From Bugula neritina (taxonomy: Eukaryota; Animalia; Bryozoa): a stretch of 64,000 bases of DNA. Below the pieces are notes generated by a model. The model had not been told where the DNA came from. It searched no databases and saw nothing but the letters and a program-made list of their open reading frames with translations. Positions 1 through 64,000 of this stretch are shown here, in pieces (positions within the stretch are counted from its first letter, which is position 1; every line of letters starts with the position of its first letter). The position numbers and the translations under genes were made by a program. The stretch is from positions 2,013,751-2,077,750 of the forward strand of contig OZ037773.1 in assembly GCA_964035545.1 (NCBI GenBank), read 5' to 3'.

Positions 1-770
1 GTAAGTGTAATATACTGTTGTATAGTAAGTGTAATATACTGTTGTATAGTAAGTGTAATATACTGTTGTATAGTAAGTGAAATATACTGTTGTGTAGTAA
101 GTGTAATATACTGTTGTACAGTAATTGTAATATACTGTTGTAAAGTAAGTGTAATATACTGTTGTAAAGTAAGTGTGATATACTGTTGTAAAGTAAGTGT
201 AATATACTGTTGTATAGTAAGTGTAATATACTGTTGTATAGTAAGTGTAATATACTGTTGTACAGTAAGTGTAATATACTGTTGTATAGTAAGTGTAATA
301 TACTGTTGTATAGTAAGTGTAATATACTGTTGTACAGTAAGTGTAATATACTGCTGTACAGTAAGTGTAATATACTGTTGTATAGTAAGTGTAATATACT
401 GCTGTACAGTAAGTGTAATATACTGCTGTACAGTAAGTGTAATAATATACTGTTGTATAGTAAGTGTAATATACTGTTGTATAGTAAGTGTAATATACTG
501 TTGTAGAGTAAGTGTAATATACTGTTGTAGAGTAAGTGTAATATACTGTTGTATAGTAAGTGTAATATACTGTTGTACAGTAAGTGTAATATACTGTTGT
601 ACAGTAAGTGTAATATACTGTTGTACAGTAAGTGTAATATACTGTTGTACAGTAAGTGTAATATACTGTTGTACAGTAAGTGTAATATACTGCTGTACAG
701 TAAGTGTAATATACTGTTGTACAGTAAGTGTAATATACTGTTGTACAGTAAGTGTAATATACCTACTGTT
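1..770. repeat. 24-bp minisatellite (GTAAGTGTAATATACTGTTGTA(C/T)A)n, about 32 copies
   Basis: Direct tandem repeat running from the window start. ORFs 175..774, 210..506 and 549..839 are translations of the repeat. Confidence 0.97.
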
Positions 771-1241
771 ATAGATATTTCAATACAATATACAGCTTAT
801 AGTTTACAAAGATGTAAAGATGCAGTGTTTATTAATTGACATGAAACAGGTGCCCGCCTGGCATTTTTATTAACTGCAGGATTGTAGTCTTATTTAAAAC
901 TACAAAAATATCCCTGAAATCGGTTTGTAATTTGCATACATTCCAGTATCTAATTAGAACTGTTTTTAACTTCATGACTTGTTACTTAACCACCACTTGT
1001 TACTCAAGTAGTACTTGTTATTCAAGTAATACTTGCTACCCAAGTACTACATGTTACCTGAGTAATACTTGCTACTCAAGCAGATACTTTAATTTACACA
1101 AATCCCAAAGTTGAAGCAAATAATATAAATCTCACTAATAAAACACATCACATATGCTATGTTGCACATATATTTATCATATTATAATATAACTGATTAC
1201 ATATAATACATTGTATAAATCTAATATATTATATATTGCAG

Positions 1242-4200
1242 ATGCCATATGAGGAGATAGAACTGAGAGAGTCAAAATCTGACCTCATGACGTCACCACA
1301 CAATGAAAAAGATAGTAAGGGTTGTACCCTCTCACTTCCCATGGGCTTCCTCCTTCTCCTATTGGCTGTACTCCTGTCGGTGGGCGTCGGCCTGATTGTG
1401 TTCTTTGCTACAGGAAACAACCAAGTGAAATGTGCAGACTCAGATGTAAGTTACCTTACAATAAAATATCCCACAAAACAACAGATAGTGTCGTCTTAGT
1501 GTCTTCTTACAATAACATCTTACGCAAAATAACATACAATGTCTTCTCTATTCAAAATATGTTTCTACTTTGTAGGATGTTTCTGGTGGGACAGGAGCTC
1601 AGATTGGAGGGAATGGTGATGGAGTTTGGTGGCCAGACTCTATGTGTCTTGTGACTTGTGAGTATCTATAGTATTTGTAATATGTATTATTGCTAGTTAG
1701 TGTTACTAGTAACAGTGTTTATGAGTTATAACATATGTTGTTTCTAGTTAGCACTACTAGTAAGAGTATTTATCATATATTATATTGTTATTAGTTAGTG
1801 TTACTAGTGTCCATCTTTGCTGTTACAGGTATTAACAATGGCTACTGCAAGGGTGATGTGAGTCATCCACTAAATACTACTAAAGCTGCATCACCCACTC
1901 TACCAACCACCACATTACCTACTACTACAGAAATTACCACAACACCTGGGAAAGTGAGAATTTCTTTTACACAAACCTTCTCTATGTTATCAGCTGTGTT
2001 ATGAATATCATATCAAAATATCTGATTTTCCTCCAGGTGAGAGATGTGAGACTACCATTACATCTGATACCACTACACTATGACATAGATATGAAACCAG
2101 ATATCTACCAATCAGATCCAAAGATGTTTACCAACACTGGAAGAGTGAAAATAGATATGAGATGTGATGTTGAAACAAATGTTGTTACTATTCACATTAA
2201 ACAACTCAACATCACATCTTTTCAGCTTACCAAGCAAGGTTGGTATTCAGCAATGATTTTATTCCTAAAAATGATAATTTAAAAACTTGTTGCGCAGTTA
2301 TGAAACCTAAAAGTATTTTATTTTTAATCTTATAACAAAATATTTTAAAAAGTTCAACTGCTTGAATGTTGTAAAAATAATAATGAGTATTGTTTTTAGA
2401 TGGGACAAGTATAGATATAATTGGAGAGCCAATCTATGACAAGGCGAGAGAATTTGTAAAATTTCCAACTCAAACCAAACTTACCGTGGGAAACACTTAT
2501 ACACTAGACGTTGGATATGAAGGCCCATTACAGAATGATTTAGCTGGATTATATTATAGTAGTTATGATAAGGTTGACAGTACTACAAATACTGTTACTA
2601 AAAGGTACATACTATACATGATACATACACATATAGTGTTTTCAATGCATTAACTAATTTTCGGCTTGTCTGTCTGTTTGTCTAATTATATAGCACATCA
2701 TAACTTCGCTGATCATAATAAAGCTAAATACTGTTCAAGCATTGAGTCCCCTCTAATTGTAGATATCTTGCTACTACTCAATACCAAGTTACAGACGCAA
2801 GAAAGGCGTTTCCGTGTTTTGATGAGCCTGCACTAAAGGCTACATTTACTATTTCTTTGTTGAGGAAGGCTGGTTATACGGCCCTTTCTAATACAGGTGT
2901 TGAAAAGACTGAATTACTGTAAGTTAGCCTTTAAATGTTCACTAACTCTTTATTTACTTGATCCTGCATATAGGTGTCTAGCAATAATTATAATAGCTCC
3001 CACCAATGCTAGGAAGTGTTGAGGAAGGTTGAGCCAGCACTAAGTCTGTTGAGTGTATAACGTGTGATCTATATCTTAGATCCAATTTCAATTTGATATT
3101 GTTATAGTTTTCAGATTTAGGGTTGATGTGCCACCAAGAGAGTCTATTTAACACTAGAGAAACTTCACCAGTTAAGTCGAGTAGATATCGTTATATTTAA
3201 TACAAGAATACATAATAAAAATCCAGTGTACAACAGTAATGATACGCACGTCTATTTAGTTTACAGCACTATCCTCAACTGAGCTAGTAGCGCGAAGCGG
3301 CTACTATTACTTATAAAACAGCCTAGATAATTGGCTAATACATTGTTCCGGGTCAATACGCAACCTTGCGTATTGTGTTGCTGGTAGCTCCACGAGCCAC
3401 CACACTGCCCCCTCCAGCAGAAAGCCCACTTTCTGATAAAATAAAATTCACATAAAAAACGTATACTTCGTTGTGGGGGGGGGTAAGAGAACAGTATAAA
3501 AGTATATACAAAAAAAACAACAACTGATAAAAAATATACAGGTATATATAACGTGCACACTAAGTAATAAGCAAGAGAAGGTCCTATCTACATGTAGAGT
3601 ACGTGCCACCATTACGGTAGGGAATGCCACAGAGAGGTAGGGAAATGAGTAGTATGGAGTTGTAGGTAGATTCGAGTTAACTGCGGGCCGCACGCTTCAT
3701 GCGTTTAATAGACTCCTGTAAGTATTTGAGTTCACTGGATGCAGCCTGTACTCGTGGGGCCAGCCTGTACACTTCTTGCTCCAAGTCGTGCGCCCTAGCT
3801 TCTACTTCACGTAGGTTGCGGGCCCAGGGGGACGAGCGAGAGGAAGTCGGCTGTCTGTGTCTTTTCCGCTCTGAAGATGGAAGGGGAGGAGGGAGTGTAT
3901 ATGCATTTGTGTCTACCTTCTGTAGTACGACACGAGGAAAGGTATGCGGCATGCGTAGAGGACTGCGAGGTGGAGAGTTAGCAGACTGGGTAGGTTTATC
4001 TGCGGCTCCAGAGATGATGGGCCGCGGGGAAGGGAAGCCTTGCTCCAGGCGAGATAGCCGAGCTGAGTCAGTGATGAGTGGTTTGATGGCGTTGAGAAAG
4101 GCAGGATAGGATGATTCGTCTACTTCATAGACATGCCCTTGATAACACTGCATAGTACGTTGGTGCCGCAACAGGTAATCACGATTGTAGCTATATTCTC

Positions 4201-7200
4201 CGCAAGGGCAGAAAGTGGTGACGTAGTGTTGCGGCAAGTGTACTTTTAGTCTGCGGTGAGTCGTGAATCGCTGTTGGCAGAGGTTGCATTCACGATTACT
4301 CTCACCTCCTTGATGGGTCCTGATCTCTCTCTCTGTGGCAGGGGTAATCCAGTTGGAGGTTGCTTCCAACTGGGGTGGCAGTTTCCTGGTGGTAGAAGTT
4401 GTTGGGGCCGGCTCTGAGTCCCACGCCATCTCTAGAGAAGGCATGCCCGGAGAGACGGGCGCGAGTGTGTCTACAAAAGTAGAATTAGTGTTAGATCGCG
4501 GTGGATCTTTACAACCTAATTCTAGTGACTGTCGACTGTTGCTAGCCTGAGAGTCACTGCTTTTGGAATGCACTCGAGGAACTGATGAATCATGTGTGGA
4601 CTGACCAAGAACAGTGTCTAGCTCCAGGTCTAACAGACCATCGGCCATTACAGTGTCTTCATCGTCATTCACATGAAACGTGGTTCCCAGTAATTCTGAT
4701 TCAATCTGCTGAATTAGTTCAGAATCTACTGGCATCGAGCCCGTTTCCATGAATAGGAATACAAGACTTATACTGGCTTACCTGGGAACTCGGTATTAAT
4801 GTCCATACTCAACGTTCTTGGTAAGGTTGGAGCTGGTTGTGAGATACGTCTGCCTTTGGCGATGTCAGCATAAGAAAAGGCTGAGCATCGTTTCCGAGAC
4901 ACGAGGTCGGAACTATTTGCTTTACGCGCATTAATTCCTCCCACTATTCCGCCCTCGCAAAAGTTGATATTTGCGTGGGGTTCACAACTCCAACATATCG
5001 TACGGTTTTCCCCTAGACTTTCATGTGCGCCGCTTCTAATGCAGTCACATATGAAGTCTTTCAAATACGGTGGGGGTTTCCTCGTACGCTGTCCCCTTTC
5101 TAGGGGGGGTGACACGCTTGCCGGTTCGCTAGTAGGGGCCTCTAATGGCGTCTCTACTTCACCGTTAGTGGTCACCTCTTCTTGTTCTCCGGATGGAGCC
5201 CCTCCCTCCGTGGGGGTTTGCACTTCCGGAACCGGCTCGGTTTCTGGAAGTGATGGAATTAGACTTGGCGGTGGCGGACACGCTTCTGTTGACAAAAGCT
5301 GCCGCTCCTCTCTCACCAAGTTTTCCTTCCGCGGTATGACCACTTCGTATTCAGGTCCATGCCGCCGTCGCCCGCGCGTCGTTGTCTGCCTCCTGGGCTC
5401 TAACAACGGGGGGGGGGCTTCTCCCACTCCGTCAGGGCTAGCCCAATACGGTTTCAAGCGAGACTCATTCTGGATAGACACCTGTCCTGAGCGCTCAATC
5501 TTGTACGTATGATTGGGCATAGCCTCGACGACCACGTAGGGGCCTACGAACTTAGGCTTCAGCTTATCAGCCTGTCCGCGGCGCCTACGGTAATTGACCA
5601 TCCACACCTTATCTCCCCTTTGATAGAGAGGTGGTTCATCGGAATCTTCGTGCCGCACCTTCCACTGCTGTTGACGCAGTATCTCGTGTGCGGCCTTCAT
5701 CCGTTCCACTAGTTCACTGGCATACTCATGGACTGAGTTATCCTGCTCTGGAACGTGATAGGTGAGATGGTCAGGGACACGAGTCTCCCTCCCGAGCATC
5801 AAGAGGTTTGGGGTCTCACCAGTACTGGTGTGTGGGGTGCTACGGTATGCACGCATGACTTGCGGCAACACCGTATCCCATTCCTCTTGACCTCGTCCAA
5901 GGAGGAGACTCCGGAGTGCATCACCTAGCATCCGGTTGTTGCGCTCCACCACCCCGTTACCTTGAGGGTGGTAGGGGGTGGTCCTGCTCTGATTTACTCC
6001 CCAGAGGTGGCAAAGGTCGCTCATCAGTTGAGACTGGAATTGAGCGCCTTGATCAGAGTGTATCTGTTCGGGAAGCCCAAAATAACAGAATACATGTTGG
6101 TCTAGTGCCCTGGCCACTGTTGGGGCTGATGCATCTGGAATCGCCAGAGCATCCGCCCACCTAGTAAAGTGGTCGGTTAGTACTAGGATCCAATTATTGC
6201 CTCTGGGGGTCATGGGCATGGGTCCGACCAGGTCTACAGCGACTACTTGCCAGGGCCTACCAGCATATAGCCTCCGCCGTCCTGCTTCACCAGGGGGGCG
6301 GCTATGCTTACTGGCCTGGCAGATCTCACACTGTTTGACTCTGAGCCGGACGTCACGCTCCATCTGCGGCCAATACCACCGGAGTCGTAATTTGGATATC
6401 ACTCGCTTGACCCCTGCGTGGGCCTGCTTGTGAGTATCCCAAATCAACTCACGGCGGATGGCTGTGGGGCAGACTACCCTCTTCCTTTCCGGGTGTCTGC
6501 CGCTGGCAGCTAGAGAGATGGTTAGCAACCCATCCTGCCCGATCCGCAGCGAGTCCCAACGCTGACAGTATAGCCGGAACTCGGCGCATCCTGGTCGTAT
6601 GCGTTCCTCGCTGGGTCGTCGCCCTTCCTTTTTGGCCCGGTATATGTCTGCCACGACTCCAGGCAGCTCTTCTTGGAGCTTCTTCAGCTCTCGAACATTA
6701 CCGGCCAGTACAGGGTTGGCGCGGAGGTTTTGTACATCCTCCGGGGACTCATCAACTCTCTGCCTGAGTTGACCTTGATCCCAGTCAAATGATGCTCCGT
6801 GATGAGCCAGCGTCTCCAACTCGCATCGTGGGGGACCTCCATCCCTCCTCTCAATGTTGAGACACTGTTTGCAACCTCCGTCAGGTCGGCGACTCAACCC
6901 ATCCGCATTGCTGTGTCTCTTGCCCGGTCGATGTTCGATCCGGTATGAGAATTCAGCTAGGATTTCGAGCCACCGGGCGACCTGACTAGAGGGCTCTGCT
7001 CTCCTGCACAACCAGATCAGCGAGGCATGATCCGTACGCAGCCGGAACTTCCTGCCATATAGGTATGGTCTGAAGTGCTTCACTGACTTGATTACTGCCA
7101 GCAGCTCCTTGCGGGTAGTGCAGTAATTTCGTTCAGCGGGAGAGAGAGACTTGCTGTAGTAGGCTACTACTACCTCTCGGCCTTCCTGCACTTGTGACAA

Positions 7201-10200
7201 CACAGCGCCAACATTCTGGTCACTGGCGTCCGTGTCTAGGATGTACTCCAGAGTGGGGTCTGGGTAGGCCAAGATGGGGGCCGTTAGTAGGCAGCCCTTG
7301 AGGCGGTCGAACGCTTCTTGTTCGACTGGAGTCCACTGCCACGTCACTCCCTTTGCGGTGAGCCGGTTTAACGGCTGGGCTATGCCCGCAAAGTCTGGTA
7401 TGTATTGCCTGTAATACCCTACCAGCCCCAAGAAAGCCCGGAGTCCGGTCAAGTCTTGGGGGGTGACCCAGTCTTCTACTGCCCGTACCTTTTCGGGATC
7501 CGTTGCCACGCCGTTTCGACCGACAACGTGCCCCAGGTACTTGACCTCCGGCTGCAATAGAGCGCACTTGGAAGGTTTGAGCTTAAGACCGGCACCTCGG
7601 AGTCTCTCGAAAACCTCCTGCAGACGACTGACATGTGTCTCGAAGTCTGGAGAGATTACGATGACATCATCGAGGTAGACCAGCAGTGTCTTCCAATGGA
7701 GTCCGCTAAGGACTTGTTCCATCAGCCTCTGGAAGGTGGCTGGGGCGGAGGTTAACCCGAAGGGCAGCACCTTCCACTTCCACAAACCGTCCCGTGTGAT
7801 AAACGCCGCTTTCTCCTGGGCGTCGGGACTCAGAGGAACCTGCCAATAGCCGCTTAGCAAGTCTAACGTACTGAAGTACTTGCTGCCGGCTAGGGCGTCC
7901 AATGACTCGTCAATACGAGGTAGAGGGTAGGCGTCCTGTATGGTTACGCTATTGAGTTTGCGGTAGTCCACACAGAACCGCCAACTGCCGTCTTTCTTCC
8001 GGACCAGTACGACTGGCGAGCTCCACGCACTGTGGGCGGGCTCTATCAGTCCCCGGTCCAGAAGATCCCGTACTTGTCGGCTAACCTCCTTCTCTTTCTC
8101 CGGCCCCAGCCTGCGCGTGGGCTGCCGGACAGGGGTTGTCCCTGCAGTCAGCGGTATTTCGTGTCTGACAATTCCAGTCAGTCCCACGTCATGCTCTCCG
8201 CTGCTGAACACATCACCGTAGTCGCGTAGTAACTTGGCCATAGCTTGGCGTTCTCTGTTACTCGCGCAGCCGCCACTGGCTGTTTCATATAACTCCCGGA
8301 GATGTGTTGGGACTGCCCCTCGTCCCTGAATAGGGTGTCGAGGGGGTGCCTCCGTCGCGTCACCCAGCGACGGGCCCACGTCCTCTTCCTGGACGGAATG
8401 GAACCGGCCCAGCATTGACCCAGCTGGGAGCTCAATGGGCTCGGTAAAGGGGTTGACGCACTGCACTAAGACCTCCCCTCGCTCAGTTAGTCGGTTTAAA
8501 CTACTGGCGAGTTGGATCTTTTCGTGCGCGCTTTCAACGACCCCGAGCCTGGCTATCCGGTTGCTGTTCACTCGGCAGTGGATAGTAGCTCTGGAGCGTC
8601 CGGGTACGGTGCAGTTTCGAACTACCTGAACACCGCCCACCAGAGGACGCCCAAACTTATCCACACAGGCGAGTTCTCGCCCGCCCATCAGCACCACCGA
8701 TTTACTGAAATCTATTCGGCACTGGTGTTGCTTCAAGAAGGGCATTCCGAGGATAGCATCTTCCTCCAGTTGACCTATGATAAAGGTCTCCTGTACAGCC
8801 TGATCTCGGACACGCCCAGGGAGCTCGATAATACCATAAAAGGGGATACATGACCCGTCTGCCAGGGTGCCATGCTCTCCAGCATACGGTCGTACTCTAT
8901 CCCTGTCCCGGCGGGGCAGTGCCTCAAAGACTCTGCGACTGAGAAGGTTGGTAGTACAACCGGAGTCGAGCAGGAAAGTGACGGCGTTGCCGGCTACCTT
9001 TCCGGGTAGGAAATAGCTCTCTCCATGTGGTTGTACTTTCACCCCCCCCGCATGTGCTATCCTGTTTTGACAGGACGGCGGGGGTTTCACCCGTGGTTTA
9101 CGGGGCTTCCGGCGGCGAGGTTGGTGCCGGCGGGGTTTGGGCCTCTCCACTGGGCCTTCTGGCTCCATTTCAGTGGCGGGCTCCTCTTCCCGAGGTAACC
9201 GGTGAAACCGGTTAGCGAGTGGCAGGGAGAAGGTACTGGGCCGTTGTGCGGGCCTACTAGTCCTGCGTGGTACCTGCCACTCGGGTGGAATGTTCCGCCG
9301 TGTCCGTACGGACAGACGACGTCGCGCTCCACCATACTCCTTTAGTTGCGGCCCACGGGGAGGGAGTGTGTCCGCGGGCCGTGACAGTTTAACGCCCCCT
9401 GGTATTGGGGTCGTCCTTTCTGTCCCTGGTCCTGATCAGCGCTACTCCAGCCCTGCCCCACAGATGTTGGGGACATCCGCAAGGCCTGACCGGGGCCAGC
9501 ACCGGCCAGAATGGTTACCAATTGTCCCAGCATCTCTACCATGCGGTCCACTTCGGCTTCCAGCGGGAGGGCTTCGGAGCCTGTCGTAGCCCTGGCAGCG
9601 CTGACTCCAACTACTGGGGGGTTCCTTTGTGCTCGATGCATTTGGGTAGCCAACAGGTAAGCTTCTCCAGCCTTCAGGGCATCCTCTATTCTGGTTATCC
9701 CTTTAGCTCGTAGGTGATGGTCTAGGCCCAGGTCGTTTAGGGACTGGACAAAGGCGTCATAGGTGTAACGCTCTTGGTGTTGTGCTGGCAGATCGCTATA
9801 TGCAATCTGCGCCAGCTTCTTCACCGTCGCGGCATGTTCTTGCAGCGAGGTCCGCGGGGTGCGGCACAATCTCTCCAGCTTGGTCCTAGCGTCTATGACG
9901 GAGGTGCCAAAACGGGCCCGCAGCGCAGCCAGTATGCCGTCTACGTCCGTTCCCACTCCGTACGGCTTGGCTTGTTCCGTCACCGCCCTCCGCAATTTGA
10001 TAAGGGCCACTCTATGCGGCCATTGAGCAACTTCCATTACCTCTCTAAATTCTTGTATAAATTGTTCGACATCTTCCGACCCAGTAAAGGTGGGAGCTTC
10101 AAGCAATGTCTATAAGCTTCTTCTCCTTCACGATTCACAGGATTAACAGCATTTCTACGCTCACCTTCTACTGGGGGTGGTTGCATTCTAGCATTTTCAG

Positions 10201-13200
10201 TCTCCATCTTTGATATACACTATCCCACCGCTGCCACCACTGTTATAGTTTTCAGATTTAGGGTTGATGTGCCACCAAGAGAGTCTATTTAACACTAGAG
10301 AAACTTCACCAGTTAAGTCGAGTAGATATCGTTATATTTAATACAAGAATACATAATAAAAATCCAGTGTACAACAGTAATGATACGCACGTCTATTTAG
10401 TTTACAGCACTATCCTCAACTGAGCTAGTAGCGCGAAGCGGCTACTATTACTTATAAAACAGCCTAGATAATTGGCTAATACATTGTTCCGGGTCAATAC
10501 GCAACCTTGCGTATTGTGTTGCTGGTAGCTCCACGAGCCACCACAATATTTAATACTTGCACTGCACTGCTAAAAAACTCACGCAAGTTTATAGTCAATA
10601 TCCCTATCATAAATTGCTAATGATTAAAATGGGTTTCTTTTTTAAAGGTACTGCAACTCTAAGGATGCCATAGTTACATGATATTTAAATCTAAATGATT
10701 GCATGGTCAATGTATTCAGTAATACAAGTCTTCTGTAATTCAGAGTCAATATGTAGTGCTATAGTTTTAAGTAAAATGGCTCAGGTAAAATGGTATAGTA
10801 AAAATAGTAGGCTACAGGCAATAATGGCACAAATAGAAAAAAAGAGGTGTAAATGGCACATTGATGTTAAATCTTTTCAAATCCCAAACTAAAAATTCCA
10901 ACCTCCAAATCCCAACCCCAACCCTTAAACTCCTAACCCCTTTACCCTAAACTCCCACCTTCACCCTCTTGTCTCCAAACGGGCCTAAACTCTCACCTTA
11001 AATCTCCAACCCCTCCCCAAACCCCAATACTTAAAATGTGCCATTTTACTTGCTGTTCTATTTGTGTCATTATTACCTGTGCCATTTTTACCGGACTGGT
11101 TCTATAGCTAGTAGTCATTTGTTACAAGTTGGTAATCAGTAGCTACTAGTGACTAGCTTGTAGTAAATAGTCTGTATAAAGGCTCCTGATGTTGGATACA
11201 AGATGGCCTCTACACACAGCTTATAGAGGTTATAAAACAGAAACACTCTGGTCCATATAATCATGTCCTTGTTGTTTTAGAACTGATGGATGGATTAAGG
11301 ATACATTTGAGCCAACAGTAAAGATGTCCACTTATCTGTTAGCTATGATTGTCTGTGATTTTGCTCAAAAGAATGGCACTACTTCTGGAGGTGTACGTTT
11401 ATTCAAATTACCAAGATTAGAGTTCATAGAGATATAAATGTATAAAACGTCGTACTTTAAAACTAATAATATACAATTTGTTTTTATGAATTTCAGGTAA
11501 CTTTCAGGGTGTGGGCCCGGAAATCTGCTATAGATCAGGTAGACTATGCCCTAGACCAAGGAATCAGAATATTAGAATATTTTGAAGAGTTCTTCAATGA
11601 AACCTATCCACTGAAAAAACAGGGTGAGACATTTATGTGGAAATTAAACACTCTCTCTCACAGTTTCTGATATAATTCTATTCTATAGCTAGATTAGTAT
11701 AGTCTGTAAAGCAGTGACAAAGCTTGACTGTTCTTGCGAGCTTACAGATACATCCATGAGGATCAAAGAATTACTTACAGGGGCAGATAACAAAGGCTTC
11801 AGCCTGTTATTTCTCAATATTTGACAGCATCAATATACTATAATGCAAGTTTATCTTTTCTACATCCGATGATGGTTTTATTAAATTTTGCATTTTCCGT
11901 TGTCTCTAGACTTGAGATAAAACTCAGTAGTTGAGCTTAATTAACAGGCTGAATAGCTCAGAATGACCAGGTTGAAACTTTGATGGTTTTCCATAGATCC
12001 AACTGGCCTTGATTAATATATTGGAAATCAGTAAAAGTTCACTTGAATGTGCAAAGTGAGCTTCTTGCTTCAGCTTTTTTATGGCTACAGTTTATTGTTC
12101 TATAATTAGCATTATAACTTGCAACAGATAATTAGTTTAATTTTCCTGTTAACTTGGGACTCAGTAACAAGCTCTGTTGCTTTGAAATAAAAGCTACCAT
12201 CTCTATTATCGTGAGATTTCAGTAACCCTGATGTTATCTCATATCCATTATCGAAGTTATTACTCAAGTCAAGACCTAGTGACGGCAAATTACCAGAATT
12301 TTCTATGCTTTTTTTCATGTTATACTGGGTTCAATTTGCAATTTCTATAGTGTTTCACATGTGCTAGAAGTATTGTGATGCCATAACTCCAATTAATTTA
12401 GTCACAGCAGAACAATAACCTTACAATATTGTTATATTATATATCATGTTTTTGGTTCTATAGTAATAATATTATATTGTAGATATGATTGCTATTCCCG
12501 ACTTTGCTGCTGGGGCCATGGAGAACTGGGGTTTAATAACATACAGAGAAACCTTTATGCTGTATGACCCTAATAATTCTGATGCTTCCAACAAGTTTTG
12601 GATTGCTGCAGTGATATGTCATGAGCTTGGACATCAAGTAAAGTATTTTTAGTATTATACTAACCTACTGGAATATATTGTACTTTTTAATTCAACAAAC
12701 TCTTTATTAATTTTTAAAGTGGTTTGGCAATCTAACTACACTCACAGCAATGTTGGAGCATTTATTTACTTTCTGCTGCTTTTGTTATTTCTACTCATAC
12801 TTTATAACATATAATATAATCACTAGAAGTAGAGGCATTTGATTTTATTTTGCTGACATAATTTTAGTGGTTCGGCAACCTGGTGACTCCTTTATGGTGG
12901 GATGACTTGTGGCTGAACGAAGGGTTTGCTAGATATCTAGAGTACATCGGAGTGAACTTCACGGAGCCTGATTGGCAGATGGTATGATTGTATCTAACTG
13001 ACATGTAAGGTTACTGACTGAGATGGTGCACTTTTTTCTATTTGTTACTTTATGAACTTTCTAGATGGATCAGACTGTGAACAGAGATGCTCATGTTACT
13101 CTCAAGTCTGACAGCCTTGCAGCTTCGCACCCCATCTACGTTCCAGTAGAACATCCTAATGACGTTCTTCAGATATTTGATAGCATATCCTACAGCAAGG

Positions 13201-16200
13201 TAGAGAGTTATAAAATTTACCATATTTCATTGTTGGTTTGGGTTGTTGGAGGAGCATTTTAGAGGTGATTTATGAATAGCAACTGACTCGTGTAGTTATG
13301 CTGTTGTTCTGCAGGGAGCGTCAATACTAAGAATGATGAGGTATTTCTTGGGTGACCATGTATTCCAAGCAGCTTTATCTGTAAGTCATTTCAACCAAAG
13401 GTAATAGTAACAGTTTGTCACAAATCATATCAGTACAAGTAATTTCTGTGTTCAGTGTATTGTGTGTAGCAATAATCTAATTCGTAGAACTACATTGACA
13501 AAAGAGCTTTTGATAGCGCCAGCCATGATGATCTCTGGGAAGCCATGCAAATAGAGGCAGACAAACAAGGTCTGACAAACAGAGAAGGTCAAAAAATAAA
13601 TGTCAAGGCGATTCTAGACACCTGGATTTTACAAATGGGTTACCCTCTACTCGACGTCACTGTAAGCTGTATACACTCACTACTATTGGTTGTATATATA
13701 CAACTATATAGTGTTACAACAGCTCTAATGGGTTTCATAATATTCACAGATCGAGCCTGTTGTGGGAAGCAAGCAGCCAATAAGAATCACACAGAAGCAC
13801 TTCTTACTTGATGATTCACAAGAGCCAGACCCCAGATACCCCAGTCCTTACCAGTGAGTTTCTATTACTGAATCATTGTCTTCATTTGACTCGCACCTAC
13901 CTGTAGAATTTCAGCATCATTTGCAAAAACAAAACGTGTGTTTAGGTACAATTTTTGTGTTCCAAAATGGTAGCCATAATTTTACAGATACACATGGGAT
14001 GTTCCATTCAGTTTTGTTACAAGTAAATTACCAGACTTTGATGTTGATGAAACTTCTGTTGACTGGTTCTACAGGACTGAAGATTTTAGTAAGTTAATTC
14101 AGCCTGAGTTCACTCTTTCTGTAATTATCGATAATGCAACAGAACTAACATAAGCTTTTTTATGATAAAACTTCATATGTTATGCTTTATACTCAATATT
14201 TTTGTCCAATACAAGTTCTGTGATTACTACATTGTAGAGAGCATAGAAATAGATGCTGATTCTGATTGGCTGATCATAAACCCAAAACAATATGGTTTCT
14301 ACAGAGTAAATTATCCAGAATCTTTGTGGCAGAAACTAATTGATCAACAGAATGCAGATCATACTGTAAGTTGAAGTCATATGAATGAGTGTGTCTAGTT
14401 GCTATATTGATATACTACAGTGTGACTGATTGAGATAATATTGCAATACGACAGCAAGTGATTGTTATGTTGCCTGTTTAATTTTTTTCTGTTCATAGGT
14501 TATTGACCCATTGAATAGAGCCCAAATTATAGATGATGCTTTCAATATTGCACTGTAAGTAAATAACACATAGTTTTAGTTACATATGTTCATCGTTTCT
14601 ATTATGACTTATCTCATAATTTCAACTGTCGAGAGATGATATACTTGCGTGTTGGTGTTCCAGGGCTGGTAAACTGAATATTAAGTTTGCAATGGAGTTG
14701 ACTAAATATCTATCTAAAGAAGAAGACTACTTTCCATGGGATGCAGCCATTACCAGTCTGAGTTACGTTTCTTCAGCTCTGGAGAGAACTGAAGCTTACG
14801 GAAACTTCAAGGTGCTTCATAAGGATCCAATGAGATAATACAGTAGTATGGCATTACTGTAAAATACACACACACCCACGCACGCACGCACGCACGCACG
14901 TACGCACGCACGCATGCACGTACGCTCACACACATCATTGCTAGATATTACTGTTTTACTATTATATTACACTGATTAATGCTGTATTGTTATTTTTCTA
15001 GAAATACTACTCCTCCCTGATAAAGCCCTATTACAATAAGTTCAACAGTAACTGGCAGTTCAACAGTCTAGAACCAATAAACACTCAGTGAGTTTTTTAT
15101 CTGTTAGCGTTTCTGTTTTGAAGCTATGAGAACTCATTCATGATTTTACCTTTTTACATTTAATTTTTACTGAGTAGTTAATTATTAGTTTATTTTCCCT
15201 GTATTGTCAACATGTTCACAAGCAGATGGTAGCTTCTATCTCTATGAGACGCGAAAAGGGCTTTTCTAAGGAACTGAGGACTTTTTGGAACTATCGATAT
15301 TATTAATTATTTTGTCATTTTTATTTACGTTATTTAGCTTTGTCCCAAGAAATATTTGTATGAACACTTCTATATTAGAAAATGCTTTAGTTAGCCCAGT
15401 ATCTGTGTTTACTTTGTAGGTATAGGCAGTCTTCTGCCATCTCCCTCGCCTGTTCCTACAACGTTGGAGATTGTAGATCTCGGGCTGTAGAATTGTTTAA
15501 GAGTTGGATGAATGAGTCATCATCAGGGTGAGTCATAGACTAGAAGAACATACAGTAATAAAGACTGTGAAACAGACTATAATAACAGACAATAAGGACT
15601 GTGAAACAGACTATATCATAAAATTTAAAATCAACTACACTAATGGGCAATAACAATAATATTCATTAGAAAAAACAGTGAACCAGGCTATCAGAAAACA
15701 GTATGATTACAAAACTTCACAATATAGTTTGTAAAATGCATTATTGTTGTCTAATTTATAGTGTGAAACTGATTATGAAACACAGTATAGATTACAAAGC
15801 ATGCTATAAGCTGATATGGTTTTTTTGCAGTTTTATTCACCCGAATGTAAGGAGCACAGTCTACTGTTATGGAGTAGATAAATTTGGAGTTGTAGCCTGG
15901 GACTACGTCTATCAAAGGTTTAAAACAGAAAATGTGGCAGGTGAAGCGGTGAAGTTGCTACAATCTTTAGGATGTACTGATGAGACATGGCTGTTACAGA
16001 GGTGTGTATATATACATATGTAGCTACAGTGTATACACATATGTAGCTAGTATGTATGCACATTTAGCTACTGTGTATACATATGTACCTTCGAAGCAAT
16101 GAGTCTTCGGAATATTGACTAGTCACCTTTTGTAATAACTTGATACATAATTTAGAAACTTCCATGAATCGTAAAATTGACACTATTTATAACCAGTGTA

Positions 16201-17369
16201 CAATAAACTATGACTAAAAATTGTGTCAACAAGTATTGCTTAATGATAGGTTGTCTTAAAAATGCATGTCATGCTAAGTACCAAAAGTGTATGTATGTAT
16301 ATGCAGGCTAATGTCAGATAAAGATGGTATATGTAATACATTATGGTAGAGCAAAATTGTTTTGTGACATTTATACACGTAGATGCACAGTGCATGTGGG
16401 TAGCTACAGTGTGCAAATGTGTAGATACAATGTCTACATGGATAGTTACAGGGTTTACCAAAAGAGTATATATGTGTAGATACAATGTCTACATGGATAG
16501 ATACACGGTTTACCAAAAGAGTATACATGTGTAGCTACAGTGTACACATGCTCAGGTACAGTGTGAGCATGTATAGACACAGTGTATACATATGTAGTTA
16601 CAGTAAGATTTCTGTTGTAGACTGTTAGACTATTCAGTGGATGAAGATAAAATCAGAAAACAAGATTCTTATATAGCTATAAGGGCTGTAACTAATAACA
16701 ATATTGGGAGATTCCTCGCATGGGATTGGTTGAGAGCTAACTGGTTCGACATTAAAGCTAAGTAAGTAGTAAAAATTTACTACCATGTGGACCTTCTTGA
16801 GTGACATTAGCTGCACGTCCTCAAGTAGATGTGGTTATAAATCATCCAACGACACCAGTTATTATTTGCAACAACAATTCATGATTCAAATTTATATTGC
16901 TTAATTTATATCAGCTGTAGCAATTAGGCATTAGAGTTTATTATGCAAATCCTTCATTTGTTTTTGCATTATGGCAAAATATTTCAGTATAATAAACAAT
17001 GGTGATTACAGGTTCGGCGTTGGTGTCACACTATTTGGTCAAGTCATTTCCTCTGCAATCCCGTCTCTGTTTACAGAGTTTGAACTGCATCAGGTATGTC
17101 ACATTTTTTTCAGTTGCCAGCCAATTGAAAGCTTTCCAAGTATATGTACTCATTATCCTTTTTTATTTTTACTATATTTCTATATTTCATCACTTGTTTT
17201 CTGTGTTCTCTTGTTTTAGATAGAAAAGTTCATCAGTGAAACCGGGGATCTGGGAACTGCCTCGAGAGAGTTCGCGAAAGTGGCTGACCAAACTCGGAGT
17301 AATATTTTGTATTTAGAAAGGAATCAGCTTGATTTAATGCAGTGGCTAGAGGACTCGTTAGGCCTGTAA
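1242..17369 (+). CDS. ANPEP: M1 family aminopeptidase N-like, type II membrane protein, copy A (about 24 coding exons)
   Basis: GT-AG exons joined by eye in one open frame: 1242-1445 (TM anchor), 1576-1657, 1829-1953 (Thr-rich stalk), 2037-2238 (RLP), 2400-2604, 2763-2918 ([11 protein letters not shown]), 11281-11392 (KMSTYLLA), 11497-11623, 12483-12637 ([13 protein letters not shown]), 12868-12981 (WFGN..NEGFA), 13065-13199 (FDSISYSK), 13315-13380, 13488-13661, 13750-13853, 13988-14088, 14238-14365, 14499-14554, 14664-14811, 15002-15087, 15420-15527, 15831-16001, 16621-16761, 17012-17093, 17220-17369. HEXXH-X18-E is intact. AATAAA at 17438. The symbol denotes family likeness, not proven orthology. 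Confidence 0.92.
2974..3021 (+). pseudogene. Truncated relic of alternative exon 6b in copy A
   Basis: After TAG acceptor reads [15 protein letters not shown]-stop, homologous to [15 protein letters not shown] in copies B and B'. The short upstream intron with CACTAAC is shared. Confidence 0.8.
3100..3404 (-). repeat. 3' LTR of gypsy element 1
   Basis: Direct repeat of 10241-10545, adjacent to the PPT. Confidence 0.96.
3677..4750 (-). CDS. Retroelement ORF3: 357-aa protein with acidic N-terminus, C2H2-type zinc fingers and C-terminal coiled coil
   Basis: ATG lies 17 nt after the pol stop on the same strand, inside the LTRs. Motifs [21 protein letters not shown] and [23 protein letters not shown]-terminal heptad-like [18 protein letters not shown]. 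No signal peptide or TM segment, so not env. Confidence 0.85.
   Translation of the reverse strand: METGSMPVDSELIQQIESELLGTTFHVNDDEDTVMADGLLDLELDTVLGQSTHDSSVPRVHSKSSDSQASNSRQSLELGCKDPPRSNTNSTFVDTLAPVSPGMPSLEMAWDSEPAPTTSTTRKLPPQLEATSNWITPATEREIRTHQGGESNRECNLCQQRFTTHRRLKVHLPQHYVTTFCPCGEYSYNRDYLLRHQRTMQCYQGHVYEVDESSYPAFLNAIKPLITDSARLSRLEQGFPSPRPIISGAADKPTQSANSPPRSPLRMPHTFPRVVLQKVDTNAYTLPPPLPSSERKRHRQPTSSRSSPWARNLREVEARAHDLEQEVYRLAPRVQAASSELKYLQESIKRMKRAARS
4768..9393 (-). CDS. pol: Pol polyprotein (protease, RT, RNase H, integrase) of gypsy element 1, probably entered by -1 frameshift from gag
   Basis: ORF 4768..9168 has LLDSG protease, YLDD RT, TDAS RNase H, HHCC/DDE integrase and GPY motifs. 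The frame stays open upstream to the slippery site at 9387-9393. Confidence 0.95.
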   Translation of the reverse strand, partial: VKLSRPADTLPPRGPQLKEYGGARRRLSVRTRRNIPPEWQVPRRTSRPAQRPSTFSLPLANRFHRLPREEEPATEMEPEGPVERPKPRRHQPRRRKPRKPRVKPPPSCQNRIAHAGGVKVQPHGESYFLPGKVAGNAVTFLLDSGCTTNLLSRRVFEALPRRDRDRVRPYAGEHGTLADGSCIPFYGIIELPGRVRDQAVQETFIIGQLEEDAILGMPFLKQHQCRIDFSKSVVLMGGRELACVDKFGRPLVGGVQVVRNCTVPGRSRATIHCRVNSNRIARLGVVESAHEKIQLASSLNRLTERGEVLVQCVNPFTEPIELPAGSMLGRFHSVQEEDVGPSLGDATEAPPRHPIQGRGAVPTHLRELYETASGGCASNRERQAMAKLLRDYGDVFSSGEHDVGLTGIVRHEIPLTAGTTPVRQPTRRLGPEKEKEVSRQVRDLLDRGLIEPAHSAWSSPVVLVRKKDGSWRFCVDYRKLNSVTIQDAYPLPRIDESLDALAGSKYFSTLDLLSGYWQVPLSPDAQEKAAFITRDGLWKWKVLPFGLTSAPATFQRLMEQVLSGLHWKTLLVYLDDVIVISPDFETHVSRLQEVFERLRGAGLKLKPSKCALLQPEVKYLGHVVGRNGVATDPEKVRAVEDWVTPQDLTGLRAFLGLVGYYRQYIPDFAGIAQPLNRLTAKGVTWQWTPVEQEAFDRLKGCLLTAPILAYPDPTLEYILDTDASDQNVGAVLSQVQEGREVVVAYYSKSLSPAERNYCTTRKELLAVIKSVKHFRPYLYGRKFRLRTDHASLIWLCRRAEPSSQVARWLEILAEFSYRIEHRPGKRHSNADGLSRRPDGGCKQCLNIERRDGGPPRCELETLAHHGASFDWDQGQLRQRVDESPEDVQNLRANPVLAGNVRELKKLQEELPGVVADIYRAKKEGRRPSEERIRPGCAEFRLYCQRWDSLRIGQDGLLTISLAASGRHPERKRVVCPTAIRRELIWDTHKQAHAGVKRVISKLRLRWYWPQMERDVRLRVKQCEICQASKHSRPPGEAGRRRLYAGRPWQVVAVDLVGPMPMTPRGNNWILVLTDHFTRWADALAIPDASAPTVARALDQHVFCYFGLPEQIHSDQGAQFQSQLMSDLCHLWGVNQSRTTPYHPQGNGVVERNNRMLGDALRSLLLGRGQEEWDTVLPQVMRAYRSTPHTSTGETPNLLMLGRETRVPDHLTYHVPEQDNSVHEYASELVERMKAAHEILRQQQWKVRHEDSDEPPLYQRGDKVWMVNYRRRRGQADKLKPKFVGPYVVVEAMPNHTYKIERSGQVSIQNESRLKPYWASPDGVGEAPPPLLEPRRQTTTRGRRRHGPEYEVVIPRKENLVREERQLLSTEACPPPPSLIPSLPETEPVPEVQTPTEGGAPSGEQEEVTTNGEVETPLEAPTSEPASVSPPLERGQRTRKPPPYLKDFICDCIRSGAHESLGENRTICWSCEPHANINFCEGGIVGGINARKANSSDLVSRKRCSAFSYADIAKGRRISQPAPTLPRTLSMDINTEFPGKPV
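9336..9393 (-). promoter_or_regulatory. -1 ribosomal frameshift signal (G_UUA_AAC plus stem-loop/pseudoknot)
   Basis: Heptamer is in the gag frame and pol is in the -1 frame. A 6-nt spacer is followed by stem GGCCCGCGG/CCGUGGGCC. Loop ACUCC can pair with downstream GGAGU. Confidence 0.75.
9342..10207 (-). CDS. gag: Gag of gypsy element 1 (apparent 1-nt frameshift near 10108)
   Basis: ORF 9342..10106 has capsid-like [17 protein letters not shown]. The first ATG after the PBS (10207) is in a different frame. Confidence 0.8.
10222..10239 (-). promoter_or_regulatory. Primer binding site complementary to tRNA-Leu 3' end
   Basis: The plus strand reads ATCCCACCGCTGCCACCA, matching the eukaryotic tRNA-Leu 3' end, 1 nt from the 5' LTR. 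Confidence 0.85.
10241..10545 (-). repeat. 5' LTR of gypsy element 1
   Basis: Direct repeat of 3100-3404, followed by TSD ATAT. Confidence 0.96.
10770..11095. mobile_element. MITE/foldback-like element with degenerate inverted arms and a CCCTAA/CCCAAA-rich centre
   Basis: Left arm ...AATAATGGCACAAATAGAA..GTAAATGGCACATT is inverted in the right arm AATGTGCCATTTTAC..TTCTATTTGTGTCATTATT. C-rich core 10880-11030. Confidence 0.55.
14865..14935. repeat. (CA)n/(CACG)n microsatellite
   Basis: Direct reading. Confidence 0.9.
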
Positions 17370-18339
17370 TTCTACAGGCAGCATATGTATGACATTCATC
17401 ATGCTGCCTTGTTTTTATATTTCTCAGTACTTTCTAGAATAAACATGACTGTCTCTGTGTGAGTCATTGCTTGCATATCAACTCCGTCACTGCTTCTTCC
17501 AGTTAATCTTTGCTCAACTGTTTTCTTAAAACCTTCTTGTGGGTTAATGCGAGACTCACAAACGAGTTGTCTTTATTCCAAGTTATTTTACATACTTTTG
17601 TGTTAAAGAAAATAGACTGACTACACCAATCCTGTAATAATATTATTTCATTGGATAGCATGAATTATAATTGGTGATGCTTTATCATTATTTTACTCAA
17701 AGTTATTCACTTAAGTTAGATTATTATTTTGATATCAGTTATAAATATAATATTATAATACCATTATGATGTTGGTTACGAAAATTATAATATATTATTA
17801 CCATAATGTTAGATATAAGTGTGACATATTGTTACCATGACAACTACAGATATCAGAACTAACATCCCATTCATATCCTCATTCCAATAGATCCAATAGA
17901 TCTGAAACAGTTGAAAGTTGATGCAGTGACACTAAGTATAATCAATTTACCTAATACCAACATCAATTATAATACTAACATAAATTATAATACTACCATA
18001 AATTATAATATTATATAGTATTATAGTACTACAATAAAATTAAATGCTATTATATATAAACTCTTATGAGGTAATCACATTACTAACTGCATACTTGTTG
18101 CTAAAGGATGTGGCAGCTCAAATATGTATCTAGTATAACTTTAATATTAAAAATTAAACAAAATTAATTATTTTTTTAAATTTAAGCTGAAAAGAGTTTA
18201 AAACTTAAATGATTTTGTATTAGTTTGTCGTTGGCTTGAAATATATTTTTATCATAATTGGTAATTAAAATGTTTTACTCACCCTTTGTCTGCTAGGAGT
18301 TATTTCTCTCACTGAGTGATTGCAGAATATTGACTTATC

Positions 18340-18532
18340 TTTAATATTGGGCCACGCCTTCCATTAGAGCTGAACCTTAACAGAGACACTGAATACATAT
18401 CCAACCAATCAGCTTGCTGAGGCTGTCCTTCTAGAGGACAGAATAAAATATATAAATAATATTTCCTGCAACAAGCATTTCATTTGCTCAGCTTGAAGAA
18501 CAGCAGTTTCCATTCACAAAGCATCAGTAAGT
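18340..18532 (+). promoter_or_regulatory. Putative promoter and non-coding first exon of copy B
   Basis: CCAAT at 18405, TATAAAT at 18451, donor CA|GTAAGT at 18527. The block is near-identical at 36320-36511 upstream of B'. The first coding exon starts with AG|ATG, which requires an upstream exon. Confidence 0.7.
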
Positions 18533-18559
18533 TTGATAGCAAGTTTCTTAATGTTATAC

Positions 18560-19060
18560 ACTATATAGTTCTAATATAACGTATGTTATGTACTATATAA
18601 TTATACTATAACTATATTATGTACTATATAGTTATAATATAACTATGTTATGTAGTATCTAGTTCTAATATAACTTATGTTGTGTACTATATGATTATAC
18701 TATAACTATATTATGTACTATAATTATAGTTATATTATAACTATATTATGTACTATAATTATAGTTATATTATAACTATATTATGTACTATATAGTTATA
18801 ATATAACTATGTTATGTACTATATAGTTGTAATATAACTTATGTTGTGTACTATATGATTATACTATAACTATATTATGTACTATATAGTTATATTATAA
18901 CTATATTATGTACTATATATAGTTATAATATAACTATGTTAGTACTATATATATGTAATATAACTATCTTATACACTATATAGTTGCAATATAACCATGT
19001 TATGCACTATATAGTTTGATATAACTATTTTACACACTATATATAGTTTTAATATAATTA
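18560..19060. repeat. AT-rich ~31-bp quasi-palindromic minisatellite (ACTATATAGTTATAATATAACTATGTTATGT)
   Basis: Tandem degenerate units; a shorter version lies at 36535-36670. Confidence 0.85.
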
Positions 19061-20000
19061 TGTTGTACCCTATAAGTATATATGTAGTTCTATGTTCTAT
19101 ACTATATGTTGTACATTGTTATTATAATCATGGAACTGTAATATGTTAGTAAAAGCTAGTTAGATACAATAACATATTTGGTTATGCTGCATAACATGAT
19201 CTAGTAAAGAGTTACAATACGTACTCCTTGCAAGCTGGTAGATAGCTGAGAATTTGTATCTACCTGAACATAAATCTCAGTATTTTAAATGTTGTTAGTT
19301 ACTTTTCTATTTAATAAGATACCATATGCAACAGGTGTGACTATATAAACATTATATTACATACAGTACCAACGCTCTTACCTTGTGATATAATATCATG
19401 ACTAAAGTAGTTGTTGTGTCACCAGCAGTTTGTAAACTGGCGAGAAATTCGTACTGTTATATATACTCTTTGTATATTATAATGGCATGTAAATTGTATT
19501 ATGTCGTTTATGTGGCATAAGTATATGCATGTTTTGTTGTGTACATTACAATAACATACCAACACATACTGACGTTGAATCTCTCCTAACTATGATATAC
19601 AGTATGCTCAAATTGTTATATATTATACTCTACGGTTGCTGTATTAGACGTATTAAAAATCTCATATTATACGATTATTATTATTAATATTTATAAAAAA
19701 CAACAGATACTATGTTCTATATATTTTTTATATTATAACATATGATATAGCATAGTGCATCATATTACATATACTAGATTATATATACTAATTATATAAT
19801 ATTGTATTATACACATATTTTATTGTATAAATTTATTATATCACAACACATGGTATAATATAATATATTATATTATAGATACTACAATATAAATTCGTAA
19901 TATATTATAATATATATTGCATATAATACAGTATATATATTTATATATCACGAATTATTACATATAATAGATTGCATAAATCTAATATAATATATTGCAG

Positions 20001-23000
20001 ATGCCATATGACGACATAGAATTGAGAGAGTCAAAGCCTGACCTCATGACGTCACCACACAATGGAAAAGATAAAAAGGGTTGTACCCTTTCACTTCCCA
20101 TGGCCTTCCTCCTCTTCCTATTGGTTGTACTCCTGTCGGTGGGCGTCATCCTGATTGTGTTCTTTGCCACAGGAAACAACCAGGTGAAATGTGCAGACTC
20201 AGATGTAAGTTACCTTACAATAAAATATCCCACAAAACAACAGATAGTGTCTTCTTATTGCCTTCTTACAATAACATCTTACGAAAAATAACATACATTG
20301 TCTTCTCTATTCAAAATATGTTTCTATTTTGTAGGATATTTCTGGTGGGACAGCAGCTCAGATTGGAGGGAATGATGATGGAGTTTGGTGGCCTGACTCT
20401 ACGTGTCTTGTGACTTGTGAGTATCTATAGTATTTGTAATATGTATTATTGTCAATTGGTATTACTAGTAACAATGCTTATGAGTTATAACATATGTTGC
20501 TTTTAGTTAGCACTACTAGTAAGAGTATTTATCATATATTATATTGTTATTATTTAGTGTTACTAGTGTCCATCTCTACTGTTACAGGTATTGACAATGG
20601 CTACTGCAAGGGTGACGCGAGTCATCCACTAAATACTACTAACGCTGCATCACCGTCTCTACCAAACACCACATTACCTACTACTACAGAAATTACCACA
20701 ACACCTGGGAAAGTGAGAAGTTCTCCTACACAAACTTTCTCTATGTTATCAGCTGTGTTATGAATATTATATCAAAATGTCTGATTTTTCTCTAGGTGAG
20801 GGATGTAAGACTACCATTACATCTGATACCACTACACTATGACATAGAGATGAGACCAGATATCTACCAATCAGATCCAAAGATGTTTACCAACACTGGA
20901 AGAGTGAAAATAGATATGAGATGTGATGTTGAAACAGATGTTGTCACTATTCACATAAACAAACTCAATATCACAACTTTTCAACTCACCAAGCAAGGTT
21001 GGTATTCAGCATTGTTTTCATACGCTTTTTTATTTTATTTAAAAACTGATAATTTAAAAAGTTTGTTGCACAGTTGAAAAACCTAAAGATATCAAAATAT
21101 TTTAAGAAGATCAACTGGAAAAATAATAATGAGTATTGTTTTTAGATGGGACAATTATAGATATAATTGGAGAGCCAATTTATGACAAGGAGAGGGAATT
21201 TGTAAAGTTTCCAACTCAAACCAAACTTACCGTGGGAAACACTTATACTCTAGACGTTGGATACGAAGGTCCTTTACAGAATGATTTAGCTGGATTATAT
21301 TATAGTAGTTATGATGAAGTTGACAGTACTACAAACAACATTACTAAAAGGTACATGCTATACATTATATTATATACACAACATATTCTGTCTAGTGCAT
21401 TTACTAATTTTCTGTCTGTCTGTCTCTCTCTCTGATAATACAGCGTATCATAACTCACCTGATCATGTTAGAACTGAATATTGTTCAAGCATTGAATCCC
21501 TTTTACATTTAGATATCTTGCCACTACTCAATACCAACCAACAGATGCGAGGAAAGCGTTTCCATGTTTTGATGAGCCTGCACTTAAGGCTACATTTACT
21601 ATTTCTTTGTTGAGGAAGTCTGGTTATACAGCCCTTTCTAATACAGATGTCGCAAAGACTGAACCACAGTAAGTTAGCCTTTGAATGTTCACTAACTCTT
21701 TATTTACCTGGTCATACAGGTATCTAGCAGTGAGTATGATGGCTTCCACCGATGCTAGGAAAGCAATTCCGTGCTTTGATGAACCTCAGCTCAAAGCGAC
21801 TTTTACTGTGAGCTTAGTGAGACAGTCTCACATGACCAGTCTATCAGATAGGCCACTGAATTACTCCTAGCTGCTGTATGAATTGACACTCACAATATGT
21901 TATGACACTCACACTGTGCTGTACACTCATCACTACTAAATCATACTTCTAATGGTAGTATGTGTAGTTCCTGTAATTCTAGAGTACCATCAGCTGTTAG
22001 GGCTAGCAGTTATATGAGTGAATAGGTTCCAATAGCAATTTTTAGTCAATAGTTACCAGTTACTCCTTATCACTTACCAGTCAATGCCTTCTGGTTAGTA
22101 ACTAATAGTTAGCAATCTCTAGTCAATAGTTATCACTTTCCAGCTACTAATTAAGTAGTTACTAGTTCAGATTTAGCAGTTACAAATCAGTAGGTGAACG
22201 TTACCAGGATCAGTCCCAAGTTTACCGTTCCTAACTACTAGTTTGCAGTCACCAGTTACTAGGTGTCAGTTCCACAATAGTTACCAGTTAGCTGTTTGTG
22301 GTGACTAGTAGTGACTAGCTTTTTAGTAAACAGTATTGCAACTTTTAGTGCTAGACACAATATGACCCCAGCATGTAATATGTAGAAGTCATGAAAGAAT
22401 ACTCTAATCAATATAATCAAGTCTTTATTGTTTTAGAGCTGATGGATGGATTAAGGATATATTTGAGCCAACAGTAAAGATGTCTACTTATCTGTTAGCT
22501 ATGATTGTCTGCGACTTTGCTCAAAAGAATGGTACTACTTCTGGAGGTGTACGTTTATTCAAGTTATTAAGATTAGAGTTCATAGAAATATAAATGTATA
22601 ACATGTCGTATTTCAAAGATAATATTTAATATAAATTGTGCTTTTATAATTTTCAGGTAACTTTCAGAGTGTGGGCCCGGAAATCCGCTATAAATCAGGT
22701 AGATTATGCCCTAGACCAAGGAATCAGAATATTAGGATATTTTGAAGAATTTTTTAATGAAACCTATCCACTGAAAAAACAGGGTGAGACCTTTACGTGG
22801 AAATTGTTTTACCAATCCCCTTTGTGAGTTCCCATTTTATAGATATAGTTTTTACTCGGCAATTACATCAGTATATATCCTACTCCCTAGATATACATAA
22901 TTTCAATTTTATAAATATATTATTATAAAGAAAAAACATGGTTTCTATATTCATTGTAATAGATTTTGAGATAACTTTTAGAAATCGCCTCCTCTTGTAT

Positions 23001-26000
23001 TACATTTTTAGCTGTCCATTTTGTTTTTGTTTTGTAAACCGATCTTCGGCCGAAGTTGGAGGGTACCGAAATTTGGGCGTCCAATTCAGCGCACCCGAAA
23101 TTTGAGGCGTCCGATCTTTGGCCGACCCTCGTGGAGGATTCTAAAAGTCAAGAGCGTCCAAATTTCAACGCTCCCAAAGTTTGGCACGCCCGATTTCTAG
23201 AGTATATAAGTTGCGAGTTTGCCAGTGTATTTCAGTCTATCACTGGAACTCGCCAAGGGCAGACCTAGGAGAAAGACTTTGATATTACGTTCTTTACACC
23301 AATAAATATTTCTACCTCTGACAAACCCCCTCTTCTCTTTTCTCTCACTCACAAGGAGTTATGTTCTACAATTAATTATTCCACCCCACATAGCTATCAC
23401 AATATAATAGAAAAATAATTTCTTTCTTGCAGTTAACATATCATTATATTGTAGATATGATTGCTATTCCTGACTTTGCTGGTGGAGCCATGGAGAACTG
23501 GGGTTTAATAACATACAGAGAAACCTCTTTACTCTATGATGACCAGGTGTCTGCTGCCTCCAACAAACAGAGAGTAGCTATAGTTGTCTCCCATGAGCTT
23601 TCTCATCAGGTATCAACTATATAATACAGGGTTTTACTATGTTTAGTAGGCGCAACTCCAATGCGGGTTACTTCACTTTTTAATGGTATTTGATGAAACC
23701 AAGGCTGCATCAGAAAAAGTGCTTTCGCACCAAACTCATACTAATCAGCAAAGTGATAGTGACCCAGTTAGTTAACATGGTGCCACCCATAGCAATGCTG
23801 GAGCCTTTAGCTACCTGTCACTACTATATTTCTTCTGCTTTTACTGCTTCAATTTATAGCATGCGGTTCTATTGATGCAACTAGATCCACTTAAACATCT
23901 TTACTGACATGATTTCAGTGGTTTGGCAACCTGGTGACTCCTTCCTGGTGGGATGACTTGTGGCTGAACGAAGGGTTTGCAAGCTATGTGCAGTACATCG
24001 GAGTAAACTTCACGGAGCCTGACTGGCAGATGGTATGATTGTAGAAAAGTATATCTGCTTTATGAAGTATACAGCAACATTGCCAATGTTAAGTTAAGGA
24101 ACTAAACATTGAATATATTTGAATGACTGAACTGAATGCTGTGTATACATCAGTCACTAAACTGAGTATTGTGTGCAGTTTACACTTTAGTTAATGTACT
24201 AAATATTATGTATACTGTCTTTAGCTCGACCAATTTGTCACGACAGATGTGCAGAGTACACTCAAGTCTGATAGTTTGGCCACATCACACCCGATCTACG
24301 TTCCAGTCCAACATCCAGATGAGATTAATGAAATATTTGATAGCATTTCCTATGGCAAGGTACTTTTAACTACATTCCAAATATTCACATTTAGGTGCAG
24401 CAATGGAGAAATTGAAATAGTTTAAGATCTTTAAATTTCTTTATAGAATTTGGTTTGGGGCACTGGTTGAAATTTTTGCGAGAACATAACATGTTTTGCT
24501 ACATTTCTATTTAGAACACAGGTTTTTCTAAATTTCTCTATCACTGCACCTACCTCGTGATTCAGGGTCCTTCTTTTACTCTTTTCTGTTGCCATTAAAT
24601 TTGTATGTGTTTACATTGACAGGGTGGCTCTTTGATTCGGATGATGCGGTATTTCCTTGGAGATTCAATCTTCCAGAACGCCTTAGCTGTACGTATTCTG
24701 AACCAATGACCTATTCGCAGGGTCAGGAGAAATAATTTAAAAACTATGGACTGCTAATACCAGCTTGTTATTGTCTAATTATATGTAACTCCAGTGCTTT
24801 TTTGCAGCATATATTCACATTATGAATGTGACAAGTTTTACGTAACATAAAGTCAACGTTGAAGGTGATTTGCAATATATTCTCGCAATAAGTTGCTACA
24901 AACGTATTAATTTTACTGACAGAACTACATTAATGAGAAGGCATATGATGATGCACACCACGATGATCTCTGGGAAGCCATGCAAACAGAGGCAGACAAA
25001 CAAGGTCTGACAGACAGAGAAGGTCAAAAAATAAATATCAAGGCGATTCTAGACACCTGGATTTTGCAAATGGGTTACCCTCTACTCGACGTCACTGTAA
25101 GATGTTGATAGATACACTACTATTGGTTGTATAAACAACTATATAGTGTTACAACAGCTCTAATGAGTTTCATAATATTTGCAGATGGAACCTGTTGTGG
25201 GAAGCAAGCAACCAATAAGAATCACACAGAAGCACTTCTTACTTGATGATTCACAAGAGCCAGACCCCAGATACCCCAGTCCTTACCAGTGAGTTTCTAT
25301 TACTGAACCATTGTCTTCATTTGACTCGCACCTACATGTAGAATTTTAGCATCAATAGCAAAAACAAAACGTGTGTTTAGAGACCGTTTCTGTGTTTCAA
25401 AATAGTAGCCATAATTTTACAGATACACATGGGATGTTCCATTCAGTTTTGTTACAAGTAAATCACCAGACTTTGATGTTGATGAAACTTCTGTTGACTG
25501 GTTCTACAGAACTGAAGATTCTAGTAAGTTAGCTCTGTTCAGGTGTAGCCTTTTGAATGACTTTCTATTTATTACTTTTTGATATTGTGACAGAAGTAAG
25601 AACCAACCTAAGCTATGCCATCATAAAAATATTTCTCCTATGTATTACTCAATATGTTTCACCGGCTTTCCATGGATCGATCTGAGATCGATCCATGGAA
25701 AGCCCGTGTTTGTCTAATACAAGTTATGTGATGTTTACATTGTAGAGAGCATAGAAATAGATGCTGATTCTGATTGGCTGATCATAAACCCAAAACAATA
25801 TGGTTTCTACAGAGTAAATTATCCAGAATCTTTATGGCAGAAACTAATTGATCAACAGAATGCAGATCATACTGTAAGTTGAAATAACACACAGTGTGTC
25901 TGGCTGTCATACCGTTTTGCTATATTGTGGCTAGTTGTTGCAGTGTAATACTATAGTGTACCTGGATATTATATTGTAATACCACAGAATGTCTAGTTGT

Positions 26001-28713
26001 TTTCTTTTTTACAGGTTATTGATCCATTGAATAGAGCTCAAATTATAGATGATGCCTTCAACATTGCACTGTAAGTAAATAACATATAGTTTTAGTTACA
26101 TATGTTCATCTTTTCTATTATGACTTCTTTCATGATTTAAACTGTTGAGAGATGATATATTTGGCCATCGGTGTTCCAGGGCTGGTAAACTGAATATTAA
26201 GTTTGCAATGGAGTTGACTAAATATCTCTCTAAAGAAGAAGACTACTTTCCGTGGGATGCAGCCATTACCAGTCTGAGTTACGTTTCTTCAGCTCTGAAG
26301 AGAACTGAAGCTTACGGAAACTTTAAGGTGCTTCATAAGGCTCCATTGAGATATTACAATACATTATCAGATCCTTATGTTAATATTACATGCTAAGTTT
26401 CTACAGTTATCTATATGTGCATTATGTTATCCCCAGGATACAGTGTCACAATGTAACTATACGTATACATTCATATGTTAAATCACAATGTGACATATAA
26501 AATTATATCACTGTGTTACAGTATTGCAACATCATTATTATGTTTTTGAAGCTGCTATATATAAATTTACATTGCTGCATTAGGATATTGCTATATGATT
26601 CTATTGCTATAACGTTTTGCTAATACAGCATTATTAAATGGCTAATATATATGAAGTTAATTATTGTTTGCTTTAGACATACTATTCCTCGATGATTAAA
26701 CCTTATTATGAAAAGTTCAGTAATAACTGGAATTTCAACAGTTCTGGTCCAATAGTTGAGCAGTGAGTTACACTTATATAAATTATTATATATCTTCATT
26801 CTCTGGTTGATATTTAAAAACCTTCCAATTTTTTTTAAAAAAATATTTAGTTTTATGAACAAAACATCATTAAACTCCTGCATTTTCAGACTAAACATTT
26901 GTTAGCCCAGTATATGTGTTTATATTGTAGGTATAGGCAATCTTCTGCCATCTCTCGTGCCTGTTCATACAACGTCGGAGATTGTAGATCTCGAGCTGTA
27001 GAGTTGTTTAAGAGTTGGATGAATGAGTCATTATCAGGGTGAGTCATAGACTACAATAACATACATTAAGGACTGTGAAACAGACTATGATATGACAAAC
27101 AGTAATAATGGCTGTGAACTAGACTACAATAGCAGACAATAAGAAGGACTTTTATAGAGACTAGACCTTCTAGAAACAGTATGATTACAGAACTTTACAA
27201 GGCAGTTCATAAGACACATTATTGGTGTGATAGTAATATCCGTTACAAAGGAGTGTGAAACTGATTATGAAGCACAGTGTAAATAGGAAAACACACTATA
27301 ACTTGATATGATTTGTTTTGCAGTTTTATTCACCCAAATGTAAGGAGCACAGTCTACTGTTATGGAGTAAATGAATTGGGAGTTGTAGCCTGGGATTACG
27401 TCTATCAAAGGTTTAAAACAGAAAATGTGGCAGGTGAAGCAGTGAAGTTGCTAGAATCTTTAGGATGTACTGATGAGACATGGCTATTACAGAGGTGTGT
27501 ATATATACATATGTACCTACAGTGTATACATATGCAGCTACAATGTATATAATATTTACCTACAGTGTGTACACATTTGTAGCTGCAGTGTATACAAATG
27601 TAGGTCTAGTATGTTTATACGTAGATTGTGTAACTTGGTTTGACACAGTCTGTGTGCATAAAGTATAGCATGCATGTGGACATATGTGCAATTAGGATAC
27701 AATGTGTAGATACAGCACATACATATGTAGGTACACTGTATAAATTTGTAGGTAAGTGTGTAAATACATGTATGCATGTGTAAGGATAACACAAACATCT
27801 GTAGCTACAGTGTGTACATCTGTAGCTACAGTATTTAATATGCAGCTGTAGTGTATTCATGTATAGCTACAGTGTACACATGTGTACCTATAGTGTATGA
27901 GTATGTGAAAACAAGGCATACATACATATGCAGCTACGGTATGCGCATGTGTAGATACAGTGTATACATGTGTAGGTACATTGTATACATGTGTGGATAC
28001 AGTGTATGCATATGTAGTTACAGTATAATTTCTGTTGTAGACTGCTAGACTATTCAGTGGATGAAGATAAAATCAGAAAACAAGATTCTTATATAGCTGT
28101 AAGGGCTGTAACTAATAACAATATTGGTAGATTCCTCGCATGGGATTGGTTGAGAGCTAACTGGTTTGACATTAAAGCCAAGTAAGTATTTTGATAGTTT
28201 TTCTTACACCATTATTTAGCATAAAAAATATATTTCTATCTTTGTGTATTACGTAGAGCATATCTTAGATTCGGTGCATCACAGGTGGTTGTTTGGTGTG
28301 TTTCAGATATGGCGTTGGAATAAATATGCTTGGTTATTTCGTTTCGTTCACAACCTCTTCTTTCTTCACAGAGTTTGAGCTGCAGCAGGTTGGTTGCAGT
28401 TTTCTTTGATTTACAAATCTGCCATTATTAGATTATTTTTTACCATATTACAACACATTTGTTATCCTCAATCAAACTTGTTAAAGAAGGTTTATATTCA
28501 GTAATTGTCCGTATATATCAAGCAACAAAAGTAACACTATCTTACTCTATATTTTATTGACAGATTGGAAACTTCACTGCATCTGTTGGTGACCTTGGAA
28601 CTGCTTCTAGAGCGTTTGCACAAGCCAAAGAGCGGACAACTAATAACATCAAATACTTGCAGAGAAACCAGGCTGACTTGACAGAATGGCTAGTAGACAT
28701 AACGCAGCCTTAA
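20001..28713 (+). CDS. ANPEP: M1 family aminopeptidase N-like, copy B
   Basis: Same exon series as copy A: ATG 20001, TM segment, exon 6a 21513-21668, [17 protein letters not shown] (~23456-23610), [22 protein letters not shown], final exon ending CAG CCT TAA at 28713. No disruption noticed in constitutive exons. Confidence 0.9.
21720..21875 (+). pseudogene. Alternative exon 6b of copy B with in-frame stop
   Basis: 156 nt, AG/GT bounded. Reads [39 protein letters not shown](21868-21870); B' has CAG at this codon. Confidence 0.85.
25660..25708. mobile_element. 49-bp palindromic micro-element (CAC..GTG termini, TTT TSD)
   Basis: 23-bp arms with one mismatch and a 3-nt loop. Absent at the paralogous site in B' (47581 AATATGTTTGTCTAA). 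Confidence 0.75.
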
Positions 28714-29294
28714 ATGCAACTTCATTCTTCCAACCCTTAAAGAACATTTGATGTTTAAAATTAAATCTGATTTGCTCACATAATATGTAATATATTATGT
28801 ATATAGTGATGACTCAGGTTTATGATTTGTCTTCATTTAGACAATGATGTTACATGTTGTCCCACTTTTATTCATATTTTTATACAAATATTTAATGTGA
28901 CTTTGAAAGTTTTATACCAGATAAACTTCAATTATAGTTTGATGTTATTTTCACTAATAATATCCTATTTAATACCATGTAATTATTATAATATGATTAA
29001 CTTGGATCGAAATACATCCCAAATATTCCACATCGACTATAAGTTATATTTATTCCTTCATGTCTGTAAACACTTTATACAGTAATGTAAGTGTTCATTT
29101 GATATAAAATACTATACACTGCGTCATGTTCATGCTAGATATCACAACACTGAAACTCATACAGATCTGAAAGTTAATCTGTAATATTTGACATACAGTC
29201 CATAAAGTAATCTAAAAAGCTACATAGAAATAGCTGCAGAATATGGTATGTAAATTGTGGCATTTATACTAATGCATAATATATGGCATAATAC

Positions 29295-29509
29295 AAACTC
29301 ACGCAAGTTTATAGTCACTATCCCTGTGAGAACCCCTGATTAAAAAGGTTTTTTTTTTCAAATCGGGCTAAGGACTTATTTAGATGAGGCACAGGTGCAA
29401 ATATGACTGGATGCTCTTCCTAACATCACCATTGGCCTTTGTTAAGTCTCGAACCCACAACTTGGGGTTTACTAAGCAAACGATCTAACCTCTAGACCGC
29501 AGCTGCTCC
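29295..29509 (-). mobile_element. tRNA-derived SINE
   Basis: Minus strand begins GGAGCAGCTGCGGTCTAGAGG (A-box-like) and contains GGTTCGAGAC (B box) and core GTTAGGAAGAGCATCCAGTC. Flanked by a ~19-bp direct repeat ATAATATATGGCATAATAC. Related copies at ~10575-10645 (partial), 47965-48124, 51534-51751 and 53736-53920. Confidence 0.8.
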
Positions 29510-29849
29510 TTATAATATATGGCATAATACATGTTGTAAAACGTGGTATATAAGTTATAGTGTATTCCATGTTAGATGAACTAATGTGGAGTGCAAAATT
29601 TAAATGATGTTGACTCCAGGGCATATTAACAGAGGTAGAGCATCTTGATTTATGTATTCAAATAATATCAGGGATATGGTGTATTGTGGACCTAATATTT
29701 TGCTGCATAGGTCAAAGGGAATATTGTAATTATTCACATAATGTGATAAAATAGAATGCTTTGCATGGTGTACATGTATAACTGCATTATAACAAATATC
29801 ATATGTAAAGAAGGTTATATGGTTTCTAGTTTCAAGCATTTGAAATTGA

Positions 29850-29972
29850 CTACATACTACATACTACTACATACTACTACATACTACTACATACTACTAC
29901 ATACTACTACATACTACTACATACTACATACTACTACATACTACATACTACATACTACTACATACTACATAC
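29850..29972. repeat. (CATACTACTA)n / (CATACTA)n microsatellite at a deletion junction
   Basis: Direct reading. Left flank matches the B' downstream region and right flank matches copy A intron 20. Confidence 0.9.
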
Positions 29973-30050
29973 TGTGAAACAGACTATAATAACAGACAAT
30001 AAGGACTGTGAAACAGACTATATCATAAAATTTGAAATCGACTACACTAA

Positions 30051-30393
30051 GCCTAGGGCCACACTGTGCGTATTTTCGCATGCGAAAATTAAAATCACAA
30101 GTAGCAAAGGTGTCCACTGTAGCGTCAGTGATGCGTGATAAATAAAGCTTTCATTTTTAAATCGCACTCGCTTTCAATAAAACGCAATTTACTGGAATAT
30201 AGCACTAAATAAAGAAATTGGGCTCGCTGAATAGCTACCAGCCAATTAGGTGACGACGACAGAGACGATTCGCACTTGCGTTGAAAATGCAGAGCGACAA
30301 GTGCGAAGGTGTTCTCAACGCGCACAGTGGACACCTTTGCTACTTGTGATTTCAATTTTCGCATGCGAAAATACGCACCGTGTGGCCCTAGGC
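30051..30393. mobile_element. PIF/Harbinger-type (Tourist-like) MITE
   Basis: ~70-bp TIRs GCCTAGGGCCACAC..GGTGTCCACTGT, 3-bp TSD TAA, absent at the homologous site in copy A (~15640). Confidence 0.85.
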
Positions 30394-32904
30394 TAACAGC
30401 AATAATAATAATATTCATTAGAAAAAACAGTGAACCAGGCTATCAGAAGACAGTATGATTACAAAACATTACAATAAAGTTTGTAAAACGTATTATTGCT
30501 CTCCAATTTATACTGTGAAACTGATTATGAAGCACAGTTATAAACATTTATGATTTGTTTTGCAGTTTTATTCAAAAATGTCAATATTTAGATAAATGAT
30601 GTGTCAATAATAAAGCAATTAAATCATGTTAAGAAGCCATGGTGCTGTGTTATTAAGGTTGTTGACCCCTTTTTATAACTTTAAAAAACATAGCTAAAGT
30701 TTTAAAACTAAAAATAACTATTAGCCTAAGTTGGCAGCTCAACGAACCTTTTCGATAGGCATGCCAGTTGGAAATAAATTGCTATTTAGCTCATATAGCA
30801 ATGACGTTGCATTTTAAGTTTGCAGAACCCCTTTTAGCTTTATTTGGTGAACATCTTTGTAATCAGCATATAAAATCACACCATATAGTAAATTTTCATG
30901 AAGTTAGAACAAACTGATGCAGAGATGCAAGGAAGTTATAAACACGGCAAGACTAGGTTAAACTTGAAAAAATGAATGATTAAGGCTTAGCTTAGTTACC
31001 CTTGGGTATCATTTGCCTATTACTCAATAATACATATGATAAAGGCACATGCATCTTTATTATATTAATTTCTAAAGATTTCAAAGCATTGGAACCTTAA
31101 ATTTAGCCCCAATGGGTAGGTACATTTGAATTAGAAAAAATCGTTTGGTGGCTGGCGGCCATCTTGAATTTCTCAAAATTCTCAAGGGTAAGAAGTCCAC
31201 ACCCACTTGGAAACATTTACCTAGACCCTATATTTGAAGTCAAAGTCAAAAATTGGCATTTTTCTGCCAGACTATATGGGCATATTTTTGAAAGATGATT
31301 AGTGCACAGAATAGTTAGAGCATCTTCACTGAGAATATCATAAATTTCGCTCACAATCTAGTTTAAGTTCTTGTTATGTTAATGCTATGTGGGTGGCATG
31401 CGTGTTGCCTACTTGTGATTGTTTAGCCTGAGATTACACTATGAATAATAAGCATGCAGCTATCAACATTCCATCTTATCTTCTCTTCTCTACGTGTTCA
31501 CTGAAGCGCGAAGTGCTGTGCATTGGTGATAGCTGATGAAAAAATATTTTATTTCAGTGTATAAATCACTAACTTGTAGGAAATCTATGAAGGCTGTTGA
31601 AAGGATCAAAAAAATTTGCTATGCATAAATTTCTCAGATTTCCGACAGGTTTCAAATACCATACTTTCCTGCTGAGATATTTGCAGGGATTGAAAAATAA
31701 ACTTTTCAGATAAAATCGGCCAAAAATGGGTAGTTTTTTGTCTATAACTTTGCAAAAAAATATTGAAAACTCAGAAAAGCAGGTGCTCTGGGGAACAGGA
31801 AGATCTACAACATGGTTTTTGAATTTTAATTTTAGCACAATTAAGTGAGGTTTGATTTGGCGGGACTGAATTCTTATAATATACCAATAATGTCGCCTCA
31901 GCAAGGCAGTGACAGCTAGAAGGTTGCCCTTATCTATCTTGTGTGGACTTGTATTTTGTCAATAAGCAATGGAATTTGGAAAAAACCAACATGAAATCTG
32001 GAAATAAAATCAATATGTCTTTAGGAAACAGTACCAGTTGTGTATATAGGAGAGGTTATTGAACATTTATCACTGAGGACTACAGGTACTATTTCCACAT
32101 TTTGGTCGAAAACCTAGCAGCGTTTTTGCATGTTAATTATCAATGCAATGAGATTTTGCAAACTGTACACCACCATAAGTAACCGTTTATGTTTGATTGT
32201 ACTACCTAACATCTGGCTTTATATTTAATCATCTTCTAGGTTAACACATATTAAACCTGTCAAATTTGTTCTTTTGGGGTATATTTCCTTGATATACCTA
32301 GTGGAAGCTCAGGGGTTTTATTTTAAAACAAAGTTATTATACTCTTCTTGGGTGTGCTTTATTGTGTGTAAGGAGGTGTGGTGGTATCTCCTTATGGATT
32401 AGATTAGACTAATACTCTAATAAACTCCAAATAGGTTTTCAACCATTTCTGCTTGCCAATAAGTGATTAATTCAAATTGCTCTTTATAAATAACCAACAC
32501 ACATTTTCTGATTTGCAATCTGCCTCTCTTCTGATCTATTATTCTTTTTCTGTGCACGTCAGTCTATTAGCTATTAATAAAATAATCAGGTTGCATTTGG
32601 AGAGCATTTGTTACCTGCCTCTATCTTTCCATCTCTTTGAGTTCTTCAGCAATTTTTCTGTACAGGTTGGACTTTGTGCATGTCAGAACAAACCTAACTG
32701 CAGTTGAGTAAGACTACATTCAAAATTACAGTCAACAAGTATGGGACAATACTGAACATTTATATAGTTTGCAGCAATGCCCAGTCGTCATGCATGTAGC
32801 TGGTATGGTATGAAAATAATAGTGAGGTGCACATTTCAACACAGATTTTTTCAGAAGAATTAGAATTCACAATGGCTTTGAATTGCATAAATTTGCATCA
32901 GAAG

Positions 32905-33018
32905 AGCTCTAAGGACTTCGGCGACCGGGGCGCTGCCCCGGACCCCGCCGGAGGCCTGGGCGGCCCCCTGGACCCCCGGCCTGAGAGTATGGCCTAGAAT
33001 ATTTTCGCCACTACATCC

Positions 33019-33021
<3 letters not shown>
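32905..33021 (-). mobile_element. Probable DNA-transposon (hAT-like) terminus with GC-rich hairpin
   Basis: Minus strand starts CAGGGATGTAGTGGCG with a GC-rich subterminal stem region. It ends a foreign block (30575-33021) that replaces most of pseudo-exon 21 and is followed by (TA)n. The other end was not found. Confidence 0.45.
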
Positions 33022-33069
<48 letters not shown>

Positions 33070-33660
33070 GCTACAGTGTATACACGTATGTAGTTAGCAT
33101 ATATGCATATTTAGCTACGGTGTATACACATATAGATAGAGTGTGTGTACACAGATTATACAAACATGTAGCCATGTGCACACTGTGCACAGTGTGTATG
33201 CATATGTAGCTACAGTATACATACATATGTAGCTACAGTGTATACATATATGTAGCTACAGTATACATACATATGTAGCTACAGTGTATACACATATGTA
33301 GCTACAGTGTACACACATATGTAGCTACAGTATACATACATATGTAGCTGCAATGTATACACATATGTAGCTACAGTATACATACATATGTAGCTACAGT
33401 ATACATACATATGTAGCTACAGTATACATACATATGTAGCCACAGTATGTATGCATACGTAGCTACAGTGTATATACATATGTAGCTACAGTATACATAC
33501 ATATGTAGCTACAGTGTATACATACACATGTAGCTACAGTATATACATACATATGTAGCTACAGTATACATACATATGCAGCTACAGTATATATACATAT
33601 GTAGCTACAGTATATACATATGTAGCTACAGTATACATACATATGTAGCTACAGTATAAG
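33022..33660. repeat. (TA)n followed by ~24-26-bp minisatellite (TATGTAGCTACAGTATACATACA)
   Basis: Direct reading; expanded from the motif present in intron 21 of all copies. Confidence 0.9.
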
Positions 33661-36319
33661 CTCATATCTAATTACTGCTTTATGCATACATGCAGTATCG
33701 AACATATATAGCATGTACAGATGTGGCTGCAATTTATTGTTGCAAAGTTGTGCACAGTGCGACAGTTCTCTTAGAAATATCTGTTGTCTTGAATATGTCT
33801 CTACCAGACTTAGAGATGAGATTTGTTGTAGTGATATAATTGTGCTTAACTGTTGAGCTCTGTGGTTTGTAGAAACTTTATTATTGAACTCAAATGCATA
33901 ACTAAAACATCACCTTTTGTAATAACTTGATACATACTTTAGAAAATTCTATGAATAGTGGAATTGACACTATTTATAACTAGTGTATAATAACCTATGA
34001 TTAAACATTGTGTAAACAAGTATTGCTTAATGGTAGGTTGTCTTAAATTCGCATGTCATGCTAAGTACCAAAAGTGTATGTAATGTACATGCAGGCTAAT
34101 GTCAGATAAAGATGGTATGTAATACATTATGATGGAGCAAAATAATTTGTGACATTCATACACCAGATGCACAGTGCATGTGGGTAGCTACAGTGTGCAA
34201 ATGTGTAGATACAATATCTACATGAATAGATACAGGGTTTACCAAAAGAGTATACATGTGTAGGTACGGTGTATACATGCTCAGGTACAGTGTATACATG
34301 TATAGACACAGTGTATATATGTAGTTACAGTAAGATTTCTGTTGCAGACTGCTAGATTATTCAGTGGATGAAGATAAATCAGAAAACAAGATTCTTATAT
34401 AGCTATAAGGGCTGTAACTAATAACAATATTGGGAGATTCCTCGCATGGGATTGGTTGAGAGCTAACTGGTTTGATATTAAAGCTAAGTAAGTAGTAAAA
34501 ATTTACTACCATGTAGGCCTTCTTGAGTGACAGTAGATGTGGTTATAAATCATCAAACGACACTAGCTCTTATTTGCAACAACAATTCATTATTCAAATT
34601 TATATTGCTTAATTTACATCAGCTGTAGTAATCAGGTATTAGCATTTATTATGCAAATCCTTCATTTGTTTTTGCATTATGTCAAATTATTCCAGTAAAA
34701 TAAACAACAGTGATTACAGATTCGGGTTTGGTATCACACTATTTGGTCAAGTCATTTCCTCGGAAACCCTCTCTGTTTACCGAGTTTGAACTGTATCAGG
34801 TATGTCACATTTCCTTCAGTTGCCAGCCAATTGAAAGCTTGCCAAGTATATGTACTCATTATTCTTTTTTATATTTCTGCTAGTCCATCACTTGTTGTCT
34901 GTAAAGAGTAGTTGTGTTCTCTTTTTTTAGATAGAGAAATCTATCAATGAAACCGGGGATCTGGGAACTGCCTCGAGAAAGTTCGCGAAAGTGGCTGACC
35001 AAACTCAAAGTAACATCTTGTATTTAGAAAGGAATCGACTTAATTTAACGCGGTAGCTAGAGGACTCGTTAGGCCGGTAATTCTACAGGCAGCATATGTA
35101 TGACATTCATCATGCTGTTTTGTTTTTATATTTCTCAGTACTTTCTAGAATAAACATGACTGTCTCTGTGTGAGTCATTGCTTGCATATCAACTCCGTCA
35201 CTGCTTCTTTCATTTAATCTTTGCTCAACTATTTTCTTAAAACCTTCTAGTGGGTTAATGAGAGACTCACAAACGAGTTGTCTTTATTCCAAGTTATTTT
35301 ACATACTTTTGTGTTAAAGAAAGTAGACTGACTACACCAATCCTGTAATAATATTATTTCATTGGATAGCATGAATTATAATTGGTGATGCTTTATCATT
35401 ATTTTACTCAAAGTTATTCACTCAAGTTAGATTATTATTTTAATATCAGATATAAATAGAATATTATAATACCATTATGATGTTGGTTACGAAAATTATA
35501 ATATATTATTACCATAATGTTAGATACAAGTGTGACATATTGTTACCATGGCAACTACAGATATCAGAACTAACATTCCATTCACATCCTCATTCCAATA
35601 GATCGTTTGATTGTTGATCTGAAACAGTTGAAAGTTGATGCAGTTATTTCTCTCGCTGAGTGATTGCAGAGTCACAACAACAAAGTTGAGATAATTACAT
35701 GCAAGGCAATTCAGTACTTGATTCACTGAGTACAATCAAATATTATTATATATCTTATCACTAGAAGAGGTGGAGTTTACGTCTAAAGGGTATATTTATT
35801 CTATGGATTATCTAATTATAACTACTGTTTATCATCTTTACTATATACCATATCTGCTATAATATGTCATCTCTGCTATATATCATCTCTAATATATACT
35901 ATATCTACCTTCTCAGCCATATAACAAGTGTATATGTACTATATTCCGCTATGTGATGCATTTTACAAGTTACCAGCTGTATTTCTTTATGTGAGTTTTG
36001 AACTCATACAATAGCCTTAGTCCCAAGTGTAAAATCACTTTACAACTTAGTCAAGAGCTGCAAAGTCTAAAGGTAATAAATAAAGCCTCAGATGTTTGAC
36101 ATGCAATGTAATAGCAGTTGGGGGGACTATGTGTGCCCACAATGATCACATTGCCTTGCCACAACTCAGCCATGATTTTAAAGTTGAATATATTATGCTG
36201 AAGTTAAACACATACACGGTGGTACAATTATTCCTCTGTGACTCTGTCAGCCTTCAACAGGTGTTACACTACCCAACAGTCTCCTTATGATGCACTCAAC
36301 ATACTTTATTATCTTATCT

Positions 36320-36511
36320 TTATTATTGGGTCACGCCTCCCATTAGCGCTGAACTCTAACAGAGACACTGAATACATATCCAACCAATCAGCTTGCTGAG
36401 GTTGTCCTTCTAGAGGACAGAATAAGATATATAAATAATATTTCCTGCAACAAGCATTTCATTTGCTCAGCTTGAAGAATTACAGTTTCCATTCACAAAG
36501 CATCAGTAAGT
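36320..36511 (+). promoter_or_regulatory. Putative promoter and non-coding first exon of copy B'
   Basis: CCAAT at 36384, TATAAAT at 36430, donor GTAAGT at 36506. Paralog of 18340-18532. Confidence 0.7.
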
Positions 36512-37134
36512 TTGATAGCAAGTTTCTTAATGTTAAACACTATATAGTTCTAATATAACTTATGTTATGTACTATATAATTATAATATAACTATGTTATG
36601 TACTATATAGTTGCAATATAACCATGTTATACACTATATAGTTTAATATAACTATGTTACACACTATAATATGTTTTCTATATAATTACGTTATATACTA
36701 TAAGCATATATTATATAGTTCTATGTTACATAATACATATATGTTGTACATTGTTATTGTTATAGTTTATGCAGTGGTACTGGTTATAATGCAAGTATGC
36801 TACACATACATAATAGTTTATAAAACAAGTCAAGGGAATGGCTTGGTTTAAAGTAGAATGATGAGAAATGCAATTATATGATAACATATTTTGTGATCAA
36901 TTTAAGCTTTGTTCGTATGGTGCTTTAACTATATCTGGAGAAACAATCCCTTCGATATTGTACATTTAGTTTATCCTATTTCATTAAAGATGCCTTCATA
37001 TATTATATCCGTTTGTTTATGCTATTATGACAGTGTTACAATATAGTACTATATAGTGTGGTGGTAAAACAATACCGTGGTAGCGCATGGCATAATAGTA
37101 ATGTGACCAAATTACTATGTAACACTCATAGATG

Positions 37135-37149
37135 CTCACACACACACAT

Positions 37150-37222
<73 letters not shown>

Positions 37223-37256
37223 CACACACACGCACACACACGCGCGCACATGCACA
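37135..37256. repeat. (CA)n(CACG)n microsatellite
   Basis: Direct reading. Confidence 0.93.
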
Positions 37257-39785
37257 ATTGAAGTAATGCTGTTCTTTGTAACATACCTCTACATGTTATG
37301 CATTTTATACATCTATAGGCAAACATATTTTTATGCTTTCCCTTATACAGAACCTACATTACAGTAGATACAATAGATGAAGGAGTTAGCAAAATGTTTA
37401 CTTTACTGTAAATAATCTTATGATAGAGTGAAATCATTACCCAACTGTATAGAAACCATTGAGGCAATGAACATGAGTTGATGAGAAAATGTTGTAAACA
37501 AAAACATATGAGATATCACCCAGGGGTTCTTGATAATTCTTATCACGTAATATTTGTAATAACTTTCCCACAATCCTTTGCAGAGAATCGCCTGTCACCC
37601 ATCAGCATATCAGCATAACATGTTTGAGAATATGCTGATATTCTATCTCTTTTTCAAGAGCTCATTTCAGTAATCTGGTTTGTGAGCCCACTTCAGTGTA
37701 GATTGTCAGGCAGGATTGATTATTCAGTATTTATATCAATATTTACAGAGAGCGGGTTTTAAGGCACTACTCTGCATTACTCCCCTATCTTGCTACCCTG
37801 CATTGCTACTTTATGTCATAACATTTAACTGACAGGTAAACTGTAGTAAACATATTTGAGAGGAATTCACCTTTAGAGGTGGTGTATTAGTAAATATTTA
37901 CAAATATTGTACATTGTGAAACAGCAGTTCCCACTGGCCAGTGACTACTGCCTTATAGTGTCTACTGTCATGTCACCTCCGGTAACTCCTGCAGACACCT
38001 GACTTTGCATGTCAATGCCAACAGAAGTCTCATGCAATGTCTATTCATGTTATTGAGTGAACGAGAACAATGGCAAATAATATGGTTGTTAAATGTTTAT
38101 ATATTCAAATATGTTGCCACTGAAGCCAAATTACTATTCTTATTTTGCTAGATTGTGGCTGAATTGACAAGTTACACACAATTGACATGGAAGAATATTG
38201 AAATATAGGCATTCTGAGAACTGCATTAGTAGACTGGAATGTGGCTACTTTCTACTATATTATAAACCAATATAATAGCAGAAACTAGCTGACTATATTA
38301 TAATGTACAGTGTTTTAGACAGTTTATGCTTTTCATCATTTAGTATAAGTTAGATTATTTTCATTATTATGATTATCTCCCTTTCTTTGATACAAAGTCT
38401 TTACTGCAGTCTAAAATAAATACATCGCACATGGCACATGGCGTCCAACAAGAAGGAAGTGTGTTAATAATTACCTTGTAATGTTATAATTACAAGTGCT
38501 ACACGTAATCAGTAAAGGAATGCTGTTACAGTAAAGGAATGCTGACCTTACTTTTGCACACATTACATAATTAGACTCTCTAAAGCTATATGCCAGTTGA
38601 TTTCAATTTCTGTTAGATTGTAGCTTTTGCAACAAAGCTGTAAGAAGTAAGCTTTAAAGTTATATTATGTAATTACATATTGTAGCATGGAACTGTATAT
38701 ATAAGCTCTAACAATGTATTATATATAATTAATATCTCTATTATAAGAGTATAACCTCTAAGATTATGTTATGTAAGTATATATAATAGAAAAGTACAAG
38801 CTCTAATACCAAATCATGTATACAAATAACATCCGTGTTATGAAACTATATAAGTTCTAAATATATATTATATATACGCAAGTATTATATAATATAGTAT
38901 AATATGGTATATAGTATAATATTATATGTAGTATAATATTATATATAGTATAATATTATACTATATATAATATGATATTCTCAAATAATAAGTTATACAA
39001 ACAGTAATATGTTTATTATGAAAGTCTAATACTACATTATAAAGTTATATATAATATAAAGCTATAAGCTTTAATACTATGTCACATATAAATACAGGCA
39101 TTATGTAGATTATGAAAGTAAAAGCTCTAGAATTTTATTATGTAGTTATATATGATATAAAATTATACGTTATAATACTATATTATGTAACTATGTAGCT
39201 ATGCATATATAATCATGGAACTATAAGATGTGAGTACAAGCTAGTTAGATACAATAACATTTTTGGTTGTGCTGAATAACATGATCTAGTAAAGAGTTAC
39301 AATACATGCGCCTTGAAAGCTGGTAGATAGCTATGTTATATATTCACAGATACTATCTAACATATTTATTATTTTATACTACTTTACAGCTACAATACAA
39401 TATATTTATTAATATAGTACGATATAATTGATACTATATTATATATCTTTACTAAAGATATCATATTATATGTTTACTATTTATAAAAACCAACAGATAC
39501 TATGTTATATATATTTCTTATATTATAACATATGATATAGCATAGTGCATCATATTACATATACTAGATTATATATACTAACTATATTATATTGTATTAC
39601 ACAGATATTTTTTTGTATAAATTTAGTATATCACATAGTATAATATGATATACTATATTATAGATACTACAATGTAAATGCCTAATATACTATAATATAT
39701 ATTGCATATAGTACAGTATATATATTTATATATCACAATATATTACATATAATACATTGCATAAATCTAATATAATATATTGAAG

Positions 39786-42700
39786 ATGCCATATGACGAC
39801 ATAGAACTGAGAGAGTCAAAATCTGACCTCATGACGTCACCACACAATGGAAAAGATAGTAAGGGCTGTACCCTCTCACTTCCCATGGGCTTTCTCCTTC
39901 TCCTATTGGCTGTACTCCTGTCGGTGGGCGTCGGCCTGATTGTGTTCTTTGCTGCAGGAAACAACCAAGTTAAATGTGCAGACTCAGATGTAAGTTACCT
40001 TACAATAAAATATCCCACAAAACAACAGATAGTGTCTTCTTATTGTCTTCTTACAATAACATCTTACGAAAAATAACATACAATGTATTAACTATTCCAA
40101 AATATGTTTCTACTTTGTAGGATGTTTCTGGCGGGACAGGAGCTCAGGTTGGAGGGAATGGTAATGGAGTTTGGTGGCCAGACTCTACGTGTCTTGTGAC
40201 TTGTGAGTATTTATAGTATTTGTAATATGTATTATGACTAGTTTGTATTACTAGTCACAGTATTTGTAATAATATGTATTATTGCTAGTTAGTATAACTA
40301 ATTTTTATAAATCACACTTTTGCTTTATGTGATGGGTAACAAATAATTACAATCAATAATTTTGGAAGAATAAATTCCAGATAACAAATGATCAGCACTC
40401 GGTTATTAACAAACTACTTGCGGAATCTCAATAACATAAGATAAATGTCAAGGGCGTTGTGAAGAGCTACTCCCACTCTCAACGTCTTCTTATCAAACAC
40501 TTTGGTCGATTGTCACGGAATCAGATTCTCTCTTATCTGTCTTTTATAACACACTTGAGCTTCTACCTTATCAGAACTTGAGCTTTGGTCGGGCAATATA
40601 ATTTAGTTTCTTCAATCTATAAATTTAATCACCCTACCATCTGGCAGTCCTTCACTGTACCTAATTACTGTTGTGTGCATATTGTATATAATATCACAGA
40701 TATATAAATATACGTATATATTGTAATGGTACATTTTCTGTTACAGGTATTGACAATGGCTACTGCAAAGGTAGCTCAAGTAGTCCTGGAAAGACTACCA
40801 AAGCTGCACCATCCACTGCATCACCCGCTCTACCAACCACCACACTACCTACTACTACAGAAATTACCACAACACCTGGGAAAGTGAGAATTTCTTTTAC
40901 ACAAACCTTCTCTATGTTATCAGCTGTGTTATGAATATTATCAAAATGTCTGATTTTCCCCAGGTGAGAGATGTGAGACTACCATTAGATCTGATACCAC
41001 TACACTATGACATAGAAATGAGACCAGATATCTACCAATCAGATCCAAAAATGTTTACCAACACTGGAAAAGTGAAAATAGATATGAGATGTGATGTTGA
41101 AACAGATGTTGTTACTATTCACATAAACAAACTCAATATCACAACCTTTCAACTCACCAAGCAAGGTTAATACTCAACATTGTTTTTTTGTGCCTTTTTA
41201 TTTTAATTCTAAAAACTATTACCGTAAAATGGGGTAACTTTAGCCACTTGGGGTAACTTTGGCCACTTTGGAAAAAATGTTTAAAATGTAGCTGGTGCTA
41301 TATCTATGGAGTCTAAAGATATTTTAATTGTATATATGCACTGACTGTAGATTGGTGCATCCTATTCCTGAAAAATAATTGATATACTTATTTGCTGCTT
41401 CTTGCTGTCAGCCATTTTCAGTTTCCTGTTTGACAACAAGATTTTCAGCGCTGTCCAACTTTAATCTATTTGAAGGCATTAGAAAAGCTGGACTCATTTT
41501 CTTTTTTGTATTAAAGAACTTTGGTAAGTTTTTAACCAGGATATTTGTAATTTAGGTAAATAAATTGAAATCCAAAATCAAAATATGTGTCTTGAATTCA
41601 CTGTGTACAATTTTTGACGAATTTGGGGTAACTTTGGCCATGACTAAATGGTACTCCAAAGTAGGTTTCTGGCAGCGCTGCGAATTTTTTGTTACTTCAG
41701 ACACATAGTACATTACTCTCTAAAGGCACAATCATTTGATTTACCTATACCCAATGCTTTAGTTATATATTTGAAACAACTTAGAGTCCGAAATATGAAA
41801 TAATTACATGGGGAATTATGCATTTTTGTTCCCAGACAGCAATTTTGTGTTTAAAATGTTTTTTTTTATATAATAATTTGACCATGCATTGTAAAATGTA
41901 TTTTTCAAGACAATTATACTCAGAAAATATTAAAGAAAAGTAACATCTCCAAGATATGGTATATCTGAGGAGATCATTGGTTTTGCTTTATTCACAAGAA
42001 TTGACAGCTGGAAAGTCTTGACAAGAAGTGGCTAGAAATATGATATTACCAAAGGAACACTACAAAACAGAGCCGCATGAAGACACAAGCTGAAGCCTGG
42101 ACACCAAACTGTGTTATCACAAGTAGAGGAGGTAGCCATTGTTGACCATACCTACTACAAAGCTGGCTCAATGGGGCTTTCCATTAGATAAAACAGACTT
42201 TCGAATAATAGTCAAGACCTATTTTGACAAATGTGAAAGAAGAGTGCAACATTTCAAAAGCAACTACCCTCAAGATCTCTGGAGTCTCAGTTTTATGTCA
42301 AGACATAAAGATAGCTTGTCTCACAGGTTGTGCCAAAACATAGCACCGGAATGGGCAACAGTTAATTCTGAAGACATTACGCATTATTTAAAAAATCTAC
42401 AGACAACTGCCACAGCCTATAGTTTGAAAGGGCATACTTGAATTTAAGATTAAATTCAATGGAATTTGAACTTGTACAGTGATTTATTCAATGTTGCCAG
42501 CAAAATACATGATTTTTTATACATATACAAAAGTTTTTACACTTATTAACAATGTACCTCGAATAGCTGTGGTTTCAATGCAATAATTACACTATTATAG
42601 CTTGCATTTTGTCTAAAATAATTTTTTTTTTGTAGTAATGAAGTTGAATAATGTTGTTCTTTAATTTCTAACTGGCTAAAAAAGCTCCAAGTGCTGCTAA

Positions 42701-45700
42701 CTTTAGCTACATGGAGAATAACGACACCGGCCAAAGTTACCCCGAAAATAGGGTAACTTTGGCCACCTACTTTTTTTAATACCACAGGAGATCTAGCAGT
42801 CCCAAACTGCAAATGGTTCTTTCATTTAGTGCATATGTTGATAAGCTTCATTTAGCATCCAAAAATTTTAAAGAATATTGTAATCCTTTCATATGACACC
42901 CAAAATAAGTCTCAAAACGGCCAATGTTACCCCATTTTACGGTAATTCAAAAAGTTTGTTGCACAATTAAAAAACCTAACGACATCAAAATATTTTAAGA
43001 AGATCAACTGGAAAAATAATAATTAGTGTTGTTTTAGATGGGACAATTATAAATATAATTGGAGAGCCAATCTATGACAAGGAGAGGGAATTTGTAAAAT
43101 TTCCAACTCAAACCAAACTTACCGTAGGAAACACTTATACACTAGACGTTGGATATGAAGGCCCATTACAGAATGATTTAGCTGGATTATATTATAGTAG
43201 TTATGATGAAGTTGACAGTACTACAAACACCGTTACTAAAAGGTACATACTATACATTATATTATATACACAACATTTTCTGTCTAGTGTATTTACTAAT
43301 TTTCTGTCTGTCTGTCTCTCTCTCTGATAATACAGCGTATCATAACTCACCTGATCATGCTAAAACTAAATATTGTTCAAGCATTGAGTCCCTTTTACAT
43401 TTAGATATCTTGCCACTACTCAATACCAACCAACAGATGCGAGGAAAGCTTTCCCATGTTTTGATGAGCCTGCACTTAAGGCTACATTTACTATTTCTTT
43501 GTTGAGGAAGGCTGGTTATACGGCCCTTTCCAATACAGATGTAGCAAAGACTGAATCACAGTAAGTTAGCCTTTGAATGTTTACTAACTCTTTATTTACC
43601 TGGTCATACAGGTATCTAGCAGTAAGTATGATGGCTCCCACCGATGCTAGGAAAGCAATTCCGTGCTTTGATGAACCTCAGCTCAAAGCGACTTTTACTG
43701 TGAGCTTAGTGAGACAGTCTCACATGACCAGCCTATCAAATATGCCACTGAATTACTCCCAGCCGCTGTATGTATTGACACTCACAATATGTTATGACGC
43801 TCACACTGCGCTGTACATTCATCACTAGTAACTCATACTTCTAATGGTAGTATGTGTAGTTCCTGTAATTCTAGAGTACCATCAGTTGTTATATAGTTAT
43901 AGCTAGCAGTTAGATGAGGGAATAGGTCCCAATAGCAATCTCTAATTACTAGTTACCAGTTACTACTTAGCACTTACCAGTCAATGCCTTCTGGTTAGTA
44001 ACTAATAGTTAGCAATCTCTAGTCAATAGTTATCAGTACTATCTACTAATTAAGTAGTTACCAGTTCAGATTTAGTAGCTCTACAAATTAGTACCTAATT
44101 AAACGTTACCACGATCTGTCTCAAGTTTACTGTTCATAGCTACTAATTTGCAGTCACCACTTACAAGGTGCCAGTTCCACAATAGTTACAAGTTAGCTGC
44201 TTGTGGTAGCTAGTAGTGATTAGCTTTTTAGTAAGCAGTTGGTATTGCAAATTTTGGTGCTGGGTACAATATGGCCCCAACATGTAATATGTAGAAGTCG
44301 TAAAACAATACTCTAGTCAATATAATAGAGTCATTATTGTTTTAGAACTGATGGATGGATTAAGGATACATTTGAGCCAACAGTAAAGATGTCCACTTAT
44401 CTGTTAGCTATGATTGTCTGTGATTTTGCTCAAAAGAATGGTACTACTTCTGGAGGTGTACGTTTATTCAAATTACTAAGATTAGAGTTCATAGAAATAT
44501 AAATGTATAAGACGTTGTACTTTAAAACTAATAATATACAATTTGTTTTAATGAATTTCAGGTAACTTTCAGAGTGTGGGCCAGGAAATCCGCTGTAAAT
44601 CAGGTAGATTATGCCCTGGACCAAGGAATCAGAATATTGGAATATTTTGAAGAATTCTTCAATGAAACCTATCCACTGAAAAAACAGGGTGAGACCTTTA
44701 TGTGGAAACTATTTTACCAATCCCCTTCGCGAGTTCTGATTTTATAGATATAGTTTCTACTTTGCAATTACATCAGTATACTATCCTACTCCTTAGATAT
44801 GCATAATTTCTACTTTATAGCTATATTGTTATACAAAATAAATATGGTTTCTATATTCATTGGAATATAATGCAATAGATTTTAGGGTAACTTTTACAAA
44901 TTGCCTTTTCTTGTATTACATTTTCAACTGCCCATTTTGTTTTTGTTTTGTAAACCAATCTTCGGCCGAAGTTGGAGGGTACCAAAATTTGGGCGTCCGA
45001 TTCGGCGCACCCGAAATTTGAGGCGTCCAATCTTTGGCCGACCCACGTGGAAGATTCTAAAAGTCAAGAGCGTCCAAATTTCGACGCTCCCTAAGTTCAG
45101 CACGCTCGATTTCTAGAGTATATAAGGATGCGAGTTTGCCAGTGTATTTCAGTCTACCACTGGAACTCGCCAAGGGCAGACCTAGGAGAAAGACTTTGAT
45201 ATTACATTCTTTACACCAATAAATATTTCTACCTCTGACAAACCCCCTCTTCTCTTTTCTCTCACTCACAAGGAGTTATGTTCTCTAATTAGTTATTCCA
45301 CTACACAGAGCTATCACAATACCATAATAAAATAACTTCTTTCTTACAGTTAACACATCATTATATTGTAGATATGATTGCTATTCCTGACTTTGCTGCT
45401 GGAGCCATGGAGAACTGGGGTTTAATAACATACAGAGAAACTGCTGTACTCTATGATGACCAGGTTTCTGCTGCCTCCAACAAACAGAGAGTAGCTGTAG
45501 TTGTCTCCCATGAGCTTGCTCATCAGGTATCATCTATTTTATAATACAGGGTTTTACTATGTTTAGTGGGCACAACTCCAATGCAGGCTACTTCACTTTT
45601 TAATGGTATTTGATGAAACCAAGGCTGCATCAGAAAAAGTGCTTTTGCACCTAATTCATACTAATCAGCAAAGTGATAGTGACCCAGTTAGTTAACATGG

Positions 45701-48700
45701 TGCCACCCATAGCAATGCTGAAACCTTTAGCTACCTGTCACTACTATATTTTTTCTGCTTTTACTGCTTCAATTTATAGCATGCAGTTCTGTTGATGCAA
45801 CTAGATCCACTTAAATTTCTTTACTGACATGATTTCAGTGGTTCGGCAACCTGGTGACTCCGTCATGGTGGGATGACTTGTGGCTGAACGAAGGGTTTGC
45901 TAGCTATGTGGAGTACATTGGAGTAAACTTCACGGAACCTAACTGGCAGATGGTATGATTGTAGAAAAGTATATCTGCTTTGTGAAGTATACAGCAACAT
46001 TGTTGATGTTAAGTTAAGGAACTAGACAATGAATATATTTGAATGACTGAACTGAATGCTGTGTATACATCAGTCACTAAACTGAGTATTGTGTGCAGTT
46101 TACACTGTAATTAATGTACTAAATATTATGTATACTATCTTTAGCTCGACCAGTTTGTCACGACAGACGTGCAGAGTACACTCAAGTCTGATAGTTTGGC
46201 CACATCACACCCGATCTACGTTCCAGTCCAACATCCAGATGAGATTAATGAAATATTTGATAGCATTTCCTATGGCAAGGTACTTTTAACTACATTCCAA
46301 ATATTCACATTTAGGTGCAGCACTGGAGAAATTGAAAGATTTAAGATCTTTAAGTTTAAGTTTAAGATCTTTAAATTTCTTTATAGAATTTGGTTTGGGG
46401 CACTGGTTGGAATTTTTGCGAGAACATAACATGTTTTGCTACATTTCTATCTAGAGCATAGGTTTTTTTTAATTTCTCTATCACTACACCTGCCTCGTAA
46501 TTCAGGGTCCTTCTTTTACCCTTTCCTGTTGCCATAAAATCTGTATGTGTTTACATTTACAGGGTGGTTCTTTGATTCGGATGATGCGGTATTTCCTTGG
46601 AGATTCAATCTTCCAGAACGCCTTAGCTGTACGTATTCTGAAACAATGACTTATTTTCAGAGTCAGGAGAAATCATTTAGAGACTATGGACTGCTAATAT
46701 TAGCTTTTTTATTATCCAATATGTAACTCCAGTGCTCTTTTGCAGCATATATTCACGTTATAAATGTAACAAGTTTTGCGTAACATAATGTCAACATTGA
46801 AGATGGTTTGCAATATATTCTCACAAGGAATTGCTACAAATGTATTAATTTTACTGACAGAACTACATTAATGAGAAGGCATATGATGATGCACACCACG
46901 ATGATCTCTGGGAAGCCATGCAAACAGAGGCAGACAAACAAGGTCTGACAGACAGAGATGGTCAAAAAATAAATATCAAGGCGATTCTAGACACCTGGAT
47001 TTTGCAAATGGGTTACCCTCTACTCGACGTCACTGTAAGCTGTTGGTACACTCACTACTATTGGTTGTATATACAACTATATAGTGTTACAACGGCTTTA
47101 ACTGGTTTCATAATATTCACAGATGGAACCTGTTGTGGGAAGCAAGCAGCCAATAAGAATCACACAGAAGCACTTCTTACTTGATGATTCACAAGAGCCA
47201 GACCCCAGATACCCCAGTCCTTACCAGTGAGTTTCTATTACTAAATCATTGTCTTCATTTGACTCGCACCTACCTGTAGAATTTCAGCATCATTTACTGA
47301 TCAAACCAGAAAGTGGATTTAGGTACTATTACCATGTTCTATAATTTTACAGATACACATGGGATGTTCCATTCAGTTTTGTTACGAGTAAATCACCAGA
47401 CTTTGATGTTGATGAAACTTCTGTTGACTGGTTCTACAGGACTGAAGATTCTAGTGAGTTAGCTCTGTTCAGGTGGAGCTTTTTGAATGACTTTCTATTT
47501 ATTACTTCTTGATATTGTGACAGAAGTAAGAACCAACCTAAGCTATGCCATCATAAAAATATTTCTCTTATGTATTACTCAATATGTTTGTCTAATACTA
47601 ATTATATGGTGATTGCGCTGTAGAGAGCATAGAAATAGATACTGATTCTGATTGGCTGATCATAAACCCAAAACAATATGGTTTCTACAGAGTAAATTAT
47701 CCAGAATCTTTGTGGCAGAAACTAATTGAGCAACAAAATACAGATCATACTGTAAGTATAAATAGCGCACAGTTTGTCAGACTTATATGGTGTAGTTGTT
47801 ACAGTGTAATGCTATAGTGTAACTGGATATTATATTGTAATACCACAGAATGTCTAGTTGTTTTCTTTTTTACAGGTTATTGATCCATTGAATAGAGCCC
47901 AGATTATAGATGATGCCTTCAACATTGCACTGTAAGCAAATAACACATAGTTTTGTTTACAAATACTCACGCAAGTTTATAGTTGCTATCCCTGTGAGAA
48001 ACCCATGATGGAAGGGTATTTTGTTAGAACGGGCTAAGGACTTGTTTAGATGAGGCACAGGAGCAATTATGACTGGATGCTCTTCCTAACATTACCAATG
48101 GCCTTTGTTTCGCGTTTACTGCTCAGTTTTGTTTACAAATATCTTTCCTATTATGTACTCTGTGAATTCACTCATTCAAACTGTTGAGAGATGATACACT
48201 TGGTTATTGGTGTTTCAGGGCTGGTAAACTGAATATTAAGTTTGCAATGGAGTTGACTAAATATCTCTCTAAAGAAGAAGACTACTTTCCATGGGATGCA
48301 GCCATTACAAGTCTGAGTTACGTTTCTTCAGCTCTGAAGAGAACTGAAGCTTACGGAAACTTTAAGGTGCTTCATAAGGATCCATTGAGATAATACAATA
48401 TATTATCAGCTCCTTATGTTAATATTACATGCTAAGTCTCCACAGTTATCTATATGTGCATTATGTTATCCCTATGATACGATGTCACAATGTAACTATA
48501 CGTATACATTCATATGTTAAATCACAATGTCGCATATGTAACATTATATCACTGTGTTACTGTATTGCAACACTATTATTATATTTTTAAAACTGCTATA
48601 TAATATTTTATAAATTTAAATTGCTGCATTAGGATATTGCTATATGATTCTATTGCTATAACGTTTTGCTAATACAGCATTATTAAATGACTAGTATATA

Positions 48701-50954
48701 TGAAGTTAATTATTGTTTGCTTTAGACATACTATTCCTCGATGATTAAACCTTACTATGAAAAGTTCAGTAATGACTGGAATTTCAACAGTTCTGAACCA
48801 ATAGTTGAGCAGTGAGTAGACGTTACTGAGTTACACTTATATGTCTTCATTCTCTGTTTGATATTTAAAGAGCTTTCAATTTCAAAAAATTATTTAGTTT
48901 TATGCACAAAATATCATTAAACTCCTGCATATTCAAACTAAACATTTGTTAGCCCAGTATATGTGTTTATATTGTAGATATAGGCAGTCTTCTGCCATCT
49001 CTCGTGCCTGTTCATACAACGTCGGAGATTGTAGATCTCGGGCTGTGGAATTGTTTAAGAGTTGGATGAATGAGTCATTATCAGGGTGAGTCATAGACTA
49101 TAATAACAGACAATAAGGACTGTGAAACAGACTATAAGGACTGTGAAACAGACTATCCCCCTAGATACACCTTGCCATAACGTCAATGGTGCCGTCAAAT
49201 GTCAGCCATTTTTAAAAATGTCCGAGCGAACCGTACGACGTTATGGTACATCAGGATCAAGCAATACTTGATTAAAAAGATTGCATTGGATTCCTATTGG
49301 ACAAGGAGACGTTCGCGCCAGATAGAAATGTTCAATGAGGTGTCATAGATCTTATCCAGTAGTGCACTTTGAAAACCCTTGCAATATAGTTCGTAAAACG
49401 TTTTATTGTTGTGCTAGCGATATAAGATAGAAAGATTATGAATCACAGTGTAATTGTGAATATAGAGTGTTTTGTTCTGTTATGTAGCTTAATTCACCCG
49501 AATGTAAGGAGCACAGTCTACTGTTATGGAGTAAATGAATTGGGAGTTGTAGCCTGGGACTACGTCTATCAAAGGTTTAAAACAGAAAATGTGGCAGGTG
49601 AAGCGGTGAAGTTGCTACAATCTTTAGGATGTACTGATGAGACATGGCTATTACAGAGGTGTGCATATATACATATGTAGCCACAGTGTCTACATGTGTA
49701 GCTAAAGTGTATAGATATGTAGTTACAGTGTATATACATGTATATAAATATGTAACTGCAGTGTATACAAACGTAGGTCTAGTATGTTTATATGTAAATA
49801 ATGTTACTTGGTTTGATGGAGTCTGTGCATAATGTATAGCATAGCACACATGTTCAATTTAGATAACCTCTGTAGATACTGCACATACATCTGTTATATG
49901 TACAGTATCTACAGAGGTTATCTAAATTGTAGGTAAGTGTGTGAATATTTGTATGCATGTGTAAGGATAATGTATAAATGTGTGAGTTCAATGTGTACAT
50001 ATATAGCTCCAGTGTGTACATCTGTAGCTACGGTATATATTATGTAGCTGTAGTCTATACATGTATAGCAACAGTGTGCACACATATAGCTACAGTGTAA
50101 ACATGTGCCGCGACAATGTATACATGTATAACTACATTGTATGAGTATGTAGAAATAAAGCATACATATGCAGCTACAGTATGCACATGTATCGATGCAG
50201 TGTATGCATATGTAGTTACAGTATAATTTCTGTTGCAGACTGTTAGACTATTCAGTGGATGAAGATAAAATCAGAAAACAAGATTCATATATAGCTGTAA
50301 GGGCTGTAACTAATAACAAGATCGGTAGATTCCTCGCATGGGATTGGTTGAGAGCTAACTGGTTCGACATTAAAGCTAAGTAAGTATATTGATAGTTTTT
50401 CTTACATTATTATTTAGCATAAAAAAGTATATTTCTATCTTTGTGTATTACGTAGAGCATATCTTAGATTGAGTGTGTCACAGGTGGTTGTTTGGTGTGT
50501 TTCAGATATGGCGTTGGAATAAACATGCTTGGTAACTTTGTCTCGTACACAACCTCTTCCTTCTTCACAGAATTTGAGCTGCAGCAGGTTGGTTAGAATT
50601 TTCTTTGATTCACAAATCTGCCATTATTAGACTATTATTACACTATTACAACAAATTCATTATTCTAGATAGAACTTGTTATTGAATAAAGTTGATATCT
50701 AGTAAATATCCATACATCATGTAGCACTATAAGTAATATAATATAATATATAATATAATATAATATAATATAATATGATGTCTTACTCTATATTTTATTG
50801 ACAGATTGAAGACTTCACTGCATCTGTTGGTGACCTTGGAACTGCTTCTAGAGCGTTTGCACAAGCTAAAGAGAGGACAACCAATAACATCAAATACTTG
50901 CAGAAAAATCAGGCTGATTTGACAGAATGGCTAATGAACATAACGCAGCCTTAA
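39786..50954 (+). CDS. ANPEP: M1 family aminopeptidase N-like, copy B', with intact alternative exons 6a and 6b
   Basis: ATG 39786 (acceptor GAAG), TM segment, 6a 43405-43560, 6b 43612-43767, [17 protein letters not shown] (~45372-45526), [10 protein letters not shown], final TAA at 50952-50954. Confidence 0.9.
41222..42942 (+). mobile_element. Internally deleted pogo/Fot1-like (Tc1/mariner superfamily) DNA transposon in intron 4 of B'
   Basis: TIRs CCGTAAAATGGGGTAAC..GTTACCCCATTTTACGG, TA TSD and subterminal GGGGTAACTTTGGCCA repeats. ORF 42139..42441 (WGFPL..W..SF..RH..L) resembles a CENP-B-type HTH. No DDE domain. Absent from copies A and B. Confidence 0.88.
43612..43767 (+). CDS. Alternative (putatively mutually exclusive) exon 6b of copy B'
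   Basis: 156 nt, same phase as 6a, open frame [51 protein letters not shown], 29/52 aa identical to 6a. Confidence 0.85.
47965..48124 (-). mobile_element. SINE copy with deleted tRNA head
   Basis: Homologous to 29295-29509; present in intron 17 of B' only. Confidence 0.75.
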
Positions 50955-51533
50955 ATGCAACTTCATTCTTCCAACCCTTAAAAACATTTAATGTTTAAAA
51001 TTAAATCTGATTTGCTCACATAATATGTAATATATTATGTATAATTATAGTGATGACTCATGTTTATGATTTGTCCTCATTTAGACAATGATGTTACATG
51101 TTGTCCCACTTTTATTCATATTTTTATACAAATATTTAATGTGACTTTGAAATTTTTATACCAGATAAACTTTAATTATAGTTTTACGCGATTTTAACTA
51201 ATAATATCTTATTTAATACCATGTAATTATTATATGATTAAGTTGGATTGAAATGCATCCCATATATTCCACATAGACCATAATGTATATTTATTCCTTC
51301 AAGCCTCTAATACACTTTACATTAATGTAAATGTTCATTTGATATAAAATACTATACACTGTGTCATGTTCATGTTAGATATCACAACACCAAATCTCGT
51401 ACAGAACTGAAAGTTAATGTGTAATATTTGACAAAAAATCTATGATGTAATACAGACCCTACACAAAAATAGTTGCAGAATATGGTATGTAAGTTGTGGC
51501 ATTTAAACTAATGCATAAAATATGGCATAATAA

Positions 51534-51751
51534 AAACTCACGCAAGTTTATAGTCACTTTTCCTGTGAGAATCCCTGATTAAAAGGGTTTTTTTCTTAAA
51601 TCGGGCTAAGGACTTATTTAGATGAGGCACATGCAGGTGCAATTATGACCGGATGCTCTTCCTAACATCACCATTGGCCTTTGTCAAGTCTCGAACTCAC
51701 AGCTTGGGGTTTACTAAGCGAACGATCTAACCCTTAGACCGCAGCTGCTCC
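51534..51751 (-). mobile_element. tRNA-derived SINE, paralogous to 29295-29509 through the segmental duplication
   Basis: Near-identical sequence and flanks. Confidence 0.8.
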
Positions 51752-52979
51752 CTATAATATATGGCATAATACATGTTGTAAAATGCGGTATATAAGTTAT
51801 AGTGTATTCCATGTTAGATGAACTAATGTGGAGTGCAAAATTTAAATGATGTCGACTCCAGGGCATATTAACAGAGGTAGAGCATCTTGATTAATGTATT
51901 TAAATAATATCATGGATATGGTGTATTGTGGACCTAATATTTTGCTGCATAGATCAAAGAGAATATTGTAATTATTCACATAATGTGATAAAATGGAATG
52001 CTTTGCATGGTGTCCATGTATTTAACTGCATTATAACCAATATATTTAAAGATGGTTATATGGTTTTTAGTTTTAAGTACTAATGTTTGTATGTATTATA
52101 TTGTTGGCAGTTGCTATAGTATATTGTATATACAGTGACATTATCCTACATACGTAGAGTTATTAGCATATTGTATATATACAACAATTTTATACTGTGG
52201 ATATTATTAGTATATTGTATATACAGCAATATTATACTGCATATACCTAGTTACTAGCATATTGTATATATTATACTTTAGATATTATATTTCATAGGTT
52301 ATGCTATTGATTTAATATTATATAATAAACGAGGATACTAATTGCATTTGAACATGATTGCAGTAATCAATGTAACTCACAAATTACAGGATTGCTGAGT
52401 GCATAGTCATTAAACTCGTGAGAGTTGTCTGTACTTATGCTCCATTGTTCCCAATGTTTAGCTTAATGAATCAACTGCAGGGTATTGCTGCAGAGTATTG
52501 AAAATCAATAAGAAGTTATGAAAGAAGACACTGAATGAAAGCTTGCTAATAGGAGATGACAATATATTTATAAACAAAGGAGAATAGATATGAGAGTCAT
52601 GCTGATCATAGACTGATCACAGCTCTTGTAGACTCCGTATTCTGATACTTTCACTTCAACATGTTTGGCTAAAAGTTCCTATACGTAAGTTACAGAATAT
52701 GAAACTAATGTTACTGACTGATTGGATACTTGCAGTAGATACTCTAGAGTAATGAGTAATTAAAGTACTTGTAGTAAATACTTTACAGTAATGAGTAGTT
52801 ATAGTAATTGAATACAGTGATGGAGGTATTGAGAAAAGCCTGTGTTCTAGATTAGAAATCAAGCATAAGAAGTTATGCTATCGGAGAATTTCAACATGTG
52901 CCTCAAACCAAAATTTAATAATAAAATTAAAGAACTTAGGCTATCTCAATTTCTCCACTACTGCTCCTAAGTGAGTGAC

Positions 52980-53247
52980 AAGTAGTTAGTGAGAGTACAG
53001 TTTGTAGTTGTTACTCTACAGTGATGAGTAGATAGTGAGAGTACTGGTAGTGAGTACTCTGCAGTGATGAGTAGATAGTGACAGTACTTGTAGTTGTTAC
53101 TCTACAGTGATGAGTAGATAGTGAGAGTACTTGTAGTTGTTACTTTACAGTGATGAGTAGATAGTGAGAGTACAGTCTGTAGTTGTTACTCTGCAGTGAT
53201 GAGTAGATAGTGAGAGTACTAGTAGTGAATACTCTACAGTGATGAGT
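52980..53247 (+). repeat. 43-bp minisatellite, 6 units, each containing CAG|TGATGAGT
   Basis: ATGs at 53024, 53067, 53110, 53153, 53199 and 53242. Confidence 0.9.
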
Positions 53248-56200
53248 GGGGGAGATTTAGCCAAAGCTGACAGCGTTTCTCTTAGTGGCAGCGACTTTAC
53301 GCTATACTCTGACGAAGCTTGGTCTGATGAACTATCCGACAGCGTCATAAAAGAAACAGTGAAGTATGACAGCATGTTACAAGGTATGCATATTTTTGAT
53401 ATGGTATACAGTTATACAGTATATACTATATGTAGTTATACAGTATACTTACTATATACGGTTATACAATATACTGTATGTAGTTATACAGTATACTTAC
53501 TATATACGGTTATACAACATACTGTATGTAGTTATACAGTATACTTACTATATACGGTTATACAACATATTGTATGTAGTTATGCAATATACTTACTATA
53601 TACGGTTATACAGTATACTATAATATACAGTTATACAAAATACTAGAAGAAATTAAATGCATTATATCTGTATTATATCTGTAGATTATTGGTATATCAA
53701 GCTTGAGTAAAAATTTCACTGTATATAAATATAACAAAACTCACACAAGTTTATAGTCACCATCCTTGTGTGAACACTCCTGATGGAAGGAGTTTTTGTT
53801 AAATCGGGCTAAGGACTTATTCAGATTGGGCATATAGGAGCAATTATGACTGGAGGCTTTTTCTAGCATCACCAATGGCATTTGCCGGGGTTCAAACCTA
53901 TGACCTCTTGTTTACTGCTCTTTTATATAAATATAACATGCTGATCGCTTAATTTCATAGCAGTTGTCACAAAACTGTTGGTAGCAATGTGACGAGTTCG
54001 AAAAGTCTGGTAGTCAGAAGTGTATAGACAAGTAGTATACAGCTTGCTAATCCAGTTGAGAGTAAATAGAGTAGACTTTATTTCTTCAGTAAGATATGCA
54101 CAGATGAACTTATAAGAATGAACTGTGAGAATGAACTTATAAAAAGGAACTGATTCGTAAACACAACTGCCTCAGTATTTATAGTAAACAAAACACTCTA
54201 GAACATTCTCAAGCATTCCAGTATAGAAGATTCTAGTACAAAACATTCCCCACATACCAATACTATTTATAAAAAATCAAAACAAAACATTGGAATTTCC
54301 ATGGTTATTTCGCAATTATTGCGCAATACCTTGTTTACATTGCTGGACAGTAGTTAACATGACTAATGAAAATAACAATGAACAATGACCCATCTCTTTG
54401 ATCAATCTAGAATATTTATGAACATTCGTGTATAATCATTAGGAAAAACCCGGTAAGTCTATAGGTATATGTATACTCAGAATTTGTGACAACCCCCCAT
54501 TCTAAGAGAAATTATCTTAATAATTTCTCCTTACTACTTAAAATTCTGAGTCAATTCGGCTTAGATAATCGGCTCCAACATTGTCCTTTCCTTTGATTGA
54601 CTCCACCTTGATTCTGAAGTTCTGTAAATACATAGCCCATCTCATCACTCTGCTGTTCTCAAATTTGGCCTGGTTGATGTACACCAGCGGTTGGTGATCA
54701 GTCTGCAGCACAAACTCGGCACCATATAAATATTGTAGATATTTCTTGACCGCCCATACCACAGCTAAGCATTCCTTCTCTATGGCGGAGTAGTTTCTCT
54801 CCCGGTCTAGTAATTTCCTACTTGCGTAACTCACAGGGAACAGCTTTCCATCCTGAGGCTGCATCAGCACTGCCCCTAGCCCAACATCTGATGCATCCGT
54901 CCTTAACACAAACGGTTTGTGTACATCTGGCAATTTTAAAATTGGTGCACTTGTCAGCATTGTTTTTAAGGTGGTGTACGCCTTCTCTTGTGGTTCCTGC
55001 CATTTGACTTTCTTTGGTTCTCCCTTCTTTGTTAAATCTGTTAGTGGACTCGCTATAGTTGAATAATGAGGGATATATTCTCTGTAGTAACTAGTAAGTC
55101 CAATGAACGATCTCACTTGCGTCTTATTGGTTGGCCTTGGCGCAGCCCTAATTTTCTCAATGTTGTCATCCATTGGTTTAATTTCACCCCTGTAAAGTTT
55201 ATGTCCGATGAACTCCATGTTTGTTCCTCCTACTCTACATTTACTTGGTCTAACGGTAAGTCCAGCTGTGGCAAGTCGGCTGAAAACTTCTGTTAGCATT
55301 TTAACGTGTTCTTCCCAACTTTCCGTGTGCACTAGAATGTCATCAATGTAGTTGTCCACTCCATTCAGATTTTCAAAAAGTTTTCTCAACCCTCTCACCA
55401 GTGTCGCTCCAGAGTTAACCATCCCAAATGGCATCTTGATGAATTCATAATGTCCATCGGGTGTCACAAATGCAGTTTTAGGAATATCTTCTTTCTTCAC
55501 TGGTATTTGCCAGTATCCCTTGGATAAATCAAGTTTGGTAAAGTATTTATCTTTACTGAGCTTTCTGAAAACGTCATCTGTTTTCACCATTGGTTCAGGA
55601 TCGAATACTGAGACTCGGTTTAGTTTGCGATAGTCTATACAAATCCTGTTGCTTCCATCTGGCTTCTTTACTATCACCGTTGGTGAGGCGTAGGGAGAGG
55701 TAGATGGCCGAATAACACCCATCTTCAACATGTCCTCGATGTCCGCCTTGAGAGTTTCTCTTACCCTGTAGGGCAATCCATATGGTTTGAATTTCACTGG
55801 CTCATCAGTCGTGAGCTCGATAGAATGTTCTATTCCCGTTGCATTTCCTGGCAAGTCACTGAAGATACCTTCAAACTTTCTTAGTAACTCCTCCAGCTGT
55901 CTTCTTTGCTGATTCCCCAGCTCTTCACCCAGAATGACATCTTTGCTTGTTTCTGTCTGCCGTTTCTTACTGTACAGGTCCAACAAATCATCTTGGTCTT
56001 CTTCTCTTTCCTCATCGTGATCAATAATTCCAGTACCAGCAGCATCTAAAGTCATCACAGCTCCAACAGTCATAGGGTCGGTGGGCATCTCCCGCTCAAA
56101 ATATTTCTTCAGCATGTTGGCATGGTATGTTCTCCTCTTGCCTCTAATGTTGATAATGTAGTCATTCAGTCTGACTTTCTCCTCAATATTGAATGGTCCT

Positions 56201-59200
56201 TGCCAATGCATCAGCAATTTATTTCCATCCGTAGGTAGAAGAATGAGCACTTTGTCACCAGATTTGAAGTCTCTCTGCTTAGTTTTCTTGTCAAAATAGT
56301 GTTTGTATCTTTTTTGACTGTCTTTTAGCGAAGCTAGTGCCATTTCCATCATGTCATCTAAACGCTCTCTCAATTCAAAAACATGCTGATAGCAGGTCTT
56401 GACTTCATCGGCAGTGTCTTCTTTTGTCCAAAGTTGTCGCAAGATGTACATTGGTCCACGCACAGTTCTTCCATAGAGTAACTCAAATGGGGCGAAGCCT
56501 GTTGATTCCTGTGGGACTTCTCTATATGCAAATAGAGCCGCATTGATAAACCGATGCCACTGTCTTGGCTCTTTAGCACACAACTTTTTTAACATACTCT
56601 TGAGGGTTCCGTTGAACTTTTCCACAAGTCCATTGGCCATTGCATGGTATGGTGAGGTAGGAAGTTGTCGCATGTCAAGTAATCTGGTAAACTCTTTCAT
56701 GTAGTCCGAGATGAATTGAGTTCCTTGATCGCTTATCACCTCCTCTGGTATCCCAACACGACTGTATATGTCAAGCAGCGCTTCAGCTACAGTAGCTGAG
56801 TCAATGTTCTTCAATGGTGTAGCTTCAGGGTATCTTGTAGCATAGTCAACTAAAGTTAGGATGTAGCGGTGTCCTTTCTCACTTGGAGGGTTAATTGGTC
56901 CGACTAGGTCTATCGCACATCTCTTGAATGGGGTGTCAATTAGTGGTGTTTCCTGTACTGGAACTTTCATGACTGAGCCTTTTTTCACCGTCTTCTGGCA
57001 AATGTCACATGATTGACAGAAACGTACGACATCTCCGTTTAGTCCTGGCCAGAAGAAGTTGGAAAGCACTCTATCAGTGGTTTTCTTTACTCCTAGGTGT
57101 CCGCTCATTATGCAGTCATGAGCTTTCTGTAGAACTTCCTTCCTCAGTGAACTGGGTACCATGAGCTGTTTAACAGGTTTTACACTGGCAGACTTCGAGT
57201 CGGTGTACTCACGGTACAGAATCTTATTTCTCACCACAAACCTAGTGATGCCTCCCTTTTTCTCCTTCACTTCTTTTGCATCGAAGAAACGCTCCAATGT
57301 GGGGTCATCCCTCTGCATTCTGGCTATCTCATCTTTCCCTATACTTAATGGGTTAGCATTTGAATCAATCATCAGTGGTTTGTCTCCTGACTTTTCCTTG
57401 ACAGCTTGAGCTCTTGTGGTTACGGCGCAGTCCTTCCAGTTTTCCAGCGGCTGGTCAGCTGATCTCGCTCCATCCACATTCCCAATAAGCAGGTCACATA
57501 TCGTCTTGTCCATTACTGCATCTTTGACGACACCATTGTAAAACGGTGAGCGCACTGAGATAAGTGCCCACTGAGCATCCCTAACACTTGCATCAGCCAT
57601 CTTCAAATAAACTGATTCTCCAGTTAAATGTTGAGGTTGCACGTACTTTGCATTGACTACAATGCAACCACAGCCGGTGTCGCGCATTACAGTAGCTCGT
57701 TGGCCATTGACTTCCGCATCAAATATTGCTGTGCCCCCATCTTTGAATTTGGGGCCATTCTTGCAGACAGCAGCGTTGACAAACTTTTTACCATTAACTA
57801 TGATTTCTGTAGGTTCTTCCACTTTAGATGAGATTCCTGGATCTATGACCACAGTCTTATTGTGAGTAGTCGCTATTGCAGCAGCAGCATGCACTGACCT
57901 TCCACCATACTTTCTGCAGTCTGAAGTATTGTGGTTGTTCATCTTGCAATGTGAACAGTACTTCTTCCCTCGCCGTGGGCAATTACGAGCAATGTGTGAC
58001 TTATCTTTGCAGATGAAACATGCCCCATCGCTTTTACTTCCTTGTTCAGCATTCATGCTACCGGTGGGTGTGTTTTCCATCCTTTTTATATTAGTTTTCT
58101 TAGTCTTTGCTAGTTTTCTTCCACGGGCGTGCAAAAACAGTGACGCTGCATCACACATATCCTCACTGCTGTTGTAGGAACTTTGCTTTAAATGCACAGC
58201 TAGGTCGTCTGGGCATGATGATATAAATTGTTCAGTCGCCACTAGTTTGGCTATGTCCATGCCCCCTGAAAGCTCCACCCACTTGTGCACATAACTTTCT
58301 ATCCTAGTGAATAGTTGGGCAGGAGTTTCATCCTCGTAAGCTTCTGCCTCTCTGAGCTTTTTTCTGTAGCCCTCTTGAGTCAAGTTAAAGCGCTCCAATA
58401 AGGCTTCTTTGACTTTTTTATAATCTCTACGATCGGTAGGTGACAACCGGATGTAAGCTTCTGTTGCTGTACCCCTTAGGTACTGACTGAGATGGTAGGG
58501 CCAATCTCCCTTGTCCCAATTACATCCTTCGGCAACCCACTCGAACCGCTCTAAATAGCTATCCATTTCATCCACCTTCTCATCAAAGAATGGTATTTTT
58601 GGTTTTGGTTTGTTAGCTATTTCTAACCTGGTGCTCTCATGTCTTGAGTGCTCCAAACTTGTGTCAGCTTTCAGCTTTTCCATATCTAATTCATGTCGTT
58701 GTCTTCTCTCTTCTGCCTCCTGGTCAGCTTTAATCTTGAGTGCCATTGCCTCCTGATCAGCTTTTATCTTCATCTCCATTAAGGCTTTCTCATTTTCTTG
58801 CCTGATCCTTTCCGCCTCACGCTCTAATCTCCGCTCCTCTCGGTCCTTTTCTTTTTCCTCTCGGTCCTTTTCTTTTTCCTCCTGTGCAGCAACAATGGGT
58901 AGGTTCTTTTCAACAAAAGCTATGAGCTTGTCCTCCACCAACCCAAGGTCTTTACCCATCTGTGTCACTCTCTCCAACAACGCCATAATGTCTCAACAAC
59001 TGTTAATTAATCCTGTGTATACTCACGTTGTAACTAATAACTTCCCTGTGTGCGACTGAGACTTCCCGGAGCAGCCCCCAATTGTCACAAAACTGTTGGT
59101 AGCAATGTGACGAGTTCGAAAAGTCTGGTAGTCAGAAGTGTATAGACAAGTAGTATACAGCTTGCTAATCCAGTTGAGAGTAAATAGAGTAGACTTTATT

Positions 59201-62051
59201 TCTTCAGTAAGATATGCACAGATGAACTTATAAGAATGAACTGTGAGAATGAACTTATAAAAAGGAACTGATTCGTAAACACAACTGCCTCAGTATTTAT
59301 AGTAAACAAAACACTCTAGAACATTCTCAAGCATTCCAGTATAGAAGATTCTAGTACAAAACATTCCCCACATACCAATACTATTTATAAAAAATCAAAA
59401 CAAAACATTGGAATTTCCATGGTTATTTCGCAATTATTGCGCAATACCTTGTTTACATTGCTGGACAGTAGTTAACATGACTAATGAAAATAACAATGAA
59501 CAATGACCCATCTCTTTGATCAATCTAGAATATTTATGAACATTCGTGTATAATCATTAGGAAAAACCCGGTAAGTCTATAGGTATATGTATACTCAGAA
59601 TTTGTGACAGCAGTAAATATGTGAAAAATACTCAACTAACTCAAGTCATTTTTTCTTTTGAATTGCTTTTGTAAAATGATGGAGTGGTGAATAGTGACAG
59701 CCTTAATAAAGTTAATTTTTTGAATTCAAAATATTTGTAATAGAGAACTTCAATTGCTCATTCATATTTTGAAATTTATTTATTTTATTTCTACAAATTT
59801 ATTTTGATCAAACTTTACTCAAAAATTTATAAATAACAGAAATTGTCAGAGCTTTTACCATAAGAGCTAAAATAGTAGAATCTGAGCTGTCAATTTCTGT
59901 TAGGGTTAGAAAGCTTTAACATAATCTCAGTCACTTCTTATAAGCTTAATATATAACTCACCCTTTGTGCAAGAATTTTTCGTGAATGTTCTAGCCAACT
60001 GTTCAGCAACATGTTTTATAATTATATCTCTGTGAGTCATATAAATTTGAATGTACAGTACTTCTGAGAGCAATTCTTTACAATTAGAAAGCCTAATTTA
60101 AAATATATCTTTTAAACAATCATATTCACTAACACTCCTTTCTACCAGACATAAAAAAAAATTGTTGCACGCACAAATTTGAAGTACTACTATAAATGTT
60201 GATTGTATCAAACAGTTTGTTTGCAAGAAAATGAGACTTATAATAATAAACAAAATGAACTGAAATTATTACAATCTATATAAAATTATATATAAACAAA
60301 TTAAAATATAATATAGTTAAAAAGAAGAAATTTTACTACGGCCCACATTACTAAAATTAGCATACGTAGAAAAGTACTATTAAAAAATATTATTTGCAAC
60401 CAAACTTTAAATAATCATAATTTTTCATCCTCTTTTTAATAAATTGTTGCAGTTCTACTCTAAATAATAGGCTACTAATAACAAACTATGAACATCAACC
60501 TATCGAAAGTTAGAGAGTGTTGTATCATTTTCCTTGAATCTTATGTTACGCAGAAGAAGCTCTAACAATAATTGAAGAGAAGCAAGGGGTGGAGAAAGCC
60601 CCTTCCCCATCAAATACTGGCAGAGCAAAGGGAAAAGCTTTGAAAAAAAGAAAAGATCATAGAAAAAAATTAGTGAGGGACTCCAGCCGTAAGTTTGCTC
60701 TAAAATAGTAAATATGTATATAAATAATAATGATATAGTATTAATTAGTAGAATGTGTCATATTTATATAGTAATGTTAAATAACTACAACATATCATAG
60801 AAATAAAATAGGAGCTAGGTGCAATAACAAAGAAATTGAAAAAAGCCTGTGTTCTAGATTAAAAATGCAGCATAAGAAGTGATTTTCTTGTGAGAATTTC
60901 AGCCCTCATTCCCCAAACCAAAATTAAAGAGCTTAGGCTATCTCAATTTCTCCACTACTGCTCCTAAATAGTGAATACAATAGTTGCAATCAGATGATAC
61001 ATGTAAGATCAAGTAACTAAAACATATAATATCTTAGACAACTCAAATAACCAATATATATTAGTGTGAGGAAAACTGAAATCATATTACATTGTTGTAT
61101 TGTTGATTTTATTTGAAGCCATTGAAGAGACAAAAGTTCAACCTCAAAGTCAGAAAAGACGAATTGTGAAGAGGGCCCCTCAACCAGTTCCACTCAACTC
61201 AGGTAATTAGCACTAGTTCCTATATAATAAACATGTTTCAGGACATGCAACAGTAAAACAAAGGCAGGAAAACCTCAGAATATGTAGAAACAATATTTAT
61301 AATAACATACACTGCATTATACTCTAATTCATGCCAGTGAGCTCATCTTTATACTATATTGCATTATATTATATTGTATTGTATTATAATATATTATATC
61401 ATATTACATTATATTTATTGTGTCATATTATAATATATTATATTATATTATATTACATTATATGATATTATATTATGTCATAATATATCACATTATATTA
61501 TATTGTATTATATTATAATAGTATATTATATTTATTACATTATATTATATTATATAACCTTATATTATATTGTATTGCACTGTATTATATTATAATATAA
61601 TTTAATATAAAATTATATATAATATTATATATTATATTTTCTAAATTGTATTATATAATTATGTAATGTAATTATAATTTATTACACCCTGTAATATTGT
61701 AATACAGGTATTATTTTATAGATTTTTATATTATACGATATTATATATTTTATTGTTCTATATTGTATTAGAGTATTTCATAATGTATTATATTACCAGC
61801 TAAGAGCTCCGCATCAAGAAATAAAGAACGGAACAAGCCATACCCTGAATCTACCAAAGGGACACCTGTCAAAGAGGCACCTGTTAAAGGGACATCTGTC
61901 AAAGAGGCACCTGTTAAAGGGACACATGTCAAAGAGTCACATCTTAGGGAGGCACATGTCAAAGCAGCACATGTCGGAGGGCCTCACGGAGGTGATCAGT
62001 TGTGGAAGACAATCCAGTCGTCTAGTATAGATTCTCAACCAGCACCATCAG
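53242..62051 (+). CDS. Unannotated spliced gene, low-complexity protein of unknown function (3' end not determined)
   Basis: Four AG/GT-bounded, phase-compatible open exons: 53240-53383, 60554-60688, 61119-61202, 61800-62051. They give MSGGDLAKADS..DEAWSDELSDS..KALKKRKDHRKK..QKRRIVKR..(KGTPV KEAPV)-type repeats. Confidence 0.6.
53405..53640. repeat. 48-bp minisatellite
   Basis: Unit TATGTAGTTATACAGTATACTTACTATATACGGTTATACAACATACTG, about 4 copies. Confidence 0.85.
53736..53920 (-). mobile_element. Diverged SINE copy
   Basis: Homologous to 29295-29509. Confidence 0.7.
53965..54491 (-). repeat. 3' LTR of Gmr1-like element
   Basis: Direct repeat of 59083-59609. Confidence 0.96.
54538..58986 (-). 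CDS. pol: Gag-Pol polyprotein with order Gag(2x CCHC)-PR-IN-RT-RH
   Basis: 1482-aa intact ORF. CFICKDKSHIARNC and CSHCKMNNHNTSDC knuckles, DTG protease, then integrase (H..GHLG..CQSC, IDLVGP, SDQG, E) before gypsy-type RT (YIDD) and RNase H (TDAS). Confidence 0.96.
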   Translation of the reverse strand: MALLERVTQMGKDLGLVEDKLIAFVEKNLPIVAAQEEKEKDREEKEKDREERRLEREAERIRQENEKALMEMKIKADQEAMALKIKADQEAEERRQRHELDMEKLKADTSLEHSRHESTRLEIANKPKPKIPFFDEKVDEMDSYLERFEWVAEGCNWDKGDWPYHLSQYLRGTATEAYIRLSPTDRRDYKKVKEALLERFNLTQEGYRKKLREAEAYEDETPAQLFTRIESYVHKWVELSGGMDIAKLVATEQFISSCPDDLAVHLKQSSYNSSEDMCDAASLFLHARGRKLAKTKKTNIKRMENTPTGSMNAEQGSKSDGACFICKDKSHIARNCPRRGKKYCSHCKMNNHNTSDCRKYGGRSVHAAAAIATTHNKTVVIDPGISSKVEEPTEIIVNGKKFVNAAVCKNGPKFKDGGTAIFDAEVNGQRATVMRDTGCGCIVVNAKYVQPQHLTGESVYLKMADASVRDAQWALISVRSPFYNGVVKDAVMDKTICDLLIGNVDGARSADQPLENWKDCAVTTRAQAVKEKSGDKPLMIDSNANPLSIGKDEIARMQRDDPTLERFFDAKEVKEKKGGITRFVVRNKILYREYTDSKSASVKPVKQLMVPSSLRKEVLQKAHDCIMSGHLGVKKTTDRVLSNFFWPGLNGDVVRFCQSCDICQKTVKKGSVMKVPVQETPLIDTPFKRCAIDLVGPINPPSEKGHRYILTLVDYATRYPEATPLKNIDSATVAEALLDIYSRVGIPEEVISDQGTQFISDYMKEFTRLLDMRQLPTSPYHAMANGLVEKFNGTLKSMLKKLCAKEPRQWHRFINAALFAYREVPQESTGFAPFELLYGRTVRGPMYILRQLWTKEDTADEVKTCYQHVFELRERLDDMMEMALASLKDSQKRYKHYFDKKTKQRDFKSGDKVLILLPTDGNKLLMHWQGPFNIEEKVRLNDYIINIRGKRRTYHANMLKKYFEREMPTDPMTVGAVMTLDAAGTGIIDHDEEREEDQDDLLDLYSKKRQTETSKDVILGEELGNQQRRQLEELLRKFEGIFSDLPGNATGIEHSIELTTDEPVKFKPYGLPYRVRETLKADIEDMLKMGVIRPSTSPYASPTVIVKKPDGSNRICIDYRKLNRVSVFDPEPMVKTDDVFRKLSKDKYFTKLDLSKGYWQIPVKKEDIPKTAFVTPDGHYEFIKMPFGMVNSGATLVRGLRKLFENLNGVDNYIDDILVHTESWEEHVKMLTEVFSRLATAGLTVRPSKCRVGGTNMEFIGHKLYRGEIKPMDDNIEKIRAAPRPTNKTQVRSFIGLTSYYREYIPHYSTIASPLTDLTKKGEPKKVKWQEPQEKAYTTLKTMLTSAPILKLPDVHKPFVLRTDASDVGLGAVLMQPQDGKLFPVSYASRKLLDRERNYSAIEKECLAVVWAVKKYLQYLYGAEFVLQTDHQPLVYINQAKFENSRVMRWAMYLQNFRIKVESIKGKDNVGADYLSRIDSEF
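59083..59609 (-). repeat. 5' LTR of Gmr1-like element
   Basis: Adjacent to the PBS and followed by TSD GCAGT. Confidence 0.96.
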
Positions 62052-62601
62052 GTTAGGTTTTGCTCCATGTTCCTTCGCTCAATCTACTGTCCCATCTTCT
62101 ACTGTCCTACCTTATACAGCCCCCACCTGTTAATGCTCTACTTTTTACTGCTCTCCCTGCTACTGTCTTACCATAGAAGGTAAGACAGTAGCAGAGAGGG
62201 CAGTAAAAGGTAGAAGGGTATGTGCTGTCCCACCTTCTACTCTCGCACCTTCTACTGTCACACTTGCTATTGGCCCATCTGCTAATTTATATATTTATGC
62301 AAGAAGTAGCATTGTATGTACAGCCAAACATTGCATGCTGTGAAAAGCAATATTTTTGTGTAGAATGCAAATAAAACTAAAGTGGAAAAACTTTTTGTCT
62401 GACCTGGAGAATCTGGCCATTTATTTTGATTATCAGACAATGAAGTATAAATGGGAGGATAACTCCATTATGTATGTGATATTACTGAGCTAATGTAGTA
62501 ATGTGATGAAATGGGTCAACCGGGGCACAATTGATTCAGAGTGAGCATATCTAACTGTCATTAGTCACAGTGTAGTGCTGTGAATAGTTAGTAGCCCCTC
62601 C

Positions 62602-62673
62602 CCCCTCGTGGTGTAATGGTCAGTACACTTGCTAGCAAGCCAGGGGTCTCAGGTTCGAGTCCCAGTGGGGGCA
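62602..62673 (+). pseudogene. tRNA-like sequence (tRNA pseudogene or SINE head)
   Basis: A box TGGTGTAATGG, B box GGTTCGAGTCC and plausible acceptor-stem pairing, but the anticodon and T stems are mispaired. Confidence 0.55.
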
Positions 62674-64000
62674 ATTATTTCAAAAGCTATTTCGGCATTT
62701 AGTCAATTTTAGTAGTACTCTACTCTGCAATTTTCAAAAAGTATTGGCACAGGAGAAGTTGAATATTTATATTACCAATATTATTAAGATTTAATAAAAG
62801 AAGAGCGACTGTTGGATTAATACTTCATATAGGCCAAACCGCTGCCGGTTTTACTAAAGAGGCTGCTTCTCCATTTTATTGTTTACTTAAAGAAAGATAA
62901 CTAGTAAAATACATTATAGGAAGAAAATATTTCAGCCTAAGCTAAATCAATGATGTCACTCATGGCATACAAACAACTTGGACATGACTCGTTATAATTC
63001 ATATTATGCTATTGATTTAAGTGGAGGATCAATACAAGCGTATTATATTATCATTCAGTGTGTGTATTCTAAACTGGTAACTTTATGCTATAGACCATTT
63101 GCCTGTGCTGTGGCATACAACTATAATAACTATATGAGTGATATTGATTGGGTGTCTATGCCTAATGCACATTGAGCTCTCGTTGTGCCATTTCATTCTC
63201 AGTTGAGAGTAGTGAATAGAACAGCGTGTAGGGTACGACTTTAGAGTGCAACTGATTAGCAAAGCTGTAGAATACAGTTGAAGGGATTCAGTTTTAATAT
63301 TAATTAAAACAACACGCCATGGCTGGTATGTGGTTATTCATTTAAATGTTTTATATATGTGTATATACAATTATATATACTATATATAATAGAAAAATTT
63401 TTAAGACTGGTCATTAAATACTGCCCAAGTTATTTCTAATACTATACTTTCTTTTATCATACCATAGTTATTGTTAAATTAACTTCATACATTGTTTCCT
63501 CATCAGTCAACTCACACTACCCCGATGAGTGGCACAACTTTTTCAGTTATTATGAAAAAAAAATTGTAGGTGATTCATTTTAAAAAGGCATTATACTTAT
63601 GAGCATATTTTAACCTATAAATTCTAATACATACGCACATTAAACTGTGATATGTTTGAGTTATATGAAATAATTCATCATTTTTATGCCTCAGATATTG
63701 CTAACTGGTTTGGATTATTTATTTTGTATTCGTATAGTTTACTTATTTATATAGTGTTACAAGCTGCAATACATTTATATACAGTACTATATTATATACC
63801 ATACTGTACTGTTGCGTACCATCATATACTTTTATGTATACTTATACATATATTATTACATTTTATTATATACTATTATAATATGTTATTATATCAAATT
63901 ATATATAGGGCTTACTATGGCTTTAGCTTTGTTTAATTTTAACCTGAAATAAAGTCAACTTATTGCCATAATTGGCCCTTGGTAATATACTCAGTTGTAA

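Follow-up and report, generated by a model that had tools for sequence, protein, structure and literature searches.

Pairs of mutually exclusive exons can switch a property of the enzyme they encode, as do exons 9 and 10 of pyruvate kinase M. Exons 4a and 4b of OGDH act in the same manner (PMC7969005). In C. elegans, let-2 exons 9/10, egl-15 exons 5A/5B, bet-2, gly-5 and gly-6 have exons that are multiples of three in length (3n), and an intervening intron that is too short stops the inclusion of both (PMC4165533). For alpha-tropomyosin exons 2/3, the branch point lies too near the upstream donor (Smith and Nadal-Ginard 1989, as cited in PMC4165533), and a donor to branch point distance of <50 nt has served as a criterion for human mutually exclusive exons (PMC5740500). 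Mutually exclusive exons that rewrite the substrate pocket of an enzyme are rare, and no example of such an exon switch in an M1 peptidase was found in the searchable literature.

Here, we describe a candidate pair of this kind, exons 6a and 6b of an aminopeptidase N (APN)-like gene (gene C), in a 64,000-nucleotide stretch of the genome of the bryozoan Bugula neritina (the window). The locus is similar to the C. elegans clusters in having homologous tandem 3n exons and, probably, an intervening intron below the intron minimum, with no need for a frame shift and nonsense-mediated decay. However, exclusion in C. elegans was shown by RT-PCR for spacers of 14-30 nt against a 40-nt minimum, whereas we infer it here from a 51-nt spacer in a genome whose shortest other intron, in a small sample, measured 80 nt. 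As in alpha-tropomyosin, the downstream branch point appears too near the upstream donor for U1 and U2 to bind one intron, although the alpha-tropomyosin intron is long with a branch point unusually far from its acceptor, and the intron described here is short with a normal distance of 24 nt. The swapping of a functional enzyme segment by a duplicated exon pair is also known from OGDH 4a/4b and pyruvate kinase M 9/10, but those pairs alter regulation (Ca2+ sensitivity, allostery) and 6a/6b would alter residues of the substrate-binding pocket. The same two positions vary with P1 preference or N-terminus recognition among M1 paralogs (ERAP1, ERAP2, APA, human APN with Gln211/Gln213, and TRH-DE-like proteins with Ser or Ala); these variants are separate genes, whereas here both would come from one gene by splicing.

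The features of gene C on which the analysis relies are as follows.

43038..43242, plus strand: exon 5, upstream constitutive exon, by spliced refinement against Mytilus ANPEP (P0128); donor GTACAT; PF17900 positions 64-114; its last 2 nt open a split Arg codon
43243..43404, plus strand: intron 5, 162 nt; divergence from copy B only 4.3% (other introns, 10-18%)
43405..43560, plus strand: exon 6a, canonical type, 156 nt, phase 2-2; acceptor tttag|, donor |gtaagt
43561..43611, plus strand: spacer intron between 6a and 6b, 51 nt; its retention would lead to an immediate TAA stop
43582..43588, plus strand: predicted TACTAAC branch-point consensus, with the A at 43587
43612..43767, plus strand: exon 6b, variant type, open, 156 nt, phase 2-2; acceptor acag|, donor |gtatgt
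43768..44345, plus strand: intron from 6b to exon 7, 578 nt (785 nt if counted from the 6a donor)
44346..44457, plus strand: exon 7, common downstream exon, by refinement; C-type letters in RNA-like contigs of X1, X19 and X20
44562..44688, plus strand: exon 8, by refinement; joint in X1
45372..45526, plus strand: exon 9, GAMEN and HELAH; Pfam PF01433 positions 28-116
45839..45952, plus strand: exon 10, WLNEGFA with the third zinc ligand Glu

The M1 signatures GxMEN (as GAMEN) and HExxH (as HELAH), the distal Glu (in WLNEGFA) and the PF17900 N-terminal beta domain (exons 5, 6a and 6b) were all found in gene C, which by its motifs is a catalytically complete APN-like M1 peptidase. Its closest full-length protein match was Mytilus edulis ANPEP.

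When checked against the sequence and its translations, the exon coordinates, lengths, phases and 56% protein identity (29/52) proposed in the sequence-only reading were exact to the base, and the reading frames of both exons are open. Exon 5 ends in ...AAAAG, so that the split codon is AGA or AGG and encodes Arg with either 6a or 6b, and the first base of exon 7 (A, 44346) completes CAA (Gln) if 6a precedes it and CTA (Leu) if 6b does; these split codons place both introns flanking the pair in phase 2. As in a mutually exclusive cluster, the exons are adjacent and homologous, share length and phase, and carry their own splice sites. Enforcement through U2/U12 incompatibility (a U12 donor of the AT-AC or GTATCC kind) or through non-3n exons, with a frame shift and nonsense-mediated decay, finds no counterpart here, the donors being GTACAT, GTAAGT and GTATGT, the acceptors AG, and the 156-nt length 3n.

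Each exon alone matched Pfam PF17900 at the same positions, 117-165 of 186 (E = 5e-19 for 6a and 2e-16 for 6b). At these E values the resemblance to the M1 domain is far beyond chance, and the identical positions imply that 6a and 6b are alternatives for one structural segment, as had been suggested from the sequence alone. Both encode the same N-terminal-domain strand segment, which contains a residue lining the S1 pocket and another that belongs to the trio holding the free alpha-amino group of the substrate. In the alignment with solved structures, Gln6 and Gln8 of 6a are matched to Asp and Glu in the 'ATDHE' of glutamyl aminopeptidase, and Met6 and Ala8 of 6b to both Gln residues in the 'TTQMQ' of porcine APN. 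The central triplet of the [Q/D/E]-x-[Q/E] segment is Q-Y-Q in 6a; M-M-A in 6b departs from the motif. The residue equivalences cited in the earlier reading (ERAP1 Gln181/Glu183, ERAP2 Asp198/Glu200, APA Asp221/Glu223 and human APN Gln213) hold.

That reading had characterised 6b by Met at the S1 site and Ala at the amine-binding site. The Ala is conserved, but the Met is peculiar to copies B and C in this window, and the S1 site is still Gln in all five other 6b lineages (5/5). What marks 6b across lineages is this Ala at the position where Gln/Glu otherwise binds the amine, together with a change of Phe to Leu/Ile in AFPCFDEP; the type-specific residues across lineages are ATTQ[Y/F]Q and KAF for 6a, and AV[T/S]QMA and K[A/V][L/I] for 6b. 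TRH-DE carries Ser at the amine-binding site. Variants TQFSP/SQFAP occur at the motif among database proteins, and Ala or Ser is present at the amine-binding site in full-length M1 proteins of other animals, P0058 (Branchiostoma, named TRH-DE-like) and P0017. The residue for which 6b has Ala belongs to a set of three that bind the amine of the substrate in ERAP1 (PMC11284793) and human APN (PMC7226027).

Metagenome contigs from no fewer than three further sources have the 6a-spacer-6b layout, and AG and GT are retained at each of the four splice sites in L011, L012/L013, L029/30/31/35, L032 and L033/34. In the nucleotide tree, all 6a and all 6b sequences formed two clean clades (support 100/100). 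The codon model gave an omega of 0.03 for 6b and 0.016 for 6a, with omega = 1 rejected (2dlnL 170-192), and pairwise dN/dS for 6b was 0.03-0.2 where dS could be estimated. Neutral evolution of 6b in relatives, named earlier as an outcome that would speak against the pair, thus did not arise. Purifying selection on both exons across lineages, together with type-specific residues, is again what characterises a mutually exclusive cluster. From the shared layout, the two clades, the purifying selection and the short spacer it follows, as far as sequence comparison can tell, that 6a/6b is an old, selected pair of alternative exons. A 6b-like exon with the motif TTFMAP (L014/L015/L027/L028) is fused to exon 7 and lacks a 6a in the roughly 540-1100 nt that precede it; it groups with B. 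neritina 6b (support 92/84) in a 51-residue protein tree which is poorly resolved, and the grouping is therefore not taken as proof of a 6b-only gene.

The refined introns of the B. neritina genome (32 from M1 genes and 2 from myosin) range from 80 to 1872 nt, and the 51-nt spacer is shorter than every one of them. The spacers of all other lineages are 40-61 nt long, and the introns to either side on those contigs measure about 195-900 nt. The distance of the predicted branch A at 43587 is 26 nt to the first base of the donor of 6a, and 24 nt to the acceptor of 6b. TACTAAC was absent from the last 60 nt of the other M1-gene introns (0/32), and copy B has CACTAAC in its place. The perfect TACTAAC pointed out in the sequence-only reading is present here at the distance given, but it is not kept in other lineages; the steric block built upon it fits the always-short spacer (40-61 nt) against the roughly 34 introns of at least 80 nt. 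On this contrast, in which the minimal spliceable intron is an estimate from about 34 introns and the branch point is a prediction, it is most likely the shortness of the spacer that keeps the two exons mutually exclusive.

Two sister copies of the gene, A and B, are present in the window.

2763..2918, plus strand: copy A exon 6a, intact
2974..3018, plus strand: copy A 6b remnant, decayed and truncated; homology ends there
21513..21668, plus strand: copy B exon 6a, intact
21720..21875, plus strand: copy B exon 6b, with a TAG stop at 21868-21870 and SNMP changed to SDRP

The earlier reading considered gene C by itself; copies A (truncation) and B (stop codon) have lost 6b. The next exon of copy A is at about 11.28 kb, past a G+C-rich insertion. 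Copy B is not a pseudogene throughout, a possibility ruled out by its exons 5, 6a, 8 and 10, which have dN/dS of 0.06-0.12 and no stops. From these sequences, copy C alone appears to have kept a usable 6b in the B. neritina genome, A and B presumably being 6a-only genes now. Having been discarded by two of the three copies, 6b is dispensable at least for A and B. Between the 6b exons of B and C, all five polarised non-synonymous changes (one a stop) fall on the B lineage and zero on C, a contrast of five changes only (p about 0.03, one-sided). With so few changes and a low neutral divergence (4.3% in intron 5), the intact 6b of C is weak evidence of current selection.

Contigs of a few RNA-like runs were placed at a likeness of at least 97% to exclude copy B (95.5% alike), a threshold that seemingly excluded short allelic contigs too. 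Gene C is expressed, as spliced RNA-like contigs carry C-diagnostic letters with synonymous variants only. An origin of these contigs from copy A or B was ruled out, for they have C letters at the diagnostic sites, and the three other letters are synonymous and found in neither A nor B. A GT..AG joint from 44457 to 44562 connects exons 7 and 8, and an X1 contig whose end is loose at 45526 continues into exon 10 (WFGNLVT). The sole piece within the 6a+6b stretch is a 6a piece, an X19 contig at 43451-43492 with a C-specific letter at 43453; no 6b piece was seen in the RNA-like contigs at this likeness (assembled contigs cannot show absence), nor any junction to 6a or to 6b in those placed (no 5-6b, no 6b-7). 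The share of sampled words from the 6a+6b stretch in RNA-like runs was 0.32-0.43, about one exon's worth, and X1 and X20 have no piece in 6a or 6b despite word shares of 0.41 and 0.38. X18 is a DNA run with evenly covered introns. The word-index protein search with 6b alone returned one candidate and no hit, and a three-species 6b profile recovered genomic-DNA ORFs only, with no spliced 5-6b or 6b-7 fragment.

Taken together, the sequence data make it probable that a 156-nt exon of an APN-like M1 gene, duplicated in tandem, has been kept as an alternative pair with one member per mRNA, 6b lacking the amine-binding side chain. The duplication is ancient. The spacer would be too short to be spliced out and the branch site of 6b would be confined to this interval, some 26 nt away from the donor of 6a; for these reasons 6a should be unable to join 6b. 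Exon 5 would be spliced either to 6a, whose donor then skips 6b to reach exon 7, or directly to 6b. Isoform a would be a standard aminopeptidase with Gln-x-Gln. Isoform b would have Ala for the amine-binding side chain, as in every lineage, plus the S1 Gln to Met change found here, and its recognition of the N-terminus should weaken or change.

The alternatives differ in what they make of 6b. It is possible, if on balance doubtful, that copy C holds a relic of 6b, silenced not long ago, while the alternative exon functioned in the ancestor and continues to do so in relatives; all three copies would be turning 6a-only, with C yet to acquire a disabling change. The decay of 6b in A, the stop and the broken SNMP in B, the 6a piece unaccompanied by a 6b piece and the one-exon word share in the RNA-like runs all agree with this, as do the long branch of B. 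neritina 6b and its loss of the Gln that is invariant in all other 6b exons; a local B-C divergence of only about 4.5% leaves little time for damage to show. Yet the non-synonymous changes that separate the two copies are all on B, both splice sites with the GTATGT donor and the perfect TACTAAC are intact in C, and only about seven residue changes, mostly conservative, fall on the long branch leading to the B/C ancestor. Contigs also drop rare isoforms, and few runs were used.

Were 6b in use, its isoform might be catalytically weak or inactive and serve as a binding or regulatory partner, for example a dominant negative in a dimer. The loss of one of three amine-holding residues (PMC11284793, PMC7226027) would be in keeping with this, and there is a precedent in a spliced truncated TRH-DE isoform that is inactive, dimerises with the full-length enzyme and inhibits it (PMC7225337). 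We consider it unlikely, as strong purifying selection extends over all of 6b, PCFDEP and SNMP among the rest, and the ordinary full-length M1 genes P0058 and P0017 also have Ala or Ser at the site. Far less credible still is that the 51-nt spacer is spliced out like any small intron, so that the protein would contain the segment twice. The 3n exons would preserve the frame, a consensus donor, TACTAAC and AG are all present in the spacer, and introns of 40-60 nt are spliced in some eukaryotes; against this, 6a and 6b occupy the same 49 domain-profile positions, the motif was found twice at a spacing of 52 residues in none of 150 representative M1 proteins, no other refined intron is <80 nt, and the type-specific conservation is typical of alternatives and not of a repeat. 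One-per-mRNA use of an alternative pair is the reading we prefer. That it yields two enzymes, one canonical and one without the domain-I amine anchor (compare TRH-degrading ectoenzyme-like proteins) which acts on blocked or unusual N-termini, the functions being sorted among paralogs since the tandem gene duplication, is a tentative and rather improbable extension, and the activity of the variant on blocked N-termini is speculation.

If confirmed, the pair would represent a conserved 'mutagenesis' experiment of nature on the residue that binds the amine, open to direct assay, and a simple system beyond nematodes and vertebrates for the enforcement of exon choice by intron length. It would also offer a snapshot of the loss or partition of isoforms after tandem gene duplication, with both exons in one copy, a stop codon in another and a truncation in the third. 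Further upstream, an ORF at 39780, which starts with MKMPYDD... and contains a 19-residue hydrophobic stretch that might serve as the N-terminal signal-anchor of an APN-like type II membrane protein, is a candidate 5' exon of gene C.

Gene C, one of three tandem copies (A, B and C) of an APN-like gene in the window, occupies about 39.8-50.4 kb on the + strand and encodes an aminopeptidase N-like M1 metallopeptidase, with the catalytic motifs GAMEN and HELAH in exon 9 and WLNEGFA in exon 10. Its closest full-length relative among database representatives is Mytilus edulis ANPEP, and the exon borders of gene C were refined against this protein as follows:

43038-43242, + strand, exon 5
43405-43560, + strand, exon 6a
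43612-43767, + strand, exon 6b
44346-44457, + strand, exon 7
44562-44688, + strand, exon 8
45372-45526, + strand, exon 9 (GAMEN, HELAH)

A sequence-only reading had proposed 6a and 6b as a homologous, mutually exclusive pair, and its description of the exons (coordinates, 156 nt each, phase 2-2, 56% protein identity, 51-nt spacer, TACTAAC) was confirmed in all details by sequence and translation. Both exons are open, each carries an AG acceptor and a GT donor, and they share 29 of 52 residues. Phase-2 introns flank both, and therefore Arg is restored at the 5' junction by either exon; the 3' junction codon is Gln after 6a and Leu after 6b. Each exon alone matches the Pfam M1 N-terminal domain at positions 117-165, and in solved M1 structures the two align to a single segment. 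Within the spacer (43561-43611), the A of TACTAAC (43582-43588), the predicted branch point, stands 26 nt past the 6a donor, with 24 nt separating it from the acceptor of 6b.

A search of 6b against 1.84 billion representative proteins returned two short ORFs spanning a 6b exon, translated directly from the genomic DNA of other animals. The contigs of these ORFs, and contigs picked up when metagenomes were scanned once with a 6b profile, supplied the loci of relatives, and the 6a-spacer-6b layout was found in five further lineages, which derive from three or more other sources:

L011, a contig from an ocean metagenome
L012/L013, one lineage
L029/30/31/35, L032 and L033/34, three lineages from one assembly series

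In all five, 6a and 6b are open and the four splice dinucleotides stand at homologous positions; the spacers measure 40, 50, 50, 55 and 61 nt, and the flanking introns on these contigs roughly 195-900 nt. A nucleotide tree fully separates 6a exons from 6b exons (support 100/100), hence the duplication is older than these lineages. Between lineages, synonymous sites have reached saturation, whereas the 6a and 6b proteins are conserved. Neutral evolution of 6b in relatives, which had been suggested as a check, was not seen: pairwise dN/dS for 6b was 0.03-0.2 where estimable, and codon-model omega was 0.03 for 6b and 0.016 for 6a, with omega = 1 rejected (2dlnL 170-192). By these estimates the 6b protein changes faster than 6a yet is clearly under selection. 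Judged from the comparison across lineages, 6a and 6b are a real, ancient and selectively maintained alternative-exon pair in an M1 aminopeptidase. In an M1 gene of another animal (L014, L015, L027 and L028), the sole exon-6 equivalent is 6b-like (TTFMAP...[13 protein letters not shown][N/D]YS) and is fused with exon 7 in an intron-less form, with no 6a upstream within the contig; this locus may be a 6b-only gene.

The residues A-T-T-Q-[Y/F]-Q and K-A-F-PCFDEP of 6a, and A-V-[T/S]-Q-M-A and K-[A/V]-[L/I]-PCFDEP of 6b, are kept across lineages. What marks 6b in every lineage is an Ala where ERAP1 has Glu183, hAPN Gln213 and APA Glu223; the residue replaced, with two catalytic-domain glutamates, holds the free amino group of the substrate or inhibitor (PMC11284793; PMC7226027). 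6b, as aligned, swaps the domain-I amine anchor for Ala. The neighbouring position (ERAP1 Gln181, ERAP2 Asp198, APA Asp221) contributes to specificity (PMC9234130; PMC11284793). Here Met occurs only in copies B and C and every other 6b lineage has Gln, while the 6b stub of copy A has Ile, one transition from Met. The S1 swap was therefore added in this lineage alone and does not account for conservation of the pair, so that of the two substitutions originally claimed for 6b, Ala holds throughout and Met is particular to B and C. Database proteins with Ser or Ala at the amine-binding site are ordinary genes, one of them named TRH-DE-like, and isoform b acting on blocked N-termini, as TRH-degrading enzyme does, would be consistent with this. 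Both the mechanism and the phenomenon belong to a known kind, and the literature searched contained no report of a comparable exon switch in M1 peptidases.

As both exon lengths are multiples of three, double inclusion would not be policed by frame shift and NMD. U2/U12 incompatibility was ruled out, the donors being of the ordinary U2 type. Retention of the spacer leads to an immediate TAA. Among known mechanisms a too-short, unspliceable spacer remains the candidate, and through it the pair is most likely mutually exclusive. In the same genome, the refined introns of six M1 genes (32) and of myosin (two, which appeared shortest in a genome-wide exon table) measure 80-1872 nt, and the spacer is well under all 34 of this small sample. 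The proposed steric block agrees with spacers of 40-61 nt in all lineages and other refined introns of at least 80 nt in this genome; the exclusion itself we infer, and the branch point is predicted. TACTAAC was present in the last 60 nt of none of the 32 other M1-gene introns (CTRAY in 8), and branch-point consensus is weak across introns of this genome; the perfect motif ahead of 6b is thus exceptional here, but it is specific to this lineage and not conserved in relatives. In C. elegans, five clusters of 3n exons have intervening introns under the species minimum (PMC4165533); gene C resembles them in its 3n exons and very short spacer, with the minimum for this genome judged from 34 introns. 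The donor-to-branch-point distance used as a criterion for human mutually exclusive exons (PMC5740500) fits gene C, with a predicted branch point.

The sister copies differ from gene C in the state of 6b:

2763-2918, copy A 6a, intact
2974-3018, copy A 6b, reduced to a decayed, abruptly ending stub (about 45 nt)
21513-21668, copy B 6a, intact
21720-21875, copy B 6b, with TAG at 21868-21870, SDRP in place of SNMP, and GTATGA in place of the donor GTATGT

A whole-genome search found no further 6b-type exons in the assembly. Copy A resumes with its next exon at about 11.28 kb, about 8 kb past the stub; the intervening stretch (3.0-11.2 kb), G+C-rich between positions 4 and 10 kb, has the look of a retroelement insertion by which the remainder of 6b was removed. 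Copy B apart from 6b looks like a healthy, functional gene (exons 5, 6a, 8 and 10 stop-free, dN/dS 0.06-0.12 against C); its 6b would be a poison exon if still spliced in. From exon 5 through 6b (43038-43767 against 21146-21875), B and C diverge by about 4.5% (2-5%, intron 5 and spacer included), versus 10-18% in neighbouring introns, which could reflect a gene-conversion tract or constraint on introns around alternative exons.

Expression was assessed from assembled contigs of sequencing runs aligned at 97% likeness; contigs lose rare isoforms, and the threshold seems to drop short allelic contigs too. Run X18 is DNA, with exons and introns evenly covered. Two studies contribute three RNA-like runs, whose cover of gene C exons past 6b is confined to exons 7-9; one contig has the GT..AG joint 44457 to 44562 and another continues from exon 9 into exon 10. 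These contigs carry C letters at the sites distinguishing the three copies, and at three further sites in exon 7 they have synonymous variants found in neither A nor B. Gene C is therefore expressed.

On balance, 6b of gene C is probably a still-working alternative exon in this genome. A relic silenced recently, as in both sister copies, is a less likely explanation; the truncated 6b of A and the stop in B favour it, as does the lack of any 6b piece among RNA-like contigs at 97% likeness or above, a source that loses rare isoforms. The sole RNA-like piece in the 6a/6b stretch (43451-43492, run X19) lies within 6a and has a C-specific letter at 43453, and the RNA-like runs contain 0.32-0.43 of sampled words from the stretch, about one exon's worth. 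Against a relic, all five non-synonymous differences between the 6b exons of B and C were assigned to the B lineage with other lineages' 6b as outgroups, and the terminal branch of copy C 6b has zero length; these five changes suggest that 6b of C is still constrained. Double inclusion and an inactive regulatory isoform jointly take up the small remainder.

A Gypsy/Ty3-type polyprotein ORF lies just downstream of gene C (54538-58986, - strand; 1482 uninterrupted codons) and encodes a gag zinc knuckle, protease, reverse transcriptase and integrase. Four small contigs of the genome assembly (C101, C126, C127 and C194) carry myosin and M1 genes with many in-frame TAA/TAG and without animal-size introns, features that identify them as apparent ciliate DNA inside the assembly. 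A myosin heavy-chain gene (G000:C1:10717499-10717967 and 10719201-10719548) contains two tandem exon pairs; within each pair both exons map to one stretch of the profile (90-121 and 174-216), the spacers are about 117 and 289 nt, and we take the pairs to be classical invertebrate myosin alternative-exon clusters.
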